A stretch of 64,000 bases of DNA. Origin: Bythopirellula sp. (lineage in GTDB: Bacteria; Planctomycetota; Planctomycetia; Pirellulales; Lacipirellulaceae). The translations under genes and the position numbers were made by a program. The notes beneath the pieces are model-generated. The model saw nothing but the letters and a program-made list of their open reading frames with translations. It had not been told where the DNA came from and did not search any database. The DNA is taken from assembly GCA_965216565.1 (NCBI GenBank), contig OZ244170.1, positions 3,040,001 to 3,104,000 on the forward strand, given 5' to 3'. This document shows positions 1-64,000 of the stretch, one piece after another. Positions within the stretch are counted from its first letter, which is position 1. Each line of letters opens with the position of its first letter.

Positions 1-696
1 TTCTACCGGCTCTTCAAACGCTTCGAACGCATTACCAAGACCAACTTCTACGCGCTCACCGCGGCTACGTCTCGCGGTTCATCGTTACTCAAGGTCGGCA
101 AAGACCCAGCGCTCGACAAGGCAAGCGAATGTCGCAAGCGATTTCTGGCGGCAATGGACGACGATTTCAACACCGGCGGGGCCATCGGAGAATTGTTCGA
201 ACTCACGAAAATCATCAACCGCTATTGCGACGATGCGAAACTAGAAGAAGAAGGTGCCGGGGACGTTGCTGCTGAGGCGACACTAGAACTGATGATGACC
301 ACACTCAAAGAGCTTTCGGCGACGCTGGGGCTTTTCCTGAGCGAACCGGCTTCCGCAGGCGGCGGTGCCGGCGACGAGCTATTGGGGCAAATCATGCAGC
401 TCCTGATCGATCTGAGGGCCACCGCCAGAGAGAATAAAGATTTCGACACTGCCGATGCTATCCGCGATGGGATCGATCCATTAGGGATTGTCCTTGAGGA
501 TCGTGCCGGGGGTACTGAGTGGACCGGTGGCGGTGCAGACTCCGTTGAGGGCTTGATGCAGTTGTTGATCGAACTTCGACAGTCGGCACGCGGCAAGAAA
601 GATTTCGCCACTTCCGATACCATTCGCGATCGGCTCGGCGAGATCGGCGTCACGTTAGAAGACCGTCCCGGTGGTACCGAGTGGAGCAAGGCTTAG
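1..696 (+). CDS. cysS: Cysteinyl-tRNA synthetase, C-terminal part (5' truncated by window)
   Basis: Frame open from base 1; AMDDDFNT DALR motif; anticodon-domain motif R..AR..KDF..AD.IRD...GI.LED...GT.W present twice. Confidence 0.93.
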   Translation, partial: FYRLFKRFERITKTNFYALTAATSRGSSLLKVGKDPALDKASECRKRFLAAMDDDFNTGGAIGELFELTKIINRYCDDAKLEEEGAGDVAAEATLELMMTTLKELSATLGLFLSEPASAGGGAGDELLGQIMQLLIDLRATARENKDFDTADAIRDGIDPLGIVLEDRAGGTEWTGGGADSVEGLMQLLIELRQSARGKKDFATSDTIRDRLGEIGVTLEDRPGGTEWSKA

Positions 697-760
697 TCGC
701 TCAAAAAGACTTAGCATCCTCGCTTCGACACGATTGGAAATATCCCTTAGTTGCAATCGC

Positions 761-1252
761 ATGAGAATTCTTGGCATCGATCCTGGGCTGAACACCACTG
801 GCTATGGTGTGCTGGAGATTACTCAGCGCGAGCCGCAGTTAATCGAGGCGGGAGTGGTCCGCAGCAAATCGAAAGGCTCGCTCGCTGAACGCGTGCAGGA
901 AATTCATGACGGGGTCACCGATGTCATCGCCGCGCTACATCCCGATGTGATGGCCCTCGAGAAATTGTATTCGCACTACGATCGACCCACGACCGCCATC
1001 CTCATGGGACACGCGCGGGGAGTGATTTGCCTGGCCGCGGCCAGCGCGGGCATCAAGGTTAACGACTACGCCGCCACCCAGGTGAAAAAAACACTGACCG
1101 GCAACGGGCGTGCTCCAAAAACCCAAATGCAGCAGGCCATCGCCCGCGAGCTCGGGTTGTCAAACATTCCGGAACCTGCGGACGTTGCCGACGCCCTGGC
1201 TATCGCGTTCTGCCATCATTGTGTTAGCTTAACGGCCGCCCTGCAGAGGTAG
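761..1252 (+). CDS. ruvC: Holliday junction resolvase RuvC
   Basis: MRILGIDPG, MGHARGV, QVKK..TGNGRAPK, D.ADALAIA motifs; start moved to ATG 761. Confidence 0.95.
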   Translation: MRILGIDPGLNTTGYGVLEITQREPQLIEAGVVRSKSKGSLAERVQEIHDGVTDVIAALHPDVMALEKLYSHYDRPTTAILMGHARGVICLAAASAGIKVNDYAATQVKKTLTGNGRAPKTQMQQAIARELGLSNIPEPADVADALAIAFCHHCVSLTAALQR

Positions 1253-1283
1253 CCGCCTTGCGTTGCGTGGCAACGCGGCTAAC
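1249..1283 (-). repeat. REP-like hairpin, family A (TAG-CCG-stem-CAC-stem)
   Basis: Minus strand TTAG CCGCGTTGC CAC GCAACGC AAGGCGG. Confidence 0.7.
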
Positions 1284-1330
1284 TCTAGCTCCTGACCTTC
1301 AGCCTACAGACTCTAACCTCCAACCTCACC

Positions 1331-1954
1331 ATGATCACGAAGATCACCGGCACTCCGCTTTCGCTTTCTGGCGATACATTGACCTTGGCGGTGGGTGCCT
1401 TCGAATACGAAGTCTTTATCCCGGAATTCACACGGCGCCATTTGCAGGAAAAAATCGGCTCCGAAATCAGCCTCCATACGATCGAGTATCTGGAAGGCAA
1501 CCCCATGCAGGGCCGACTCACGCCCCGACTGATCGGGTTCTTAAGCTCTATAGAACGCGAATTCTTCGAGCTGTTCTGCCAAGTCGATGGCGTGGGAGTT
1601 CGCAAAGCACTTCGGGCCATGATTCGCCCTGTGCAAGAGGTGGCCCAAGCCATTGAGGATCAGGATGCCAAAGCCCTCAGCGGTTTACCCGGCATCGGCC
1701 CGGCAACGTCCGAGCGAATAATCGCCAAGCTGCGTCGCAAGGTGCCCAAGTTTGCGCTTCTGGTTGCCCGCGATGCTCCCCAGCATGCAAGTGTAGAACG
1801 CGATGTCATCAGCGAAGCCTACGAAGTGCTTCGCGCGTTGGGCCATAGCGAGGGCGATGCACATCGTCTTGTGGAAGACGCGCTAGCGCAGAAAAAGAAG
1901 TACAAAGACGTCGAGGCGCTATTGCAAGCCGTGTACCAACAGCGACAGTCCTAG
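1331..1954 (+). CDS. ruvA: Holliday junction branch migration protein RuvA
   Basis: OB-fold N-terminus, VDGVG and [13 protein letters not shown]hH motifs, C-terminal L.ALG domain; follows ruvC. Confidence 0.93.
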
Positions 1955-1984
1955 GCGACCGATCGTGACGGCAACTGGCTAACG

Positions 1985-2704
1985 CTAGCTTTGCTCGGTG
2001 CTCTCTGGCTCGGAACCTGCCGACTGATCTCCCGCTACCTGGGCCGGTTGGCCGCTGCCACCTTTACCTAAGACGTAAGCGAGCAATGCCGATCCGCACA
2101 GCCACAGCATATCCCATTCGGACATGCTATTTTCGATCGAAGGCTTCTCGATCTTTATCACATCGGCTTGATCATCCAGATCGGAAGGTCCGCGATCGCT
2201 CACCGAAGCCTTGACGGACTCTGGCGATTCAGCAGGCTCAGTTGCTGTGTCAGCATCGTCTGCGTCAGCATCTGCGTCAGCGTCGGCTGCATCGGCATCC
2301 GAGTCGTCGGTATCAGCATCTGCTTCCTCGGAACTCGCGTCGTCAGCATCGGCATCGGCATCGTCTGTGTCAGCGTCAGCTTCAGCTTCGTCAGCATCAG
2401 AATCGGCATCATTCGCAGCTGCAACCCGCTGGGGTTGCTCTGCGCCTTCGTTGACACTCTTCATGTATTCGACGTAGCCGAACTGGGCACCCACGCAAGC
2501 GCCCAAAGCCAAAATCGCTGCCAACGCACCTCGGCCAAGGCTTTCGCCCGAGCCAGCACTAGCGCCAGAGCGAACAGCAATTCCTGTAACCAGCCCGACC
2601 AATAAGGCCATGTAGGGCCAACTTACTTGCATCTGGTGCTCAAGAGCCATCCACGCAACTGCCGCCGCTGCGGCTCCAATGATTCCAGAGATAAGCGACT
2701 TCAT
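1985..2704 (-). CDS. Hypothetical membrane protein with Asp/Ala-rich low-complexity loop
   Basis: Three N-terminal hydrophobic helices, (AD)n acidic tract, C-terminal hydrophobic helix. Confidence 0.7.
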   Translation of the reverse strand: MKSLISGIIGAAAAAVAWMALEHQMQVSWPYMALLVGLVTGIAVRSGASAGSGESLGRGALAAILALGACVGAQFGYVEYMKSVNEGAEQPQRVAAANDADSDADEAEADADTDDADADADDASSEEADADTDDSDADAADADADADADDADTATEPAESPESVKASVSDRGPSDLDDQADVIKIEKPSIENSMSEWDMLWLCGSALLAYVLGKGGSGQPAQVAGDQSAGSEPESTEQS

Positions 2705-3021
2705 AGAATTGCCTTAGGATTAGAGTCTTTTGAATAGCATGTTTGTCTTGGGAATGCTGCGATCGATTTCGTAGAACGACTCGCACGACTTGCATAGTAT
2801 TGAGCTTAGTTTGCTGAGGTATGTGGGGTCAAGACAAAGCCAGCCGAGAAGTCGGGAATACCCTGAAAAACTAAGTCAGCCCGGTATCGGTAAAGCTTGA
2901 CCAAACGTCTCAAAGTAACTCGACGGAATTCCCCGTAGCCCAACTTCGACTAGGATGTAACAAGTTTCAGACACGCGCTCCATCAACCTGTCGTCACTGG
3001 TCCCCTAGGAGTAAGGTCAAA

Positions 3022-3879
3022 ATGTACGACGACGAGCCAGCGGAAAACATCAGCCGCACTCGAAACAAATCAGGGGCATTGCGGCTGCTGAAGGCACTGG
3101 CGGTTACCTATCTACTAATCTGTTTGCTCATGATGTTTCTGGAAAGATTCCTGGTCTACCATCCTCCACCGGCGCGCAACGAATCTGCGGAGATTGAGGC
3201 CCTGGGTGGCGAGGAAGCTTGGTTTACTGCCAAAGATGGTACAAACCTCCACGGCTGGTACTTCGCTCACCCTAGTCCGCAGCGCGCCATCCTCTATGCC
3301 ACGGGCAACGGCGAAGATGCCGGCCGCAACGCTGAGTACATGGCGTTCTTACGCGACCATCTGCAAGCGTCGATGTTTGTGTTCGATTACCGGGGCTACG
3401 GATTAAGCAAAGGCCAACCTCACGAGTCGGGGCTGATTCTCGATGGCATAGCCGCGCAGGACTGGCTCGCCGAAGAAGAAGGAATCGGCACTGAAGAAAT
3501 TGTGCTCTTCGGGCGCTCCCTGGGCGGCGGCGTGATGGTGGCTGTGGCCGAGAAGCAAGGTGCGCAAGGGCTCATCATCCACAGTTCATTTGCCAACATG
3601 GTCGACGTCGGAGCTTCCCACTATCCCTGGTTGCCGGTGCGATGGCTGATGAAGAACAGATTCGAGTCTGAAGATCGCATCAAAAAATACACGGGGCCTT
3701 TGCTGCAAATCCACGGCACGGCCGATGGGATCGTGCCGCTGCATATGGCCAAACCTCTTTTCGATGCCGCACCGACGGATGAGAAACAGTTTATCGAAGT
3801 TCTCGATGGCACTCACAACGAAGCCCTCACCGAAGAGGCGCTCAACCAAATCGCAGACTTCTTGAAGCGAGTGTCTTAG
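3022..3879 (+). CDS. Alpha/beta hydrolase (ABHD-like), membrane anchored
   Basis: DYRGYG, GRSLGG nucleophile elbow, HGTADGIVP, terminal His (GTHN). Confidence 0.88.
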   Translation: MYDDEPAENISRTRNKSGALRLLKALAVTYLLICLLMMFLERFLVYHPPPARNESAEIEALGGEEAWFTAKDGTNLHGWYFAHPSPQRAILYATGNGEDAGRNAEYMAFLRDHLQASMFVFDYRGYGLSKGQPHESGLILDGIAAQDWLAEEEGIGTEEIVLFGRSLGGGVMVAVAEKQGAQGLIIHSSFANMVDVGASHYPWLPVRWLMKNRFESEDRIKKYTGPLLQIHGTADGIVPLHMAKPLFDAAPTDEKQFIEVLDGTHNEALTEEALNQIADFLKRVS

Positions 3880-3903
3880 CGGCTCTGTGTCATCCGGAAT
3901 GCA

Positions 3904-5019
3904 TTAAACCGTTACCATCGTCTCGGGCATCTCGCGCAAGAACAGATAAACCATGACCACCAAGCCGATTGCTTCGGGAACTAGCTTATCCAGTGCAGGG
4001 CTCCAGCCTAGTTGGCTACTGAGATAAACGAACGTAGCCGCGGTGAGCACCGAGACGCCAAACAGGAATGTCGCAGAAAGGCTCACGACATCCTTGCCGG
4101 TCCCGCGCAGGTCGCGTAGTTCACGAAAAAACTGATACACGACCAAGGCAAAGATGATCGTGGTACAGATGGAATATTCTGCCAGCGCCGGCACTGCGAT
4201 AAAGGCGTCGTACAGCCCGTGGGCGATTACCGCCAGTCCGAACGTGGCCAGTGCATGGGGCCCCCAACCACTGGGGTTACGCAGGCCCCGATAACAGGCC
4301 AACCCGACTAGCCCTGTCAATGACATATGCATGGGGTTAGCCGTCAAGAAGCGACCCAGCGCATCGGAACCGGCTGATCTCGAAAAGTTGATGCTGTTTT
4401 CCTCCAGTGCAAAACCCAAGCCAACGCACGCTGAGACAATTAACGCAACAATCTCGCAACGCATTCGCACAAGAAGAGGCATGAGAGGAAGCAAACAGAG
4501 GAGCTTCGCTAACTCTTCGCGCAAGCCAACTCCAGCGATGTAGTGCCGCAGCCCACCGACCAACGACGAGCTGTCTTTCAAACCCCATCGAAACTCTTGC
4601 CAGTAAATAAAAAAGAACGTGGGCCAGACACTCAATACGCCTAGCGCTACGCCGGCCAGTGCAAGCCATGTCCGAGAGCCGAGCCAACTCTGCGGTCGCA
4701 TCACTTGCCAAAGAAACGCCAACCAGCAACAGCCGGTGATCGCCGCAAGTGCCAGGGGGCCTGTCTTGCCGACTGTTTCCCACAATCTGGACGGAATCTT
4801 CCACCACAGCTCCTGCCATTGCCCGGCTGATGCCATTTCATCGAGTGCGTCCCAGGGGTTGGCTGTGTCCTCAACTTTCGCCATCTCCGACCCTCGCTCC
4901 ACCGGCGAACCCTGGACGACATAGCCGATCACAACCCCGAGGCCGATAATGATCAACACCATCCGCCAGAGGAATGCCGGTTGGCGGGATTTTGTCTCGA
5001 GCTTTCGTTTCCAATTCAT
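3904..5019 (-). CDS. PrsW-family intramembrane glutamic/metalloprotease
   Basis: REELAK, GLGFALEEN, H..LTG, HGLYD motifs; multi-TM; start taken at MNWKRK. Confidence 0.82.
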   Translation of the reverse strand: MNWKRKLETKSRQPAFLWRMVLIIIGLGVVIGYVVQGSPVERGSEMAKVEDTANPWDALDEMASAGQWQELWWKIPSRLWETVGKTGPLALAAITGCCWLAFLWQVMRPQSWLGSRTWLALAGVALGVLSVWPTFFFIYWQEFRWGLKDSSSLVGGLRHYIAGVGLREELAKLLCLLPLMPLLVRMRCEIVALIVSACVGLGFALEENSINFSRSAGSDALGRFLTANPMHMSLTGLVGLACYRGLRNPSGWGPHALATFGLAVIAHGLYDAFIAVPALAEYSICTTIIFALVVYQFFRELRDLRGTGKDVVSLSATFLFGVSVLTAATFVYLSSQLGWSPALDKLVPEAIGLVVMVYLFLREMPETMVTV

Positions 5020-5286
5020 AGCAGCAACTGCCTGAGATCGTTTTGCTTTGCGGAATAGCAGTAGTGTAGCAAGGCCCGGCCAACAGATTGAGGCTTCGTG
5101 CCTAGAGACATCCGCCGGGGGATATTTCTCGGTTTCCGCCCTCCAGCAGAATCTGATATAGTGTGCGGCATTGGAGTACATCCGTTCAGATTCAGGCTGG
5201 AGACTTCGAGGCGGGGAGGCCTTGAGGAGAGTCAGCCCCCCCGAACCCCACAAAGCCTACAGCCTCAAAGCCTCCAGCCTAAAAAA

Positions 5287-6384
5287 ATGTCCCGCGAACC
5301 CATACTCTCCACCGACGACGTGCAGGCGAAGGCAGCTACCGAGCAAGCCGCGTCGCTGAGCTTGGAAGAGGATCAAGCGCTGCGTCCGCAACGCATGGAG
5401 GAGATGGTTGGCCAACGGGAAGTTTACGAACGGTTGAAGATCGCTGTCGACGCCGCCCAAATTCGCGAAGAACCTCTGGGACATGTTCTGCTCGATGGGC
5501 CACCGGGTCTTGGCAAAACAACATTCGCCACTTGCATTCCACGAGCCCTCAACGTGCCGTTGCAGATTGCCAGCGGGGCTGCGTTGGCCGCTCCCAAAGA
5601 CTTGCTGCCCTACCTCAGCAATGCCGAGGGCGGTTCGGTTCTATTTATCGACGAGATTCATCGTCTGCCCAAGGCCGTCGAAGAATTTATGTACCCGGCA
5701 ATGGAAGATTTTCGCATCGACATTACGCTTGGCGAAGGAGTCAGCGCGCGAACGATCAATATGAAGCTGCAGCCGTTCACCATGATCGGCGCCACCACCC
5801 GCAGCGGTTTACTCTCCGCCCCTTTACGCGATCGCTTTCAAGTCCGGGAGCATTTGGAATTCTATTCGCACGACGAACTTACTGAGATCGTCCGCCGCAA
5901 TGCCAAGAAACTACGGATAGCCATCGACGACGATGCAGCGCTCAAGATTGCTCATTGCAGTCGCGGCACGCCCCGGGTGGCGAACAATCGGTTGCGGTGG
6001 GTCCGCGACTATGCCACCAGTCGAGCCGATGGCGAGATCACCTTGGCCGTTGCCAACGAAGCACTCGGCATGCTGGGCGTCGACCAACTCGGCCTCGACG
6101 GCCAGGACCGTAAGTACCTGGAGACCATCCTCCGCGTATTCCACGGCGGACCCGTGGGCGTGGAAGCGGTTGCCCATACACTTAATACGGCGACCGACAC
6201 GCTGACCGACGAAGTGGAGCCTTTCCTCTTGCGAGCAGAACTTGTGATCCGCACGCCGCGTGGTCGCAAACTCACGACTGCCGGCTATCACCACCTGGGA
6301 GCCGAACCTCCGGAACGTCCCGGTGGCCCTCATTTCAATGCGGACTCTCAGCCAGAGTCTTCGGACCAGCCGCTGTTTGAGTAG
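5287..6384 (+). CDS. ruvB: Holliday junction helicase RuvB
   Basis: LRP, GPPGLGKTT Walker A, FIDEIHRL Walker B, GATTR.G.L..PLRDRF, RTPRGR. Confidence 0.97.
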   Translation: MSREPILSTDDVQAKAATEQAASLSLEEDQALRPQRMEEMVGQREVYERLKIAVDAAQIREEPLGHVLLDGPPGLGKTTFATCIPRALNVPLQIASGAALAAPKDLLPYLSNAEGGSVLFIDEIHRLPKAVEEFMYPAMEDFRIDITLGEGVSARTINMKLQPFTMIGATTRSGLLSAPLRDRFQVREHLEFYSHDELTEIVRRNAKKLRIAIDDDAALKIAHCSRGTPRVANNRLRWVRDYATSRADGEITLAVANEALGMLGVDQLGLDGQDRKYLETILRVFHGGPVGVEAVAHTLNTATDTLTDEVEPFLLRAELVIRTPRGRKLTTAGYHHLGAEPPERPGGPHFNADSQPESSDQPLFE

Positions 6385-7063
6385 GCGAGTCCCTCTGCCA
6401 AAGCCACACAAACACCGGCGCTAGGGCTAAGGCCGCCCATTGGTAGCCGGTGAGCCCGAACCAGAGCTCTACCTCGGGGCGAATGAATTCCGTCAGAAAT
6501 CGGTAGCACAGATAGGCCAAGATGTAGAGCTTAATTAGCTGGCCGCGAAACTGACCGCGCGAACGCAGCCAGGCAAGCACCAGCGCGGCAGTCAAATGAA
6601 ACGCTGTTTCGTAGAGCTGCGTTGGATGCCGGGGCTGCGAGTCGATTGCCGGAAAAACGATACCCCAGGGCAATTGGGTCGGCGTGCCATAGCAGCAACC
6701 ACCGACGAAGCAGGCCAGTCGGCCGATGCCTACTGCGACCGCTACCGGCACGGCGAACGAGTCGCCCGTCTTCACATGAATCCCCAGCGACCACTTGGCC
6801 ACTTCTACGCCAAAGTATCCGCCCACCAAACCACACAGAATCGTTTTGCCGTCGGAAAACCAAGCCATGCCGCTGAGCATGCCTTCCCAGTCGGCCAGCA
6901 CAAAAGGCAACTTAGCTCCCAGCATCGCTCCACAAAAGGCACCGAGCCCCACGCCCAGTTTCTCGCTCTTAGAGAGTGGCAGCGTCTGCTGCGAGCCACG
7001 GCTCAAATACACCCCCGCCCCAACGGCCAGCATCATGATCAATGTGTAGTAAGGAGTAAGCAT
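6335..7063 (-). CDS. Prolipoprotein diacylglyceryl transferase (Lgt) family paralog
   Basis: GRLACFVGGCCYG, LPWGIVF, HPTQLYE, YRFLTEFIR; GKTILCG in place of canonical GMSFHGG. Confidence 0.85.
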   Translation of the reverse strand: MLTPYYTLIMMLAVGAGVYLSRGSQQTLPLSKSEKLGVGLGAFCGAMLGAKLPFVLADWEGMLSGMAWFSDGKTILCGLVGGYFGVEVAKWSLGIHVKTGDSFAVPVAVAVGIGRLACFVGGCCYGTPTQLPWGIVFPAIDSQPRHPTQLYETAFHLTAALVLAWLRSRGQFRGQLIKLYILAYLCYRFLTEFIRPEVELWFGLTGYQWAALALAPVFVWLWQRDSPTQTAAGPKTLAESPH

Positions 7064-7068
7064 GGCAA

Positions 7069-8610
7069 TTAACTCATCGAAATCGCGGCCTGCTGCTTAG
7101 CCCCATCCACCAACGGAGGCAAAGGCACGTGCCCCTCGCGGTACAACACGTTGTAGGCAGAAAACGGAATCACATGCCCGCTCGGCAACACGTGATGGAC
7201 GCACGACTTCATCAACTGACGAACATCGAAGTTGTAGGCATCCATGAATGAGGTGGTGGTCACCCGGAACACATCCTCGGGGTCCAAGTCTTCGGCCATG
7301 GCCCGACGGAAGAAGTCTTCGCCAATGGCCAGCGACCGCTCGTCCGGAGGGGCGGAAGGCGAGCTTGCTCCAAGTCCCCCTCCCCGGGATGCGCCAGAGG
7401 CGGCTTCTTGGTCATTCGGATTATCCTTAACACCATCGATCTGCACCAGTTGCCCGTCACCACCACAACTGCCATCCGCACAGCAGGAGATCCGCGAAAG
7501 ATACTTGCTTACCAACACACTCGCCCGCTGCCGGTTAAAAGTAATCCGCCCCGCAAGCAGATCGAGATGGTTGGCCAAATCGACAAACCGGGCCAGCGGC
7601 AGAAAATCCTCGCCGCTGCGATACGCGTACGCCAGCGAATGACCATTGGGATGCGCACAAGGCAGCGGTGAGAAATCTGATTCCTGCCAGTAGCTAGGAG
7701 ATTGCTCGACTAGGTGGTGGAACACATCGGGAAACGTCACCCTTCGTTCCAATTCTGCGGGCAACACATATCGGCCCACATAAGTAGCCGGCTGGAAACT
7801 AACGCCCGTCACCCAAGGCCGACGCACGCCGAAATCGACGATCGGCCCAATCTGACCTTCATTCACCCCAGCCTGCAGTGTGCAAACCAGCGTCGTCCGC
7901 AGCCCCGCTTCGCCCAGCTTTTCGATCGCCTTCAGTTTGATCTCCAGCAACGACTCGCCGCGGAGTGCGAGCGAGCTATCTTCGTTCAGCCCATCGAACT
8001 GCAAATAGATTTCCGCGCGGTGCTTGAGCGCCGCCACTCGTTCCAGGAATTCTTGGTCGTGCGCTAGCCGGATCCCATTGGTATTGATCATCACAATGTC
8101 GATGGGCTGCGCGCAAGCGTACTCGAAGATTTCGAAAAAATTGGGATGGATCGTCGGTTCACCGCCGGAGAGTTGCAAAATCTCTGGCTGTCCCTCGACC
8201 TCCACCAGCCGATCGATCGCCCGCCGACATTCGTCCACAGTCAAATGATTCCCGCCCGGGCCGCTGGCCGCAAAGCACATGGGGCAATCGAGATTGCAGG
8301 CCGAGGTGATCTCCAACAACCCCAGACACGTGTGCTGCTCGTGTTCCGTGCAAAGCCCACAATCGAACGGGCAGCCCTGCGTTGGTTCTACACCAAACTT
8401 CTCCGGCACCTTACCTGGCAAACTATAATCGTGCCGATCGAACCACCGCGCATCGCTACAAACAAAATCCTCCCGTGGCCCATGCTCGCGGCAATGTTTA
8501 CGGAAATACACGCGCCCCTCACGCTCCACAATCTTCGCCGGCAACAACTCCAAGCACTCCGGACAGAGACTTTGTGTGGAGCCGAGGTACGTATAGTCGC
8601 GGTATTTCAT
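7069..8610 (-). CDS. Radical SAM protein, tetraether synthase (Tes/GDGT-MAS, MJ0619)-like
   Basis: N-terminal CPEC...C.EHG metal site, GCPFDCGLC.EH..HTC, CNLDCPMC rSAM motif, SGGEPT, YLQFDG, C-terminal FMDAYNFD..SC.H...G..IPF..YN. Confidence 0.85.
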   Translation of the reverse strand: MKYRDYTYLGSTQSLCPECLELLPAKIVEREGRVYFRKHCREHGPREDFVCSDARWFDRHDYSLPGKVPEKFGVEPTQGCPFDCGLCTEHEQHTCLGLLEITSACNLDCPMCFAASGPGGNHLTVDECRRAIDRLVEVEGQPEILQLSGGEPTIHPNFFEIFEYACAQPIDIVMINTNGIRLAHDQEFLERVAALKHRAEIYLQFDGLNEDSSLALRGESLLEIKLKAIEKLGEAGLRTTLVCTLQAGVNEGQIGPIVDFGVRRPWVTGVSFQPATYVGRYVLPAELERRVTFPDVFHHLVEQSPSYWQESDFSPLPCAHPNGHSLAYAYRSGEDFLPLARFVDLANHLDLLAGRITFNRQRASVLVSKYLSRISCCADGSCGGDGQLVQIDGVKDNPNDQEAASGASRGGGLGASSPSAPPDERSLAIGEDFFRRAMAEDLDPEDVFRVTTTSFMDAYNFDVRQLMKSCVHHVLPSGHVIPFSAYNVLYREGHVPLPPLVDGAKQQAAISMS

Positions 8611-8858
8611 TCTTCGTCCTTGGGCTTTCTAAAGAATTTTTGGACTTTATTGGCTACGAACAACGCAACGACTGCACCAAGAGGAAACCCAAGAAACAAG
8701 CCGTATCCGATTGTGATTCCGGCATGATCCGCAGGGCCAGGTTTGGCAACTTCGACCGCAATTCTTGTGACCGAGTGACAGGTCGCTAAAAAAGTAATAT
8801 AAGCAGAGAATCCAGCCAGCAACCAAACTCCGATCGATTTCAGTACTTCACGATTCAT
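8607..8858 (-). CDS. Small 2-TM membrane protein with AYITFLATC motif
   Basis: ATGA overlap with rSAM start; two hydrophobic helices; basic C-terminal tail. Confidence 0.7.
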   Translation of the reverse strand: MNREVLKSIGVWLLAGFSAYITFLATCHSVTRIAVEVAKPGPADHAGITIGYGLFLGFPLGAVVALFVANKVQKFFRKPKDEE

Positions 8859-8892
8859 ACGGAATTCTTTCTCTGCGCTCTACGGTTATATC

Positions 8893-9459
8893 CTAACCCT
8901 TCTCCGCCCGTTTCTTCCTAAAGTGACGAATCAGAGCAAAGATAGAGAGCCCTCCAAAGGCACACATGCCGAGGCCCCAGATTAAATATTCCGTACCGCC
9001 ATGCCTGCTGTCTGTGGAAACCAGCAAAAGACATACACCGCAGAAAGTGGCAAACGCCGCCGCGCAAACCAGGACCGCAATCACCATGGCAGCCGCGAAG
9101 GAACTCGCGAACAGCCCCACCTTTTGCGCTGGCGATACCTTTTGCCCCCGCGCCTCGCTCTCGCGCACATTGCGAATCGTACGCACCAGCACCGGCACTG
9201 CCAGTATGCAGACCCAAAAGCCTAAACCAGGGCTAATCGCCACAATGCCGAATATCACCGACGCCAGGGTTAGCAGCAGCATCGTCGTTCCCAGCGAGAA
9301 TGAAAACTTATCTGGTGCTGACGCCGCCGACTCCGTGGTGACCACCGGCGCACCCAACTCCGTGGTCAAGTCTTGACCGCACAGCCAACACTTAATTTGG
9401 CCCTCTGTTAACTCACCCCAACATTGCGGGCAGACGAGCTTGGTGGATTCCGTAGCCAC
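8893..9459 (-). CDS. Zinc-ribbon membrane protein with AFATFCGVC motif
   Basis: CPQC..CWLCG ribbon, four hydrophobic segments; GTG start at 9459 with AGGA upstream. Confidence 0.72.
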   Translation of the reverse strand: MATESTKLVCPQCWGELTEGQIKCWLCGQDLTTELGAPVVTTESAASAPDKFSFSLGTTMLLLTLASVIFGIVAISPGLGFWVCILAVPVLVRTIRNVRESEARGQKVSPAQKVGLFASSFAAAMVIAVLVCAAAFATFCGVCLLLVSTDSRHGGTEYLIWGLGMCAFGGLSIFALIRHFRKKRAEKG

Positions 9460-9524
9460 TTGTGAATTCCTGTGAATAGTGTTTTTTTCGTACCAAGCTG
9501 CATCGATTCGATTAACCAAAACCC

Positions 9525-10004
9525 TCAGTGCACACCCTTAAGTATTTGAGCACAAACCACCAAGAAAGCGATAAACGCGCAAGCAACAACTAGGCCCAAG
9601 ACGCCAATCGTGATAACGACAGCTTTCAAGCCACCAGAAAAATCCTTGAGTAGCGTTTGACGCGAAACCGGCTTGCCTTGCAAAAAGCCAACAACGGTTC
9701 TTATCACAAGAGGTAAGAAAGCGGCTGTCCCAATCACTCCCAGTAGCGGAGTGATTCGGTAAAGCCCCCCCATGACAAGAACGGATACCAATAGTACGAC
9801 GATGTGTGTTCTGGAAACTTCCTTCTCGGTGTGCTCCAGCCTGGAAGCTGAAGATTCGATAACACGTACCGGGATCTCCGCTGAGGTTTGTTCCCTCGCT
9901 CCCTGCCCCGCTCCGCAAAGCCAGCAGTTCGCTTGGCCAGCGAGAAGCTTCGCCCCGCATTGGGGGCAGAGGGGATGGTTGGACACCACTGTGTTCTCAT
10001 TCAT
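9525..10004 (-). CDS. Zinc-ribbon membrane protein with AFIAFLVVC motif (paralog of neighbour)
   Basis: CPQC..CWLCG ribbon, three TM helices; ATGA overlap with upstream gene. Confidence 0.72.
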   Translation of the reverse strand: MNENTVVSNHPLCPQCGAKLLAGQANCWLCGAGQGAREQTSAEIPVRVIESSASRLEHTEKEVSRTHIVVLLVSVLVMGGLYRITPLLGVIGTAAFLPLVIRTVVGFLQGKPVSRQTLLKDFSGGLKAVVITIGVLGLVVACAFIAFLVVCAQILKGVH

Positions 10005-10708
10005 GACCGAAGCTTCTCATGAAAGTCCGATCGCTGAGCAAACTCTTCCGCCATGAAACGCACGCGGCGGACCGCTTGGCCAATGATGATCCCCGTGAGA
10101 GCCAACGCCGCAAGTGTCATCAGTTGATGGTACCGCGGCACGCTGATATCAAGCGTCGCCTCGCGGCCAAACGTTGCCGGCCATTTGGCAACGCCTAACA
10201 CGCAGAGGTAGCCAACCATGCCACCAATTGTTGCCAGTCGAACTAGCTTCAGATCGAATCGCAACGCCGTCATAGCAACGATCAGAAAATACCCCGCCAC
10301 CAATGCACTACGTGGCCCCGAGGCAATCGAGAGCATCCCGGTAAGAAAAACCAAATCACCTGCCGTCGACGCGTAAGGAAGCCACGCGGGGAAATGCCGC
10401 ATTTGCAAACAGATATGCACCGCCGCGGCCAGCATCACCCACGCCAGCGCCAATAAGGTAACTAGGGTATGAAATCGCTCGTCGACTACTGCTTCTTTGG
10501 AAAGCTGCAACACCCCCCAATTCGGCAACTTCCCCGCGGTGCCAAAATAGTGCCACAGATGGATTAAGTAGAAGATGCCAACCGAGGCGATCCGCAGCAG
10601 GTTCACCCGGGCTTCGCCAGCGTATTGCTGCCAGCGTTGCGTGATGTACCAGGACCGATCGGCCGCGGGGCTGGGGCGAGAAGGATTGGAAGAGATATCG
10701 GTGGCCAT
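10001..10708 (-). CDS. Hypothetical multi-pass membrane protein
   Basis: About six hydrophobic helices; apparent first gene of the minus-strand operon. Confidence 0.72.
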   Translation of the reverse strand: MATDISSNPSRPSPAADRSWYITQRWQQYAGEARVNLLRIASVGIFYLIHLWHYFGTAGKLPNWGVLQLSKEAVVDERFHTLVTLLALAWVMLAAAVHICLQMRHFPAWLPYASTAGDLVFLTGMLSIASGPRSALVAGYFLIVAMTALRFDLKLVRLATIGGMVGYLCVLGVAKWPATFGREATLDISVPRYHQLMTLAALALTGIIIGQAVRRVRFMAEEFAQRSDFHEKLRS

Positions 10709-10866
10709 CGTAGCTCCTCTAAGATTGCAGACCTAGATTTGCGGGACAGTATACCGCAATACGGGCTATTTCCAGCCCCGCAGTAGGCCCCTGGGGCCAT
10801 TGACACTTCCGCCGTCTAAGCGATATCTTGATGGATTGTCCATAAGCTTTATTCACGAGTAGTGCG

Positions 10867-11046
10867 ATGGCCGTCCCTAAAAGAAAACATTCGAACTCCC
10901 GCAGCGGCAAGCGCCGCAGTCACGATCGGATTTCAGCAAGACAACTGCAAAATTGCACGAAGTGCGGTCAACCTACCCCCACGCACGTAGCTTGCCCCAA
11001 CTGTGGCAACTACATGGGCCGCACCGTCGTCGAAGCGGAAGAGTAA
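10867..11046 (+). CDS. rpmF: 50S ribosomal protein L32 (missing from ORF track, 59 aa)
   Basis: Translated by hand: MAVPKRKHSNSRSGKRRSHD...CTKCG...HVACPNCGNY; directly upstream of fab genes. Confidence 0.95.
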   Translation: MAVPKRKHSNSRSGKRRSHDRISARQLQNCTKCGQPTPTHVACPNCGNYMGRTVVEAEE

Positions 11047-11168
11047 ACCTCCAGCCCGGTGGTACGCCACGGCTGTCCTACTTCCCAGACATAGGGTCCA
11101 CAGGCGCGGTCTGCAGTCGAATCAATCCAAGCGACTGGCCAACCGGGCGCTTCCCTCCTGGTATCACC

Positions 11169-12080
11169 ATGCCTAAAACTGCTTTCTTATTTCCTGGCCA
11201 AGGCGCTCAAACCGTCGGCATGGGTGCCGAACTGGCTAGCTCCAACTCTGCTGCCAAAGAGCTGTTCGATCGCGCGGAGAAAATCCTCGGCTACGATCTG
11301 CTCGATGTCTGCACCAATGGCCCCGCCGAAAAACTGAACTCTACCGTCTACAGCCAACCGGCACTGTTCGTCTGCAGCTTGGCGGCATTGGAACAACTTC
11401 GACAAGAGTCGCCCGAGCTTGTGCAAAGCTGCCACGCCACCGCGGGGCTCAGCCTGGGCGAGTACACGTCGCTGGTGTTTGCCGAAGCTATCGATTTCGA
11501 ATCGGGGCTCAAGCTCGTGCAAACACGGGGTCGCGCCATGCAAGACGCGGCGGATGCCACGCCTAGTTCTATGGTCAGCATCCTCGGCATGGAACGCGAG
11601 CAAGTTGAAAAACTCTGCGACGATGCCCGCGAGGAAGAAATCCTCCAACTGGCCAACATGCTTTGCCCGGGCAACATTGTTGTCTCTGGCAATACGTCGG
11701 CCTGCGAGCGTGTGACCAAACTAGCCGAGGACGCCAGAGCGATGAAGGTGATTCCGCTGGCCGTCGCCGGTGCGTTCCACACCCCACTCATGCAGTCGGC
11801 CGTCGAACGACTTTCCGCTGCATTAACCGAGGTTTCCTTGCAGGAACCTCGTGTGCCGGTGATCTCCAACGTCGACGCCCAACCGCACACCGACCCCACA
11901 GAAATTCGCGACCTATTAGTTCGTCAGGTAGTTAGCCCCGTGCTGTGGGAAGATTCCATGCGGTGGCTGATCGACCAATACAGTGTAGAAGAATGTTACG
12001 AAATCGGCCCGGGACGTGTGCTTCGCGGCCTGCTCAAACGAATCAACCGCAAGCTACCCTGTCAAAGCGTAGCGGCATAA
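11169..12080 (+). CDS. fabD: Malonyl-CoA:ACP transacylase
   Basis: FLFPGQGAQ, GLSLGEY, GAFHT, EIGPG. Confidence 0.95.
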   Translation: MPKTAFLFPGQGAQTVGMGAELASSNSAAKELFDRAEKILGYDLLDVCTNGPAEKLNSTVYSQPALFVCSLAALEQLRQESPELVQSCHATAGLSLGEYTSLVFAEAIDFESGLKLVQTRGRAMQDAADATPSSMVSILGMEREQVEKLCDDAREEEILQLANMLCPGNIVVSGNTSACERVTKLAEDARAMKVIPLAVAGAFHTPLMQSAVERLSAALTEVSLQEPRVPVISNVDAQPHTDPTEIRDLLVRQVVSPVLWEDSMRWLIDQYSVEECYEIGPGRVLRGLLKRINRKLPCQSVAA

Positions 12081-12112
12081 TTACCACGGTTAAGGACGAC
12101 GTTATACAAGAG

Positions 12113-12202
12113 TTCCTCTCGCCTTTGGGGAGAGATTAAGTGAAGGGTTGGACCACGATAGAATCAACCCTCCCCTAACCCCTCCCTTTCAAGGGAGGGG
12201 GA
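12113..12202. repeat. CCCTCCCC/GGGGAGGG palindromic intergenic element (family C; also 33412-33448 and 47771-47864)
   Basis: Nested hairpins such as CCCTCCC-TTTCAA-GGGAGGG; related sequences at two other loci. Confidence 0.65.
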
Positions 12203-12309
12203 CTCGACTTGGCCTACCGGACAGAGTTGCCTTACCATACTGAACCAGTAAGGCACCGGTGACAAACCAGAACGAATCTCAAGAAAAAAACCAAACTTGG
12301 AAAACAATC

Positions 12310-13080
12310 ATGGCCGACAAAACTCCCCGCAGAATTAAAGTTGATCTCAGTGGCCAAACGGCACTGGTAACGGGTGCTTCACGAGGTATCGGCAAAGCGA
12401 TTGCCCTGGCACTTGGTGAGGCTGGTGCTAAGGTCGCCTGCGTCGCGCGAAACGAAGAGAAACTGCGCGAGACGGCAGACGCCATCACTTCCGCCGGAGG
12501 AACCGCTGTTATCTACGCGTGCGACGTCACCGACTCGGCCGCCGTCCAAAAAGTTGCCGACGCGGTGATGGAAGATTGGGGCCAACTCGATATTGTTGTG
12601 AACAATGCTGGGATCACTCGCGATACATTGATTCCTCGCATGAGTGACGAAGAGTGGGACGACGTCATAGCCACTAACCTGCGTTCGGTGTTCCTCTTCA
12701 CACGTGCCGCGACCCAAGTGATGATGCGACAGCGGAGCGGTCGGATCATCAATATTTCCAGCGTCTCGGGAATCATGGGTAACCCAGGCCAGTCGAACTA
12801 CTCGGCCTCGAAGGCGGGAATCATTGGCTTTACCCAAACTGTGGCCCGCGAGATGGCCGGTCGCAAAGTGACGGTCAATGCCATCTGCCCCGGCTTCATC
12901 GCAACAGAAATGACCGATGCCCTGGGCCCCGCTGTGCAAGACGAAGTCAAGAAAAGGGTCCCTGCGAAGCGTCTGGGAGAGTCTAACGAGATCGCCGATG
13001 CGGTGCTGTATTTGGCCAGCGACTCTGCGGCTTATATGACAGGCCAGATCGTCACGATCGACGGCGGCCTAACCGCTTAG
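12310..13080 (+). CDS. fabG: 3-oxoacyl-ACP reductase
   Basis: TGASRGIG, NNAGITRD, YSASK; fab cluster context. Confidence 0.95.
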   Translation: MADKTPRRIKVDLSGQTALVTGASRGIGKAIALALGEAGAKVACVARNEEKLRETADAITSAGGTAVIYACDVTDSAAVQKVADAVMEDWGQLDIVVNNAGITRDTLIPRMSDEEWDDVIATNLRSVFLFTRAATQVMMRQRSGRIINISSVSGIMGNPGQSNYSASKAGIIGFTQTVAREMAGRKVTVNAICPGFIATEMTDALGPAVQDEVKKRVPAKRLGESNEIADAVLYLASDSAAYMTGQIVTIDGGLTA

Positions 13081-13304
13081 CCAATAGGAATTTGCAGCAA
13101 CAGGGCCCGCGAGAGTCCGTCTAGACAATATCTCGCAAAAGCTATATCTTAACCACCTTCGCGAAACGGCTCTATTGTGAAGAGCATGCATACAGTGAAC
13201 TGGTTGGCGGGACTGGCGATAAGATTGAATGCCAGCTTTGTCCAACCCAACCAGATTTTACAACGTCATAACTAAATTTGTGCACTAGAAGGAGGACCCT
13301 CCCT

Positions 13305-13538
13305 GTGGCCTCAGTAATGGAAAGAGTAACGGACATCGTGTCCGAACAATTGGGCGTCGACAAAGACAAGATCAGCGCAGACACATCCTTTGTGAACGAT
13401 CTGGGTGCCGACTCGCTCGACACCGTCGAATTGGTCATGGAACTTGAAGAAGAATTCGACGTGAACATCCCGGACGAAGAGGCCGAAAAAATTCAGACCG
13501 TAGGCCAAGCCGTGTCGTTTATCGAAGGCCAGTCCTAA
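13305..13538 (+). CDS. acpP: Acyl carrier protein
   Basis: [23 protein letters not shown] before GTG 13305. Confidence 0.96.
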
Positions 13539-13702
13539 GCTGTCCTTTGCAAACTTCGTCGTCAACGAATGTCCCCGTTCTGGTGCCCTCGCGGCACAAG
13601 CAACTGGGCTTTCGATATCTCGTGGCACAGTCCAGTGCGCAGTTGCTCACCGGTGCCGTGCTGTCGGACCATCCAATTCGAAAGCGTCTCACCGAATAGC
13701 CG

Positions 13703-14938
13703 ATGAACCGCAGGATCGCTGTAACAGGTATTGGTGCAGTCACCTCACTCAGTTGCCAGGTCGACTCACTTTGGAAGAAACTTTTGGCCGGCGAGAGTGG
13801 TGTGCATGAGCTGCGCGCTTTCGACACGACCGATCATAAAGTTAACTTTGGTGGCGATATCCACGACTGGTCTACCGGCGAATACGTTTCAGCCAAAGAC
13901 GCGAAACGCATCGATCGCTTCACCCAGTTCGCCATGGTCGCTGGTATCGACGCGGTCACCGACTCGGGAATTGACTTCAGTACGCTCGATCCCTTCCGCT
14001 GCGGTGCAATTGTCGGCTCGGGCATTGGCGGCCTCAACGAAATAGAAACTCAAGAGCAACGACTCTTCAAGAAGGGCCCCGACAAGGTTTCGCCTTTCAC
14101 CATACCCAAGCTGATGCTCAACGCCGCGAGCGGCCACATTTCCATTCGCTATGGACTACGGGGCGTCAACTACGCCGTCGCTACTGCGTGTGCCAGTGCC
14201 ACGAACGCCATGGGCGAAGCGTTTCGAGCTATTCAGCGGGGCGATGCCGACGTGCTGGTCACCGGTGGTTCCGAAGCTGCCATCACTCCCATGGGCATGG
14301 CCGGCTTTGCCAATATGAAGGCCCTGTCGATGCGAAACGACAACCCCGCTGCCGCCAGCCGACCATTCGACGTCGATCGCGATGGCTTCGTGCTTTCCGA
14401 AGGTGCCGGGATCTTGGTCTTTGAAGAAATGGAATTGGCCCAGTCCCGCGGCGCAACCATCTATGGCGAAATCCTCGGCTATGGGGCTAGTGCCGACGCG
14501 GGACACATCACGCAACCCGACCCCGAAGGCAGCGGGGCCGCCCGTGCGATGAGCAATGCCCTTAGCGATGCCAAGCTGGAACCCTCGTCCGTCAATTACA
14601 TCAACGCCCATGGCACTAGCACCCCGTTGGGCGACAAAGCAGAAACCATCGCCATCAAACGCGTGTTTGAAGACCATGCTCACCAAATGAACATCTCCAG
14701 CACGAAGAGCCAGCTGGGACATTTGCTAGGAGCCAGCGGTGGTGTGGAACTGATCATTTCTCTCTTAGCGCTCAAACATCAAACAGCACCGCCCACAATC
14801 AATCTGGACAATCCAGACCCGGCGTGCGATCTGAACTACACTCCCAATACGCCACAAGAAATTGGCATCCAACGTGTGATGAGCAACAGCTTCGGCTTCG
14901 GCGGGCACAACGCCTCGATCGTGGCGGGCAGCGTTTAA
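13703..14938 (+). CDS. fabF: Beta-ketoacyl-ACP synthase II
   Basis: TACAS, NAHGTST, KSQLGH, SNSFGFGGHN. Confidence 0.96.
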   Translation: MNRRIAVTGIGAVTSLSCQVDSLWKKLLAGESGVHELRAFDTTDHKVNFGGDIHDWSTGEYVSAKDAKRIDRFTQFAMVAGIDAVTDSGIDFSTLDPFRCGAIVGSGIGGLNEIETQEQRLFKKGPDKVSPFTIPKLMLNAASGHISIRYGLRGVNYAVATACASATNAMGEAFRAIQRGDADVLVTGGSEAAITPMGMAGFANMKALSMRNDNPAAASRPFDVDRDGFVLSEGAGILVFEEMELAQSRGATIYGEILGYGASADAGHITQPDPEGSGAARAMSNALSDAKLEPSSVNYINAHGTSTPLGDKAETIAIKRVFEDHAHQMNISSTKSQLGHLLGASGGVELIISLLALKHQTAPPTINLDNPDPACDLNYTPNTPQEIGIQRVMSNSFGFGGHNASIVAGSV

Positions 14939-15078
14939 GCGAATTGTGAATTTCGGGTTTTTGAAATAGCCACGAAACTAAGTGTCGCCGGCCAACCGTA
15001 AGCCAGCGGCTAATATTCCATCTCAGCCTCAAAGCCTAGAGCCTCGAAGCCTCCAGCCTCAAAGCCTCCAGCCAAACT

Positions 15079-15621
15079 ATGTCCGATTCTCGCTGGAACC
15101 AGTCGCTTCGCGATCGACTCAAACGCTTAGTCAGCCGTTACGCGCGGGTCGGCTCGGTGATCGATCACTCCGACATCGTCAACAGCGCCATCGTCACCGC
15201 GTATCGGAAACGCGATCAATTCCGCGGCGAAACCGACGCCGAGTTCCAGGCCTGGCTGAGAAAGATTGTCGAGAACAAGTACTACACGCGCAGCCGCTCG
15301 GAGCTAGCCCAGCGCCGTGGTAGCGGCAAGAACATCCACCTCGGTCCGCACACCCGACTCGACGCCCCCAGCCCCGAAAAGTCTCCCGAAGACAAAGCCA
15401 GCGATCACGAGGTGGAGCAACTCCTGGGCAAGCTGCTCAATCACATCGGCGAAGAACACGCCGAGCTACTTTACCTGTTGAACTACTGCGAAATGTCGCA
15501 TGCCGAGATTGCAGAGAAATTCGATCTCACCAAAAACCAAGTCACCGGCCGCATCCGCACCGCCAACAAACGACTCGCCGAGGCGGTGCAGGAATTGGGG
15601 CTGGAGGGGTTGGAGTTGTAG
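15079..15621 (+). CDS. ECF sigma-70 factor, planctomycete type
   Basis: SDIV...QFRGETDAEFQAWLRKI region 2; MSHAEIAEKF region-4 HTH. Confidence 0.8.
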   Translation: MSDSRWNQSLRDRLKRLVSRYARVGSVIDHSDIVNSAIVTAYRKRDQFRGETDAEFQAWLRKIVENKYYTRSRSELAQRRGSGKNIHLGPHTRLDAPSPEKSPEDKASDHEVEQLLGKLLNHIGEEHAELLYLLNYCEMSHAEIAEKFDLTKNQVTGRIRTANKRLAEAVQELGLEGLEL

Positions 15622-15762
15622 GAAAGGGACACGGAAACTCTCCAGCTCATAATTCCTTGAGACTTTGCTGTGCTTGCTTATAATGGGATTTTGCTTTCAA
15701 TACACTCAGCCTCCGCATCTTCTAACTCTTCTAGTTATACTCTTTTCTGGAGTAAGGCACCT

Positions 15763-16350
15763 ATGCAGAAGATTCTGATCACCGTTTGCAGTTTTCTATT
15801 GATTGTTTTGCAGTCAGTTGTCCAAGCCGGGGTTACTGTTCAGGTTTCAGAGACGGGTGGCGATGTACTGTTCCAAGGCAACGGCACTATCGATCTCACA
15901 GACTTGACTTTTGATCAGACTATTGGCATTGGTAATCTGTTGTCGCCCGGAAGCGCCACCATGACATTCGGAAATAGTGGCGTGGGGGGAGATGTTGATC
16001 TATACGGTGGCTTGGTCGGACCATCGTCGTTCGGCTCCAACATCAATACCTTAGGCCCAGACCCCAACGGCGATGCATTTGCCTTGACTTTTTTAACGTC
16101 GACCCCGGCAAATAAGCTCATCGGTGTTCCGCAAGGTTACACAACCGGCCAGCCACTTTCTTTTTCGCAGAATCATGACGGCGAGACTTTCGACTCACTC
16201 GGCCTGGTGAAGGGCTCTTATCTTTGGCGATGGGGTTCTGGTCCCACCTTAGATTTCCTCGAGCTGAATATCGGCGTTGTCCCCGAGCCGTCTACGTTTG
16301 CCTCACTGGCGATGCTGGGGCTTTGCCTAGCTACGCGATTCCGCGTTTAA
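15763..16350 (+). CDS. PEP-CTERM sorting domain protein
   Basis: Signal peptide; C-terminal VPEPST followed by TM helix and Arg residues. Confidence 0.85.
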   Translation: MQKILITVCSFLLIVLQSVVQAGVTVQVSETGGDVLFQGNGTIDLTDLTFDQTIGIGNLLSPGSATMTFGNSGVGGDVDLYGGLVGPSSFGSNINTLGPDPNGDAFALTFLTSTPANKLIGVPQGYTTGQPLSFSQNHDGETFDSLGLVKGSYLWRWGSGPTLDFLELNIGVVPEPSTFASLAMLGLCLATRFRV

Positions 16351-16467
16351 TAAAGTCCGCTCACAGAAAACTTCGGTGCAAGCCGCATTCCTGACGGAGT
16401 GAAATCTGGCCTGCCAGACTGGCGCTGACTCTCCCGGCTAGCAATTTCCTTTCCCCACACAGCCGCT

Positions 16468-16528
16468 GCCAATGAACGGCTAGCCGAAGCGGTGCAGAAT
16501 TTGGGGCTGGAGGGGTTGGAGTTGTAGG
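16468..16528 (+). repeat. Duplicated 3' end of the ECF sigma gene (copy of 15562-15622)
   Basis: 54/61 nt identical by eye, last 28 nt identical; encodes ANERLAEAVQNLGLEGLEL*. Confidence 0.9.
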
Positions 16529-16815
16529 GTAACTCGATCCCGTCGCTGACGCTCCGGGCTAACGGACTTTTCTCTATTTCAGCCGCGACACCACGTGTCG
16601 CACGGCCCCTCCGGCAATTCGAAGAATCGCGGCTATTCTCTCCGTGACCCTCTTTTCTCGGTAACACTCCCTCGTAGATGACGCTTAATACAGCGTGGAA
16701 AAGGAATTTTGGCCTTTTTCCAAGAAAACCGCGCAGCGATCGCTCGCTTTACCCATCTATAAGAGTGAACAGAACGCACACGCATCAAACAGTGCTTTAA
16801 AACAGGAGACAGAAG

Positions 16816-17583
16816 ATGAAATACCACCTCGCCACACTCGCCGTTATCGTCACCGCCCTTTTTGTCCCATTCAACGCTTCGACTGCCGCCGGAGAGCAAA
16901 CTTCCCCGGTTGCTACCACTTCCCCCCTACCCGCCCCTAGTTTTCCGTTCTCCCCTCCAGAGGCCTGGCACGATCATTCGTCCACCGCCCTGGAGGGGGC
17001 CCTTCGTGGCACCGCTGTGCTGACCCGCGCACAGGGCGAGAAAAATCTGCTCGACTCCCAGGCCCGCATCTTCAATGAGCAGGCCCGCAGCATGCACTAC
17101 GACAACAATGTGAAATTCACCGAAACGCAATTCAAAATCAAAGAGATGAAGACGGCCTATCGCGAACTAGAGCGTCGCCGCACCATCGCCAAACGTTTGC
17201 AGGGCAAGCAGATGAAGCCGGCCGTGGAAGAAGATCTGGCCCAGACGTATCGGCTCACTCAATTCGAGTTCAATCCATCTACCGGCGCCATTTTCTGGCC
17301 CAGTGCATTGGCCGGTCCCCGCTATGCGGCTTATCGCCATCGCATCGCCATGCTGCTAGACCAAATGATTCAATACAACGTCGCCCGCGACCCCTTCTAT
17401 CGCGCAGAACTTGCCCGAGCTACGACAAGCTTCCGCGATGTGCTTCGCACCGACGCTGCCGCTGCTGGCACGTTGAAGCGACAATCCTACCAAGATGCTC
17501 AGCGATTTATCGTCGGGCTTAAGTACACACCCCATGTTCTGTCTCCTGCTCTGGGCGATATGGTAGCGATGACCTCGCGGTAA
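16816..17583 (+). CDS. Hypothetical exported protein
   Basis: Signal peptide; long ORF with AGGAG upstream; followed by a terminator. Confidence 0.75.
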   Translation: MKYHLATLAVIVTALFVPFNASTAAGEQTSPVATTSPLPAPSFPFSPPEAWHDHSSTALEGALRGTAVLTRAQGEKNLLDSQARIFNEQARSMHYDNNVKFTETQFKIKEMKTAYRELERRRTIAKRLQGKQMKPAVEEDLAQTYRLTQFEFNPSTGAIFWPSALAGPRYAAYRHRIAMLLDQMIQYNVARDPFYRAELARATTSFRDVLRTDAAAAGTLKRQSYQDAQRFIVGLKYTPHVLSPALGDMVAMTSR

Positions 17584-17629
17584 GCCTCTGCCGCTATCGC
17601 CACCCCATTTCCTAGGGCCTTTCCTGCTA

Positions 17630-17666
17630 GCACCCGCCGGTCTTGCCGACCGGTGGGTGCGTTTCT
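17630..17666 (+). terminator. Putative intrinsic terminator
   Basis: GCACCCGCCGGTC-ttgcc-GACCGGTGGGTGC stem followed by GTTTCT. Confidence 0.6.
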
Positions 17667-17789
17667 ATACTCCTCGCCCTTTCGAGCAGGTTTCGAGGGT
17701 CTTGAGGCTTTGAGAATTCGAGGATTAAGAAATCAGATCCTCAAAGCCTCGAAGCCTGCCAATTACTATTCCGACTGAGGAGAGCACCG

Positions 17790-19040
17790 ATGCACAATCG
17801 CATCGCAGTCACGTTTATTCTTCTGTTGAGCATTGCGACCGTCGCCGACGCGCAGTCCTTCGACACCTCGCGTCCTGGCGCCAGCGGTTGGCGGGCCCCT
17901 AAGGGCAACTCGCAAGTGGTTCAGGCTGCGGCGCGCTACGAGCAAGCCGCAGGATCTCCGGTGACATCCAGTCCCGTGACCCCGGGCAATGTGCGACGCA
18001 CCTCCGGCCAAGTCGGACGAGCGCAGGTCTCCAAAGGCGCCGGCAGTTTACCGAATACCGACGGCCAGGTCTGGCGCGAGTACGACATTACCCCCTACAC
18101 ACTGCGCGATCCCGACAGCAGCCACCCGGAACAGGCTATCGTCGATTGGATCTTGCGCGAAACGGGTTACGAGGCCTGGCACTCGACGCCGGTTGCATTG
18201 TTAAGTGCCAATCGACGCACGCTGCGTGTGTACCATACGCCTCAAATGCAGTCGGTCGTTTCCGACATTGTCGATCGCTTCGTCAACGGGCATGCCGAGA
18301 ATCACGGCTTTGGCTTGCGGATTATCACTGTCGACAATCCCAACTGGCGAACACGTGCATTGCCGTTGATGAAACCCATCCCTGTGCAGTCGCCGGGCGT
18401 CCAGGGTTGGATTCTCGCCAAGGAAGATGCCGCCCTCTTGATGGACGAGCTGCGCCGTCGCACCGATTATCGCGAGCACAACCCACCACATCAGAAGGTC
18501 CAGAATGGACAGTCGCTTGTCGTCTCGTCGATGCGCCCTGTGAGTTACACCAAGGGGATCATTCTCACCGACCAAACGTGGCCCGGCTATCAACCAGAAT
18601 TGGGGCAGCTCGATTCCGGATTTACGCTGGAGTTTAGCCCCCTACTGGCACTCGATACTCACACCACCGACGCCGTGGTGAAAGTGCGACTCGCACAAAT
18701 CGAAAAGATGCTCCCGGTCAAACTCGAAGTCCCCTCGGTAATCGCCCAAAACCAACGTGCTGAAGTTCAGGTGCCGCAGGTAACCATGGTGCAGATTCAC
18801 GAACGGTTCCGTTGGCCCACCGATCAGGTCCTCCTGCTGAGCATGGGCGTCGTGGCCACCCCCGGCCCGACCAAACCGAATATGCTGAAAGACGCCATTC
18901 CGATGCTAAAATCGGCCCCCCGCGCCGATGCCCTGTTGTTTGTCGAAAGCAAGGGCCCCGTGGCACCGTCACTCCCCGGCGGAATCACCCCCACCGCTTC
19001 AGCCAGCCGACCAAGCCAAACTTTCCACGGAAGATATTAG
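17790..19040 (+). CDS. Exported protein, possibly secretin-like
   Basis: Signal peptide; C-terminal beta-rich pattern (GQSLVVS, GFTLEFSP, VQVPQV, QVLLLSMG) reminiscent of secretin domains. Confidence 0.55.
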   Translation: MHNRIAVTFILLLSIATVADAQSFDTSRPGASGWRAPKGNSQVVQAAARYEQAAGSPVTSSPVTPGNVRRTSGQVGRAQVSKGAGSLPNTDGQVWREYDITPYTLRDPDSSHPEQAIVDWILRETGYEAWHSTPVALLSANRRTLRVYHTPQMQSVVSDIVDRFVNGHAENHGFGLRIITVDNPNWRTRALPLMKPIPVQSPGVQGWILAKEDAALLMDELRRRTDYREHNPPHQKVQNGQSLVVSSMRPVSYTKGIILTDQTWPGYQPELGQLDSGFTLEFSPLLALDTHTTDAVVKVRLAQIEKMLPVKLEVPSVIAQNQRAEVQVPQVTMVQIHERFRWPTDQVLLLSMGVVATPGPTKPNMLKDAIPMLKSAPRADALLFVESKGPVAPSLPGGITPTASASRPSQTFHGRY

Positions 19041-19248
19041 GGGAGACTTCGAGGCTGTAGGCTGGAGACATTGAGGCTGTAGGAATCAAGTTTCTCGAAG
19101 CCTCGAGGCTTCAAGTCCCTCAAAGCCTTCTCCCCGCCTAGCCCTTGCAATCGATGACGGTTATCTTGGGGATTCTGCAGCCTACTGCTCGCGACCGCGG
19201 GCCTGTGGTCCATCGCTGCCCTAAATTGCCGCTCTGCCGCTTTGCCCT

Positions 19249-20574
19249 ATGAATGCTCGCCCCAACTCAGCTCGACGTGTTGTCATCACCGGCCTCGGTG
19301 CCATTTCGCCGCTGGGCAATAACGTCGCCGAACTTTGGAGTGGACTCTCCTCTGGCCGCAGTGGCGTGGCTCCGCTGGAGATCATGCCCACGCTCGAGGG
19401 CAAGGTTCACTATGGCGGCGAAGCCGAGACATTCTCTGGCAAGATCGATGACTTTGGTACTCTCAACAAGACCGCCAAAAAGACGATCCGCAAAGCACTG
19501 AAGGTGATGTGCCGCGAAACGATGATGGCAATCGCCTGTGCCCAGCAAGCCGCCGCCGATGGCGGTTTTGCCGAGGAGCCTATGGATCCGGAACGTTCCG
19601 GCGTCGTGTTTGGCAGTGATTATATGCTCAGTCCTCCCGACGATTTCGAGGCGGGCATGATCAAGTGCGGGGCGGCCGATTCGGATTTCGACTATCCGCG
19701 CTGGGGCAACGATGGCCTTGGGGAAATGAATCCCCTGTGGATGCTCAAATTCCTACCCAACATGCCCGCCAGTCACATTGCGATTATCAACGACCTTCGT
19801 GGCCCTAATAATTCGCTAACTCTGCGAGAAGTTTCGGGGCTGGCCGCAGTGCGCGAAGCAGCCCAAACCATCGAACGTGGCCATGCGGACCGCATGATCG
19901 CTGGGGCAACGGGCACGCGGCTGCACACATTCAAGACAGTTCATGCAGCCCAAACCGAGCAACTCGCCGACCCTGAATTGGATCCTGCCGAGGCATCTCG
20001 CCCTTTCGACGCCAACCGCACTGGCATGGTGGTCGGCGAAGGTGCCGGAGCCATCTTGTTGGAAGAACTGGAATCAGCAACCGCCCGAGGAGCGACTATT
20101 TACGGCGAAATTGTTGGAACCGGACTCAGCACCGTGACCGACGCGAATCTCTCGGGATCGCCGATTAAAGCCTTCTCCAATGCTGCCCATGTGGCACTCC
20201 AACAGTCGGCCCTACAACCTGGAGACTTGGGCCACGTGAATGCTCATGGCCTGGGCACTCAGGCCAGCGATCAGGCCGAGTCGGAGGCAATCCGCGGGGT
20301 ACTCGGCGGGTCGGCAGAAAAGCTACCTGTGTTTGCCGCCAAGAGTTACTTTGGAAATCTGGGCTCTGGCAGTGGCATGGTGGAATTAATCGCCAGCACG
20401 CTCGCACTCAAGGAAGGTCAACTGCCCCGGACTCTCAATTACGAAACGCCCGATCCCCAAGCCCCGCTCAACGTCACGAAGAACGGCGACGTGCCCGCTG
20501 GCTCCAGTTTTCTCAAGCTCAGCATCACTCCCCAGGCACAGGCTGCGGCGATCGTTGTCAGCCAGGCAACCTAG
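19249..20574 (+). CDS. Beta-ketoacyl synthase-family paralog lacking the catalytic Cys
   Basis: RRVVITGLG, NMPA, SRPFD..R.G...GEGAG; TLREVS replaces ATACAS. Confidence 0.88.
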   Translation: MNARPNSARRVVITGLGAISPLGNNVAELWSGLSSGRSGVAPLEIMPTLEGKVHYGGEAETFSGKIDDFGTLNKTAKKTIRKALKVMCRETMMAIACAQQAAADGGFAEEPMDPERSGVVFGSDYMLSPPDDFEAGMIKCGAADSDFDYPRWGNDGLGEMNPLWMLKFLPNMPASHIAIINDLRGPNNSLTLREVSGLAAVREAAQTIERGHADRMIAGATGTRLHTFKTVHAAQTEQLADPELDPAEASRPFDANRTGMVVGEGAGAILLEELESATARGATIYGEIVGTGLSTVTDANLSGSPIKAFSNAAHVALQQSALQPGDLGHVNAHGLGTQASDQAESEAIRGVLGGSAEKLPVFAAKSYFGNLGSGSGMVELIASTLALKEGQLPRTLNYETPDPQAPLNVTKNGDVPAGSSFLKLSITPQAQAAAIVVSQAT

Positions 20575-20999
20575 CGGCAGGGTAGTAGCCTCCAAGAGCC
20601 AAAAGGAGCTCCTTCGACTGGGTGCTAAACCCTTGCCCACAGGCACTTGCCAATCCCTGGGCCCCTTGACGCTCGGCATTGCCGAGGCTACCTTTACGAG
20701 ATTGCGAACCACTATAAGTCTGCTTCGTAAAAGGAGTTTCGGCGGGCCGCCCATGCCCGGCAACCGGCGGCAATGGTTAGTTGTGTGCTCATTTAGCGCG
20801 CGGATGTTAGGCCAAACTCCACACGGCGAGTCGGGCTTGTGCAGAAGCGCGTTTTTTATATTTAGGCTTCGTGGCTGGAGACTTCGAGACTGGAGGAATC
20901 AAGTGTCCTCAAGCCCCTCGAAGCCTCCAACCTCAAAGCCTCCCCTAACAATTCGGTTTGCCGCGCAGCGGGCGAAATACGCTGCGGAAAGATTTCAAC

Positions 21000-22427
21000 A
21001 TGAACGCGAGTGAAGTACTGCGAATCGTCGATGCGATTCACCGCGACAAAAACATCGATAAGGAAATTGTGTTCGAAGGTATCGAAGCCGCACTGGTTTC
21101 TGCTGCCAAGAAGCACTATGGCGAAGAAGCCGACATCGAAGTCCATATCGATCGTGATAGTGGAGAAATCCAGGCAACACACGACGGCAACGAATTAGAT
21201 TCTGAAGAAACCGTGGGCCGCATCGGAGCCCAAACGGCCAAGCAGGTGATGATTCAGAAAATCCGCGAAGCCGAACGCGATGCCCTCTTCGACGAATACA
21301 CCGAACTAGTCGGCGAAATGGTCAGCGGAGTCGTCCAACGCTACGACGGCGGAGCGGCAACCGTCACGCTCACCAACGTCGAAGCCATTCTTCCTCGCAG
21401 CGAGCAAATCCCTGGCGAGTCGCATCACGTGAACGAACGTGTGCGAGCCACCGTCTTTGAAGTCCGCAAGAGCGGAAGCCGCGTGAAGGTCATCCTTAGT
21501 CGCGCCCGCCCTCAGCTGGTGCAGCGACTCTTCGAACAAGAGATCCCCGAGATCATCGACGGCGTGATCGAAGTGCGGGCCATGAGCCGCGAGCCGGGCT
21601 ATCGTTCCAAAGTGGCGGTCAGCAGCAGCGACCAGCGCGTCGATTGCGTCGGCGCATGTGTCGGCGTTCGCGGTAATCGGATCAAAAATATCGTCGACGA
21701 ACTCAGTGGCGAACGGATCGACATCGTCCGCTGGGACGACAACCTGGAAGTACTGATTCCCAATGCCTTGCAGCCCGCGGAAGTGGAGCAGGTGATTCTC
21801 TGCAAGATGCTAGGGCGTGCGATCGTTCTTGTCCGCGAAGACCAACTGTCGCTGGCGATTGGCAGGCGGGGGCAAAATGTTCGCCTCGCCAGCAAGCTTT
21901 CCGGTTGGGACATTGAGATCATGACCCAGGAAGAACTTGCCGAATCGATTGATCGCGCGGTGCAGGGCTTTAGCTCCATCGCAGGCGTCGAAGTCGAACT
22001 CGCCGAACGACTGGTGGAAGAAGGTTTCCTCAGCTACGACGACCTCTCGATCATCGAGCCCGATGCTTTGATGGCCATGGGCAGTTTGTCGGCCGAGCAA
22101 GTCGATACAATTGTCGAACAAGCCGAAGCTCGCGCCGAGGAGGCAGAGGCAGCCGCCGATGCAGCCCGCAAGCTAAAGCGCGAGCAAGAGCGTATCGCCC
22201 GCGCTGAAGCCGAAGAGGCCGAAGCCCTTGCCAAGCTCGAAGCAGAGAAGGCAGAAGCCGAGGGCACAGCCCCCACCGAAGGAGAAGCACCCGCTGAAGG
22301 TGAAGCTGCCGCAGAGCCGGCAGCCGAGGGTGAAGACTCTGCTCCGGAGGCAGCTACCGATAATTCAGTTGAAACGAATGAAGTAGAAGAAGAGCCAACC
22401 CGCGTAGGCGATGGCGAAACAGGATAA
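21000..22427 (+). CDS. nusA: Transcription termination factor NusA
   Basis: [12 protein letters not shown]1 domain, [36 protein letters not shown]. Confidence 0.97.
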
Positions 22428-22614
22428 CTAAGCCCGGCAAACGAATCCTCGTTTGCCAATATTTCAGGAGGACGTTGGTTATGGTTTCCTAGTACACTAT
22501 TAATTTGCGCGACGGCCTTGATGACAGGCGTTTGTGTTTCTGGCAGAGAAACCTGGTTTCTCGCAGAAGTTTTAATTTTCGCAGGAAATCTGGCGCGTCG
22601 CAGGAGAACTTGAT

Positions 22615-25386
22615 TTGGCGGTCCGAATTTACGCATTAGCGAAGGAACTGAAAGTTGACAGCAAGGAGCTGGTTGATATCTGCAACAAAGTGGGTATCCG
22701 AGGCAAGGGGTCTGCGCTAGCCAGTCTGTCTGACGAGGAAGTCGCCAAACTTCGCGACCACTTCAGCGGTGGTGGTGGCGCCGCCGAAGCCCCTGCTGCT
22801 CCGTCGAAGGCTGCTCCCGCACCCGAACGTCCCCGCGACGCCGCTCGCACCACTGGCAAAATGCCAGTTATCAGCACACCACGGCCCGCTTCGCCTCTCT
22901 CGGATTTTCGCAAACCGAAAGAAGAACAGCCCGCTCCCGAAGCCGAGGCTCCCGCCGAACCGCCCTCCCCCGTGCAAACCGAAGCCGCCTCAGCCCCGCC
23001 CAGCGCAGCATCTACGCCCGATGCGAAAGGTTCCGGTCCGTTGGCTGGCGTCATGCGTCGCGACGACTACGTGGGCCCCGGCGGAGTAACAGGCAAGCCG
23101 CCCACGCTCGACGAACAAAAGCCCGCCGCCCGCGAGCAGAAGCCTGGCCCCGGCAACGGCAATACCGGCCCACGATCCCGCCCAGCGGTAAAGTTGGCGC
23201 CGATGCCCGAAGTGGGCCCAGCGGCTCCCACCACCGGCAAGAAGGCCGAAGCAGAGCCCACCCAAAAACCAGATCTCAAACTACCAGCCGATGCGCTGCG
23301 TGCCGGCAAGACTGGCAGCAAGCCGCTATCTGCCCACCTGAGGCGTCACGAAGAATCGCTGGAAACTAGCAAACGTCGCGGCGGAAAACCCCTCACCCCC
23401 GTTGAAGAACTTCCCGCGGAGGGCAAGGGCGGCGACAAAAAGCGCGGCAAACGCGGCAAAGGCAAAGACTCCGAAACACCCATGCTCGGCGGCCGCGAGC
23501 ATCGGCAACTCAATCGGAGTCGATCCGCACCGCGTGGCAATCGCCCCATGCGTCGTTCGTTCCGTCGCTCCAGAAAGAGCGGCGTTAGCACGGCAGCCCC
23601 ACGTAAAGAAAAAGTCTCGCTACAACTTCCTTGCACCGTTCGCGAATTCTCCGAAGCCGCAGGGGTTCCAGCCAGCCAGATCCTTCGCATCCTGATGGAA
23701 GAGGGAGTGATGACCACCATCACTGCCGCAATGGACCCCGATCTCACAGAGTTGGTCGCTGCCGAGTTGGACGTCGACATCGTTTTGAAGGAAGCCGTCA
23801 GCTTCGAAGATCAAATGCTCTCCGATATTCGGGATCAAGAAGACGACGATGCATCGCTCGTGCCGCGACCTCCAGTGATCACCTTTCTGGGGCACGTCGA
23901 CCACGGCAAGACCTCGTTGCTTGACAAGATTATCAATATCGATGTCGTTAGCGGCGAAAGTGGCGGCATTACCCAGCACATTCGCGCATACACCATCGAC
24001 AAAGACGGACGACAGCTATCCTTTGTCGATACGCCTGGCCACGAAGCATTCACAGAGATGCGTGCCCGGGGTGCCAACGTCACCGACATTGCCGTGCTGG
24101 TAGTTGCCGCTGACGATGGCGTGATGCCTCAAACCGAAGAAGCCATTAGCCATGCCCGGGCCGCCGAGGTGCCCATCGTGGTGGCTTTAAATAAGTCCGA
24201 TCTCCCGGGCGTCGATATTAATCGCGTGATGCAAGGACTTTCGACCAACGACCTGCTGCCCAGTGAATGGGGTGGCGAAGTGGAAGTGATCCAAACCAGT
24301 GCCATCACGGGCGACGGGGTCGATGACTTACTCGAAACGCTGCTCACGGTCGCCGAACTGCACGAGTACAAAGCCAATCCCGATCGCGCCGCTCTTGGCA
24401 CGTGTCTGGAAGCTCAGCAAGAAGCGGGCCGCGGCGTCGTGGCCAAAATGATTGTGCAAAACGGCACGTTGCGGGTGGGCGATGTTGTTGTCTGCGGCGA
24501 ATCTTTTGGCCGTGTCAAAGCAATGTACGACACACTCAATCCTACCAAGCGCGTGGAAGAGGCCGGGCCCAGCACCCCAGTCAATCTCACCGGCTTCGAC
24601 ACAGCTCCGGGTGCCGGCGAGCATTTTTATGTGCTCGACGACATCGCCGATGCACGAACTATTGCCGAAACGCGATCTCACGTCGAGCGCACCGCTTCGT
24701 TGGGTGGCGGCGTGGAGCACGTGACTCTGGAAAATCTGTTCGATCGACTCGATGGTGCGGAAGAGGTTCAAACCCTGAATCTTATCTTGCGGGCCGACGT
24801 ACGCGGATCCATCGAAGCCATTCAGAAAGAACTGGAAAAGCTCGAGCATCCCGAGGTGCGGGTCAAACTGCTGCAAGCCTCGGTCGGCGGTATTTCCGAA
24901 GCCGACGTGACACTGGCCGATGCCTCCGACGCAATTATCATGGGCTTCAACGTGGTGCCCGACGAGCAAGCTCGTCAATTGGCCGATAAGCGCGGCGTGC
25001 AGATTCGCCGGTACGAAGTGATTTACAAAATCACCGAGGAACTGAAGGCCGCACTCGAAGGATTGCTCAAACCAGAAGAACGCGAAATCGATTTGGGTCG
25101 TGCTCTGGTGCAACAGACCTTCAAAATCAGCCGAGTCGGCACTGCCGCCGGTTGCCGGGTACTGGCGGGCACTGTGGCTCGCGATGGTCGGGCTCGCGTG
25201 ATTCGCGATAACACCATCATCGGCGACTACGCCATCGGAACTCTACGCCGCGAAAAGGACGACACCAAGGAAGTCCGTGAAGGCATGGAATGCGGTATCC
25301 GTTTGGCGGGATTCAACGATGTCAAGGAAGGCGACATGTTCGAAGTTTACAAAATTGAAGAAGTTGGCCGCAGCTTCGATGACTAG
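22615..25386 (+). CDS. infB: Translation initiation factor IF-2
   Basis: [37 protein letters not shown] start. Confidence 0.97.
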
Positions 25387-25475
25387 ATTGCCAGTGGTTC
25401 GTGGTTCTTGGTTCCTAGCGTTCAAGACTCACCCAAATCTAACTACGATCTCCAGCCTACTCCCACCGACTAAAC

Positions 25476-25874
25476 ATGACTTCTCGCCGAACACAAAAAG
25501 CAGCCGAAGCAATTCGCGAGGTGGTAAGCATGGCGATTCTTACCGACCTCAAGGATCCGCGCGTCGAGGGAGTGACCGTCACGTATGTTGAGGTGACGCC
25601 CGATATGCGTACGGCCAAAGTACATGTATCGATCATGGGAGACGAGGCGGCTCAGAAACTCTGCCTGCATGGCCTGAAAAGCTCCGCCGGTTTTCTGCAG
25701 CAGAAAGTCTCCAAGCGGATCGATACCCGCTACACCCCGCGTATTCAATTCGAGCTCGATATGGGCGTCAAAAACTCAATCGCCATCGCCAAGATGCTCA
25801 GCGACGTGCTCCCCACAGAACCACCCCCGCAAGACGAAGAGTCCGACACGGAGCCAGCGCCCGAACAGCCTTGA
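25476..25874 (+). CDS. rbfA: Ribosome-binding factor A
   Basis: [24 protein letters not shown]; follows infB. Confidence 0.93.
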
Positions 25875-25955
25875 CTTCGACGTCGCGAGAACCCGACCAT
25901 TCTTTCGTACTTATTTTCTATTCCTTCCTCTCCAAGTGTCTGAGAATCTTTCCCG

Positions 25956-26948
25956 ATGGCTAGCAATAATCGCGCCACACAAATTAACAAAGTCCTCAAG
26001 GTCGTCAAAAAGCACTATAAGCCGGTTGAACCTGTGAACGACCGTTCGGTTCTGGAGCATTTGCTCTATGCGTGTTTGCTGGAGAACTCGCTGCACGAGC
26101 CCGCCACGCAAGTGCTTAATGAGCTGAAGAGCGACTATTTCGATTGGAACGAAGTCCGCGTGAGCTCGGTTCGCGAACTTAGCGAGGCAATGAAGCCGCT
26201 CAACGACCCCGAGGATTCGGCCACGCGGCTCAAGCGTGTTCTGCAGAGCGTATTCGAAACGCAGTACTCCTTCGACATGGAGCCGCTGAAAAAGCAGAAC
26301 ATCGGCCAAACGGTCAAGCAGATCCAAAAATACAATGGCTCCTCGCCATTCACCGTAGCCTATATCACCCAAAACGCACTCGGCGGGCATGCGGTCCCCG
26401 TCAATAGTGGACTCTTAGAGGCAATGCGAGTGGTGGGAGTGATTTCCGATTCGGAAGCCGCTAAGCACTCAGTGCCCGGCCTCGAACGGGCAGTGCCCAA
26501 AACCAAAGGTTACGAAGTTGGAACCATGCTCCACCAACTGGGCGTCGAACTGAGCCGCAGTCCCTACGGACCAACGATCCGCAAACTGTTGTTGGAAATC
26601 GAACCTTCCTGCAAAGACGACTTACCTAAGCGACCCAGCAAAAAGGCCGCTGAGAAGAAACCTGATCAGAAAAAGGCTGATGAGAAAAAAGCTGCCGAGA
26701 AGAAGTCGGCTGAGAAAAAATCCGACGCGAAAGCCACAAAGAAGAAAGCAGCCGAAAAACCAGCGGCCAAGAAGAGCGGCAAGCCGGTAAAGAAGAAAAA
26801 GGTTGTCAAGAAAAAGAAAGCTGCCACCAAACCTACCAAGAAGAAAAAGGTAGTTAAGAAAAAGAAAAAAGTGGCGAAAAAGAAGAAAGTTGCCAAAGGC
26901 AAAAAGAAAACCACATCGCGTAAACTGTCTCGCAAGAAACCGAAATAG
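25956..26948 (+). CDS. HhH-GPD/endonuclease III-like fold protein with histone H1-like Lys-rich tail
   Basis: DWNEVRVSS..EL, HAVPVN; C-terminal ~100 aa of K/A/P-rich repeats. Confidence 0.65.
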   Translation: MASNNRATQINKVLKVVKKHYKPVEPVNDRSVLEHLLYACLLENSLHEPATQVLNELKSDYFDWNEVRVSSVRELSEAMKPLNDPEDSATRLKRVLQSVFETQYSFDMEPLKKQNIGQTVKQIQKYNGSSPFTVAYITQNALGGHAVPVNSGLLEAMRVVGVISDSEAAKHSVPGLERAVPKTKGYEVGTMLHQLGVELSRSPYGPTIRKLLLEIEPSCKDDLPKRPSKKAAEKKPDQKKADEKKAAEKKSAEKKSDAKATKKKAAEKPAAKKSGKPVKKKKVVKKKKAATKPTKKKKVVKKKKKVAKKKKVAKGKKKTTSRKLSRKKPK

Positions 26949-26982
26949 GTAGAAAAGCGAGTTGGTCTCAAAGCCAAGTCCG

Positions 26983-27054
26983 TACTCACTTACTCACTTA
27001 CTCACTTACTCACTTACTCACTTACTCACTTACTCACTTACTCACTTACTCACT
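26983..27054 (+). repeat. Perfect tandem repeat (TACTCACT)x9
   Basis: Counted directly; ends 22 nt before the yebC start. Confidence 0.95.
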
Positions 27055-27076
27055 CTAGCACCCCTAACCCCTGACA

Positions 27077-27829
27077 ATGGCTGGACATTCACACTGGGCG
27101 GGCATTAAGCACAAGAAAGCCCTGATCGATAACAAACGCGGCAAGCTTTGGAGCAAACTCTCCAAGGCCATCATCGTGGCGGCGTCCAGTGGCGGCGGCG
27201 ATCCCGATACCAATCTGCGCCTGCGTTACGCGATCAACGACGCCAAAGCCGTCAGCATGCCCAAGGACAACATCGAACGGGCTATCAAAAAAGGCTCTGG
27301 CGAGCTCGAGGGGGGCCATTACGACGAAGTCCTCTACGAAGGTTACGGACCTGGTGGCGTAGCTGTGCTTTGCGAAATTCTCACCGACAACCGCAATCGC
27401 ACCGCCCCTGAAGTCAGGAAGATTTTTGAGGTTGCCGGCGGAAAACTTGGCGCCACCGGCTGCGTGGCCTGGATGTTTCAGCGCAAAGGGGTCGTGCTAA
27501 TCGACGCGGCAAAAACCAACGAAGAAGCGCTCATGGATCTGGCTATCGAAGCGGGTGCTGAGGACGTGAAAGCGAATGGCGACCAATTCGAAGTCGTCGC
27601 CAGCCCCGACAACTTCTCCGATGTGCAGCAAGCCATCGAACAGGCCGAAATCACCTCTGAGTCTTCCAACATCGCCTGGCTCCCCGACGATACGGTCGAC
27701 CTCGACGCCGACACCGCCCGCAAAGTGCTGAAAATGATGGACCAGCTCGACGACCACGACGACGTGCAAAGCGTCGCCGCGAATTTCAACATCCCCGAAG
27801 ATGCCCTGGCGGAAATCGAAGCGGAATAG
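27077..27829 (+). CDS. yebC: YebC/PmpR family protein
   Basis: MAGHSHWAGIKHKK, YEGYGPGG, TDNRNRT, DHDDVQ. Confidence 0.95.
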   Translation: MAGHSHWAGIKHKKALIDNKRGKLWSKLSKAIIVAASSGGGDPDTNLRLRYAINDAKAVSMPKDNIERAIKKGSGELEGGHYDEVLYEGYGPGGVAVLCEILTDNRNRTAPEVRKIFEVAGGKLGATGCVAWMFQRKGVVLIDAAKTNEEALMDLAIEAGAEDVKANGDQFEVVASPDNFSDVQQAIEQAEITSESSNIAWLPDDTVDLDADTARKVLKMMDQLDDHDDVQSVAANFNIPEDALAEIEAE

Positions 27830-27890
27830 TGCGGAGAGCAAAGATCCGCAACGACACAACGACGCAACGGCATTACGATTAGATAACAAA

Positions 27891-27985
27891 GTAGGGTGGG
27901 CTAGAGCGCAGCGGCAGCCCACCGACTTCTCTTACTTGGCGCTTTCCGAGACGGTGGGCCGTCGCTGCGCTTTGGCCCACCCTAC
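27891..27985. repeat. GTAG-type REP doublet (REPIN-like)
   Basis: GTAGGGTGGGC...GCCCACC and inverted GGTGGGC...GCCCACCCTAC. Confidence 0.8.
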
Positions 27986-28017
27986 ACATTGGTGCGAATT
28001 GCAGGACCAAATCAGGA

Positions 28018-28103
28018 GTCGAAAAACAGGGATTGGCTCGACGCGATAACAGATCGAACCCACGACGCACGCAGCGGCGTCGTGCCTGTCCCTATTTTTC
28101 GAC
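28018..28103. repeat. Inverted repeat element (GGGACAGGC-type)
   Basis: 27-nt arms, 23/27 complementary by eye; similar style at 41184-41291. Confidence 0.65.
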
Positions 28104-28143
28104 GGACCATCTGTAGCCCCGCTGGAATCGATCGGACGCCCTC

Positions 28144-28794
28144 ATGCCAACTCAGAAATCACCCCCAGGCATTTGGGTCGGTCAGCCGCTTCATTATGTT
28201 TGCCTGATGATTCTCTCGTTCTTGGTATGGATTGCTTGGGCAAAGTTGGGCAAACCCTTTCCGATTGCGTTTTGGATCGCGATCGTCATCCCCATCGTGC
28301 ACCAGGTGTTTGTTCTCTTGGCGTGGCGGTTGGAATTGCGATCCAGGGCGATTAGCAATTCGATTGGCTTCGGCGGCTATCTCGCCATCTTCTTTGTGCT
28401 GTTCTTTGGCCGGTTTGTGGCGATAACCGTTCTCGCTTGGCTCGACCGCGGGAGTTTCGCGCTTGCCCGTCCGCTGCAGATCATTCTCACTACGCTTGCC
28501 GCCCTGCCCGGCATCTACGCTGGCTACAGCGTGGTGCGGTTCTTCGGCATGAAACGGGCCGCTGGGGCCGACCACTTTGATCCCCAATACCGCGACATGC
28601 CATTGGTCAACAAAGGGATCTTTCGGTTCACAAACAATGGCATGTACCGCTACGCGTTCCTCATCTTCTGGGCCATCGCGCTGGGTTTCAATTCCTCAGC
28701 AGCACTTACCGTGGCAGCGTTTAGCCACGCCTACATCTGGGTGCATTTCTACACCACGGAAAAACCCGACATGGATTACCTTTACGGCAAGTAG
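28144..28794 (+). CDS. PEMT/ICMT-family membrane methyltransferase
   Basis: Multi-TM; G.DHF, LV.KGIFRFTNNGMY, TEKPDM motifs. Confidence 0.7.
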   Translation: MPTQKSPPGIWVGQPLHYVCLMILSFLVWIAWAKLGKPFPIAFWIAIVIPIVHQVFVLLAWRLELRSRAISNSIGFGGYLAIFFVLFFGRFVAITVLAWLDRGSFALARPLQIILTTLAALPGIYAGYSVVRFFGMKRAAGADHFDPQYRDMPLVNKGIFRFTNNGMYRYAFLIFWAIALGFNSSAALTVAAFSHAYIWVHFYTTEKPDMDYLYGK

Positions 28795-28920
28795 GATCGC
28801 CGGCTGGGAAAGGCCAGCCCATAACTCTAACGACATGGGTTACCGCCCAAATCCGTTGGAGCTTTCACTCCAAGTGCCAACTAAGCTCAGCGTTTCGCAC
28901 CGACGCGCCGTAACTTCTTA

Positions 28921-29859
28921 CTAATTCGGCTGGTGCTGAAATGCACCACGACAAATCAGGTACTGTACGATGACGGTCATGATCAACACCTGATTGCTAG
29001 GTTCGGGAATACTTGTACCGTATGCTCGCACACCAGAACCAAACGCAGTCGTAAAGTCGCCTTGATTGCTAGTTCCATTTCCTTCTTTGAGGATTTGAAT
29101 ATCTACAAACGCTTGATTGCCCTCAGCAATGGATGCGAATTCCAGGTGACTACCAAATTCTGCATTATTGCTTGCCACCACACCTGTCAGATGTGAAACG
29201 AGATTAATCCCATCAATTAATTGAGCAAGACTTGTGCCCGCTCCAAAAAAGAATTGCTCGGCGCCAGCCGTACTACCGAGTTGGAACAGCACATCTTCCG
29301 AAATGCCAAAAATCGGCGATTTGCCTCCGCTAAGATTAGTGATAGATGGGTCGGTGTCTTCCGGAGCATTGAATTGACCATCACCTAAGATACTTGTAAA
29401 GACGGCTTGGAATTCAGGTAAAGCATCAATTTTAGCTGCAAGGTCTGAAAGTTCTATTGATGTATCGTCATCTACGCTAATTCCAACAAAATCGTCCCCT
29501 AAGCTATTGGAGTAAGAATGTACTGCGAAGATACCAGAACCCAAATCCGTAGAATCAGTAAAGTAGATCGCCGTGTCATTCCAATGCTCGCCTGCTGTGA
29601 CAGCTGTGATAGTAATCTCTGAAAAGACTCTAAAAGGAAGCGTCGTATCGAAGGTTATTGTTGCTTCAGCAAACATTCCTGGAACTAATTCAGTTAGGTT
29701 TTGGATCTCAATGACTGCTGGAGTAGCTGAAAAGGCAGATTCTTCTACCGAATAGAGGGTGGCAAATGTTGCATTGGCTAATGCACTTCCTCCAGGAGTT
29801 AGAAGGCCAAGAGAGAGTATGACCAACAGATACTGGTAGATCTTTATAATTATAGACAC
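28921..29859 (-). CDS. PEP-CTERM-like exported protein with flagellin-IN-like segment
   Basis: Signal peptide, IPEPS followed by hydrophobic tail; visibly A/T-rich codons. Confidence 0.65.
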   Translation of the reverse strand: MSIIIKIYQYLLVILSLGLLTPGGSALANATFATLYSVEESAFSATPAVIEIQNLTELVPGMFAEATITFDTTLPFRVFSEITITAVTAGEHWNDTAIYFTDSTDLGSGIFAVHSYSNSLGDDFVGISVDDDTSIELSDLAAKIDALPEFQAVFTSILGDGQFNAPEDTDPSITNLSGGKSPIFGISEDVLFQLGSTAGAEQFFFGAGTSLAQLIDGINLVSHLTGVVASNNAEFGSHLEFASIAEGNQAFVDIQILKEGNGTSNQGDFTTAFGSGVRAYGTSIPEPSNQVLIMTVIVQYLICRGAFQHQPN

Positions 29860-30145
29860 GGCTTGCTAGTGGATCTGGAATAGTAGGGCGTAGTTGATTG
29901 AGGCGGTAGTATATGAGACTCACATTCGACGTAACATATCAGAATCCTCGTGAGAAAAAGCACTAGATAGCATCTCCATAATGCTATCCCCTAACGGATT
30001 CGTCAGACGCCGAGGCTAATCTGCACAGGGTTCATCGGCCGAGGTACCTAAACGAGTCCCACAATCAAAGTACCCATGCCATCGGAGCAATTAGTGTCTG
30101 AGACTATCTAAGCTGGTGAAAGCTCCAACAATCTGAACCGAACAA

Positions 30146-31498
30146 TCACATCACCAGCTTCGATAGCAGCGCGGTCGCAATACTCAGCACCAAGAAGAAG
30201 CCGAGCATGTCGGTGAGCGTGGTAAGAATTGGCCCGGAGGCCAAGGCTGGATCGATGCCTCGCTTTTTTAGCAACAACGGCAATGTTCCGCCAATCATCA
30301 CGGCCACCAGCGTGTTGAGCGCGAGCGCACCGCCCACCACGACGCCCAACCAAACATTCTCGGTGAAAAACCACGCGACGCCGCCCAAGAGTCCGCCGAG
30401 CGCCACGCCGTTCAATAGTCCCACCATTGCCTCTTTAAACCAGACGCGTAACAGTTCATGCGGTCGAATCAGTCCCAGCGAAAGCTCGCGCATACTCACC
30501 GCTACCGATTGACTGCCGCTGCAACCGCTCATGTCGGAAATGATCGGCAAGAATACTGCCAAGGCGATCACCTGCGACAGCGTCTCTTGATAGCCGGCGA
30601 TTACGCTCGCGGCAATCATGTTGAGTACGATATTGATCGAAAGCCAAGACAATCGCAGACGCGATCTTCGCAGGGTGGGCATCGATCGGAATTCTTCTTC
30701 CACCACACCCATCGAACGCCGAAAATCTCTCTCGGCATGGGTCTGCCAAGCGATGTCGACCGCCTCGCGACTCACGACGCCCACCAACCGACCCTCTTCG
30801 TCGGTGACCGGCACACCCAAGAAAGCGTTCCCACGAAATATCTGATCGACCTCCATCAGTGTAGCATCCGCACTAATGGAGAGTGGCTCCGGGATCATGA
30901 TGTCTGAGACCAACGTGGAGGACTCGGCAAGCAATAGGTCGCGCAGCCGTAAAACGCCCACCAACTTTTTCTGACGATCCGTGACATAGGCATATTGAAC
31001 GTCGAGTGATCGCAGTCGGTCTGCGTCGGCTCGCAGCAATTCAATGACCCGGCCAACTTGAGCTTGGCTACGAACCGCGAACAGTTCCAGGGCCATCAGG
31101 CCCCCGGCGGAATCCTCGGGATACGCAGAAAGCTGACGGAGCAACGTTGCTTCGGAGGGTTTCATCGCCCCCAGCACCGCCTCGGCTTCGTCCTCGTCCA
31201 GCGAACCGACCACATCGGCCTGATCGTCGCTGGGCATCTCTTGCAGAATGGCTGCCGCAATGGCGGGGTCCAAATGCCCGACCGCCTCCACCGCCTCGAC
31301 GTCCGGCATGTCATCTAGCACATCGGCGGCCAGGGCCGGGTCGAGTGTCGAGAGCATCGCCGACTGGTTTTGGTCGGACAGATCGCAAAACTCGCGTGCC
31401 GTCTCGTGGGCATCAAGTTGTTCCAGATACTTCTCAATGCGCTCGGCATCGCCCTCTTGGATCACATCGCGGAGGGTTTCGTTGGCTTGCGGTTCCAT
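30146..31498 (-). CDS. mgtE: Magnesium transporter MgtE
   Basis: Acidic N-domain, YPEDSAGGLM, CBS pair, RLSWL, DPALASGP..TTLTD. Confidence 0.93.
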   Translation of the reverse strand: MEPQANETLRDVIQEGDAERIEKYLEQLDAHETAREFCDLSDQNQSAMLSTLDPALAADVLDDMPDVEAVEAVGHLDPAIAAAILQEMPSDDQADVVGSLDEDEAEAVLGAMKPSEATLLRQLSAYPEDSAGGLMALELFAVRSQAQVGRVIELLRADADRLRSLDVQYAYVTDRQKKLVGVLRLRDLLLAESSTLVSDIMIPEPLSISADATLMEVDQIFRGNAFLGVPVTDEEGRLVGVVSREAVDIAWQTHAERDFRRSMGVVEEEFRSMPTLRRSRLRLSWLSINIVLNMIAASVIAGYQETLSQVIALAVFLPIISDMSGCSGSQSVAVSMRELSLGLIRPHELLRVWFKEAMVGLLNGVALGGLLGGVAWFFTENVWLGVVVGGALALNTLVAVMIGGTLPLLLKKRGIDPALASGPILTTLTDMLGFFLVLSIATALLSKLVM

Positions 31499-31606
31499 GA
31501 TCGTGGAAATCAGGCGTTGGGAGCGAGGCGTCAAACGCGAAAAGCGAAACGCTCAGCTCTAGTCTCTAAACTCTTAGCTCTCAGCTCTTGACTCTAAGCT
31601 CTTGGC

Positions 31607-33220
31607 TCAGTCTTTGCCCACGTGCTCTACCAGCGGCCAGTACTCTTGGAAGTCGAAATCGGGGCTGTTGTCGGTATCGTGGCATTCGACACATCTCTGT
31701 ACAACCTTGGCATTCTTAAAGACCTGGCCGTCTTTGTTGCCTTCGTTCTCGACAATCTTCAGCCGCATCGCCGCGCGGAGTTGCTCTTGCTCGGCTTCGG
31801 TGACGTCCGTTTCGCCGAGTTCCGCATCGACGTGAGCCTTGCCTGGGCCGTGGCAGTTTTCGCAGCCGTTGGCCGTCAGATGTGGTGTCGACTCCAGACC
31901 GAGGAAGCCGGACGCATAGGGAAAGTACTTCTGCGGATTCCAGCCCGTGGCGTGACAGCTCAAACATTCCGGATCGAAATGGCGCTGTGGATCGAGCTTC
32001 ACTAGTGTCTCAGTCGCGTGGGAGTGCGGGGTGCCCTCGAAGATTTCCATCGCCGTGGTATGGCAATCGCCACAGGCAGCCGAGCCCACGAACTGCCCAT
32101 CGGGATTCTTCACGCCTGTGATTCCCAATCCGTCGAGGCCCGTGTCGCGGAGTTCGTTTTGATACGTGGCCAACATCTGCTTCATGTCCGGCGAATCGTC
32201 AAACCGATGATCCAACGGCACGCGCTGATATTTCACCGGCTCGTCCGGGTCGTCGTAAATCCCCAGCACAATCACATACATGCCCTTGTGGCCCGACTCG
32301 ATGAGCTGCGTTTCTGTGCCCTCAATCAACTTCGTCCGCAGCGGCGGTTCGCTCGCGCCGGCGGTGGTAATCAGATCGAACTGCGGAAACTGCTTCGCCA
32401 GCGGTGCGGCTTCGTTCGGGTCGGCACTTGTCATTAGCACCAGCAAATCGCAGTTCTCTTTTTCAAGTTGGGGCATGACCTTCCGCAGTGCTTCGGCTGG
32501 ATCTTGCCACAGGACATCGGAGCTGTTCTTGATCGCAAGCTTATGCTTTTCGACCAAGATCGAGGTGATGCCGATGCGTTTGCCCCCGGCTTCGACCACG
32601 CGATACGGCTTGGTAAAGGGACTCGACGAATCGAACAACGAAATATTTGCCGAGACCAGTGGGTTTTGTTCCGCGTCGAGGTTCGCCAGCACAAACAGCA
32701 GCGAGTCGCTACTAAGTTGCAGTTCTCGGGCACCCAGGCCAATCGCCTGATAGCCTAGCTTCATCAGCGATTCGAGGGCGTATCGATATTTGATTTCCGA
32801 CTGCGGACCGACGCGCCGCACCATGCCGCCCGAATCGAGCTTCACCAGCGGCCAGCCATCGGCCTCCAACTTCTTAATCAACGTGTGGCGACGCTTGAGG
32901 CCTCCCAGTTGATTGTCCAGTCCCGCACAACCGCACGGTTCGAGAAAGCCATCCATATCTCCGGAGAACATCAACGCAAACTGAGGCTTGGTCCAACCTT
33001 CGAAAATTGGGCCATTGCGTTTGACGGGGTCATTGTCTTCAGCACTTTTTCCGTAGCCTCCGTCATCCGTACTCGTATCAATCGATTCGGCATCCACAGA
33101 ATCGGCCTCCGCCTGACTCGATTCGCTACCAGGGAGCGTGATGGCCGCGAACGCACCCAATGCGAAAACGAGGAAGCCGCCGCAGAAAATTTGTTGCCCA
33201 AGTGCGCCAGATGTTTGCAT
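31607..33220 (-). CDS. UshA/5'-nucleotidase-like domain fused to tetraheme c554-type cytochrome
   Basis: G.LEPCGC...GGL.RR N-domain; four CxxCH motifs (CGDCH, CLSCH, CENCH, CVECH). Confidence 0.82.
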   Translation of the reverse strand: MQTSGALGQQIFCGGFLVFALGAFAAITLPGSESSQAEADSVDAESIDTSTDDGGYGKSAEDNDPVKRNGPIFEGWTKPQFALMFSGDMDGFLEPCGCAGLDNQLGGLKRRHTLIKKLEADGWPLVKLDSGGMVRRVGPQSEIKYRYALESLMKLGYQAIGLGARELQLSSDSLLFVLANLDAEQNPLVSANISLFDSSSPFTKPYRVVEAGGKRIGITSILVEKHKLAIKNSSDVLWQDPAEALRKVMPQLEKENCDLLVLMTSADPNEAAPLAKQFPQFDLITTAGASEPPLRTKLIEGTETQLIESGHKGMYVIVLGIYDDPDEPVKYQRVPLDHRFDDSPDMKQMLATYQNELRDTGLDGLGITGVKNPDGQFVGSAACGDCHTTAMEIFEGTPHSHATETLVKLDPQRHFDPECLSCHATGWNPQKYFPYASGFLGLESTPHLTANGCENCHGPGKAHVDAELGETDVTEAEQEQLRAAMRLKIVENEGNKDGQVFKNAKVVQRCVECHDTDNSPDFDFQEYWPLVEHVGKD

Positions 33221-33522
33221 TGCAAGTCGCCGTGATTACCAAGGAGCCAGACTAGGATTCGACTGCACCAATCGTACCCTCTGAGCAGAGTTTCGACCAG
33301 CGATGTCACGGGGAGGGGCTAGGTGCTAGAGACTCGGGGCTAGCTGCTGCGTCGTGAATCCTGCAGAGCACTCGTAGGAATTTCAATCGAGGAAAAACAA
33401 CTTCTCCTATGTCCCTCGCCCCTTTGGGGAGAGGCTATGGTGAGGGGAGCAATAAACACGGAAGTTGTTTTTCCTCGATTCCTTACCTTCAAATCTGCAA
33501 CCGAGCATACGGTTCGCAGATC

Positions 33523-34689
33523 TTACGGCTCGACGGTAAAGTGCACGCGAAGCTGCACTTCCTTGGCTTTCGGATGCGTGGTTCTCAAAACGACCAGTGC
33601 ATCGCTGCTAGCTGGCTCGCCGAGGCGCACCATCGGTGGCGTCCCTGGGGGGATCTCCAGAATCAACGGCACATGGACCAACTCGTCGCCGATCTCTTCG
33701 CGTTGGCCCAGGGTCGCTTTGAGTTGGTGCGGAATGGTTTTAATTACCTCGATCTCGGTTGCCTGGGCATGCTCGCCACGTGTGGAAACGATCAGCCGAG
33801 CCTGTTTTCCTTTGCTGCTAGAAACTGAACCCATCCGCAAGAGCCCCTTTTCCGGAAGCCAGCCGCGACCAAATATCGATATGTCCCCGACCGTATTTCC
33901 GGCCGTAAAGATGCTCAACCGAGCTGCCTTCTCCAGATTTGTTTCGATCCCAATCCAGCCCATGAATCGGCCAATCGTGCGATCCGCTTGTAATGTTGCC
34001 TTCACTTTCACCGCACCAACGGCGTCGGGCACTGGGAACTCCTCTGGCGCAACAGGGACGAACTCCAGTTTTATTTGATCCGCTAGATCTGGATCGCCGA
34101 TCAGGTAGTCGGTCACCTCGACTTCTTCTTGAAAGCGGGAGAGAATAAATAGCTCCGCCGTGGCTTCCTCGCCGGCAGAGACTTCTCCGAATAGCAACTC
34201 CCCGGGAATTACCGACGTCGACTCCACAACGTCTCCCTCCACCGTCAGTGTGATACTGAGATTCTTGGGATCATTGGTGGAAAGGGTCGCCCCGTGGCGA
34301 AACGGACCGACTGCCGTCTTCGCGGTCCACTCCAGCAGGACATCGGTTTCGGCGCCGGGGGCAAGTTGATTGTCTTGCAAATCGCCCACCGTGCATTTGC
34401 AGGTAGTGCTTGCCACCGCCAGCATCAAGGGACGCTTACCGACGTTACGGACCTTAAACGCATGACTGAGCGTTGTGCCCTGCTCCATGTTGCCAAAGTT
34501 ATAGAGCTGCTCGGGGACTTCTGCTTCAGGCCGAACATCGGTATCGATGGGCTCCGCATCGTCGGATTTATCTTCGAGGCTCAATGGGTGAACCACCGTC
34601 CAAGGCTGGGCCTGGTAATAACCCAACACAGCACCGAGCCCCAAACCAACGAGGACCGCACTAACAATCAATTGCAGCAATGAACGCAT
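33523..34689 (-). CDS. DUF1573 Ig-like domain protein
   Basis: YNFG.M, H.F.V.N.G..PL, TTCKCT, LAPG motif; N-terminal TM. Confidence 0.75.
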   Translation of the reverse strand: MRSLLQLIVSAVLVGLGLGAVLGYYQAQPWTVVHPLSLEDKSDDAEPIDTDVRPEAEVPEQLYNFGNMEQGTTLSHAFKVRNVGKRPLMLAVASTTCKCTVGDLQDNQLAPGAETDVLLEWTAKTAVGPFRHGATLSTNDPKNLSITLTVEGDVVESTSVIPGELLFGEVSAGEEATAELFILSRFQEEVEVTDYLIGDPDLADQIKLEFVPVAPEEFPVPDAVGAVKVKATLQADRTIGRFMGWIGIETNLEKAARLSIFTAGNTVGDISIFGRGWLPEKGLLRMGSVSSSKGKQARLIVSTRGEHAQATEIEVIKTIPHQLKATLGQREEIGDELVHVPLILEIPPGTPPMVRLGEPASSDALVVLRTTHPKAKEVQLRVHFTVEP

Positions 34690-34795
34690 AAATCCGATCC
34701 CAGTTTGACGTCGAAACAGTAGATTCTAAGCTGCCTGGTTCGTGGTCGTCAATTTGCGGAGTTCGTGGCACGCCTTGCCTTGCGTGGCAAGGCGG

Positions 34796-35326
34796 CTAGG
34801 CGCCGAGCCGTAAGTGCTCGCGACACTTGGTGAAGAACTGCTGAAAATCCTCGCGGCGATAGTCGGGATAGGTCCAATCGCACGCCTGCCAGTTTCCGCC
34901 GCGATACTGCAGCGTGAACTCCGCGTAGATGCCCTCCCCCAAGTAGAGCCGATGGGCGTGGTCTTTGGTCGAGGCCAGTACGAGCTTGGCCAAGGTGATG
35001 TAACCGGGGTCCAAGTTCAGCGGTCGCGGCTCTGGATGATTCGCCTCGGCGGCGTACTGCTCTTCCCAATCGTTGGTCAAACGCTTGATTCGCGCCAAGT
35101 CGCCCGGATCGATGACATTCTGAAACGCAAGAAACTGCTTCTTCAGATCGTCTCCCATCGACTCGCGATAGTAATCTGTCTCGGTGAACTCAAACGCTTC
35201 ACTCTTGAGCGCGAGCGGGCCAAACTCCGCTTGCGACTGCTTCTCAGCCCAGGCCAGCGCATGGTCGTAGCGGCTGCTGACGGCAATGAGTAGCAATGTC
35301 GGTTTTGGTTTTTGAATTGTGCCCAT
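34796..35326 (-). CDS. DUF4416 family protein
   Basis: TDYY..SMG, RPLNLDPGY, LVLASTK...HRLYL..GIYAE, WTYPDY. Confidence 0.8.
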   Translation of the reverse strand: MGTIQKPKPTLLLIAVSSRYDHALAWAEKQSQAEFGPLALKSEAFEFTETDYYRESMGDDLKKQFLAFQNVIDPGDLARIKRLTNDWEEQYAAEANHPEPRPLNLDPGYITLAKLVLASTKDHAHRLYLGEGIYAEFTLQYRGGNWQACDWTYPDYRREDFQQFFTKCREHLRLGA

Positions 35327-35329
35327 AAT

Positions 35330-35386
35330 ACTCCGGACCGCGTGGCGGCCCGGCTAGCCGGAGGGCCACGCCCTCCGAAGTGCTGT
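35330..35386. repeat. 57-bp REP doublet downstream of the HUH transposase
   Basis: Two hairpins joined at a central CTAG; 54/57 identical to 35953-36009. Confidence 0.9.
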
Positions 35387-35868
35387 CAAAGAAAAAACCC
35401 TCTCGCAGCCGTCCACTTCCAACCTGAATGCTTAGGCAGATAGTTGTCCACCAAGTGAGCAAAGTGGGTCCTATCTTGCACCCACTTGCGACTACCACCC
35501 TCAGCAAGCCATTTTTTCTTGCAATACTTTTGATTGAGGCTGCGCGAAACTGATCCCTTTACGGTGCTACGCATCCGCAGCCAAGGTCGCTCGTCATTCC
35601 AGCCAATTAGCAAATGCACATGCGACGGCTCAGTCGCTAGATAGTAAATCACGAAGTCTTGTTTGTCACGCGACTCGATCAGCGATGTGAGGATCGCTCG
35701 CTGCGTATCTTCGTCAAACTCCTTAGGATCCTCGACCATCAATCCCCGATAGCGACTGGCCTCTTCTGCATCGGAAGGCAAGATGCCTTGGTGTCGTTTC
35801 ACATATCCTTGCTTGCGGTCGGGCATCCAACTGCCGTATGCGTGGTAGGTGAATAGATAGACGGGCAT
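35386..35868 (-). mobile_element. HUH (Y1) transposase, RAYT/IS200-like
   Basis: YLFTYHAYGSW N-terminus, HVH motif, K..VSR, W...G, C-terminal Tyr (DNYL); flanked by hairpin repeats. Confidence 0.75.
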
Positions 35869-35952
35869 GGTGACTCCAGAGAAGACAGCAACCAGTATGT
35901 GAACATTTGTACATATACTATTCGTTCGAGTGATTCGCTGTCAACCCTTGGC

Positions 35953-36009
35953 ACTCCGGACCGCGTGGCGGTCCGGCTAGCCGGAGGGCCACGTCCTCCG
36001 GAGTGCTGT
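35953..36009. repeat. 57-bp REP doublet upstream of the HUH transposase
   Basis: CCGGACCGC-GTG-GCGGTCCGG, CTAG, CCGGAGGGC-CAC-GTCCTCCGG. Confidence 0.9.
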
Positions 36010-36026
36010 TACAGTAAACCTATTCC

Positions 36027-37538
36027 CTAGTAAGCTCGCGAGAACACCGCGCGTTTTGCGCTCGGCTGTCCACTAAAAATACACGTCCCCGATTCCTCCG
36101 GCCCATCCACCGGCACGCAGCGCGCCGTCACTTTCAGCTCCTTGAGCTTCGCTTCCATCTCCGGCCCGTCGACGAAATGGCAATACGCCAGGCCGCCCGG
36201 GGCGTCCTCGGCAAAGTACTCGGCAAATGCGTCGAGATCGTCAATCGTGGTGGTCGCTTCTTCGCGAGCTGCTGCCGCGCGATCGAATAGCCCCTGCTGG
36301 ATTTCAGCAAGCATCGTTTCCACACCTGCCAAAAACTTTTCGCGTGGCGGAAACGGCTCGTCAGGCTTGCCGGCAATGTCGCGACGTCCCAAGGCCACTT
36401 TGCCCCCTTCGACATCGCGGGGGCCAACCTCAATCCGAATCGGCACGCCCCGTTTGACCCATTGCCATTTTTTCTCGCCGCCACGCATATCCCGGTCGTC
36501 CAGTCGCACGCGGATCGGTTCGCCATCGTATTGCTTGGCTTCCAATTCTTTTTTGAGCGATTCGCAATAGGCCAGCACGTCGCCACGTTGGTCGTCGCCC
36601 TTGTAGATCGGCAAAATCACCACATGAGCCGGGGCCAACTTCGGCGGCAATACTAATCCGTCGTCGTCACTATGCGTCATGATCAATCCACCTACAAGGC
36701 GCGTCGACACGCCCCACGAAGTGGTCCACGCATACACTTCCGCGCCTGTGTTGTCTTGGAATTTGATTTCCTGCGCCTTGGCAAAATTTTGACCCAAAAA
36801 GTGCGACGTCCCCGCCTGCAGCGCTTTGCGATCTTGCATCATCGCCTCGATGCTGTACGTTGCCACCGCGCCCGGGAACCGTTCGCCGGCCGTCTTCTCG
36901 CCCTTAATCACCGGCATAGCCATCGCGCTCTCGGCAAACTCTGCATACACATCAAGCATCTGCCGCGTTTCTTCCTGGGCTTCTTCGGCCGTCGCGTGCA
37001 CGGTGTGTCCTTCCTGCCACAAAAACTCGGCGGTGCGTAGAAACATCCGCGTCCGCAATTCCCAGCGCACGACGTTGGCCCATTGATTAATAAGAATCGG
37101 CAGGTCGCGATACGACTCGACCCAGCGCGAGAATGTTGCACCGATGATCGTCTCACTCGTGGGCCGTACGATCAACGGTTCGTCAAGCTCGGCAGAAGGT
37201 GCCGGGCGCAAGCCGCCCTCAGGATCGGGCTCCAGCCGATGATGGGTCACCACCGCGCACTCTTTGGCAAAACCTTCGACGTGCTCGGCTTCCTTCTCCA
37301 AAAAGCTCATCGGGATAAACAGTGGGAAGTAAGCGTTTTCGTGCCCGGTGGCTTTGAACATGTCGTCGAGCCGCTTCTGGATATTTTCCCAGATGGCATA
37401 CCCCCACGGCTTGATCACCATGCAGCCACGGACGTCGGACGTCTCCGCCAGGTCGGCCGCCTTCACGACTTGTTGATACCACTCGGGATAGTTCTCCGCG
37501 CGGGTGGGAGAAATTGCATTCTTCGGTGCTTTGGGCAT
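36027..37538 (-). CDS. proS: Prolyl-tRNA synthetase (archaeal/eukaryote-like type)
   Basis: HVEGFAKE, RPTSET, QWANVVRWE, FLRT.EFLWQEGHT, ALQAGTSH, C-terminal RAY. Confidence 0.96.
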   Translation of the reverse strand: MPKAPKNAISPTRAENYPEWYQQVVKAADLAETSDVRGCMVIKPWGYAIWENIQKRLDDMFKATGHENAYFPLFIPMSFLEKEAEHVEGFAKECAVVTHHRLEPDPEGGLRPAPSAELDEPLIVRPTSETIIGATFSRWVESYRDLPILINQWANVVRWELRTRMFLRTAEFLWQEGHTVHATAEEAQEETRQMLDVYAEFAESAMAMPVIKGEKTAGERFPGAVATYSIEAMMQDRKALQAGTSHFLGQNFAKAQEIKFQDNTGAEVYAWTTSWGVSTRLVGGLIMTHSDDDGLVLPPKLAPAHVVILPIYKGDDQRGDVLAYCESLKKELEAKQYDGEPIRVRLDDRDMRGGEKKWQWVKRGVPIRIEVGPRDVEGGKVALGRRDIAGKPDEPFPPREKFLAGVETMLAEIQQGLFDRAAAAREEATTTIDDLDAFAEYFAEDAPGGLAYCHFVDGPEMEAKLKELKVTARCVPVDGPEESGTCIFSGQPSAKRAVFSRAY

Positions 37539-37764
37539 TGGTCAGTGAGAGCTCAGAGGTCGGAGTCAGCCGTGTTGCCACGCAACACAAGGCAGCGGGA
37601 ACCCAACATTCTATGCCAAACGCTAGCGGTAGAAAATCGCAACCCCTGCCCCCCAGCGAGTGCGAGGGCATTATGTTAGGATCACCCTGAGCCTTGCAAT
37701 GCGTGGCATCGCGGGTAGCTGTGTCCCTAGCCTCCAGCCCCTAACTCCTAGCCCCTCTCCCCCT

Positions 37765-38736
37765 ATGTCCGAGCGTCGATACGTTAGTCAACTCGCCGAA
37801 AACGAAGCCGTCAGCCAGGTTTTCTTAGCCTCCGAAAAGCAACTTCGCCCCAATCGCAACGGCAATCTCTATCTGCAGGTCGACTTAGGCGACAAAAGCG
37901 GCTCGGTGAATACCCGCATGTGGAACGCCACCGACAACGATTACAAGGCGTTCGACAACGGCGACTACGTCCACGTCGAAGGGGCGACGCAACTGTTTCA
38001 AGGCAATATGCAGCTCATCGCCAATCGGATTCGGCGAGCGCGGCCCGATGAGGTCGACGAGAACGATTTTGTGACGCTCGAGTCGGGCGAAGTCGAAAAC
38101 ATGCGTAAACGGTTTCTGGAAATCCTCGGCAGCATTCAATCTGCTCCCTTAGCCCGACTGGCCGCGGGATTTACCAAAGACGAAGACTTCATGGAAAAAT
38201 TCTGCCGCGCGCCTGCCGGTATGAAAAACCATCACGCCTACCAAGGAGGATTGTTGGAACACGTACTCAGTTTGATGGAACTCGTTCTGGTGGTCGCCCC
38301 GCGCTATCCACAGCTTGATCGCGACAAACTGCTCATCGGCGTCCTACTCCACGATGCGGCTAAGATCGACGAGCTCGCTTACGAGCGCGACATTTCCTAC
38401 ACGGACACGGGCCAACTCCTGGGGCACATGGTGATGGGCGTCACTATGCTCGACAACAAAGTCAAACAGATCGTCCAGCAAGATGGCCTGCCTTTCCCCG
38501 ATCGATTGCTGATCGAACTCAAGCACATGATCGTCAGCCATCATGGCGAGTACGAGTACGGCAGCAGCAAACTACCGATGACGCTCGAAGCAATCGCGCT
38601 ACACCACCTCGACAACCTCGACGCAAAACTCGCCTGCTTCACGCAACTGATGAACGACTGCCCCAACACCGACAGCAACTGGACGCAATACTTCGCCCAA
38701 ATGGGAAGAAAGCTGTTCAAGCCTGCCAGCGAATAG
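37765..38736 (+). CDS. yhaM: 3'-5' exoribonuclease YhaM family (OB + HD)
   Basis: OB fold, PA...HHAY.GGLLEH, LLHD..K, SHHG..EYGS, DNLDAK. Confidence 0.85.
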   Translation: MSERRYVSQLAENEAVSQVFLASEKQLRPNRNGNLYLQVDLGDKSGSVNTRMWNATDNDYKAFDNGDYVHVEGATQLFQGNMQLIANRIRRARPDEVDENDFVTLESGEVENMRKRFLEILGSIQSAPLARLAAGFTKDEDFMEKFCRAPAGMKNHHAYQGGLLEHVLSLMELVLVVAPRYPQLDRDKLLIGVLLHDAAKIDELAYERDISYTDTGQLLGHMVMGVTMLDNKVKQIVQQDGLPFPDRLLIELKHMIVSHHGEYEYGSSKLPMTLEAIALHHLDNLDAKLACFTQLMNDCPNTDSNWTQYFAQMGRKLFKPASE

Positions 38737-38776
38737 TCCCTTCCAACTTCAACCTTCAAACTTCCCCCTTACCCAC

Positions 38777-41083
38777 ATGTCTCTCGACGCCGCCATACTC
38801 CGTCACGTAAACGATCCCAGCTACCGCCCCGCCAAGCCGAAGGTGATTGCCAAGAAACTCGGCCTGGAAGGCGAAGATATTACACGGCTGAAGCGTTCGA
38901 TCAAGACGCTCGTCAAAGAGGGGAAACTCGCCTACGGTCCCAGCCATTTGGTTTGCCCCGTGATGGAGAGTCACCCGGCGTCGAAGGTGGGGCAGGCGCC
39001 GGCGCGGAACAAAACACCTAAGCATATTGTGGGCACGTTCCGCAGCACCGACAGTGGCTACGGTTTTGTCCGACCAGAGAACACCACGCCCTCCATGGGC
39101 CGCGATGCCGACATTTATATCCCCGCCAAGGGCACCGGCGACGCTGCCAATGGCGACACCGTGCGGATTCGCATCGGCAACAAGAAAAGTCGCCAGGGCA
39201 AAATCGAAGGCAAAATCATCGACATCGTCGAGCGGGCCACCAGTCGCTTCGTCGGCACCTATCTCATCGAAGGCGGCATGGGGTGGGTGCAAATCGATGG
39301 CAAGGTGTTCACCACCCCCATCTATGTCGGCGATCCCGGAGCCAAAGGTACGCAGCCCGATGACAAGGTCGTGGTCGATATGGTCCGCTTTCCCTCGCAC
39401 GTCCGCGATGGCGAGGGCGTGATTGTCGAAATCCTCGGCCAGCGCGGTCAGCCCGGCGTCGATACGCTATCGATCATTCACGAATACAACCTGCCCGGCG
39501 AATTCGCCGACGACGCCATTGAAAATTCCCGCAAACAGGCCGACAAATTCGACGAATCGATTCCCCGCGGTCGCAAGGATCTTACGGCCGAAACAGTGAT
39601 CACCATCGATCCCGCTACGGCCCGCGACTTCGACGATGCCATTTCGTTAGAGCGGCTCGACAATGGTCATTGGCAGTTAGGTGTCCACATCGCGGACGTT
39701 TCCCACTTCGTCCGTCCCCGGAGTGCGCTCGACCGCGAAGCCAAAGATCGGGCGACCAGCGTCTACCTGCCCGACCGCGTGATTCCGATGTTGCCGGAAA
39801 TTATCTCCAACAATCTGGCGAGTTTGCAGCCCGACAAAGTTCGCTACGCCATGACGGCGATCATCGAGTTCAGCGACGAAGGTCAGCGGATTGCCACCGA
39901 CGTCTATAAAAGTGCCATCAAGAGCTGCCGGCGGTTTACTTATGAAGAAGTCGACGAGTACCTCGCCAATCGTGCTGGCTGGAAGAAAAAACTCACCGCC
40001 GCGGTGCACGAGCTTCTGGGCAACATGCACGAGCTGGCCATGATGCTACGTCAGCGCCGAATGAAACGTGGCTCGCTGGAACTGCACATGCCCGAGTTGG
40101 AAATCGATCTCAACAAAGATGGCGAGGTCACCGGCGCCCACCTGGCGGAAAATACCGAGAGCCACCAGATCATCGAAGAATTTATGCTCGCCGCCAACGA
40201 GGCGGTGGCCGAGACGCTCGCCGACCAAGGGCTACTCTTCCTGCGTCGCGTGCATGGCAAACCCGACCCCCGCAAACTTAAAGCGCTCAACGAATTTGTT
40301 AAAGACCTGGGGTTCAAAACCGAGAGCCTCGAAAGCCGATTTGCCTTGCAGAAGCTTTTGAACGAAGTGAAAGACGATCCCCGTCAGCACGCCGTCAACT
40401 ACGCCGTGCTCCGCAGTATGCAAAAGGCGATCTACAGCCCCGAGGAAGAAGGCCATTACGCCCTGGCCAGCGATTGCTATTGCCATTTCACGTCGCCCAT
40501 TCGCCGGTATCCCGACCTCACCGTGCACCGTCTGATCGACGCCCTCAACCGTGGCAAACCGCCCGAGCAGCAGATGGACGCCCTGCTCTCCTTGGGCGAT
40601 CACTGCAGCGAGCGGGAACAACGGGCCGCCGCTGCCGAGCGAGAATTGAAGAAGGTCAAGCTGCTGTCTTATTTTCAAGATAAGGTTGGTGAAAAGCTGG
40701 AAGGCATCGTCACCGGCGTCGAAAGCTTTGGCCTGTTCATCACCGGCACCGAGATCCCCGCCGAGGGATTTGTGCACATCAGTGCACTTACCGACGACTA
40801 CTACAAATTCGATCGCGGCGGCCACATCATCAAAGGCTTCCGCACGGGCAACAGCTACCGCCTCGGCGACCGCGTGCAGGTGGCCGTCGCGTCGGTCGAC
40901 CTCGACCGCCGCGAACTCGACTTTCGCCTGCTCTCCAAAGGCGGAGGCAAACGCAGCGATAAAAAGGGCGGCAAACGCGACACGAAACGCAGCTCCAAGG
41001 GAAAAACCTCCCGCAAACCCAAAGCCCGCAGCAACCCGAAGAAAAAGAAAAAAGGCGGCAAAGGCAAACGGCGGAAGAAGTAG
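38777..41083 (+). CDS. rnr: Ribonuclease R
   Basis: TIDPATARDFDDA, HIADVS, IEEFML.AN, HFTSPIRRYPDL, S1 domain, basic tail. Confidence 0.95.
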   Translation: MSLDAAILRHVNDPSYRPAKPKVIAKKLGLEGEDITRLKRSIKTLVKEGKLAYGPSHLVCPVMESHPASKVGQAPARNKTPKHIVGTFRSTDSGYGFVRPENTTPSMGRDADIYIPAKGTGDAANGDTVRIRIGNKKSRQGKIEGKIIDIVERATSRFVGTYLIEGGMGWVQIDGKVFTTPIYVGDPGAKGTQPDDKVVVDMVRFPSHVRDGEGVIVEILGQRGQPGVDTLSIIHEYNLPGEFADDAIENSRKQADKFDESIPRGRKDLTAETVITIDPATARDFDDAISLERLDNGHWQLGVHIADVSHFVRPRSALDREAKDRATSVYLPDRVIPMLPEIISNNLASLQPDKVRYAMTAIIEFSDEGQRIATDVYKSAIKSCRRFTYEEVDEYLANRAGWKKKLTAAVHELLGNMHELAMMLRQRRMKRGSLELHMPELEIDLNKDGEVTGAHLAENTESHQIIEEFMLAANEAVAETLADQGLLFLRRVHGKPDPRKLKALNEFVKDLGFKTESLESRFALQKLLNEVKDDPRQHAVNYAVLRSMQKAIYSPEEEGHYALASDCYCHFTSPIRRYPDLTVHRLIDALNRGKPPEQQMDALLSLGDHCSEREQRAAAAERELKKVKLLSYFQDKVGEKLEGIVTGVESFGLFITGTEIPAEGFVHISALTDDYYKFDRGGHIIKGFRTGNSYRLGDRVQVAVASVDLDRRELDFRLLSKGGGKRSDKKGGKRDTKRSSKGKTSRKPKARSNPKKKKKGGKGKRRKK

Positions 41084-41183
41084 CTGGGTGGCTGTCGGCT
41101 ATCGGCTGTCGGCTGTCAATTGTTGTTTGGGTGGCACCGACAGTCGCTCGCAAGTGATACTATCACTGTTTAAACTTGATTCG

Positions 41184-41291
41184 AGATAAATGGGGACATG
41201 CTACTTTTTCACCTCCGATCCAGCCTCGCTGCATTATTTTAATCTCGCTTACCCCCTACTCTAGAAAAAGTAGTATGTCCTCTTTATTTCT
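41184..41291. repeat. Inverted repeat abutting the SMI1 gene stop
   Basis: GGACATGCTACTTTTTC ... GAAAAAGTAGTATGTCC arms. Confidence 0.7.
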
Positions 41292-42134
41292 CTAACCCAA
41301 CAGACGTTCAAGCCAGTCTTCGAAGTCAGAATCTTGACGGCGGGCGAAGAGCATATTCATATTGAGAGTTCGTACGCGGTCTGGCGTACCCCTGCTTTGG
41401 ATTGCTTCTACGAATTCATCGAAAGCCCTTTCGTCTGCGCTCAATAATGCTCGAGCTTCTTCGGAGTCGATCGCGGAGAGACGCGAGAGCGCTCGACTAC
41501 GAACATACTCATCGCCAGACTCAAGAATCTCACCGATCTGCGTTACTTCGTCGTCCGCACATAGATCCAAAGCAAAGCACATGAGTAAGGATTCTCCATT
41601 GGGATCCTCAAGCTCTCCACGTTTCTGAAGAAGTTCTACACGTGCTTTGCTCAACCCAGGCGACCGATCTTTTGGGGGAAGCGTCGTCACCGTTTTCGAG
41701 TCATAAGCTTCCACGGCTGATTCGGACTCGGCAAGGAGAGTTAGCATCTCTTCCAAACTCTGGAATCTGAGGCACGAGTCACCATCATGAAAAATGTGTG
41801 CTACCATGCCCGTCAGGGGGCCCTGTGTGATCACACACAGAGGATTGGAATCACAGGCATCGAGTGCTAATAGCAATTTTAACTCCGAAACAAACGCCCA
41901 AGCTTCGAAAGCAGGCCAGCAAGATAGCATTGACGTTGTAGATAGAAACTCGAGCCGCATTTTATCATTTCGCAGGCCATTGCATTGCAGTAGAAATTTT
42001 CTTATCGGCTCGGAAAGTCTTCCACCAAATGTCTGCTCGACTGAGGCCAATGCATTGCCGGTAGCTGGGGGGGCCGCTTCAAATCCTTGTTTGGCAATTA
42101 ATGCCTCGATTGCCGACTGAATTCTCGATGACAT
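41292..42134 (-). CDS. SMI1/KNR4 (SUKH) family protein with HEAT-like repeat
   Basis: PPAT...L..VE..FG..L...I..FL..CNG signature; DEYVRSRALSRL helical repeat. Confidence 0.72.
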   Translation of the reverse strand: MSSRIQSAIEALIAKQGFEAAPPATGNALASVEQTFGGRLSEPIRKFLLQCNGLRNDKMRLEFLSTTSMLSCWPAFEAWAFVSELKLLLALDACDSNPLCVITQGPLTGMVAHIFHDGDSCLRFQSLEEMLTLLAESESAVEAYDSKTVTTLPPKDRSPGLSKARVELLQKRGELEDPNGESLLMCFALDLCADDEVTQIGEILESGDEYVRSRALSRLSAIDSEEARALLSADERAFDEFVEAIQSRGTPDRVRTLNMNMLFARRQDSDFEDWLERLLG

Positions 42135-42515
42135 TGCCCTGTCCCTCTGCTTTCCAATCGCTGACTATTTCGACTATCAGTGCGATTCCATTAGAACGAG
42201 ATGCGACATGGATTACTAGAAACACATGTGTTTCTAGAAAATCATCGTACTGTCGCAGTTTGTTCTCGGATACTTCGTCGACGGTCGCCTTCTCGGGCTA
42301 ACAATGGCATCGCACCTGCCTCTGCTTACCTCTTCCGTATTCGTTCATCAGCACCCTGCCTTGCGATGCGTGGCATCGCGGTTGGCTCTGGATTCGTTTA
42401 TCCCGTCGCTGACGCTCGGGGCTTGCCATTCGTCTTCCGCTGAGCCCCTAGAACGCCGCGCCTAAACCGCTAGAATAGTGATGCACCATCACACCGCATC
42501 CCCCTCCCTAGCGCT

Positions 42516-43634
42516 ATGGATATCGCTTCCCAACTCGAACGCACGCCCCTTTACGATTGGCATGTGAATCACGACGCCCGGATGGTCGAGTTTGCCGGGT
42601 GGTCGATGCCGATCCAGTATTCGTCGATCGTCGAGGAACATCAGCTCACTCGCAATGCGGTCGGGTTGTTCGACATCTCGCACATGGGCCGCATTCTGGT
42701 GGAGGGGCCCGACGGCGGGAAGTTTCTCGATTCGCTCCTCACCCGCTCCGTGGCCGACATGAAGGCGAGCCAAATTCGCTATTCGCTCATCTGCAACGAG
42801 GCGGGCATGGTGCTCGACGATGTGCTCGCCTATCGCCCCGTCATCAACGCCGACAAACCCCTCGGCTATGGCCTGGTTGTTAATGCCAGCAATCGCGAGA
42901 AGATTGTCGCCTGGCTGGAAAAACACAAGGGCTCCCACAACGTCGAACTGCGCGACATGACCAAGGCCTACGCCATGATCTCCGCCCAGGGACCGCAGGC
43001 GATTCCGCTGATTGACAAACACACCGAGAGCGAAGTGACCGCGCTGCGTTACTACACCGGCGAGATGATGACCGTTTGCGGGGTCGACTGCTTTGTGAGC
43101 CGCACCGGCTACACAGGTGAAGATGGGTGCGAATTGATTTGCGACGAAGACAAGATTGCTGCCGTGTGGGAAGCCCTGGTGACAGACGCCACAGAGCTGG
43201 GCGGCGGGGTCGTCGGTTTGGCGGCGCGCGATACCCTGCGGCTCGAAGCGGGAATGCCCCTCTATGGCCACGAATTGACCGAAACGGTCAACCCGGTTGC
43301 CGCCGGGCTCGAGTTTGCGGTTAACATGCGTGACCGCGATTTTGTGGGCAAAGATGCGATCCTCAAGTTTCGTAGCGACAACACCCAACCGGTGCGGATC
43401 GGCATGCAACTGGAAGGGCGGCGTGTGCCGCGCGAGGGATGCCCGATTTTAATGAGCGAAGAGACCGTGGGCTGCGTCACCAGCGGCACGTTTTCGCCCA
43501 CCTTTGATCGACCGATTGCCATGGGTTACGTCAAACAAATTGCCGCCGCCCCGGGGACGTCGATCGCCGTCGACATCCGCGGCAAAGTCCACGCAGCCAA
43601 GATCGTCCCGTTGCCCTTCTATCACCGGGGCTAG
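42516..43634 (+). CDS. gcvT: Glycine cleavage system T protein
   Basis: RTPLY, FAGW.MP, LFDISHMG, SRTGYTGEDG.E, ARDTLRLEAG. Confidence 0.97.
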   Translation: MDIASQLERTPLYDWHVNHDARMVEFAGWSMPIQYSSIVEEHQLTRNAVGLFDISHMGRILVEGPDGGKFLDSLLTRSVADMKASQIRYSLICNEAGMVLDDVLAYRPVINADKPLGYGLVVNASNREKIVAWLEKHKGSHNVELRDMTKAYAMISAQGPQAIPLIDKHTESEVTALRYYTGEMMTVCGVDCFVSRTGYTGEDGCELICDEDKIAAVWEALVTDATELGGGVVGLAARDTLRLEAGMPLYGHELTETVNPVAAGLEFAVNMRDRDFVGKDAILKFRSDNTQPVRIGMQLEGRRVPREGCPILMSEETVGCVTSGTFSPTFDRPIAMGYVKQIAAAPGTSIAVDIRGKVHAAKIVPLPFYHRG

Positions 43635-43653
43635 AATACTCGGAGAGGAAACA

Positions 43654-44046
43654 ATGAAACCTGAAGAACTACAATACGCCAAGACGCACGAGTGGGTCGC
43701 CGTCAGCGAAGAAGGCGGCGCGAAGATCGCCACGCTGGGGCTCTCGGCCTTTGCCATCGAAGAATTGACCGACCTGGTCTACATCGACCTGCCGGCTGTA
43801 GGCGCCAACGTAGAACAGGGTCAGCCCTTTTGCGAAGTCGAATCCGTCAAAGCGGTCAGCGACATCTATTCCCCCGTCAACGGCGAAGTGACCGCCGTCA
43901 ACGAATCCCTGCCCGACGCGCTGGAAACCTTGAGCAACGATCCCTACGAAGCCGGTTGGATCGCGAAGATCAAGATCACAGACGAAGCCGGCCTCGACGA
44001 ACTACTCAGCCACGACGCGTATCAGAAACAGTGCGAGAATGTTTGA
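43654..44046 (+). CDS. gcvH: Glycine cleavage system H protein
   Basis: HEWV, VESVKAVSD lipoyl-Lys motif, DPY..GW. Confidence 0.96.
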   Translation: MKPEELQYAKTHEWVAVSEEGGAKIATLGLSAFAIEELTDLVYIDLPAVGANVEQGQPFCEVESVKAVSDIYSPVNGEVTAVNESLPDALETLSNDPYEAGWIAKIKITDEAGLDELLSHDAYQKQCENV

Positions 44047-44197
44047 AGGTTGAATTCTGAAGTTTGAATGTTGAAGGGCAAAATGTCGTGCTTCACGTGA
44101 TTCAACATCTTTCTGATAGGCGACCTCACTCATAGCACTTACAACGAGTAACCCTCCCACTTCAAAATTCAACCTTCTCACTTCAAACTTGCTCCCT

Positions 44198-45571
44198 ATG
44201 CCTTACCTCTACAACACCCCCGAAGATCAGCAAGCGATGTTGGAGGCCATCGGTGCGCAGTCGATCGACGAATTGTTTGATCCGATTCCCGATGAGCTCA
44301 AGCTGACCCGTCCGCTCGCACTCCCTGCCGCCATGTCGGAAGTAGAGCTCGACGCCCACTTTCGCGAGCTCCAGTCCAACAACGGACATGCCGGCGAAAA
44401 GGTCTGCTTCCTGGGTGGTGGGTGTTACGATCACTTTGTGCCGGCGGTGGTCGATACCATCGGCTCTCGCAGCGAGTTCTACACTTCCTACACCCCCTAC
44501 CAGGCCGAAGCCAGTCAGGGCAATCTGCAGGTGATGTTCGAGTACCAATCGCTCATCACCGAGCTCACCGGCATGGATGTTTCCAATGCCAGTCTGTACG
44601 ACGGCGCCAGTGCCGCGGCCGAGGCGGTGCTGATGGCCCTCGGTGCCACCGGTCGCAAAAAGATTGTCGTCCCGGCGAGCCTGCATCCGGAATACCGCTC
44701 CACGATCGTCACCTATCTGGAAAACCTCGACGCCGACGTCAAGCTCGTCGAAACACCGGGCGGAGTGATCGATGCCGAGCAACTGCGAGCCGCGGTTGAC
44801 GATTCCACCGCTGCCGTGGTGCTCCAGCAACCCAACTTTTTCGGCTGCATCGAAGATGCCCAATCGGTGGCGAAGATCGCGCAGCAAGCAGGGGCCCTGT
44901 TGATCGGCGTGTTCGATCCCATCAGCTTGGGCATCCTTAAGCGTCCCGGCGATTACGGCGCGAACATCGCCGTGGCCGAGGGGCACACGATGGGCACGCC
45001 GATGTCCTATGGTGGGCCCTTCCTGGGAATCATGGCGTGCGACCAGTCGCTGGTCCGCCGCATGCCGGGCCGCATCGCAGGACAAACGGTCGACCGCCGC
45101 GGCAATCGCTGCTACGTCCTCACCCTGCAAACCCGCGAACAACACATCCGTCGCGAAAAGGCCACCAGTAACGTTTGCACCAACCAGGGTCTGTTCGCCC
45201 TCCGGGCCACCGTGTATCTCACGCAACTTGGTCCCCAGGGCTTGCGCGAGACGGCCAACCTATGCTTGCAAAAGTCTCGCTACGCCGCCGAGCAACTCTG
45301 CCAGGGGGAACGGTTCACACTGGCATTTGACGAGCCAACCTTCAAAGAATTTGTCGTTCGCGATGCCGAGAACCGCGTCGACGAGCTCATGGAAACCGCG
45401 CTTGATGCCGGTTTCCACGCCGGGGTGCCCCTCGGTCAGTGGTACCCGGAACTACAAGACTGCTTCCTGGTGGCGGTGACCGAAAAACGAACTAAAGCAG
45501 ACATCGACCGACTGGTCACTACCCTTAATGTCGAAGCTCGGAATGAAGCTGCCATCCCATCCAATACGTAA
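44198..45571 (+). CDS. gcvPA: Glycine dehydrogenase subunit 1
   Basis: YTPYQAEASQG, NASLYDG, REQHIRREKATSNVCTNQ. Confidence 0.96.
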   Translation: MPYLYNTPEDQQAMLEAIGAQSIDELFDPIPDELKLTRPLALPAAMSEVELDAHFRELQSNNGHAGEKVCFLGGGCYDHFVPAVVDTIGSRSEFYTSYTPYQAEASQGNLQVMFEYQSLITELTGMDVSNASLYDGASAAAEAVLMALGATGRKKIVVPASLHPEYRSTIVTYLENLDADVKLVETPGGVIDAEQLRAAVDDSTAAVVLQQPNFFGCIEDAQSVAKIAQQAGALLIGVFDPISLGILKRPGDYGANIAVAEGHTMGTPMSYGGPFLGIMACDQSLVRRMPGRIAGQTVDRRGNRCYVLTLQTREQHIRREKATSNVCTNQGLFALRATVYLTQLGPQGLRETANLCLQKSRYAAEQLCQGERFTLAFDEPTFKEFVVRDAENRVDELMETALDAGFHAGVPLGQWYPELQDCFLVAVTEKRTKADIDRLVTTLNVEARNEAAIPSNT

Positions 45572-45582
45572 GGGGGCCACCC

Positions 45583-45996
45583 ATGAAGGCCATAGCACAA
45601 CCTTTATTCACTCTGGGCATAATTATTTCGTTGTTGGTGATCCTCTGTTCCTACTCAAATCCTACAACGGCAGAACAAACGGGAGACAAATCATCGTCAC
45701 TTCCAGGAGTATTCGAAGAAGGCAAGATAGTTACGCTCATTTTGGACGAATCAAGTGCCCTAGAGAGCAAAACATCGACTAGAACACTGACAAACGCAAG
45801 AATCGTAGAAATCGGGAAGCGTTTTTTTATTACGGGAACCGCCTATGTTACAGATCATGATGTCTACGAGAATTCCAAATATATGGAAGGTGTGTTCGTT
45901 GGCATCGCATGGGACAGCGTTTCCGAATTTCGTGAGCACACCAAAGAGCAATTCGACAACTATCTTGAAGAATGGAAGAGACGCTCCGAACAATAG
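45583..45996 (+). CDS. Hypothetical exported protein inserted in the gcv operon
   Basis: Signal-like N-terminus; visibly A/T-richer codons than neighbours. Confidence 0.65.
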   Translation: MKAIAQPLFTLGIIISLLVILCSYSNPTTAEQTGDKSSSLPGVFEEGKIVTLILDESSALESKTSTRTLTNARIVEIGKRFFITGTAYVTDHDVYENSKYMEGVFVGIAWDSVSEFREHTKEQFDNYLEEWKRRSEQ

Positions 45997-46057
45997 CCAA
46001 GCAAGTCAGACCTGAGCCGTAAGGTGCGTTTCGCTAATGCTACACGCACCCTACAAT

Positions 46058-46109
46058 TTCCTGGTGAGGGTGACCGAAAAACGAACTAAAGTAGACATCG
46101 ACCGACTGG
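46058..46109 (+). repeat. Duplicated segment of the gcvPA 3' end (copy of 45464-45515)
   Basis: 49/52 identical by eye; encodes FLVRVTEKRTKVDIDRL. Confidence 0.92.
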
Positions 46110-46273
46110 CTCAAACCCTAAACGGGCAAGCAAACGCACAGCTACAAACGGCTTCATCAGAAGGAATAGCTTCTCGCGAAGGCGCGAAGACGCAGAGGAA
46201 CTAGCTTTCGAAGCTTTGCGTCTTCGCGCCTTTGCGAGAGACGTTACAAGAGTCTTTACTATTAAGAATCGAT

Positions 46274-47740
46274 ATGCGTAACAATCGCGACACCAAACTG
46301 ATCTTTGAACTTTCCAAGCCGGGCCGTCGCGCGGCACGTTTGCCGGCGTGCGATGTGCCCGAACGCGAGTTGCAGGACCTGCTGCCTGCCGGTTCCTTCG
46401 CCGAAGAGCCCCCTGCCCTGCCGGAGGTTTCCGAACCGCAAATCGTGCGGCACTTCGTCAATCTTTCTACGCAGAACATGTCGGTCGACACGCATTTCTA
46501 TCCCTTGGGCAGTTGCACCATGAAGTACAACCCCAAGCGGAACGAACGCGCCGCCGCCATGCCGGGCATGGCCGACCTGCATCCCTATCAGTCAGAAGCG
46601 TCGCTGCAAGGGATGCTCGAACTCCTCCACGGCATGCAGGAATACTTACAGGAAATCTCGGGGCTTCCCGCCTGTTCGCTGCAGCCTGCCGCGGGGGCGC
46701 ACGGCGAACTCACCGCGCTAATGGTCGCCGCCGCCTACTTTCGCGACAGTGATCAAAGGAGTGGCAAACAGCGCACCAAGGTCCTCGTGCCCGACAATGC
46801 TCACGGCACCAACCCGGCCAGCGCCATCATGGCGGGATTTAAGTCGGTCTCTGTGAAAACCACCGCCTCGGGTTTCGTCGACATGGACGACTTCGCCGCG
46901 AAGTGCGACGATCAGGTTGCCGTGCTGATGATCACCAACCCCAGCACGTTGGGACTTTTTGAACCCAACATGCGCGAGATTGCCGACCAGGTTCACGCGC
47001 AGGGCGGACTGGTCTATCTGGATGGAGCCAACATGAATGCCATTCTGGGCATCAGCCGTCCCGGCGATTTTGGCGTCGACATGCAACACTATAATCCGCA
47101 CAAAACATTCAGCGGCCCCCACGGTGGCGGCGGACCCGGTGCTGGCCCAATCTGTGTGACGGAAAAGCTCGCCGACTATTTGCCGGTTCCGGTGGTGCGT
47201 AAGAACGACGAGCGTTACTCGCTGGACTTCAAGCTCCCCAAAACAATTGGCCGCGTCCGCGCGTTCTTTGGCAACGTCGGCGTCTTGGTCCGCGCTTACG
47301 CCTATATCCGTACGCATGGCCCCGATGGTTTGAAGAGTGTCTCGGAAAATGCCGTGCTCAATGCCAATTACGCACTCTCGCGAATCAAGCACATTCTTCC
47401 GGTCCCGCAGGGCCACCGCTGCATGCACGAATTCGTGGCCACAGCCAGCGAACTCAAGCGCGAGAAGAACATCACTGCGATGGACATTGCCAAACGGTTG
47501 CTCGACTATGGATTCCATGCCCCCACCGTTTATTTTCCACTAACGGTGCCCGAGGCCATCATGGTGGAGCCCACAGAAACCGAGAGCAAAGAAACGCTCG
47601 ACGCGTTTGCCGAAGTGCTGTTCCGCATCACCGAGGAAGATCCGGATCTGTTGCACGATGCCCCCCACTCAACTGCTGTAAGCCGCCCCGATGAAGTCGG
47701 CGCCGCCCGCAAGCCAGTCCTTTGTTTTTGTGCGGGATAG
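46274..47740 (+). CDS. gcvPB: Glycine dehydrogenase subunit 2
   Basis: YPLGSCTMKYNP, HGTNPASA, HKTF..PHGGGGPG, EPTETE. Confidence 0.96.
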   Translation: MRNNRDTKLIFELSKPGRRAARLPACDVPERELQDLLPAGSFAEEPPALPEVSEPQIVRHFVNLSTQNMSVDTHFYPLGSCTMKYNPKRNERAAAMPGMADLHPYQSEASLQGMLELLHGMQEYLQEISGLPACSLQPAAGAHGELTALMVAAAYFRDSDQRSGKQRTKVLVPDNAHGTNPASAIMAGFKSVSVKTTASGFVDMDDFAAKCDDQVAVLMITNPSTLGLFEPNMREIADQVHAQGGLVYLDGANMNAILGISRPGDFGVDMQHYNPHKTFSGPHGGGGPGAGPICVTEKLADYLPVPVVRKNDERYSLDFKLPKTIGRVRAFFGNVGVLVRAYAYIRTHGPDGLKSVSENAVLNANYALSRIKHILPVPQGHRCMHEFVATASELKREKNITAMDIAKRLLDYGFHAPTVYFPLTVPEAIMVEPTETESKETLDAFAEVLFRITEEDPDLLHDAPHSTAVSRPDEVGAARKPVLCFCAG

Positions 47741-47951
47741 TGGCTTCATTGACACGAACTACTAACTTAATTCCCTCCCCTCGATGGGGAGGGTTAGGGA
47801 GGGGTGACAGCGGAGGGAATCACAACAGCCCCCCTCCCCGGCCCTCCCCACCGAGGGGAGGGAGTCGCAAACTCAAACCTCTAAACTTCTTGAGTCATCG
47901 CGGTGAATCCAATCCTCCTTCGCTTTGATTCTTTATCTTGCGTCCCCAACA

Positions 47952-48734
47952 ATGTCCTACCCCTGCCAACTGATCGTTGATCCGCCCGCCTCCGGGGCTC
48001 GGAATATGGCAGTCGACGAAGCACTCCTAGAGCATGTCGGCCAATCGGGCTCTGCAGTGTTGCGTCTCTACCGGTGGAAACGACCGACACTGTCGCTGGG
48101 CTATTTCCAGAATTGCGAAGACCGACAATCGCACCCGGCAAGTCTAGCCGCCGATGTGGTCCGCCGGCAAAGCGGCGGCGGGGCCATTCTCCACGACTCG
48201 GAGATTACCTACAGTTTTGTCGCACCGTCAGACCATCCTTGGGCCGGAGATACCCGGCAACTGTACGACACGTTCCATCAGTCTTTAATCACCTGGCTTA
48301 CTAATGTCGCCGGTAGTCAACTTGGCGAACGGCAGATTGTTCCCTGCAGCCCAGCGGTAGCAGACAATGGGAAGGAGGAGGCATTCCTGTGCTTTCAGCG
48401 CCGGTCGCGGGGCGACGTTTTAATCACCGACCGTACGGAGGCTGACGACTACAAAGTGATCGGCAGTGCCCAACGTCGCCGCCGCACCGCCGTTCTTCAG
48501 CATGGAAGTATTCTTTGGAATACCTCGCCGTTTGCTCCAGAGATTTGCGGTTTTGCGCAAGTGCTTGGAATTGACACAACAATTGAGCAGGCGTTTGAAA
48601 ATCTTGAGACCAATATCGGCACACTTTTGCCCCTGGAAATCGAGCCGATTAATTTGCCAGCTCCAGTTCAAGAGCTTGCCAGGCAGTTGGAAGCTTCTCG
48701 CTACGGCCAATCAGCTTGGACGAAGCGTCGCTAA
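47952..48734 (+). CDS. Lipoate-protein ligase / octanoyltransferase (LipM-like)
   Basis: NMAVDEALL, LRLY.W..PTLSLGYFQ, RR.SGGGA..H, K.IGSAQ, LQHGS. Confidence 0.88.
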   Translation: MSYPCQLIVDPPASGARNMAVDEALLEHVGQSGSAVLRLYRWKRPTLSLGYFQNCEDRQSHPASLAADVVRRQSGGGAILHDSEITYSFVAPSDHPWAGDTRQLYDTFHQSLITWLTNVAGSQLGERQIVPCSPAVADNGKEEAFLCFQRRSRGDVLITDRTEADDYKVIGSAQRRRRTAVLQHGSILWNTSPFAPEICGFAQVLGIDTTIEQAFENLETNIGTLLPLEIEPINLPAPVQELARQLEASRYGQSAWTKRR

Positions 48735-49078
48735 GGTCTCGAATACCGATCTGCCGATAAGAATAGGGTGATGCCGACAGAACTATTTCTGCGGAGGTTG
48801 CAGGCGGGCAATCCCCGGAAAATACCTAGGTAGAGGGGTACGAGCTAGGATTCGCGTGCATAGAATTCCTTTGGAACAGAGCCTGCTATTGCTGGCTGAT
48901 TAACCCGGTCCTTGTTATGCTAGGCATCGGATAATGAGTTTTCATGCTGAGCCATATAACAGTGGCCCTAGCAGGCAGTAACAATCTAGAGGACGGCTGA
49001 CTTTAGATCCTGTGTTGGAGACCCTGTGGGGGGGTCCCATCGATCAGGCTGGCCGGTCCATGGGTGGTACTTTTCTCA

Positions 49079-49768
49079 ATGGACGTAGTACTAAAAGTCA
49101 TCGAAGGCGCCAAAGAGGGCGGCGAGCTAAAAATCAAGAAAGAGAAATTCTTGATTGGCCGCAGTCCCAAATGCCACCTTTGTGCCGGTAGTACCGCCAT
49201 CAGTCGGCAACACTGTGCGATCAAGCGCAACGACTCCCGAGTTTCCATCAAAGATTATGGCAGCCGCAACGGGACGTTAGTTAACGGCAAGAAAATCAAG
49301 AAAGAGACCGAGCTCTTTTCGGGCGACGAAATCACCATCGGCCCATTGAAGTTTTTGATCACCATCACGCACGGCATCAACAACACCAAGAAATCGGAAG
49401 TCAAATCGGTTGCCGAAGCGGTGGAACGTACCGTCGCCAAAGGTGACTCAGGATCCGCCGGCGACGATATTACCGATTGGCTGTTAGAACCCGTCGCACC
49501 TTTGCCTCAGTCGGTTTCCGAAACGCAAACCATCGAGATGGACGACACCAACGCCCTGCAAATGCTTCGGCAAGGCGCTGAGGAAGCGGGAGACGACGAA
49601 GGCTCGTCCATACTGGAAGGCGCCGAGTCGGAAGAAACCTCTGAAGACGACAGCAAAAAGGGCAAGAAGAAACCCGGTAAACTTCCACCAATAGCCCGAG
49701 AGCCCGCCACCAAAGATAGCCGTGAAGCCGCTTCCGAAGCGCTCCGCAATTGGAATCGCCGCCGCTAA
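49079..49768 (+). CDS. FHA domain protein
   Basis: IGR, ISRQHC, D.GSRNGT.VNG. Confidence 0.88.
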   Translation: MDVVLKVIEGAKEGGELKIKKEKFLIGRSPKCHLCAGSTAISRQHCAIKRNDSRVSIKDYGSRNGTLVNGKKIKKETELFSGDEITIGPLKFLITITHGINNTKKSEVKSVAEAVERTVAKGDSGSAGDDITDWLLEPVAPLPQSVSETQTIEMDDTNALQMLRQGAEEAGDDEGSSILEGAESEETSEDDSKKGKKKPGKLPPIAREPATKDSREAASEALRNWNRRR

Positions 49769-49780
49769 CCTTCTTCCGCT

Positions 49781-50032
49781 ATGAATTCTCGTCGACCGAA
49801 AAAGAAAAGCCCTGACGGCGCTCTGCTAGGTTTAGCGTTTGATGCCAACGATGATCAAAAACGCATTACCCGCGGACCCAACTTTGTACTCGCCGGCGGT
49901 TCGCAAGAAACACATTCGGTGATGCAAGAGACGGCCATAAAGATCAACGAACATCTCGACCAACGCGGCAAACAACTCTCTGAGATCAGCCCTGGCGAAC
50001 TCCGCGACATCGTCGAAGACATTCATGGCTGA
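49781..50032 (+). CDS. Conserved-looking hypothetical protein
   Basis: Follows the FHA gene by 12 nt; KRITRG.NF.L.GGS.ETH..M motif. Confidence 0.65.
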   Translation: MNSRRPKKKSPDGALLGLAFDANDDQKRITRGPNFVLAGGSQETHSVMQETAIKINEHLDQRGKQLSEISPGELRDIVEDIHG

Positions 50033-50132
50033 GCGGGGAGCGGAGAGTCGAGAGTACAGCATCAACTGCCCCCTAACTCGCCCCCCAACTTCCAACCCCA
50101 TAGCCGCGATTCGACGAATCGCCGGGGGCCCC

Positions 50133-50167
50133 AAGAAAAAGAGCCCTGGAGCAACGCTCCAAGGCTC
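50133..50167 (-). terminator. Intrinsic terminator
   Basis: Minus strand GAGCCTTGGAGC-GTT-GCTCCAGGGCTC-TTTTTCTT. Confidence 0.75.
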
Positions 50168-50198
50168 AATAGATCTCTAGTCTCTAGTCTCTCAACTC

Positions 50199-50714
50199 TC
50201 AGAATTCACCTTCAACTGAACCGACAAGTTCCAGTTCGTCTTCGTTCTCACCTTGCTCGGCATCTTGCGATTCTTCTTGCTGATTTTCTTCGTCCGCTCC
50301 CCGAGCAGCCTTTTCCGCAGGCGTTAGCTGCACGTAGCCCAAGCCGCGAATTACTTCTAGCACTTCGCTGCAAGTCGGGAACATGCGACCGCTGGTTCGC
50401 TTGTATTCGTCCAGGGCATTCATGAATTCAACTTCCCCGTCCGTGTAGTCGCGCTCACAGGTGGTGGGGTCAATTTGGCGACGACGTTGAACCTTCTTGC
50501 GACGCTCTACTTTGGGAGCATCAGAGCCGGTGGAATCTTCACGGCGACGATCGATCGTGACTTCTTGATCGCCAGCTTCTGGCTTGGAATCCGACTTCTT
50601 CTTGCTGGCTTTGCTGGAGGACTTGCTGGCCTTGCGAGTCTTGGTCGAAGCTTTGGTCTTGCGGGATGTGGTTTTGGTGGCTTTGGACTTGGAAGCGGTG
50701 GTTTTCTTAGGCAT
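50199..50714 (-). CDS. Hypothetical protein: basic N-tail, RRRQIDPTT core, acidic C-tail
   Basis: AGGAG RBS; downstream terminator; core EFM.A.DEYK...GR.FPT.SEVL. Confidence 0.75.
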
Positions 50715-51109
50715 GGGGAGTTGCTCCTAAAGGGGGCCCGTGGTGGGCAGGTCGCTTAGTGAATGTTCACCTCTGACGCTAGCAATCATCGGAATGCCGA
50801 CTGAGTAAAATAGAACAACTAGTAAAAAAGATAGGTTTGCGTAGTATTGCCGGTTGGTACGAATAGTCCGGCCTGGCCAAGCTTTTCTGCATATCCGTCA
50901 CAAACCGACCGGGCAAACTATTGGGCCAGCCGCATGGCTCCCACCTGCCAGCTAGTCGAGCCGAACTTGCCAATATTCCCGCCTGCTGCTACTTTTCCCC
51001 ACCCCAATGGGCCCGATGTCAGAGCCCGTTGCGATCCGAGTTGCCGTTCGCACCACCGGCAACGCTTTAGATTTGAACAAGAGGCGTGCCAAGCTGCGCG
51101 TTGCCCATC

Positions 51110-51853
51110 ATGCAAGGTTCCCGCTCTACCAACCACCCAGCCATTGGCCTGGTTCTTACACTCACGCTACTCTCCGCTGGTTGTAGCCAGATGAGTTCGC
51201 AGGCGCTCAACTCCGAAGGGGTGCGGCTCTACCAGAATGGCAATTACGTACAAGCCGCCGAGCAGTTCCAGCGCTCCGTGGCCAGCAATCCTAAGAATGC
51301 CGACAGCTATTACAACTTGGCCTCGGCGCTACACAAGAACGGCAAACTCTACGGACGCCAAGAAGACATCGCCCAAGCCGAGCAACTCTATAACCAATGT
51401 CTCGACTACGATCCCCAACACACCGAGTGTTACCGGGCCCTAGCCGTGCTGCTTTCCGAAACCGATCGCAACGATGCCGCGTTTCGTCTGCTGGAGGGTT
51501 GGGCCGGTCGCAATCCGCAGGCGGCAGACCCTCAAATCGAACTTGCACGTCTCTTGGAAGAAACCAACAACCTCAACCAGGCATCGACTCGTTTAGTACA
51601 AGCGCTGGCGATCGAACCTCGCAATAGCCGCGCCCTCACAGCGCTCGGCCGTCTGCGTGAGCGCGAAGGCGACGCCAGCCAAGCACTAGCCAACTACCAG
51701 CGATCACTAGCGGTCAATCGCTTCCAGCCAGAAATCTCCGCCCGCGTAGCCACCCTTCAAGCCGTCACCGGCTCGACCAGCGCGATCATGACCCCGCCCA
51801 CCGAAACCCGCACCGTTCAGCAGTGGACACCCTCGAACTCGGTGAGGTACTAG
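51110..51853 (+). CDS. TPR repeat lipoprotein
   Basis: Lipobox LSAGC; multiple TPR repeats (ADSYYNLA, ALAIEP, ALANYQRSL). Confidence 0.82.
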   Translation: MQGSRSTNHPAIGLVLTLTLLSAGCSQMSSQALNSEGVRLYQNGNYVQAAEQFQRSVASNPKNADSYYNLASALHKNGKLYGRQEDIAQAEQLYNQCLDYDPQHTECYRALAVLLSETDRNDAAFRLLEGWAGRNPQAADPQIELARLLEETNNLNQASTRLVQALAIEPRNSRALTALGRLREREGDASQALANYQRSLAVNRFQPEISARVATLQAVTGSTSAIMTPPTETRTVQQWTPSNSVRY

Positions 51854-51900
51854 GGGAGGCGTTGAGGCTGGAGGCTGTAGGCTTCGAGGCTGTAAGGTCC

Positions 51901-52042
<142 letters not shown>

Positions 52043-52056
52043 CCGCAATCGCGATT

Positions 52057-52158
52057 TACGCCAACGGCGTTGCACTCAATAGCCTAGGGTTGCGAGCGTA
52101 AGCGAGCTACCCTAGGTTTCCGCGCAAGCACAGAGCTTACGCCGAAGGCGTTAGACAA
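52057..52158 (+). repeat. About 100-bp three-hairpin element, family B (copies at 53568-53667 and 54547-54646)
   Basis: CGCCAACGGCGTT ... CCTAGGGTTGCGAGCG.AAGCGAGCTACCCTAGG ... TACGCCGAAGGCGTT in three intergenic gaps. Confidence 0.85.
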
Positions 52159-52222
52159 TGTCGATGAAGGTCACCTCGCGAATCGTTGATTCGCGGCTAG
52201 CACCATTTCCCTTTCATCGACT

Positions 52223-53464
52223 TCATCCCAACCCTTCCAATGCCTCGCACGCCAGGCGCAGCGATTCGCTCGCGTCCATGCGGTCGGCACATGCTCGAGC
52301 TGCGGCGGCGACACGTTGATCGGAGAGCAATCCGTCAAGAAGCTCCGCCACCCGTGGGCCGCGGAATTTTTTGCGGGGGATTATCTCCGCGACGCCCAAG
52401 CGTTTCAGTCGTGTACCATTGTCAAGCTGATCGTAAGCCATCGGCATCACCAACTGGGGCAGCCCCGCCGCCAGCCCCTGGGCACTGGTGCCGATGCCAC
52501 CGTGATGCACAAGCGCAGCGGCGCGTGGCAATAGTTGGCTGAACGGCACAAAACCAAACGTCCTAATTCCCTCCGGCAAATCTGCCGGCAATTGCTCGGG
52601 ATACTTCGTACAGAGAATCGCACGACGTCCCAGTCGGACGCTCGCGTCGACGGCGGCGGCGAAGATTTCTGCTCCGGAGGTCATCGCCGAGCCGGGAGCG
52701 AACACAAGCGGCGGTGTGCCGGCATCAAGAAACGCCTCGACGTCGTCTGGCAATGTCTCGTCGCCAGCTTGATCCCAAAGCGGAAAGCCGGTGGCCTGCA
52801 CATTCGCCGGCCAGTCGGGCTGCGGCTTGGCAAACCAATCGGGAAACAGCCCCAACACCAACTGCGGCGAAAAGTACCACGTGTGCATCAAATTGCGGAC
52901 CGGCTCGAGCCCCACTTCGCGACGCAGCGGATCGAGTTCTGGCGCTATGATGCGATCGAGCAAACGATCGGCCAGCCAAAACTGCGCTTTGCGAAACCAC
53001 CCCGGCCACCAGTCCTGCATCAACATCTTAAACATCTGCGGCGACTCGTGAAAACTCCGCAGTGCCACCGGTGCCAGATGCACACTCGCCACAGGCGTGC
53101 CGTACTTGTCCTGATGCACGCGACTGGCGAAGTCTAAGCAATGGGCCACCAATACCGTCTCGCCCGCTACCACGTTGTCGTCGATCAATTCATACAGGGG
53201 CCGCAAAAACTTGCGGACGGTGGTTTGCATGATGAAGATCGGACCGCGCACAGGATTCCAGAGATCGGGATGATGAGCCAACTCGTGATATTCCTCCACC
53301 GTCCCGAGCGGCAAAAATTCCACGCCCGCCGCTTCGATGATGGGTTGAAAATGCGGATTGGCGATCACGGTCGCCTGATGCCCGCGCCCACGCATCGCCT
53401 GCGCCAAACCAACAAGCGGCAGCACATCGCCATAGCTTCCCAGGGCTGTCATGAGGTAGTGCAT
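52223..53464 (-). CDS. GT1-family (MGT/RhlB-like) glycosyltransferase
   Basis: GSYGDV.P, FAPGS, VHHGGIGT, P.AYDQ.DN. Confidence 0.88.
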   Translation of the reverse strand: MHYLMTALGSYGDVLPLVGLAQAMRGRGHQATVIANPHFQPIIEAAGVEFLPLGTVEEYHELAHHPDLWNPVRGPIFIMQTTVRKFLRPLYELIDDNVVAGETVLVAHCLDFASRVHQDKYGTPVASVHLAPVALRSFHESPQMFKMLMQDWWPGWFRKAQFWLADRLLDRIIAPELDPLRREVGLEPVRNLMHTWYFSPQLVLGLFPDWFAKPQPDWPANVQATGFPLWDQAGDETLPDDVEAFLDAGTPPLVFAPGSAMTSGAEIFAAAVDASVRLGRRAILCTKYPEQLPADLPEGIRTFGFVPFSQLLPRAAALVHHGGIGTSAQGLAAGLPQLVMPMAYDQLDNGTRLKRLGVAEIIPRKKFRGPRVAELLDGLLSDQRVAAAARACADRMDASESLRLACEALEGLG

Positions 53465-53733
53465 GGTTTGAGGCAGGAGACTTTGAGGCTGGAGGCTTCG
53501 AGACTGGGGGCTTCGAGACGCGAGGGTATTCGCCTGGCGGCTGTTGGCTTTCCGCTACCGAGGATTTCGCCAACGGCGTTGTACTCCATAGCCTAGGGCT
53601 GCGAGCGCAAGCAAGCTACCCTAGGACTTCGATTTCTGTAGATTCCACTACGCCGAAAGCGTTAGACACAATGCAACTTGTACTGCACAATATGTGAACT
53701 TCCAACACCCTGCGCACCTATCGTCGAACCCAC

Positions 53734-54495
53734 ATGGCCGACAGCGATCCTCAAGATGACGACGAATACGAGCTCGAGCCAATCGACCCAGAGATTCTGG
53801 AACGAGAGCGTCAGCGGGCCGATGCCAAGGTCCGCCAGGCGGAGCAGTCGGTCGACATCAACGAGTACTACGAGGACGAGCAGCCCGAGGATCCCATCAC
53901 TTGGGACGACATGCGAGGCTTTCAGTTTTCGATTCGCCATTTACTGATTGCTACCGCCGGGCTGGCGGTCTTTCTTACGCTTTGGGAAATTGGCGAATGC
54001 TTGGCTTTGTTCCTGGGTGCCCTCGCGGCATTGGCTGGCGGTTGGTTCTATGTGTTGAAGCGTGAACGCGAAGCCAAAGACAAGCGTCAAATTGAGCGTG
54101 CAGCCCGAGTAGCCGGCAGTGGCAAGCCAACCGACCCAGATGCAATCGATTACAGCGAATTCGATACTTCAGAAGAACCCACTGCATCTCGCGAGTTTCG
54201 CTTCAGCTTTTCCATGAAGGAATTGTTTGGTGCCATGACGGTTGCCGCCCTGATGCTGGGGCTGATCCAAATATTGGGCGGCGCTCACAATGCAGCACTC
54301 GTGCTGGGATTGATCGCGCTCTTGGGCTTAGTGATTCACGTCGTCGGATTTGATCCGCCCCCGGTGGTCGTCCTAGGTTGGTGGCTGCTGTTGGTGCTGT
54401 ATATCGTAATGAGTCTGTGGGCCGCATTCGGCTCCGGAGCGGTGGCGTGGCTGCCGGGAGAGACGAGCATACTTTTTGCAAGCATGCTGTACTAA
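53734..54495 (+). CDS. Hypothetical membrane protein with two F.FS...L-TM modules
   Basis: Acidic N-terminus; FQFSIRHLL and FSFSMKELF each precede TM hairpins. Confidence 0.72.
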   Translation: MADSDPQDDDEYELEPIDPEILERERQRADAKVRQAEQSVDINEYYEDEQPEDPITWDDMRGFQFSIRHLLIATAGLAVFLTLWEIGECLALFLGALAALAGGWFYVLKREREAKDKRQIERAARVAGSGKPTDPDAIDYSEFDTSEEPTASREFRFSFSMKELFGAMTVAALMLGLIQILGGAHNAALVLGLIALLGLVIHVVGFDPPPVVVLGWWLLLVLYIVMSLWAAFGSGAVAWLPGETSILFASMLY

Positions 54496-54679
54496 TGGCA
54501 GTCAGCTCTCGGCTCTCAATTCAAAGCTTATGAGCCCTCTGAGGTATACGCCAAAGGCGTTTCATTCCAAAGCCAAGGGTTGCGAGCGCAAGCGAGCTAC
54601 CGTAGGTAGTCTCACGCAGTAAGATACTTACGCTGAAAGCGTTACACCTTGGGTTGCCGTGCGAATCGTGGATTCGCGG

Positions 54680-55705
54680 CTAGCTTGAAGCCCGATAATA
54701 CTTCAATTTTTCACGGAGAAAGTCTCCGAAACCCTTCTCCGGCGCTTCGGCTGCCAACTCGTTGATACGACTATGCCGTTTCAGTTCCGCGAACGGTACG
54801 CTGTGATCCAGCCAGCCATCGTCGTAGATCATTTCGTCGAGTTTACCATTGAATAACCATCGCCAATCCCAACCAATCTCACGGGTCCGCTGACGGTAAA
54901 TGCTCGTCGTGCAATTGGTCGTCAGACCATGATACCAACGTGGATGCTCCACTAAGGCATTGGCACTAACGACGTACTCCAGAAACAGTTTCTTTAGCTC
55001 CTCGTTTTCCACTTGCAGCCGGTACAGATACACGTCGTGGTTTTCCAGATACTTGGCACGCTTGAGAATCGCGTCCCTCTCGTCAGAGACCACGTACATA
55101 ATCTCCTGCTGACGATACAGACTGCGGAAGAAGCCGTACTTCTGCCCCTGGCGGTAACGGACCTCGATCGAAATGCAAAGCCGCCCCTCATCGCCAAAGT
55201 CGAACACCAGCATCGGGTGACTGATAAACGACGAACCCCAATAGATGATCACACCGTCGAGACCGATTAGTTTCGACAGATGGTACTCTCGCTGTTCGTA
55301 GTGCGGCGTGAAGTCGGTCGACGTGCGGTACTCGGTATTGCGGACATTGTGGACGGTGATTCGATCGCCCTCGATTTCAAACCGTGGCAGTACTGCGAAA
55401 TTGGGATTCCAATCGCGATCGTTCGAGGGTTTCTGCTTCAGCCACCAAACCATAAAGACGACGAACGCCGTCAGGATGACGACCATCACCTGCCACAAAG
55501 GTTGCCACCACGCAATGGCGGCCACCACCGACGCAACGCAGAGTAGGATCAAAGGCCAGGCGTACCAACGCGCTCGAGCCACGTCGAAATAGATCGCACC
55601 GATCGTCCACAGCAATAGCACGGAGACCAGCAGATACCCTAACGGCATGAGAATCGCCGCTGGTACGTAACCAAGCACCTCAGCAATACTTTCGAGCGAG
55701 AACAA
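54680..55705 (-). CDS. DUF4105 (Lnb N-terminal-like) protein
   Basis: N-terminal TMs, PSNDRDW, H.M..F.F, ISIEVR, Y..LTTNCTT. Confidence 0.8.
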   Translation of the reverse strand: MFSLESIAEVLGYVPAAILMPLGYLLVSVLLLWTIGAIYFDVARARWYAWPLILLCVASVVAAIAWWQPLWQVMVVILTAFVVFMVWWLKQKPSNDRDWNPNFAVLPRFEIEGDRITVHNVRNTEYRTSTDFTPHYEQREYHLSKLIGLDGVIIYWGSSFISHPMLVFDFGDEGRLCISIEVRYRQGQKYGFFRSLYRQQEIMYVVSDERDAILKRAKYLENHDVYLYRLQVENEELKKLFLEYVVSANALVEHPRWYHGLTTNCTTSIYRQRTREIGWDWRWLFNGKLDEMIYDDGWLDHSVPFAELKRHSRINELAAEAPEKGFGDFLREKLKYYRASS

Positions 55706-55812
55706 AGTGCGACCTGGGTTGAACCGTAAAGGCGTCCGCGGCGAGTTTTCCGACTCCCAAATCTACTTTGCTCTGGGGGAATTTCAAATCGTTTGGCTTT
55801 TGGTCTCTCCCG

Positions 55813-57585
55813 TCACTGACGTTTGGGGCTGGCTTTTTCGCTCTCCACCCATGAAGTGACGTTTGCTTCGAGGATCCCCAACGGCACGGAGCCACTGCCC
55901 AGTACCACGTCGTGAAACGCACGGATGTCGAAATCATCGCCCAGTGCGTCTTCGGCTTGTTCACGGATTTGGCGGATCTTCATTTCACCCGTCTTGTACG
56001 CCAGCGCCTGCCCCGGCCAGGTGATGTACCGATCGACCTCGGCCTCGATATTGTGTCGGGACATGGCCGAGTTGTCGCTCAAATAATCAATCGCCTTCTC
56101 ACGCGACCAACCGTAATAGTGAATCCCCGTATCGACCACCAGTCGGCAAGCCCGCCAGATCTCCATCGTTAGCCGGCCAAAGTCGCTGTAGGGATCTTCA
56201 TAGAAACCCGCCTCGCGCCCCAGCCGCTCTGCATAGAGAGCCCAGCCTTCGACGAATACGGTAAATCCTTCGAAGCGTCGAAATTTTGGTAGATCATCCA
56301 TCTCCTGCTGCAGCGCAATTTGCAGATGATGCCCCGGCACGGCCTCGTGCAGCGACAACGCTTCGATCATATACAGCGGTCGGCTCTTCAAATTATAAGT
56401 GTTCATAAAGAAAAAGCCGGCCCGGGTTCCGTCACCCGCCGGTCGCTGATAATAGGCAGACGTTGTTCGCGGAGCGATATAGTCGGGCACTTCCTTCAGT
56501 CCGTAGGAGACGCGCGGCAAATGGCCGAACAGCTTGGGTAGCTGGCCGTCCATTTTCTTCAGCACATACGACACTTCCTTGAGCAATTCTTTTTTCGTCT
56601 CCGCATAAAACTTAGGGTCCTCGCGCAAGTATTTTGTAAAGGCCGCAAAGTCGCCCTCGAATTCCACACGCTTGATGATCTCGTCCATTTCGCCGCGAAT
56701 TCTAGCCACCTCAGACAGTCCCGTTTGATGCACTTCCTCGGGTGTCACATCCAGCGTCGTGTACTTTCGCACACGATGGCGATAAAACTCTCGCCCACCA
56801 GACACGGCGGAAATTCCTACTGAGTCTCGCAACTGCGGAACATACTCGGTCTCCATGAACTTGCGGAATCGCTCGTAGGTTGGCACGACGATCGAAGTAA
56901 TAGCCTCGGTGCCCTCAGCACGCAGACGCTCGTGCTCACTCGCGGGAACGCCGATCGGAAACTTCTGAAATGGTTTATAGAGCAGGCTCTTCTGAGGATC
57001 GTCGACTATGTGTGCATCGATGGATTCTTCCCAACCCTGCATGGCCACAGCCGGTTGAACCCGATTGCTCGCCATCCCCTCGCGCATGAGTTCGATATGG
57101 CCGTCCGTATACTTGGCAAATGCCCGTAACCTCGAAATATAGTTCTCATAGTCCTGCAAACTGTCGAGGGGGACGTCGTCGGGAAGCTCTGGGAAGTTCA
57201 GATGAAATCCGTTTCGCTGATTGATGGGCATTAGTTGGTCGCCGAACTCGTGCTCGGTGATCTCGTCTCGGATCAACCGACGGAGGATGTCGTAGTTAAT
57301 CTGCTGGTCCGGCGATAGCCCCTCGCGGCCGATGCTCTCGATCTCTGCCAGAAATCCTACCCGCGCTTCGTTCCGACGTTTGCTATTGGCCAACGAAACT
57401 GTCGGTAAACGATCGTTATACTGGTGCTCACCGACTCTGGTGGCAAACAGCGGATACTCCTGGAGATCGTGTTCCCAGATTCGATCCACGAGTTCTAGAA
57501 AACTTTCGTCAGGCGTGGGCTGGGCAAATGTCGACTGAGCCATAAAAACTAGCAGAGGGACCATTGCCCAAATCGGTCGGTACAT
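55813..57585 (-). CDS. DUF885 family exported protein
   Basis: Signal peptide; HEAVPGHHLQ, EGWALYAE, RLVVDTGIH, PGQA.AYK.G. Confidence 0.9.
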   Translation of the reverse strand: MYRPIWAMVPLLVFMAQSTFAQPTPDESFLELVDRIWEHDLQEYPLFATRVGEHQYNDRLPTVSLANSKRRNEARVGFLAEIESIGREGLSPDQQINYDILRRLIRDEITEHEFGDQLMPINQRNGFHLNFPELPDDVPLDSLQDYENYISRLRAFAKYTDGHIELMREGMASNRVQPAVAMQGWEESIDAHIVDDPQKSLLYKPFQKFPIGVPASEHERLRAEGTEAITSIVVPTYERFRKFMETEYVPQLRDSVGISAVSGGREFYRHRVRKYTTLDVTPEEVHQTGLSEVARIRGEMDEIIKRVEFEGDFAAFTKYLREDPKFYAETKKELLKEVSYVLKKMDGQLPKLFGHLPRVSYGLKEVPDYIAPRTTSAYYQRPAGDGTRAGFFFMNTYNLKSRPLYMIEALSLHEAVPGHHLQIALQQEMDDLPKFRRFEGFTVFVEGWALYAERLGREAGFYEDPYSDFGRLTMEIWRACRLVVDTGIHYYGWSREKAIDYLSDNSAMSRHNIEAEVDRYITWPGQALAYKTGEMKIRQIREQAEDALGDDFDIRAFHDVVLGSGSVPLGILEANVTSWVESEKASPKRQ

Positions 57586-57642
57586 TGTAGGTTCCTTGGG
57601 ACGATTAAGAGTCATGCGAGTTAACGGAGAGGGTTTGCCTGG

Positions 57643-57793
57643 GGCTGTCCGGGATTTTCCAAATGAGTAACACGGCTACGGCAGTAACTGTCATTCCGAG
57701 GTCTGCCGAGGAATCTGGCCGGCCCCTCGGCAGACCTCGAAGTGAAAGCACGCTTCCTGTCTTGTGGTTTCTATTCGAAAATCCCGGACAGCC
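57643..57793. mobile_element. MITE-like element with 17-bp terminal inverted repeats
   Basis: GGCTGTCCGGGATTTTC ... GAAAATCCCGGACAGCC; internal inverted repeat CGAGGTCTGCCGAGG/CCTCGGCAGACCTCG. Confidence 0.65.
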
Positions 57794-57881
57794 ACGATAG
57801 ACCTAGAATATATCAGCTTACGTTGCCCGGGCGGACAGCAATTAAAGACGACCCGGTCTCACTGACTATGATTTCAGATCA

Positions 57882-58346
57882 ATGAAAAAGAAACGCTGGA
57901 TGATCGGACTCTTACTTGCCCTCGGGATGACTTGGATTGCGGTTCGCTGGGCAAATTCCATCACTGCGCCCAACCATGAACTGGGACTGCAACAAAATCG
58001 CCTCGCCCCCTGCCCCGACAGTCCAAACTGCGTGTCGACGCGCGCCGAGACGGCCGAGCACCAAATTGAGCCTCTGCAATTCACCGGTTCGGCCGAAGAG
58101 GCTTTCGGGCGTATCAAGAATATTGTCGCGGCGATGCCCGGCAGCCAGATCGTGACCGTCGACGACCGATACCTGCACGCGGAGTTTCGCAGCACACTGT
58201 TGGGCTTTGTCGACGATGTCGAGTTTCACGTCGACGACTCGAAGGGCCTGATCCATTTCCGTTCCGCAAGCCGAGTTGGCCGATCCGACTTGGGAGCGAA
58301 TCGGGAACGAATGAAAGAGATTCGTCAGCGCTTCGAGCGACCGTAA
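57882..58346 (+). CDS. DUF1499 family protein
   Basis: CPDSPNCVS, FVDDVEF, RSASRVG.SDLG.NR.R. Confidence 0.88.
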   Translation: MKKKRWMIGLLLALGMTWIAVRWANSITAPNHELGLQQNRLAPCPDSPNCVSTRAETAEHQIEPLQFTGSAEEAFGRIKNIVAAMPGSQIVTVDDRYLHAEFRSTLLGFVDDVEFHVDDSKGLIHFRSASRVGRSDLGANRERMKEIRQRFERP

Positions 58347-58388
58347 GCGGAGTGGTCACTCCAAGAGACTTCGCGTAGGTCGCGGCAT

Positions 58389-58426
58389 AAAAAAAGCCCA
58401 GGGCGATCATAACGATCACCCTGGGC
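58389..58426 (-). terminator. Intrinsic terminator
   Basis: GCCCAGGG.GATC stem followed by a T-run on the minus strand, downstream of the N/Q-rich gene. Confidence 0.75.
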
Positions 58427-58450
58427 GAAACTTAAACTAGCAGTCACACG

Positions 58451-59329
58451 TTAGTTATTGTTCGATTCGTTATTCGAACTCTCCGAGCGATCATTCTCTC
58501 GTTGATTGCTGCGATCGTTTTGCGAATCGTTTTGTTGCGAATTGTTGTTATTCGAGCTTTGATTCGCCTCAGACTGCTGGCTGTTTCGATTCTCATTCTG
58601 ACGGTCCATCTGTCGGTTATTCTCGTCTCGCTGCGAAGAGCTGGAATCACGATAGTTGGACTGATGGCGGTTCGACTGCGAGCTACTCGATTGAGAATCG
58701 ACATATACCCGACGTCCATTCATACAAATGAATTCTCGACCACAGTTGTCGTGACGCAAACGATAGGTTCTTCCAGAATTATTGCTGTTAGCAGAACTAT
58801 TTTGGTTCCACTGGTTTTGATTCTGGCTTTGATCGTTCCAGTTGCGATTGTCGTTCTGACGCTGGTTGTTGTTATTGGCTTGGTTGTCCCCACGATAGTT
58901 CGATTCGTATTCGTTGGGGTTGTTGTCTTGCCAATTACGATTGTCGTTCTGCTGATTCTGCAGATTTCGGTTATCGTTTTGGAGGTTTCGATTATTGTTG
59001 TTTAGATTCCTATTGTTGTTCTGGGAATCCTGATTACTGTTTTGAAAATTCTGATTGTTGTTACGTTGGTTGTTATTCCGCTGGTTGCGATTTACGCCAT
59101 CGCGAATACGGTCGCGGGTTCGACGTACTGCGTCGGCGGTACCTTCGGCAGCCTCATTGGCCAAATTGCGCGTTGCTTCGCCCGTACGTCGAATTGCGTT
59201 ACCGGTACCTTCCGCCGCTCGACGCACGCCATCGCGTACACGTTCCTGGGCATCGGCAGTGTCAGCAACAGGCACTAACAGTAATGCACTAAGTGCAGCC
59301 AGGCTGATAGTTCTAAATCTAATCTTCAT
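58451..59329 (-). CDS. Exported Asn/Gln-rich low-complexity protein
   Basis: AGGAG RBS, signal peptide (ADA/Q), N/Q/R/S-rich repeats, downstream terminator. Confidence 0.75.
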   Translation of the reverse strand: MKIRFRTISLAALSALLLVPVADTADAQERVRDGVRRAAEGTGNAIRRTGEATRNLANEAAEGTADAVRRTRDRIRDGVNRNQRNNNQRNNNQNFQNSNQDSQNNNRNLNNNNRNLQNDNRNLQNQQNDNRNWQDNNPNEYESNYRGDNQANNNNQRQNDNRNWNDQSQNQNQWNQNSSANSNNSGRTYRLRHDNCGREFICMNGRRVYVDSQSSSSQSNRHQSNYRDSSSSQRDENNRQMDRQNENRNSQQSEANQSSNNNNSQQNDSQNDRSNQRENDRSESSNNESNNN

Positions 59330-59558
59330 AGCTTGTTCTCCTTAGATAAGCAGTTAATTGGGGTGAGAAACTAACGAGCTTTTCCGAAAGCCCATTTCCA
59401 TTTCTAACCTCCGTAAATTCCCGTTTGGCCCCATCTCGGCCTCAACATAGTTGCTGGTTCGCCAAGACTCGGAATTGTGAATTGAAAAAACTGACAGCGG
59501 CGAGGGGAGGTTCACCGCTGTCAGCGCCACTTTTCGGTCCCGCTCCGGGAAGCGTTCC

Positions 59559-60038
59559 CTACGAGTTTTTGCAGGCGTCGCGGAGGTCGCGCACTTCGTC
59601 GTGCGTAGCCTTCACGTCTGCGTATTGTCGCTGCAACACGGCGTTGGCAGCCGTGCCGGGCGTTTCCTTCAGTACCTCTTCGTAAGCCTCTTTGATGTGA
59701 TCCTCACCACGCTCGGCTTCCGCCAGCACGGCATGAACATCATCCGAGGTGAATGCCGTTTTCATCGAGGTATAAGCTTGATGTAGCTCAGCCAACCAAC
59801 TCGCCTCGCAATCGACGTCTTCGCCATTGCAATTGACGATATCCGCCAGTTCTTTGGCTTGCTTCGCCCGCTGGTCGGACCATTTGCGGAATTTTTCTGC
59901 CAAATCAGATCGCTTGATCTGCTCGGCCGCTTCTCGAAAGCCTTCCGCACTGTCGACATTGGCTTGATGAAGTTTCTGTAGCCCATCAATGGTTTCTTCC
60001 TTCAAATCGCACTTAGTTTCAGGGTTCTGAATGCTCAT
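59559..60038 (-). CDS. PA2169/DUF2383 four-helix-bundle (ferritin-like) protein
   Basis: D...GF..AAE, LH.A, L.EAERGED....AY, HD.VR.LRD. Confidence 0.85.
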   Translation of the reverse strand: MSIQNPETKCDLKEETIDGLQKLHQANVDSAEGFREAAEQIKRSDLAEKFRKWSDQRAKQAKELADIVNCNGEDVDCEASWLAELHQAYTSMKTAFTSDDVHAVLAEAERGEDHIKEAYEEVLKETPGTAANAVLQRQYADVKATHDEVRDLRDACKNS

Positions 60039-60105
60039 TTCATTCCTCCTTGGAGTAAGATCATTAAAAAATGTGGTTCAACACCGCGGCCTCGGCGTAC
60101 TCGTG

Positions 60106-60273
60106 TTAAGCGCCACGGCGAAGCTTGGGAACAACCAAGCCGATAATGAAAAGCACGATGAAGATCCAGAAACAAATCTGTGCAATCCCCGCTGATGCTC
60201 CAGCAATTCCACCAAAGCCCAAGACTCCAGCAATAATCGCGATCACCAAGAATGTGAGAGCCCAACTTAACAT
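60106..60273 (-). CDS. DUF1328 (YtjA-like) small membrane protein, 55 aa (missing from ORF track)
   Basis: Translated by hand: [55 protein letters not shown]. Confidence 0.9.
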
Positions 60274-60356
60274 GTGACACCTAACCTTTCGTCTAAACTA
60301 TCGATCCCTCAAGGGAATACGTAAGCGGTTTGAATCCGTTGACCAACAGATAGCTT

Positions 60357-60372
60357 TGCAAATGACATGCCG
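60357..60372 (-). promoter_or_regulatory. Candidate sigma-54 promoter
   Basis: Minus strand CGGCAT-GTCAT-TTGCA with GG-N10-GC spacing, about 85 nt upstream of DUF1328. Confidence 0.5.
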
Positions 60373-60705
60373 CTTGCAGGTTTGAGCGTTCAAGAACGAT
60401 TCGCACTAGAGACTTTCAGCCCGACTCAGTGTCGAGTTAGCAGTGGTTGGCGCTAGAAAAGAACGCGCGGAAAGAAAATCGCAGGCATGGGCTTTAAAAA
60501 ACGTCCATTGGGTAGGAAAATTATTTTCACAGACAAATTGCAGCCCTTTTCACGACAAGATGTCGTAGCCAACACTTATACTGAAACTCATTCAGTTTTC
60601 TTGTTTCTATGAGAAAATAGAACGTACTGACGGCTAATCCTGGTTGCCGAATCACCATGCTGGTGGGGTCGCGACCAATCACTAGCGCTTCCATCTATTT
60701 AACCT

Positions 60706-62031
60706 ATGCCAAAAGCTCTAGCTACATTTGCACTGTTTGTCGGGCTACTGTTTACTCAGTTTGCCTCGGCACAGTTGATCTCTATAGATGGCGTACCCCC
60801 GCACGGTTCTTCCGGCCAGATTACGGGGAATGTCTTTGGTGTCGATCCGGCAACGCACAGCGTGGCGGCCTATCTGAATATCGAAGGCTCAGGTTGGTGG
60901 ACCAAACCGAACTTCGGCATGCCCACTGTGCCCATCAATATCGATGGCACCTTCGAGGTAAACATCGGTTTCGATGGGCTCGACGAATACGCTTCCACTT
61001 ATGTGGTCTCCGTGGTGCCCAACGGCCACACTCCACCGCAGATGAATGGGAGTTCGTCGCTTGATCTGGGTGGCAGTTCCATAGTGTCTAACTACGAGCA
61101 GCGTTATGGCACCAACCTAAACTTTGCCGGCTACGATTGGGGGGTGAAAGAAGTTCCCGCTATGGTTGGTCCAGGTGGGAATTACTTTTCTGCCAGTTCA
61201 CAAGACGTGTGGGTTGACGGGGATGGTTTGCATCTCACGATCCAGAAACACGGCAACCTGTGGTTCAGTACCGAGGTGGTTCTACCCGAGGTACTCGGCT
61301 ACGGCACATACATGTTTCAAACCACCAGTCGGCAAGATCTTTTAGACGCCAATGCAACCTTCGGTGCCTTTACCTGGGATAATTTTGGTGACGATGGATC
61401 GAAGCCCAATTGGCCATTTCGCGAGATTGATTTTGAAGACTCGCGTTGGGGCAATCCCAGTTCGCCGACAAACTCGCAAGCTGTTGTGCAACCCTATTTC
61501 ACGTCGGGTGCCGTCCAAGCTTTCGCACTTCCCGATCTAAGCACCGATGCTGACCTCACTCGCTTCTTTCGTTGGTCTCCCGGCAAGGTGGAGTTTTTCA
61601 CCCTGCTCGGACATCATCAGCCCGACGACTTCCCCGAATCGGCGATCATCGATCATTCGGTTATCGAGGATAACCCAACTACAGGCTTGAAAGTTCCTGA
61701 ACCGGGTCGCGAGAACTTCCGCTTCAATCTATGGCTGAACAACAATTCGGGCACCCTGAGTGGCCAATCTGCAGAAGTAGTAATCAACGATTTCCAGTAC
61801 GCGCCTTACTGGGCCGGTGATTTCGATTTCAACGGCAAAGTCGACGGTCGTGATTTTCTAAAATGGCAACTCGATCCAAGCATCGGTTCGCTCAGCGATT
61901 GGGAGGCCGACTATGGCAGCGTCCCCAATCAAACGGCTTCCGCCACTACCGTGCCCGAACCAACATCGCTCGCGCTATTCGCCGCTTGCGGACTGGCCCT
62001 AGTCACCCTGCGACGCAAAACCTACGCGTGA
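60706..62031 (+). CDS. GH16-like glycoside hydrolase with dockerin-like and PEP-CTERM domains
   Basis: EIDFE (ExDxE) motif, LGYGTY; GDFDFNGKVDGRDFLKWQ; VPEPTS-TM-RRK. Confidence 0.78.
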   Translation: MPKALATFALFVGLLFTQFASAQLISIDGVPPHGSSGQITGNVFGVDPATHSVAAYLNIEGSGWWTKPNFGMPTVPINIDGTFEVNIGFDGLDEYASTYVVSVVPNGHTPPQMNGSSSLDLGGSSIVSNYEQRYGTNLNFAGYDWGVKEVPAMVGPGGNYFSASSQDVWVDGDGLHLTIQKHGNLWFSTEVVLPEVLGYGTYMFQTTSRQDLLDANATFGAFTWDNFGDDGSKPNWPFREIDFEDSRWGNPSSPTNSQAVVQPYFTSGAVQAFALPDLSTDADLTRFFRWSPGKVEFFTLLGHHQPDDFPESAIIDHSVIEDNPTTGLKVPEPGRENFRFNLWLNNNSGTLSGQSAEVVINDFQYAPYWAGDFDFNGKVDGRDFLKWQLDPSIGSLSDWEADYGSVPNQTASATTVPEPTSLALFAACGLALVTLRRKTYA

Positions 62032-62143
62032 GCCGATTGCGCGGTTAAACCGCAAACGCCACCCATCGCGGACGAGTAGAACCGTGTGTTTTGTGCTTAG
62101 CACGTTGAAAATTTACATTCTTCACAGGAGAATTCCCAGAGAC

Positions 62144-63439
62144 ATGGCCGCCACCCAATATGTCCGCCGCACAATTACTCTCGCAGTTCTTGCCAGTTGC
62201 CTCGGGATGCTTCCGCTCTTGTCCCATTCGGCTGGCTCGAAAGAGGCCGCTACCGAGACTGTCGTTACTGCTAAGGCGGAAGACATTCTCGGTGATCCCG
62301 ACTATTTAGCCTATTCTTACGGTGCCTATCGAGGGGAACATCGCGGCACCAGCGAGCCCACGCTGAACGAACTCAAAGAAGACCTCCGCATTTTGTCGGC
62401 AATGGGAGTCCGACTCATCCGCACCTACAGCACGCGCGCCAAACACACACCACGATTGCTCCAGGCAATTCGAGAACTAGGCCAGCAACCGCCTCGCGAG
62501 GGCAAACCTCCGTTTGAAATGCATGTGATGTTGGGTGCCTGGATAGAATGCCAAGGTGCCTGGTCAGATGCGCCCGATCATGAAAACCAAAGCGAAGACA
62601 ACGGGCCAGAAATTCAAACCGCGATCGAACTGGCCAACGAGTACCCGGAAAGCGTCAAGATCATTGCTGTCGGGAACGAATCCATGGTGCATTGGGCCGA
62701 GGGCTACTATGTGCGCCCCAAGATCATTCTAGAGTGGGTCGAGCATTTACAAGATCTCAAACAGACAGGCCAACTGTCTGAGGATATTTGGATCACCAGC
62801 TCCGAAAACTTTGCGGCCTGGGGCGGAATTGCAGAATACCAAACCGAAGATTTGCGAAAGCTAATCCGCGCGGTTGATTTCGTTTCCCTGCATACCTACC
62901 CCTATCACGACACACACTACAATCCCAGCTTTTGGAAGACGCCGGCAGACCTGAAAGACAAAACTCCGCTCGAAAAAATTGACGCTGCCATGGCCCGGGC
63001 GAAACAGCACGCCCAGAACGAATTTAAGAACACGTCCGACTACATCCACAGCGTCGCCCCCAACAAGCCCGTCCATATTGGCGAAACAGGCTGGTCTACT
63101 CGCGATACAGGAATCAGGGGACCCGAAGGTTCGCGCGCAGCGGACGAATACAAAGCGAAGATTTACCACGACGCAATCCGCAAGTGGACACGCGCAGCGA
63201 ACATCACCTGTTTTTACTTCGAAGCCTTTGACGAACCCTGGAAAGCCATCGCCACCCGCGACGAGTCGGAAAGCCATTTCGGCATGATCAATATCGAGGG
63301 ACAGGCAAAATTCGCGCTGTGGGACATGGTCGACGCGGGAGTGTTCCAGGGCCTCACACGTGGTGGTCTGCCAATTACGAAAACCTATGCTGGTGACAAA
63401 TCGCAGGTCCTAAGTGCCGCGATGGTTCTCCCGGAGTAA
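62144..63439 (+). CDS. Glycoside hydrolase family 17 protein
   Basis: IRTY, IIAVGNE, HTYPY, IGETGW, YFEAFDEPWK, E.HFG. Confidence 0.82.
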   Translation: MAATQYVRRTITLAVLASCLGMLPLLSHSAGSKEAATETVVTAKAEDILGDPDYLAYSYGAYRGEHRGTSEPTLNELKEDLRILSAMGVRLIRTYSTRAKHTPRLLQAIRELGQQPPREGKPPFEMHVMLGAWIECQGAWSDAPDHENQSEDNGPEIQTAIELANEYPESVKIIAVGNESMVHWAEGYYVRPKIILEWVEHLQDLKQTGQLSEDIWITSSENFAAWGGIAEYQTEDLRKLIRAVDFVSLHTYPYHDTHYNPSFWKTPADLKDKTPLEKIDAAMARAKQHAQNEFKNTSDYIHSVAPNKPVHIGETGWSTRDTGIRGPEGSRAADEYKAKIYHDAIRKWTRAANITCFYFEAFDEPWKAIATRDESESHFGMINIEGQAKFALWDMVDAGVFQGLTRGGLPITKTYAGDKSQVLSAAMVLPE

Positions 63440-63646
63440 TGAGCAGACTGTGGCCCACAGAATTCTGGCGGTGCACGTGCGCCAAACATTTCAATCCCCA
63501 GACGACATTTAGTCGCAGCGAGCGAGACGCGTTTGACCAGGGCCAGCGGACCGTTAGAATCTCCTCCATGGTGCTAGCTCGGGCGATCTTCGACTTGGTC
63601 GAAAACGTCCCCAATTGGAAAACATTCTACGGCAGAGGAGAATACG

Positions 63647-64000
63647 ATGGCGCTCACACTCAAGGGACGTTTTGATGGCAAGAAGATTTTGATCACCGGG
63701 GGCACCTCCGGCATTGGCAAAGCAACCGCCGAGCGGATCCTGGCCGAGGGCGGCAAAGTAATCATTACCGGCACCAATCAAGAGAAACTCGACTCGTTCC
63801 AGAAAGAACACGCCGATGCCCAAACCCTGGCCAACGATGCCGGGGATCCCCAAGCGGCTAAAGAGCTAGGCGAGTTTGTCAAAACGCAGTTTGGCCATGT
63901 CGATGCCATCTTTCTCAACGCCGGCTTTGGAAACTTCGTGCCGCACAACGAGGTCTCTGCGGAGGAATTCGACAAGCAATTTGCGGTCAACGTCCGCGGG
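63647..64000 (+). CDS. SDR family oxidoreductase (3' truncated by window)
   Basis: GAGGAG RBS; MALTLKGRFDGKKILITGGTSGIG...FLNAG. Confidence 0.85.
   Translation, partial: MALTLKGRFDGKKILITGGTSGIGKATAERILAEGGKVIITGTNQEKLDSFQKEHADAQTLANDAGDPQAAKELGEFVKTQFGHVDAIFLNAGFGNFVPHNEVSAEEFDKQFAVNVRG

Follow-up and report, generated by a model that had tools for sequence, protein, structure and literature searches.

A locus in Bythopirellula sp. (contig OZ244170.1) at which a radical SAM enzyme related to tetraether synthase (Tes, or GDGT-MAS) is encoded beside a paralog of prolipoprotein diacylglyceryl transferase (Lgt) and several small Cys-bearing membrane proteins raises the question of whether these genes act together and, if so, whether they act on lipids, on proteins or on both. 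A preliminary description of the window, meaning the whole stretch of 64,000 nucleotides analyzed here, had proposed that the Lgt paralog lipidates the small proteins and that the Tes-like enzyme then modifies or cross-links their acyl tails. The gene set points to an as yet undescribed mechanism that ties proteins to modified membrane lipids, and the reading that we tentatively favor, at somewhat below even probability, is a lipidation system dedicated to the small proteins, in which the lipid tails would undergo radical remodelling.

Organization of the six-gene module

The ORF list places six co-directional, overlapping genes on the minus strand, with coordinates identical to those given in the preliminary description, and the tight coupling reported there was borne out when the junctions were read directly. 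An ATGA overlap (8610-8607) joins the stop of g4 to the start of the radical SAM gene g5, a second (10004-10001) lies at the g1/g2 junction, and a gap of 5 nt (TAA ttgcc ATG) separates g5 from g6.

g1, 10001..10708, minus strand: 235 aa; polytopic membrane protein without a conserved Cys; PilS-type 6TM-like as a lead
g2, 9525..10004, minus strand: 159 aa; small membrane protein; zinc ribbon at the N-terminus (CPQC...CWLC); TM helices
g2 Cys151, codon 9554-9552, minus strand: near the end of the last helix (..FLVV-C-AQILKGVH)
g3, 8893..9519, minus strand: 208 aa, TTG start; zinc ribbon, about five TM helices and a basic C-terminal tail
g3 Cys163, codon 9033-9031, minus strand: end of the penultimate helix (..FATFCGV-C-LLLVSTD)
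g4, 8607..8858, minus strand: 83 aa; two-helix membrane protein
g4 C27, codon 8780-8778, minus strand: N-terminus like a lipoprotein signal peptide ending F-L-A-T-C27
g5, 7069..8610, minus strand: 513 aa; radical SAM enzyme of a distinct clade paired with Lgt; GDGT-MAS/Tes fold
g5 cluster sites: rubredoxin-like (C16, C19, C40, H43); N-cluster (C80, C84, C87); RS cluster (C105, C109, C112)
g5 C-terminal Cys residues: C318, C376/377, C382, C470
g6, 6335..7063, minus strand: 242 aa; Lgt paralog with seven helices and a much reduced head region

The module is adjoined divergently by rpmF-fabD-fabG-acpP-fabF, a synteny that is limited to the closest relatives, as matches to ruvB, rpmF and fabD lie beside the module in only 7 of 80 kept loci (L003, L004, L005, L009, L012, L013 and L019). 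Records whose titles name cultured strains also contain the module, namely those of Lacipirellula limnantheis I41 (L019) and Botrimarina colliarenosi Pla108 (L047), and experiments are thus feasible.

No Pfam or NCBIfam family was matched by g1 in profile searches. At 26 related loci a relative of g1 (cluster 2) is encoded upstream of the module, and an atlas score of 0.98 links it to Planctomycetota clusters, with PF25323 (6TM_PilS) in 37% of cluster members, which serves as a lead only. At one locus (L193) the g1-type gene is grouped with genes for a zinc-ribbon/TM protein and an Lgt-like protein, apart from the radical SAM gene of that genome. The g1 product may be an accessory 6TM protein present in part of the lineage.

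g5 shares the fold of Tes but belongs to a separate clade

The preliminary description assigned the radical SAM enzyme to the MJ0619/Tes family. Pfam matches of g5 comprise Radical_SAM and Zn_ribbon_HMPTM, its sequence matches 7TOL with an E of 2e-70, and its AF2 model (pLDDT 82.9, below 50 in the C376-C382 stretch) shows the four-domain GDGT-MAS fold, matching 7TOL over the whole length (E 2.7e-39, TM 0.74/0.77), with the next fold at TM 0.35. The assignment therefore holds as full-length structural homology but not as membership of Tes itself. Against the Tes model NF045702, g5 scored 281.1 bits, below the cut-off of 450 and with a best stretch of residues 12-321 only, and it was placed outside the Tes clade, an outcome that the preliminary description had itself named as counting against its proposal; on these grounds we rejected g5 as a Tes equivalog. 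TrsS (NF045646) was the best-scoring NCBIfam model, aligned over residues 11-493, and was likewise rejected, with 324.8 bits set against a cut-off of 490 and a separate clade. In IQ-TREE, g5 falls in a separate 32-row set (97%) and Tes (99%) and TrsS (99%) fall together in an 18-row set (98%); FastTree with 142 rows gave the same split, the clade holding g5 comprising 66 rows at 99%. These values for the separation of the g5 clade from Tes and TrsS, 97-99%, are SH supports. The Lgt-paired radical SAM enzymes all fall in one clade apart from Tes/TrsS, except that of L089, where the Lgt-like ORF is weak and lies on the other strand.

All radical SAM motifs listed in the preliminary description are present in g5 and conserved across 75 aligned family members, where C16xxC19...C40xxH43, C80PFDC84GLC87..H, C105xxxC109xxC112 and the C-terminal C470-H...IPF..YN are invariant or nearly so. 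C80, C84 and C87 with H90 and H93 form the N-terminal cluster site, and the ligands of all three sites (rubredoxin-like, N-terminal and RS) are invariant in 41-75 rows and common to the Tes representatives. Excerpts of PMC9433317 name the Tes ligands of the rubredoxin-like 3Cys+His, N-terminal 3Cys+His [4Fe-4S] and CxxxCxxC clusters. The catalytic C-terminal cluster presents a different picture. The column of its Met439 ligand holds Met in 3/3 Tes and 21/22 TrsS sequences but Thr in 14/14 g5-family rows, and two further columns that are Cys in 3/3 Tes representatives hold, in the g5 family, S6 E3 C3 D1 (a tally of the top four residues, covering 13 of the 14 rows) and S10 C4, both being Ser in g5 itself. 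The family has instead its own invariant C318, together with C376 and C382, and Cys is replaced by Sec in some relatives at the C318 and C382 positions of the C-terminal domain. Because g5 differs from Tes at precisely this cluster, tail-to-tail coupling by g5 cannot be assumed.

g6 is a paralog of Lgt that keeps the essential arginines

The preliminary description called g6 a paralog, and a true paralog it is, as a separate housekeeping lgt (195.9 bits on Pfam) and an lspA lie elsewhere in the same genome. g6 matches the Pfam family LGT (PF01790) at 113.7-115.2 bits (cut-off 24.9; positions 13-238 of 240), and its AF2 model (pLDDT 89.8) has the 7-TM Lgt fold, the only significant structural match being E. 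coli Lgt (5AZB, TM 0.66). Against the equivalog TIGR00544 it reaches 57.8 bits, far below the cut-off of 118.9. Equivalents of E. coli R143, Y235, R239, E243, H196-P197 and E202 are kept, and R115 and R188, which correspond to R143 and R239, are invariant in 39/39 rows with diverged partners included; R143 and R239 are described as essential in E. coli Lgt in passages of PMC4728403. By these features, g6 looks competent. Equivalents of E. coli N146, E151 and H103 are missing from g6 in the alignment: where the E. coli signature reads G142-RLGNFINGELWG-154, g6 has GRLACFVGGCCYG, with N146 and E151 changed to Cys, and there is no His at the HGGL place (H103). The housekeeping Lgt, which carries GRIGCLLNGCCYG, has the same signature form and also lacks N146 and E151, so these changes in g6 may be a lineage trait and not a loss of function.

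The radical SAM and Lgt-like genes are linked across planctomycetes

We surveyed gene neighborhoods to assess the conservation of the pairing. Of 80 related loci, 63 (out of 74 informative ones) have an Lgt-like gene 27-408 nt downstream of the radical SAM gene, the other 17 consisting of two with Lgt about 4 kb away, nine with none in view and six that were too short. In a diverged planctomycete sister group (30-43% identical), an Lgt-like gene adjoins the radical SAM gene on the same strand at 16 of 20 loci, in the order Lgt then radical SAM at 13 and the reverse at 3, and no other recurrent neighbor was found around the radical SAM gene in these 20 loci. The pairing is thus conserved in close and diverged relatives alike. 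In contrast, an Lgt-like neighbor was present at one of 80 TrsS-centred metagenome loci, 47 of which extend at least 1 kb on both sides. Among genomes whose radical SAM gene has no adjacent Lgt, four of five carry a second low-scoring LGT gene (91-113 bits) elsewhere; one sub-lineage (L020, L022, L056, L057, L059, L064 and L066) has the radical SAM gene with neither partner beside it; and at L010 the Lgt gene is gone and a small gene still lies next to the radical SAM gene.

These patterns bear on two alternatives. The genes could have no joint function, with g6 a second general lipoprotein transferase, the small ORFs unrelated and the adjacency inherited synteny. That the paralog and the housekeeping copy have the GR.GC...GCCYG signature form in common and that nine close loci have no Lgt-like gene nearby would agree with this. 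We regard it as very improbable, as the pairing persists where gene order is inverted and where identity has dropped to 30-43%, conservation does not extend to the surrounding genes, and the TIGR00544 score of the paralog (57.8) is far below the equivalog cut-off (118.9). Alternatively, g5 and g6 could form a bulk-lipid pathway making free membrane-spanning or macrocyclic glycerolipids, brGDGT-like or diabolic-acid-like, in which g6 would be a lipid-binding or head-group-handling subunit and the small proteins scaffolds or regulators. Bacterial Tes homologs, including planctomycete ones, are proposed as sources of membrane-spanning lipids in excerpts of PMC8941075, PMC11868695 and PMC11214058, and the whole GDGT-MAS fold of the enzyme, its occurrence in some lineages with neither partner beside it and the position of the module divergent from rpmF-fabD-fabG-acpP-fabF are all in keeping with such a role. 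However, archaeal Tes and TrsS-like loci manage without an Lgt-like neighbor (one of 80 has one), and the fab synteny extends only to the closest relatives (7/80 kept loci).

Three small-protein families share a Cys at a predicted lipobox-like position

The small membrane proteins beside the radical SAM gene fall into three families that are locus-specific and unrelated to one another. In each family a single non-ribbon Cys is conserved, present in 32/34 members of cluster 0 (the family of g2) and in 31/33 and 9/9 of the others; in a 24-row alignment at about 20% identity, this Cys is the only invariant column. K+R counts for the 23 residues before the helix and the 15 after the Cys are 4.12/0.34, 2.23/0.45 and 1.89/0.11 for the three families, and, with helix orientation taken from the positive-inside rule, a helix running in to out is predicted to carry the conserved Cys at its outer end, where a lipobox Cys would sit. 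New here are thus three unrelated locus-specific families, each with one nearly invariant Cys at this predicted lipobox place. Position and flanking charge fit a lipobox, but the residues do not match one strictly: the contexts F-F-x-T-C-L-G, F-L-L-N-A-A-C and F-x-x-V/A/T-C depart from the canonical [LVI][ASTVI][GAS]C, with L-A-T-C in g4, L-V-V-C in g2, F-F-x-T-C in family c1 and N-A-A-C in c3. LspA-type cleavage is not expected in families c0 and c3, since the Cys is internal or near the C-terminus. A search for sequence relatives of g4 returned none, and g4 is therefore assigned by position and motif only; other loci have a different small Cys-protein in its place.

At least 47 of 66 close loci encode small Cys-proteins, and at 16 loci their genes are present in two or three tandem copies. 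g2 and g3 are each other's only relative in their own genome, and in five other genomes 10 of 12 small-protein matches lie at the radical SAM locus. By these features, and by the company that a zinc-ribbon/TM gene keeps with an Lgt-like gene at L193, the small proteins look like substrates, and the earlier proposal that they are the targets stands to that extent. The CPxC...CWLC cysteines were also considered as a lipidation site and rejected, being N-terminal cytoplasmic zinc ribbons that are missing from two of the three families. A bulk-lipid pathway would leave unexplained both the one Cys at the outer helix end in three unrelated families and the tandem copies and locus restriction of these proteins, and we consider it rather unlikely.

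A third alternative gives the small proteins a different role, as substrates of a RiPP-like maturase, with the radical SAM enzyme modifying them after recognizing the cytoplasmic N-terminal zinc ribbon or an NPY segment, the Lgt paralog separately lipidating or anchoring them, and lipid-tail chemistry absent. The small genes are the tightest neighbors of the radical SAM gene (start/stop overlap; retention in L010 without Lgt) and are precursor-like in being variable and tandemly multiplied, and the Sec/Cys alternation at C318 and C382 suggests that the C-terminal domain holds a reactive thiol or selenol. Yet g5 matches GDGT-MAS over its whole length and peptide maturases in the core only (TM <=0.37), no SPASM or RiPP-recognition family was among the full-length NCBIfam matches of g5, and the one conserved feature of the small proteins is predicted to lie across the membrane from a cytoplasmic Fe-S enzyme, all of which makes a protein-directed maturase improbable.

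A model for lipidation by the g5-g6 module

The favored reading, protein lipidation with remodelled lipid tails, builds on gene linkage, on family and fold assignment, on conserved residues and on the locus-specific occurrence of the small proteins, from which we infer all of the chemistry. g2, g3 and g4 would insert with the N-terminus in the cytoplasm and with their single conserved Cys where an in-to-out helix reaches the outer side. At the cytoplasmic face, g5 would activate C-H bonds at the ends of lipid tails by radical chemistry, with C-C coupling the most likely outcome. This step would most likely occur on the donor phospholipid before transfer to the protein, since tails anchored in the outer leaflet would lie beyond the reach of an enzyme in the cytoplasm; for the same reason, the order in the preliminary description, lipidation followed by cross-linking, is less likely. 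g6, which keeps the PG-binding and catalytic arginines, would then move a diacylglyceryl-type group from a phosphatidylglycerol donor to the Cys thiol of the small protein, presumably with no cleavage of a signal peptide. The product would be an uncleaved small membrane protein bound covalently to a lipid with coupled tails, macrocyclic or membrane-spanning. In its most specific form, which we put forward as possible though doubtful, this would be a new kind of lipidation in which g6 places a glycerolipid with tails pre-joined by g5 on an internal Cys of uncleaved small proteins, so tying them covalently to a macrocyclic or membrane-spanning lipid, and in which Cys/Sec 318 and 382 of g5 take part in the radical chemistry, replacing the Met-ligated cluster of archaeal Tes.

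In excerpts of PMC8941075 and PMC11868695, bacterial Tes homologs are read as candidate bulk brGDGT enzymes and counted in genomes and metagenomes as markers of producers of brGDGTs, the branched tetraether lipids on which palaeoclimate proxies draw. The present analysis indicates that a large planctomycete branch of these homologs is not Tes, differing at the catalytic cluster and being tied to an Lgt paralog and small Cys-proteins, and matches to the g5 branch should not count as brGDGT potential without a test. The module offers lipoprotein biology a concrete, testable case of a putative substrate-dedicated Lgt paralog with a non-canonical acceptor motif, and radical SAM enzymology a GDGT-MAS-fold enzyme with a rearranged ligand set and a Cys to Sec change in some relatives. 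Within a limited literature collection, we found no paper naming both 'tetraether synthase' and 'prolipoprotein diacylglyceryl transferase' and none connecting radical SAM to an Lgt homolog, an Lgt paralog or an Lgt-like gene.

Comparison with known systems

The closest characterized relative is Tes/GDGT-MAS (MJ0619; 7TOL, 7TOM; NF045702), with which g5 shares the entire four-domain fold (TM 0.74/0.77), the rubredoxin-like CxxC...CxxH, the N-terminal CxxxCxxC plus His, the radical SAM CxxxCxxC and the C-terminal FMDAYNFD...IPF.YN block. It differs in that Met439, the labile ligand of the catalytic C-terminal cluster, is Thr in the g5 family, and in being bacterial and paired with an Lgt-like gene and small Cys-proteins, neither of which was seen at the TrsS/Tes-like loci examined save for the Lgt-like neighbor at one of 80 TrsS-centred loci. 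TrsS (NF045646), a radical SAM (seleno)protein listed in an excerpt of PMC13188914, has C95 and often C318 in common with the g5 family, and Sec and Cys alternate in the C-terminal domain of both groups; however, the Met of Tes and its two C-terminal Cys are retained in TrsS.

With E. coli Lgt (5AZB) and the Lgt-LspA pathway, g6 shares the family, the fold and the equivalents of R143/Y235/R239/E243/H196-P197/E202, and the putative acceptor Cys resembles that of a lipobox in lying at the outer end of an in-to-out hydrophobic helix after basic residues. In contrast to that pathway, g6 is a second, shorter copy (242 aa) almost without a head domain, scores below equivalog cut-offs and is genetically tied to a radical SAM enzyme, and the small proteins have a non-canonical acceptor motif, with T, V or A at -1 and F or N at -3. 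Peptide maturases (SkfB, 6EFN, and sactisynthases) are compared as a guide to how the system may work, not as a statement of membership: in both, small variable genes, often in tandem, lie beside a multi-cluster radical SAM enzyme, and what is chiefly invariant in the small proteins here is a conserved Cys. They differ in that only the radical SAM core is alike (TM 0.35), and in that the small proteins of the present system are integral membrane proteins with the Cys predicted on the opposite side from the enzyme.

Operon architecture and genomic context

Six minus-strand open reading frames run from 10708 to 6335, with a fatty acid synthesis cluster divergent from the first of them:

10001..10708 (-), g1, polytopic membrane protein, 235 aa
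9525..10004 (-), g2, small membrane protein, 159 aa
8893..9519 (-), g3, small membrane protein, 208 aa
8607..8858 (-), g4, small membrane protein, 83 aa
7069..8610 (-), g5, radical SAM enzyme, 513 aa
6335..7063 (-), g6, Lgt paralog, 242 aa
10867-14938 (+), rpmF-fabD-fabG-acpP-fabF cluster, divergent from g1 across a 158-nt spacer

The tightly coupled, co-directional layout reported in the preliminary description was verified at the level of coordinates and junctions, with ATGA overlaps at g1/g2 and g4/g5 and a 5-nt gap between g5 and g6 as read from the sequence. The ruvB gene is convergent to g6 and overlaps its end, and the window's ORF list shows neither plsX nor fabH between rpmF and fabD. 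A 449-aa polytopic membrane ORF occupies 3904-5253 (minus strand), upstream of ruvB and on the other strand from it. The genome itself is a single contig of 5.2 Mb. Pfam describes g5 as Radical_SAM with an MJ0619-type N-terminal zinc ribbon (PF23545) and g6 as LGT; for g1 to g4 and representatives from other loci no Pfam family scored above cut-off, and the sole NCBIfam match for g1 to g4 was a chance-level S27ae ribbon in g2.

The radical SAM enzyme has the GDGT-MAS fold and lies outside Tes

Earlier assignment of g5 to the Tes family (GDGT-MAS, which couples lipid tails in archaea) stands as regards the fold and the ligands of the rubredoxin-like, N-terminal and radical SAM metal sites. By sequence, g5 matches GDGT-MAS (PDB 7TOL) with an E-value of 2e-70 over residues 11-321 and 449-492, and its AlphaFold2 model (pLDDT 82.9, with residues 376-418 poor at pLDDT <50) superposes on 7TOL along the entire chain (TM 0.74/0.77), the next fold being SkfB at 0.35. 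All of the GDGT-MAS residues that the accessible text of PMC9433317 names as ligating the rubredoxin-like iron, the N-terminal cluster or the radical SAM cluster are invariant in the g5 family. Membership of Tes did not survive, as g5 scores 281 bits on the Tes model NF045702 against a cut-off of 450, and 325 bits on NF045646, the model of the related TrsS family, against a cut-off of 490, and belongs to a separate clade. Thus g5 is not Tes, despite its GDGT-MAS fold.

A library of 50%-identity representatives contained 641 relatives of g5 at E <=1e-30. Among the best 150 of these, 99 proteins of 400-560 aa were scanned, and 3 reached the Tes cut-off, 22 reached the TrsS cut-off and 74 reached neither. 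In trees built with FastTree (142 rows) and IQ-TREE in quick mode (69 rows), Tes and TrsS form one set with 98% SH-like support in both, while the window family (100%) falls in another set, comprising 66 rows in FastTree (99%) and 32 rows in IQ-TREE (97%). The nearest relatives of g5 are labelled Planctomycetota, chiefly Pirellulales-type records; beyond that phylum, the nearest unnamed representatives come, by their source names, from Thermoleophilia, Fibrobacterota and Asgard archaea.

Tandem arrays of Tes-like radical SAM genes occur in some Planctomycetota, with three copies at one locus (L096) and two at another (L097), neither having an Lgt-like neighbour. The array enzymes form a clade (99%) separate from the Lgt-paired enzymes, and might be what is meant by Tes homologs in the discussion of brGDGT-like lipids. 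Bacterial Tes homologs, those of planctomycetes included, are treated as candidates for brGDGT synthesis in the accessible text of PMC8941075, PMC13159169, PMC11868695, PMC11214058 and PMC13459092. A bulk-lipid pathway served by accessory proteins is a rather unlikely reading of the g5 module.

The C-terminal cluster region distinguishes g5 from its named relatives. At the position of Met439, the labile ligand, 3/3 Tes and 21/22 TrsS rows have Met, whereas 14/14 rows of the g5 family have Thr; two further columns, Cys in 3/3 Tes rows and in 21/22 TrsS rows, are mostly Ser in the g5 family. The family has cysteines of its own, namely an invariant C318 (PLPCAHP), C376 (93%), C382 (87%) and C470. 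A loss of the C-terminal cluster was considered; four or five Cys remain (C318, C376/377, C382, C470), with residues 376-418 in the poorly modelled stretch. Because this cluster is changed, even C-C coupling cannot be assumed for g5. Two orthologs with 47-50% identity carry a stop codon at one of these positions (..CCAPGES-TGA-G..):

L194:3353-3355 (-), in-frame TGA at the Cys382 column of a radical SAM gene
L195, about 4896-4898, in-frame TGA at the same column of a second radical SAM gene

In both genes a GC-rich hairpin begins 15 nt 3' of the TGA, and the two genomes, like the window's own, contain selA; these two enzymes are probably selenoprotein forms of the g5 family. The C318 column is likewise an in-frame TGA (PPG-TGA-E) in a TrsS-like metagenome gene (L119:5967-5969). 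Two different Cys positions of the C-terminal domain would thus alternate with probable Sec across the superfamily, from which we infer that C318 and C382 are chemically important.

The Lgt paralog accompanies a housekeeping Lgt

A separate housekeeping lgt was looked for and is present elsewhere in the genome, which holds two LGT matches in all, the housekeeping copy at 195.9 bits and g6 at 113.7 bits, as well as lspA:

L001:1441-2745 (about 3690735-3692039 of the window's own contig), housekeeping Lgt, 434 aa

The score of g6 is far under the Lgt equivalog cut-offs. Its model has the Lgt fold, with 5AZB as the sole significant PDB match (TM 0.66), and the head domain is nearly absent; the head region of the housekeeping protein carries an insertion of ~110 residues. 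Across a 39-row alignment of g6 that includes diverged partners, the residues equivalent to R143, Y235, R239, H196-P197 and E202 (E. coli numbering) do not vary, with E243 nearly as constant; according to the accessible text of PMC4728403, two of them, R143 and R239, are essential in the E. coli enzyme.

The signature motif of g6 is GRLACFVGGCCYG, in which E. coli N146 and E151 are replaced by Cys. This replacement was considered as a paralog-specific trait and ruled out, since the housekeeping copy carries GRIGCLLNGCCYG with Cys at both positions as well; the Cys-type motif is therefore a trait of the lineage. Within the g6 motif, C118, C123 and C124 are invariant in 62/62 rows. That they form a g6-specific metal site replacing the lost radical SAM ligands was rejected on the same motif in the housekeeping Lgt, and on the diverged partners, which retain only the first Cys. 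The best 120 of 2713 g6 homologs, all >=68% identical and annotated as ordinary Lgt where named, gave no functional lead. Complex prediction for g5 and g6, both supplied as alignments, returned scores of 0.00 and 0.00, which is evidence neither way.

The radical SAM-Lgt pairing is conserved

A neighbourhood survey upheld the pairing of the two genes. A scan of genome contigs found 247 relatives of g5, and the best 80 of these (59-70% identity), mostly labelled Planctomycetota or planctomycete taxa, were used. An Lgt-like gene lies 27-408 nt downstream of the radical SAM gene in 63 of the 80 loci; the remaining 17 comprise 2 with an Lgt-like gene ~4 kb off, 9 with none in view and 6 too short to judge. 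Five genomes of the class with none in view were inspected, and a second low-scoring LGT gene was found elsewhere in four. The label exceptions among the 80 are L015 and L022, MAGs recorded as 'uncultured Chitinophaga sp.', yet the module they carry is planctomycete-type and their radical SAM proteins nest within the planctomycete clade, so these bin labels look wrong.

Pairing extends to distant relatives. In a 301-genome sample of the phylum, 60 genomes hold a g5 relative (E <=1e-40), only 8 at >50% identity and the others at 30-43%. Twenty diverged loci were retrieved, and an Lgt-like ORF is adjacent on the same strand in 16, lying upstream of the radical SAM gene in 13 of those 16, the reverse of the window order. 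One further locus shows a weak Lgt-like ORF, encoded on the opposite strand, and three have none, two of these being tandem radical SAM arrays. All-against-all BLAST of 138 neighbouring ORFs from the 20 loci found nothing recurrent besides the Lgt-like gene and a small downstream protein. Every paired radical SAM protein except that of the weak-ORF locus sits in the set of the window family. Of 80 loci from a metagenome scan centred on TrsS and Tes, 47 have >=1 kb on both sides and just one of the 80 (L181) has an Lgt-like ORF; the radical SAM protein of L181 groups with the Lgt-paired clade.

Synteny alone is a highly improbable account of this association. Shared synteny with ruvB, rpmF and fabD is limited to the 7 closest loci. 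In one genome the radical SAM gene of this family stands by itself, and a separate cluster (L193:238-2226) unites an Lgt-like gene with a gene of g1 type and a zinc-ribbon/TM gene whose product ends ..DCLRILGQH.

Small membrane proteins carry one conserved cysteine

Beside 92 modules, 131 ORFs on the same strand fitted the selection of 50-300 aa and >=2 hydrophobic helices; BLAST clustering resolved four recurrent groups.

Recurrent small-protein families beside the radical SAM gene
c0, zinc ribbon, 4-5 helices and a basic tail; 34 ORFs, 27 loci; includes g2 and g3
c1, N-terminal NPY motif and 2-3 helices; 33 ORFs, 23 loci
c2, g1-type, no conserved Cys; 26 loci
c3, small proteins downstream of the radical SAM gene at diverged loci; 9 ORFs, 7 loci

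Exactly one conserved non-ribbon Cys is present per family in c0 (32/34), c1 (31/33, both misses being overlapping spurious ORFs) and c3 (9/9), and in a 24-row c1 alignment at ~20% identity it is the sole invariant column. This Cys closes a hydrophobic stretch of ~20-24 residues, with basic residues preceding and few after (K+R before/after 4.12/0.34, 2.23/0.45 and 1.89/0.11 in the three families), an asymmetry that under the positive-inside rule predicts an in-to-out helix with the Cys at its outer end, the position in which a lipobox Cys is presented to Lgt. The surrounding motifs (F-F-x-T-C-L/F-G; F-L-L-N-A-A-C; F-x-x-V/A/T-C) come close to the lipobox consensus without conforming to it. 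No relatives of g4 were detectable; its N-terminus resembles a lipoprotein signal peptide that closes with L-A-T-C27, after which comes a second helix.

The c0 and c1 families are mutually exclusive by locus (25 vs 21 of 66 loci), and a member of c0, c1 or c5, a c1-like cluster from two loci, is present in at least 47 of the 66, several misses being due to the length filter. Tandem copies, two or three, occur in 16 loci, and the only relative of g3 in its own genome is g2. The c1 profile found 10 of its 12 matches in five other genomes at the radical SAM locus; the small-protein families are locus-specific. Direct action of g5 on the small proteins as a maturase appears improbable.

A proposed lipidation pathway

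Lipidation by the Lgt paralog combined with tail modification by g5 is the most economical and, of the readings weighed, the most likely one; its chemistry is putative. The preliminary description had the small proteins lipidated by the paralog and their tails then modified or cross-linked. In the pathway proposed here, g6 would modify the small proteins encoded alongside it at their invariant Cys, and g5, with its GDGT-MAS fold, would modify lipid tails. Radical SAM enzymes are cytoplasmic, and the site of Lgt faces the outer leaflet (accessible text of PMC4728403); g5 would therefore act first, on the donor phospholipid, and g6 would then transfer the modified lipid. The product could be a tail-coupled phospholipid pair with one head group per side, giving a membrane-spanning anchor of the kind suggested in the preliminary description, or alternatively a macrocyclic diacylglycerol.

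Comparison with known systems

No paper linking Tes-type enzymes with Lgt was found in the literature searched, and the accessible text of the Haft preprint mentions neither Lgt nor the g5 family. The module is therefore built from familiar families, a GDGT-MAS-fold radical SAM enzyme and an Lgt paralog, and we found neither their combination nor the putative class of substrate described in that literature.

Follow-up and report, generated by a model that had tools for sequence, protein, structure and literature searches.

The 64,000-nucleotide window of Bythopirellula DNA analyzed here raises the question of why three neighboring genes for small membrane proteins, each carrying a similar nine-residue motif that ends in a cysteine, are grouped in a single cassette with the genes for a divergent second Lgt and a Tes/GDGT-MAS-like radical SAM enzyme. 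An earlier note on this DNA had proposed that the motif is a non-canonical recognition signal for the adjacent Lgt paralogue. Our sequence comparisons make it probable, if far from certain, that the motif is recognized by a dedicated, non-essential system for the S-lipidation of proteins. No published description of such a system was found in the literature.

Composition of the cassette

All genes of the cassette lie on the reverse strand. The Lgt paralogue (242 aa, 6335..7063) matches PF01790 and carries a GKT signature where the His103 loop sits, and the radical SAM enzyme (513 aa, 7069..8610), with matches to 7TOL, NF045702, NF045646, PF04055, and PF23545, falls on an unnamed bacterial branch of Tes/GDGT-MAS-like proteins. 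Protein A (83 aa, 8607..8858) is by translation and helix prediction a two-helix membrane protein. Protein B (188 aa, 8893..9459) combines an N-terminal CxxC...CWxC zinc ribbon with four helices, modeled by AF2 at residues 54-75, 77-103, 110-148, and 156-187 (mean pLDDT, 78.6; pTM, 0.43), and its paralogue by pairwise match, protein C (159 aa, 9525..10004), has a zinc ribbon and three helices. Pfam and NCBIfam searches of A, B, C, and protein D returned no family above cut-off; DUF7577 matches 9 of 40 B-family members, a sub-cut-off NCBIfam match was obtained for 1 of 22 cysteine proteins of other loci, and B falls in unnamed planctomycete clusters of the Atlas. Promoter and terminator scans gave nothing beyond chance level.

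Protein A sits in a variable slot beside the radical SAM gene that is swapped between close relatives. The stop of its gene overlaps the radical SAM start, its GC content is 46% and its GC3 0.43 (genome median GC3, 0.59), and in one relative's contig positions 8610-8890 are replaced by 312 other letters.

Protein D (235 aa, 10001..10708) is a motif-less, multi-helix accessory membrane protein, with PF25323 on 37% of its nearest cluster; a resemblance to 6TM_PilS/MASE2 proteins is given as a lead only. The Lgt paralogue is present in 47 of 50 D-carrying genomes, and D is absent from all 80 loci that represent the other (non-planctomycete-type) clade. Motif-matrix scores below 0 rule out D as a lipidation substrate.

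A helix-end cysteine shared by three membrane proteins

The three strings that the earlier note had read from the DNA are all present in the translations, and each ends a predicted helix: AYITFLATC at residues 19-27 of A (8778..8804, reverse strand; Cys27 codon, 8778-8780), AFATFCGVC at residues 135-143 of B (9031..9057, reverse strand; Cys143 codon, 9031-9033), and AFIAFLVVC at residues 143-151 of C (9552..9578, reverse strand; Cys151 codon, 9552-9554). The motif of B and C was rightly placed in a late helix, away from any N-terminal signal peptide, as Cys143 is predicted near the outer end of helix 3 and Cys151 lies eight residues before the C-terminus. By the usual mark of a signal peptide, a cysteine ending the N-terminal ~16 to 26 residues, B (Cys143) and C (Cys151) do not fit and A (Cys27) does. 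Cys140 was ruled out as the motif cysteine of B (C140 is found in 15 of 80 family members and scores −9.0 bits, against 78 of 80 and 8.6 bits for C143).

The note further held that A is unlike B and C and that the shared motif therefore suggests selection, and both statements need qualification. In pairwise comparison A is indeed no clear relative, with shuffled sequences attaining its score in 154/500 and 8/500 cases, but it matches the C-terminal helix hairpin of the B/C family profile (E of 5e-6), and its motif sits in the first, signal-anchor-like N-terminal helix. B and C are 30% alike over 150 aa (E of 2e-7 to 6e-7), so that two of the three motif copies are not independent. The motif itself exceeds chance. 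The regular expression A[FY]xxFxx[TV]C matches 3 of 4,086 called genes (two cassette genes and one non-membrane site) where composition predicts 0.42, and the A gene, missed by the gene caller, counts as a fourth match. A motif matrix trained only on other loci gives A 7.9, B 8.6, and C 9.4 bits; a score of 5 bits is reached by 1 of the genome's 429 small membrane genes.

Enrichment beside radical SAM-Lgt pairs, along the lines of a check that the note had suggested, was assessed on membrane open reading frames (ORFs) picked by position, 45 from planctomycete-type loci and 72 from other phyla. Of these, 38/45 and 69/72 have a helix-end cysteine, compared with 39/114 distant ORFs and 153/429 controls from the genome, and leave-one-out matrices score at least 5 bits for 20 of the 45 planctomycete-type ORFs versus 1/429 controls and 1/114 distant ORFs. 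The exact expression fits 4/45 planctomycete-type proteins and 0/72 from other phyla, and as a family definition it is ruled out as too narrow; the signal would instead be a looser, clade-specific helix-end motif with a consensus of about A-F-F-x-T-C. Two Lgt subtypes pair with two different motifs, A-F-F-x-T-C and, in the other clade, L-x-L-G-L-C-G, which barely cross-score at 3 bits (0/45 and 4/72). Among evaluable cassettes, 7/54 and 6/58 have no directly adjacent cysteine ORF.

By itself the motif lacks specificity: the top-scoring site of the genome, at 17.5 bits, lies in the second helix of a Wzc-like protein in the wrong predicted orientation, and a search of the genome for further substrates, with that protein and a transporter-like protein as top matches, gave none that convinced us. 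Profile matches elsewhere in the genome lack the motif cysteine. Our 43 canonical lipoprotein starts were chosen by a lipobox expression and do not form an independent control for the motif.

Conservation, orientation, and dependence on the cassette enzymes

Three properties of the cysteine bear on its proposed role, each matching a test that the earlier note had named as able to refute the proposal, and none of the three refuted it. Of 80 aligned family members, 78 retain the cysteine, whereas other membrane cysteine positions are found in 7 to 15 of the 80. Positive-inside counts predict it outside in A, B, and C, where it would end an inside-to-outside helix, and they predict an outward cysteine in 32/38 and 54/69 cassette proteins versus 260 of 671 background sites. 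It is also rarer where the system is missing: 53 of 63 homologues from enzyme-positive genomes carry it, compared with 2 of 7 from enzyme-negative genomes (Fisher p of 0.004, with kin not independent), leaving as exceptions the 10/63 without the cysteine despite the enzymes and the 2/7 that keep it without them. In one congener (G004) the cassette is absent at the same locus and the homologue has Phe in place of Cys; in two further genomes (G363 and G023) deletions have left Lgt fragments. Judged from these comparisons, selection acts on the cysteine chiefly in genomes that have the Lgt paralogue and the radical SAM enzyme.

The two enzymes are themselves closely linked in the genomes. The Lgt gene accompanies the radical SAM gene at 62 of the 63 loci that have room for it, the reverse holds in 71 of 80, and 64 of 66 genomes with the Lgt paralogue have the radical SAM enzyme; radical SAM-Lgt fusions occur (P0124, G404, and G449). 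Across 201 genomes, 51 have both family B and the Lgt paralogue, 7 B only, 15 Lgt only, and 128 neither, and the paralogue (66/201) is patchy and dispensable. The cassette is also found in the cultured genera Nostoc, Paenibacillus, and Mucilaginibacter. The proposal of a non-canonical signal for the Lgt paralogue is thus supported by the predicted outward orientation, conservation, and enzyme dependence of the cysteine, with the reservations that the exact expression is too narrow and that the radical SAM enzyme is an equally constant partner.

The Lgt paralogue and the radical SAM enzyme

The genome encodes a separate, 422-aa housekeeping Lgt, making the cassette enzyme a second copy. (The Planctopirus essentiality supplement lists one Lgt.) The paralogue scores 115.2 bits with PF01790 (cut-off, 24.9) and falls below the NCBIfam Lgt cut-offs (57.8 of 118.9 bits for TIGR00544 and 98 of 334 for NF000778). 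A fold model of another member of the subfamily, P0210 (pLDDT, 94.3), has 5AZB as its only significant PDB match (E of 3e-6; TM, 0.63). Equivalents of R143, G154, Y235, R239, and R246 are R115, G126, Y184, R188, and R195, each in 60 to 61 of 62 planctomycete-type paralogues, and the E243 equivalent is also kept. The His103 position is Leu76, with L, M, or V in 59/62 of these paralogues, and the N146 position is Cys. E. coli Lgt is inactivated by H103A and by N146A (PMC13251419). Loss of His103 is nevertheless ruled out as proof of inactivity because the housekeeping copy also lacks the histidine: the genome's housekeeping Lgt has Tyr and Cys at the H103 and N146 positions, Y or F occupies the former in 5/5 housekeeping copies, and Y, W, or F does so in many working Lgts.

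The radical SAM enzyme matches 7TOL with an E of 2e-70 and contains PF04055 and PF23545. It keeps the rubredoxin, N-terminal, and RS cluster ligands (C16, C19, C40, H43; C80, C84, C87, H90; C105, C109, C112) in 76 to 79 of 79 sequences. Its C-terminal cluster region has T453, H473, S469, and S484 at aligned places, with only C318 and C470 near-invariant, so that relative to Tes Met439 is replaced by Thr, Tyr459 by His, and two Cys by Ser; Met439 and Tyr459 are complete in 1,000 archaeal homologues. Tes variants M439A and Y459F/L reportedly remain active, so these replacements are compatible with an active enzyme, but the departure of this region from Tes means that tail coupling is not assured.

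A putative route to internal protein lipidation

We propose that the Lgt paralogue would move a diacylglyceryl-type group from a phospholipid onto the cysteine on the periplasmic side of the membrane and would recognize A-F-F-x-[TV]-C in place of the housekeeping lipobox. That it lipidates the cysteine is the likelier part of the scheme, and we regard it as reasonably probable. The radical SAM enzyme, cytoplasmic and on the opposite side of the membrane from the cysteine, would first modify the lipid tails by radical chemistry of the Tes type, in the simplest case by coupling them tail to tail, to yield the donor that this Lgt prefers. A donor made in this way would explain the near-obligate radical SAM-Lgt linkage and the fusions; the combination of lipidation with a tail-coupled lipid is offered only tentatively. 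If lipidation occurs, the product probably escapes cleavage by LspA and would stay in the membrane as an integral protein that carries an additional lipid.

Alternative readings

A, B, and C might instead be precursors that are lipidated and then cleaved before the cysteine, releasing a short lipopeptide or lipo-hairpin (a signal, a toxin, or an antibiotic-like product) tailored by the radical SAM enzyme. The genome encodes LspA, the cysteine-protein genes lie in variable tandem arrays, the slot beside the radical SAM gene is swapped between close relatives, and 15 or fewer residues follow the cysteine in 14/38 planctomycete-type proteins and 30/69 from other phyla. Some of these tails, however, are only one to three residues long, and LATC, CGVC, and LVVC all fall outside the canonical lipobox [LVI][ASTVI][GAS]C (the consensus in an excerpt of PMC8689077), which is found at 1/38 and 4/69 cassette sites, and position −1 is G, A, or S at 8/38 and 21/69. 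A peptide on the outer face would be hard for the radical SAM enzyme to reach, and in an unsystematic reading of loci no constant protease or exporter gene was seen. We consider this reading unlikely.

Improbable, too, is a scheme in which the product is a free membrane-spanning or macrocyclic lipid, the Lgt paralogue serves as a lipid-to-lipid transferase or lipid presenter, and the cysteine proteins are carriers or accessory subunits. It would accommodate the absence of the catalytic His from the Lgt paralogue and a radical SAM-Lgt linkage (62/63) tighter than the adjacency of the cysteine proteins (47/54), but the cysteine decays where the enzymes are gone and is found on many unrelated proteins per locus, which fits substrates better than a carrier. 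A thioether of the Lgt type is, moreover, not readily reversible. Excerpts of PMC8941075 and PMC10087280 propose bacterial Tes homologues for brGDGT synthesis, whereas an excerpt of PMC13159169 reports such homologues in just 3 of the 14 Acidobacteria that produce iso-diabolic acid.

The cysteine could be used in other ways: it might contact the Cys-rich Lgt paralogue through a disulfide or a metal, or it might receive a sactipeptide-like thioether from the radical SAM enzyme, with the Lgt-like protein as membrane receptor. The paralogue does have C118, C123, and C124, and a C-S intermediate is formed by Tes (PMC13459092). Yet the same three cysteines are found in housekeeping Lgts, the CC pair is missing from the Lgt of the other clade, which still has cysteine partner proteins, the lipid-binding arginines are retained, and the motif cysteine is predicted on the membrane face opposite the SAM/Fe-S enzyme, which leaves such uses quite improbable. 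Chance and paralogy, which could draw on the paralogy of B and C and on the 36% of the genome's small membrane genes that have some helix-end cysteine in a planctomycete background where helix cysteines are common, is hardly credible given the enrichment, conservation, orientation bias, and loss pattern, and the recurrence of the feature in other phyla in proteins without a match to A, B, or C.

Significance and comparison with known systems

Bacterial lipoproteins are currently defined and predicted through an N-terminal, cleaved lipobox. If the proposed lipidation is real, an Lgt acting on an internal or C-terminal helix-end cysteine would create a class of lipid-modified proteins overlooked by predictors. 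In its broadest and more doubtful form, the proposal would be that in many phyla the tail-coupled (macrocyclic or membrane-spanning) lipid of a Tes-like radical SAM enzyme is put on the internal helix-end cysteine of uncleaved membrane proteins by a dedicated Lgt with a clade-dependent motif preference. The anchor would then be of a new class, and supplying its lipid would be the actual function of a large share of those bacterial Tes homologues that are counted as brGDGT candidates. This would give those homologues a testable job. The brGDGTs serve as palaeoclimate proxies, and since the sampled radical SAM branch is tied to Lgt and cysteine proteins, treating bacterial Tes homologues as markers of tetraethers could be misleading. 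The cassette comprises three or four small genes in cultured genera, with named substrates and a named residue, and is therefore directly testable.

Like the archaeal tetraether lipid synthase Tes/GDGT-MAS (MJ0619; 7TOL/7TOM; NF045702), the cassette radical SAM enzyme keeps the rubredoxin CxxC...CxxH, the N-terminal cluster Cys/His, and the CxxxCxxC. It differs in being bacterial and Lgt-partnered, in scoring 281.1 bits below the cut-off of 450 (four relatives from other phyla score 270 to 290), in having Thr and His for Met439 and Tyr459, and in its altered C-terminal cysteine pattern. The best-scoring NCBIfam model is that of the radical SAM (seleno)protein TrsS, NF045646, yet the score of 324.8 bits is below the cut-off of 490, and the gene is an open frame with no in-frame stop. 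The cyanobacterial protein Ycf48 and the CIM-1 carbapenemase have N-terminal signal peptides and are processed by the housekeeping pathway. Both are atypical-lipobox lipoproteins, reportedly lipidated, as A, B, and C would be, at a site that departs from the lipobox consensus. Bacterial lipoprotein maturation itself proceeds through Lgt (E. coli, PDB 5AZB/5AZC, PF01790), then LspA and Lnt, at an N-terminal lipobox [LV][ASTVI][GAS]C. The cassette shares with it an Lgt-family enzyme with equivalents of R143, G154, Y235, R239, E243, and R246, and an invariant cysteine that closes, on the predicted outer side, an inside-to-outside hydrophobic helix with basic residues ahead of it. It departs from it in the location of the site (internal or C-terminal for B and C) and in its Phe at −4/−3 and bulky −1 residue; in a dedicated second enzyme whose GKT-I-[LVM] replaces the His103 loop; and in being patchy, dispensable, and always tied to a radical SAM enzyme.

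Gene organization and linkage

The minus strand of the window carries a tightly packed run of genes in the order D, C, B, A, radical SAM, Lgt-like, bounded by genes that, from their sequences, we take to be fabD and ruvB. The first gene, D (10001-10708), encodes a multi-helix membrane protein without the motif. It is followed by three open reading frames (ORFs) that carry it, C (9525-10004; 159 aa, Cys151), B (8893-9459; 188 aa, Cys143; GTG start with AGGA upstream), and A (8607-8858; 83 aa, Cys27), then by the radical SAM gene (rSAM; 7069-8610), and last by the Lgt-like gene (6335-7063). Homologues bear Planctomycetaceae and Bythopirellula labels. Translation confirmed all three motifs as the earlier note had written them. 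The expression A[FY]xxFxx[TV]C matches 3 of the 4,086 called genes (0.42 expected), two of them B and C; A, absent from the gene caller's set, is a fourth match. B and C are paralogues. The claim that A is otherwise unlike them holds for pairwise comparison but fails against the B/C family profile, whose last helix pair A matches (E 5e-6). Because B and C are paralogous and A matches their profile, the three are not independent inventions. Elsewhere in the window, a sigma-70-like site (10800-10829, plus strand; 10/12 matches) faces the fabD-like gene, the count of such sites being no higher than by chance, and a membrane protein containing an extended low-complexity stretch of Asp and Ala (1985-2704, minus strand) has no family above cut-off.

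The rSAM and Lgt paralogue genes travel together. Lgt follows rSAM in 62 of the 63 loci with room for it, rSAM turned up in 71 of the 80 loci retrieved through Lgt (several misses being at contig ends), and it is present in 64 of 66 Lgt-positive genomes among 201 of the order. Fusions exist as well (P0124, G404, G449). Six genomes, all of one genus, have rSAM without an Lgt match at 1e-40; three of these loci were fetched, and in two of them rSAM is followed by a more distant paralogue of Lgt and by a small ORF with a Cys, whereas the third stops at a contig end.

Several variants of this layout were observed. At L249 (G029), L250 (G410), L280 (G379), and L042, Cys-motif genes form arrays of five to eight, and several genomes have a split cassette, with Lgt or substrates elsewhere. 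Lgt-rSAM-Cys trios occur in records titled, by title only, as archaeal metagenome-assembled genomes (L130, L154, L198; Halobacteriales, Pacearchaeota, Methanobacteriota). At L137, L139, L167, L183, L184, L191, and L200, the cassette contains or adjoins proteins of 180-196 aa that have an N-terminal helix-end Cys but otherwise look soluble; these are possible candidates for exported substrates.

The motif and its orientation

We picked ORFs by position only (membrane, same strand, 50-330 aa, adjoining or between the enzymes), yielding 134, or 117 once merged at 50% identity. A helix-end Cys occurs in 38/45 planctomycete-type ORFs and 69/72 ORFs of the other clade (records titled Acidobacteriota, Cyanobacteria, Bacteroidota, Bacillota, Gammaproteobacteria, and others) versus 39/114 distant ORFs of the same loci and 153/429 small membrane genes of this genome; ORF calling was heuristic, some controls may be shadow ORFs, and related sequences do not count as independent. 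The exact expression is too narrow, fitting 4/45 and 0/72. F-x-x-[TV]-C occurs in 18/45 planctomycete-type ORFs versus 8/429 genome controls. The planctomycete-type consensus approximates [AS]-[AS]-x-I-A-F-F-x-T-C; that of the other clade is L-L-L-x-L-G-L-C-G. In leave-one-out scoring, 20/45 and 40/72 ORFs reach at least 5 bits versus 1-2/429 controls, and the two clade matrices hardly recognise one another's sites. As the Lgt subtypes differ likewise (GCCYG versus GLxD; Tyr versus His in helix 1), motif and enzyme appear to co-vary; the comparison is between two clades and does not comprise many independent pairs. Of 80 aligned B/C-family sequences from these loci, 78 retain Cys143, in line with the expected conservation in orthologues.

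Two other proteins of this genome touch on the motif. A 253-aa membrane protein (window 53734-54495, plus strand) has two 'F-x-F-S-l' helix starts as in B and no motif Cys. The top motif score in the genome, 17.5 bits, lies in the second helix of a presumably Wzc-like protein (G000:C1:4779699-4782122), with the opposite predicted orientation.

In A, B, and C, basic residues lie on the N-terminal side of the motif helix; A and B have basic tails and one further helix beyond it. AF2 models B as four helices and places Cys143 close to the end of the one spanning 110-148. K/R are commoner before than after the helix at 32/38 and 54/69 cassette sites versus 260/671 background sites, and because this excess precedes the helix, the Cys is predicted to face the outer side, where Lgt acts (PMC8689077), and so to be remote from both the zinc ribbon and the rSAM enzyme. 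The canonical lipobox fits 1/38 sites.

Frequent loss of the Cys where the enzymes are absent

In the 201 genomes, a B-family match (E <= 1e-10) and the Lgt paralogue co-occur in 51, with B only in 7, Lgt only in 15, and neither in 128; 13 of the 15 Lgt-only genomes were fetched, and a small helix-end-Cys gene was seen near Lgt in nine and none in four. The alignment comprised 74 B-family domains, taken from the 30 best loci (own locus and one duplicate excluded) and 20 chosen regions; 4 of the domains do not cover the Cys column. The Cys is present in 53/63 domains from enzyme-positive genomes versus 2/7 from six enzyme-negative ones (p 0.004, kin not being independent), as expected if it depends on the system. 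The enzyme-negative genomes are drafts, 92-99% complete; PF01790 searches of five and paralogue-alignment searches of five returned only housekeeping Lgt or a fragment. G004, a congener, has an unbroken fabD-to-ruvB region and lacks D, rSAM, and Lgt there; its leftover B-family homologue, a close match to a Cys-bearing G018 protein, has Phe for Cys. Thr replaces the Cys in G353 and G374, and two G490 copies lack it. In G023, one of the two enzyme-negative Cys keepers, the neighbouring B copy is truncated and fused to a piece of Lgt, as if by a recent deletion; a similar deletion is seen in G363. Against dependence, 10/63 domains lack the Cys despite the enzymes, notably in arrays distant from the cassette, and a Cys is retained in G020. 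L251 (G414:C59:4500-16500), in a genome that has the enzymes, likewise carries a tandem array of B-like genes at a distance from the cassette, and several of them lack the Cys.

Proposed pathway and comparison with known systems

The simplest account of the cassette, by sequence comparison, is a putative private lipidation pathway. The motif is a real feature, and the view that it is a non-canonical signal for the adjacent Lgt paralogue seems essentially right. Judging from family membership, geometry, and selection, the Lgt paralogue would modify the helix-end Cys with a diacylglyceryl-type lipid. The rSAM enzyme, by its Tes relationship, linkage, and topology, would supply a tail-modified donor from the cytoplasmic side. 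The lipidated protein may stay uncut, given a bulky -1 residue and the internal position; LspA is present in the genome. Since the number and sequence of Cys proteins vary among congeners and other DNA fills A's slot in a relative's contig, the data suggest a rapidly changing repertoire of envelope proteins. In this clade, D may serve as an accessory subunit.

The Lgt-like protein scores above the PF01790 cut-off and is the second Lgt in the genome. The housekeeping copy (G000:C1:3690735-3692003; 422 aa) has a long, putatively PDZ-like insertion and Tyr at the His103 place, as do four relatives. The paralogue keeps R115, G126, Y184, R188, E192, and R195, with Lys73 in 61/62 and 68/73 paralogues of the two clades versus 0/5 housekeeping copies. 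In the paralogue, Leu takes the position of His103 and Cys that of N146; the housekeeping copy likewise lacks His103 and has the same Cys. According to PMC13251419, many Lgts have Y, W, or F for H103, and N146C retains partial function. As that paper and the housekeeping copy show the same or similar replacements, inactivity of the paralogue does not follow, although its aliphatic residue at the His103 place falls outside the replacements that the paper gives.

Our literature search found no paper on this cassette, so that the system is apparently undescribed in print; subscription papers, the TrsS paper, and some supplements lie outside that search and could affect novelty. A search for papers pairing tetraether synthase and prolipoprotein diacylglyceryl transferase returned 0 matches, and in a further search, among the matches listed (the best 30 of 39), none had both the Lgt name and radical SAM. 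The comparison drew on PMC8941075, PMC13188914, PMC8689077, PMC13159169, PMC13251419, PMC13274423, PMC10087280, PMC9433317, PMC13459092, and PMC10632474.

The rSAM enzyme is a relative of archaeal Tes/GDGT-MAS (match to 7TOL at E 2e-70) and scores below the model cut-offs of both Tes and TrsS. Of 79 planctomycete-type sequences, 76-79 keep its rubredoxin, N-terminal, and SAM-cluster ligands. Within that branch the C-terminal Cys pattern is variable (KCC...FC versus KSC...FS), and the other clade has TC/SC...FD/FE. L291 (G404:C1:1937000-1947000), with two tandem Tes-like rSAM genes, then more rSAM-like genes, and no Lgt match, is a different context for the Tes-like fold. Unlike Tes/GDGT-MAS, the window's enzyme has, in its C-terminal region, Thr in place of Met439, His in place of Tyr459, and Ser in place of two Cys. 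The cassette would be a variant of Lgt-type lipidation, and categorically new if the lipid is tail-coupled.
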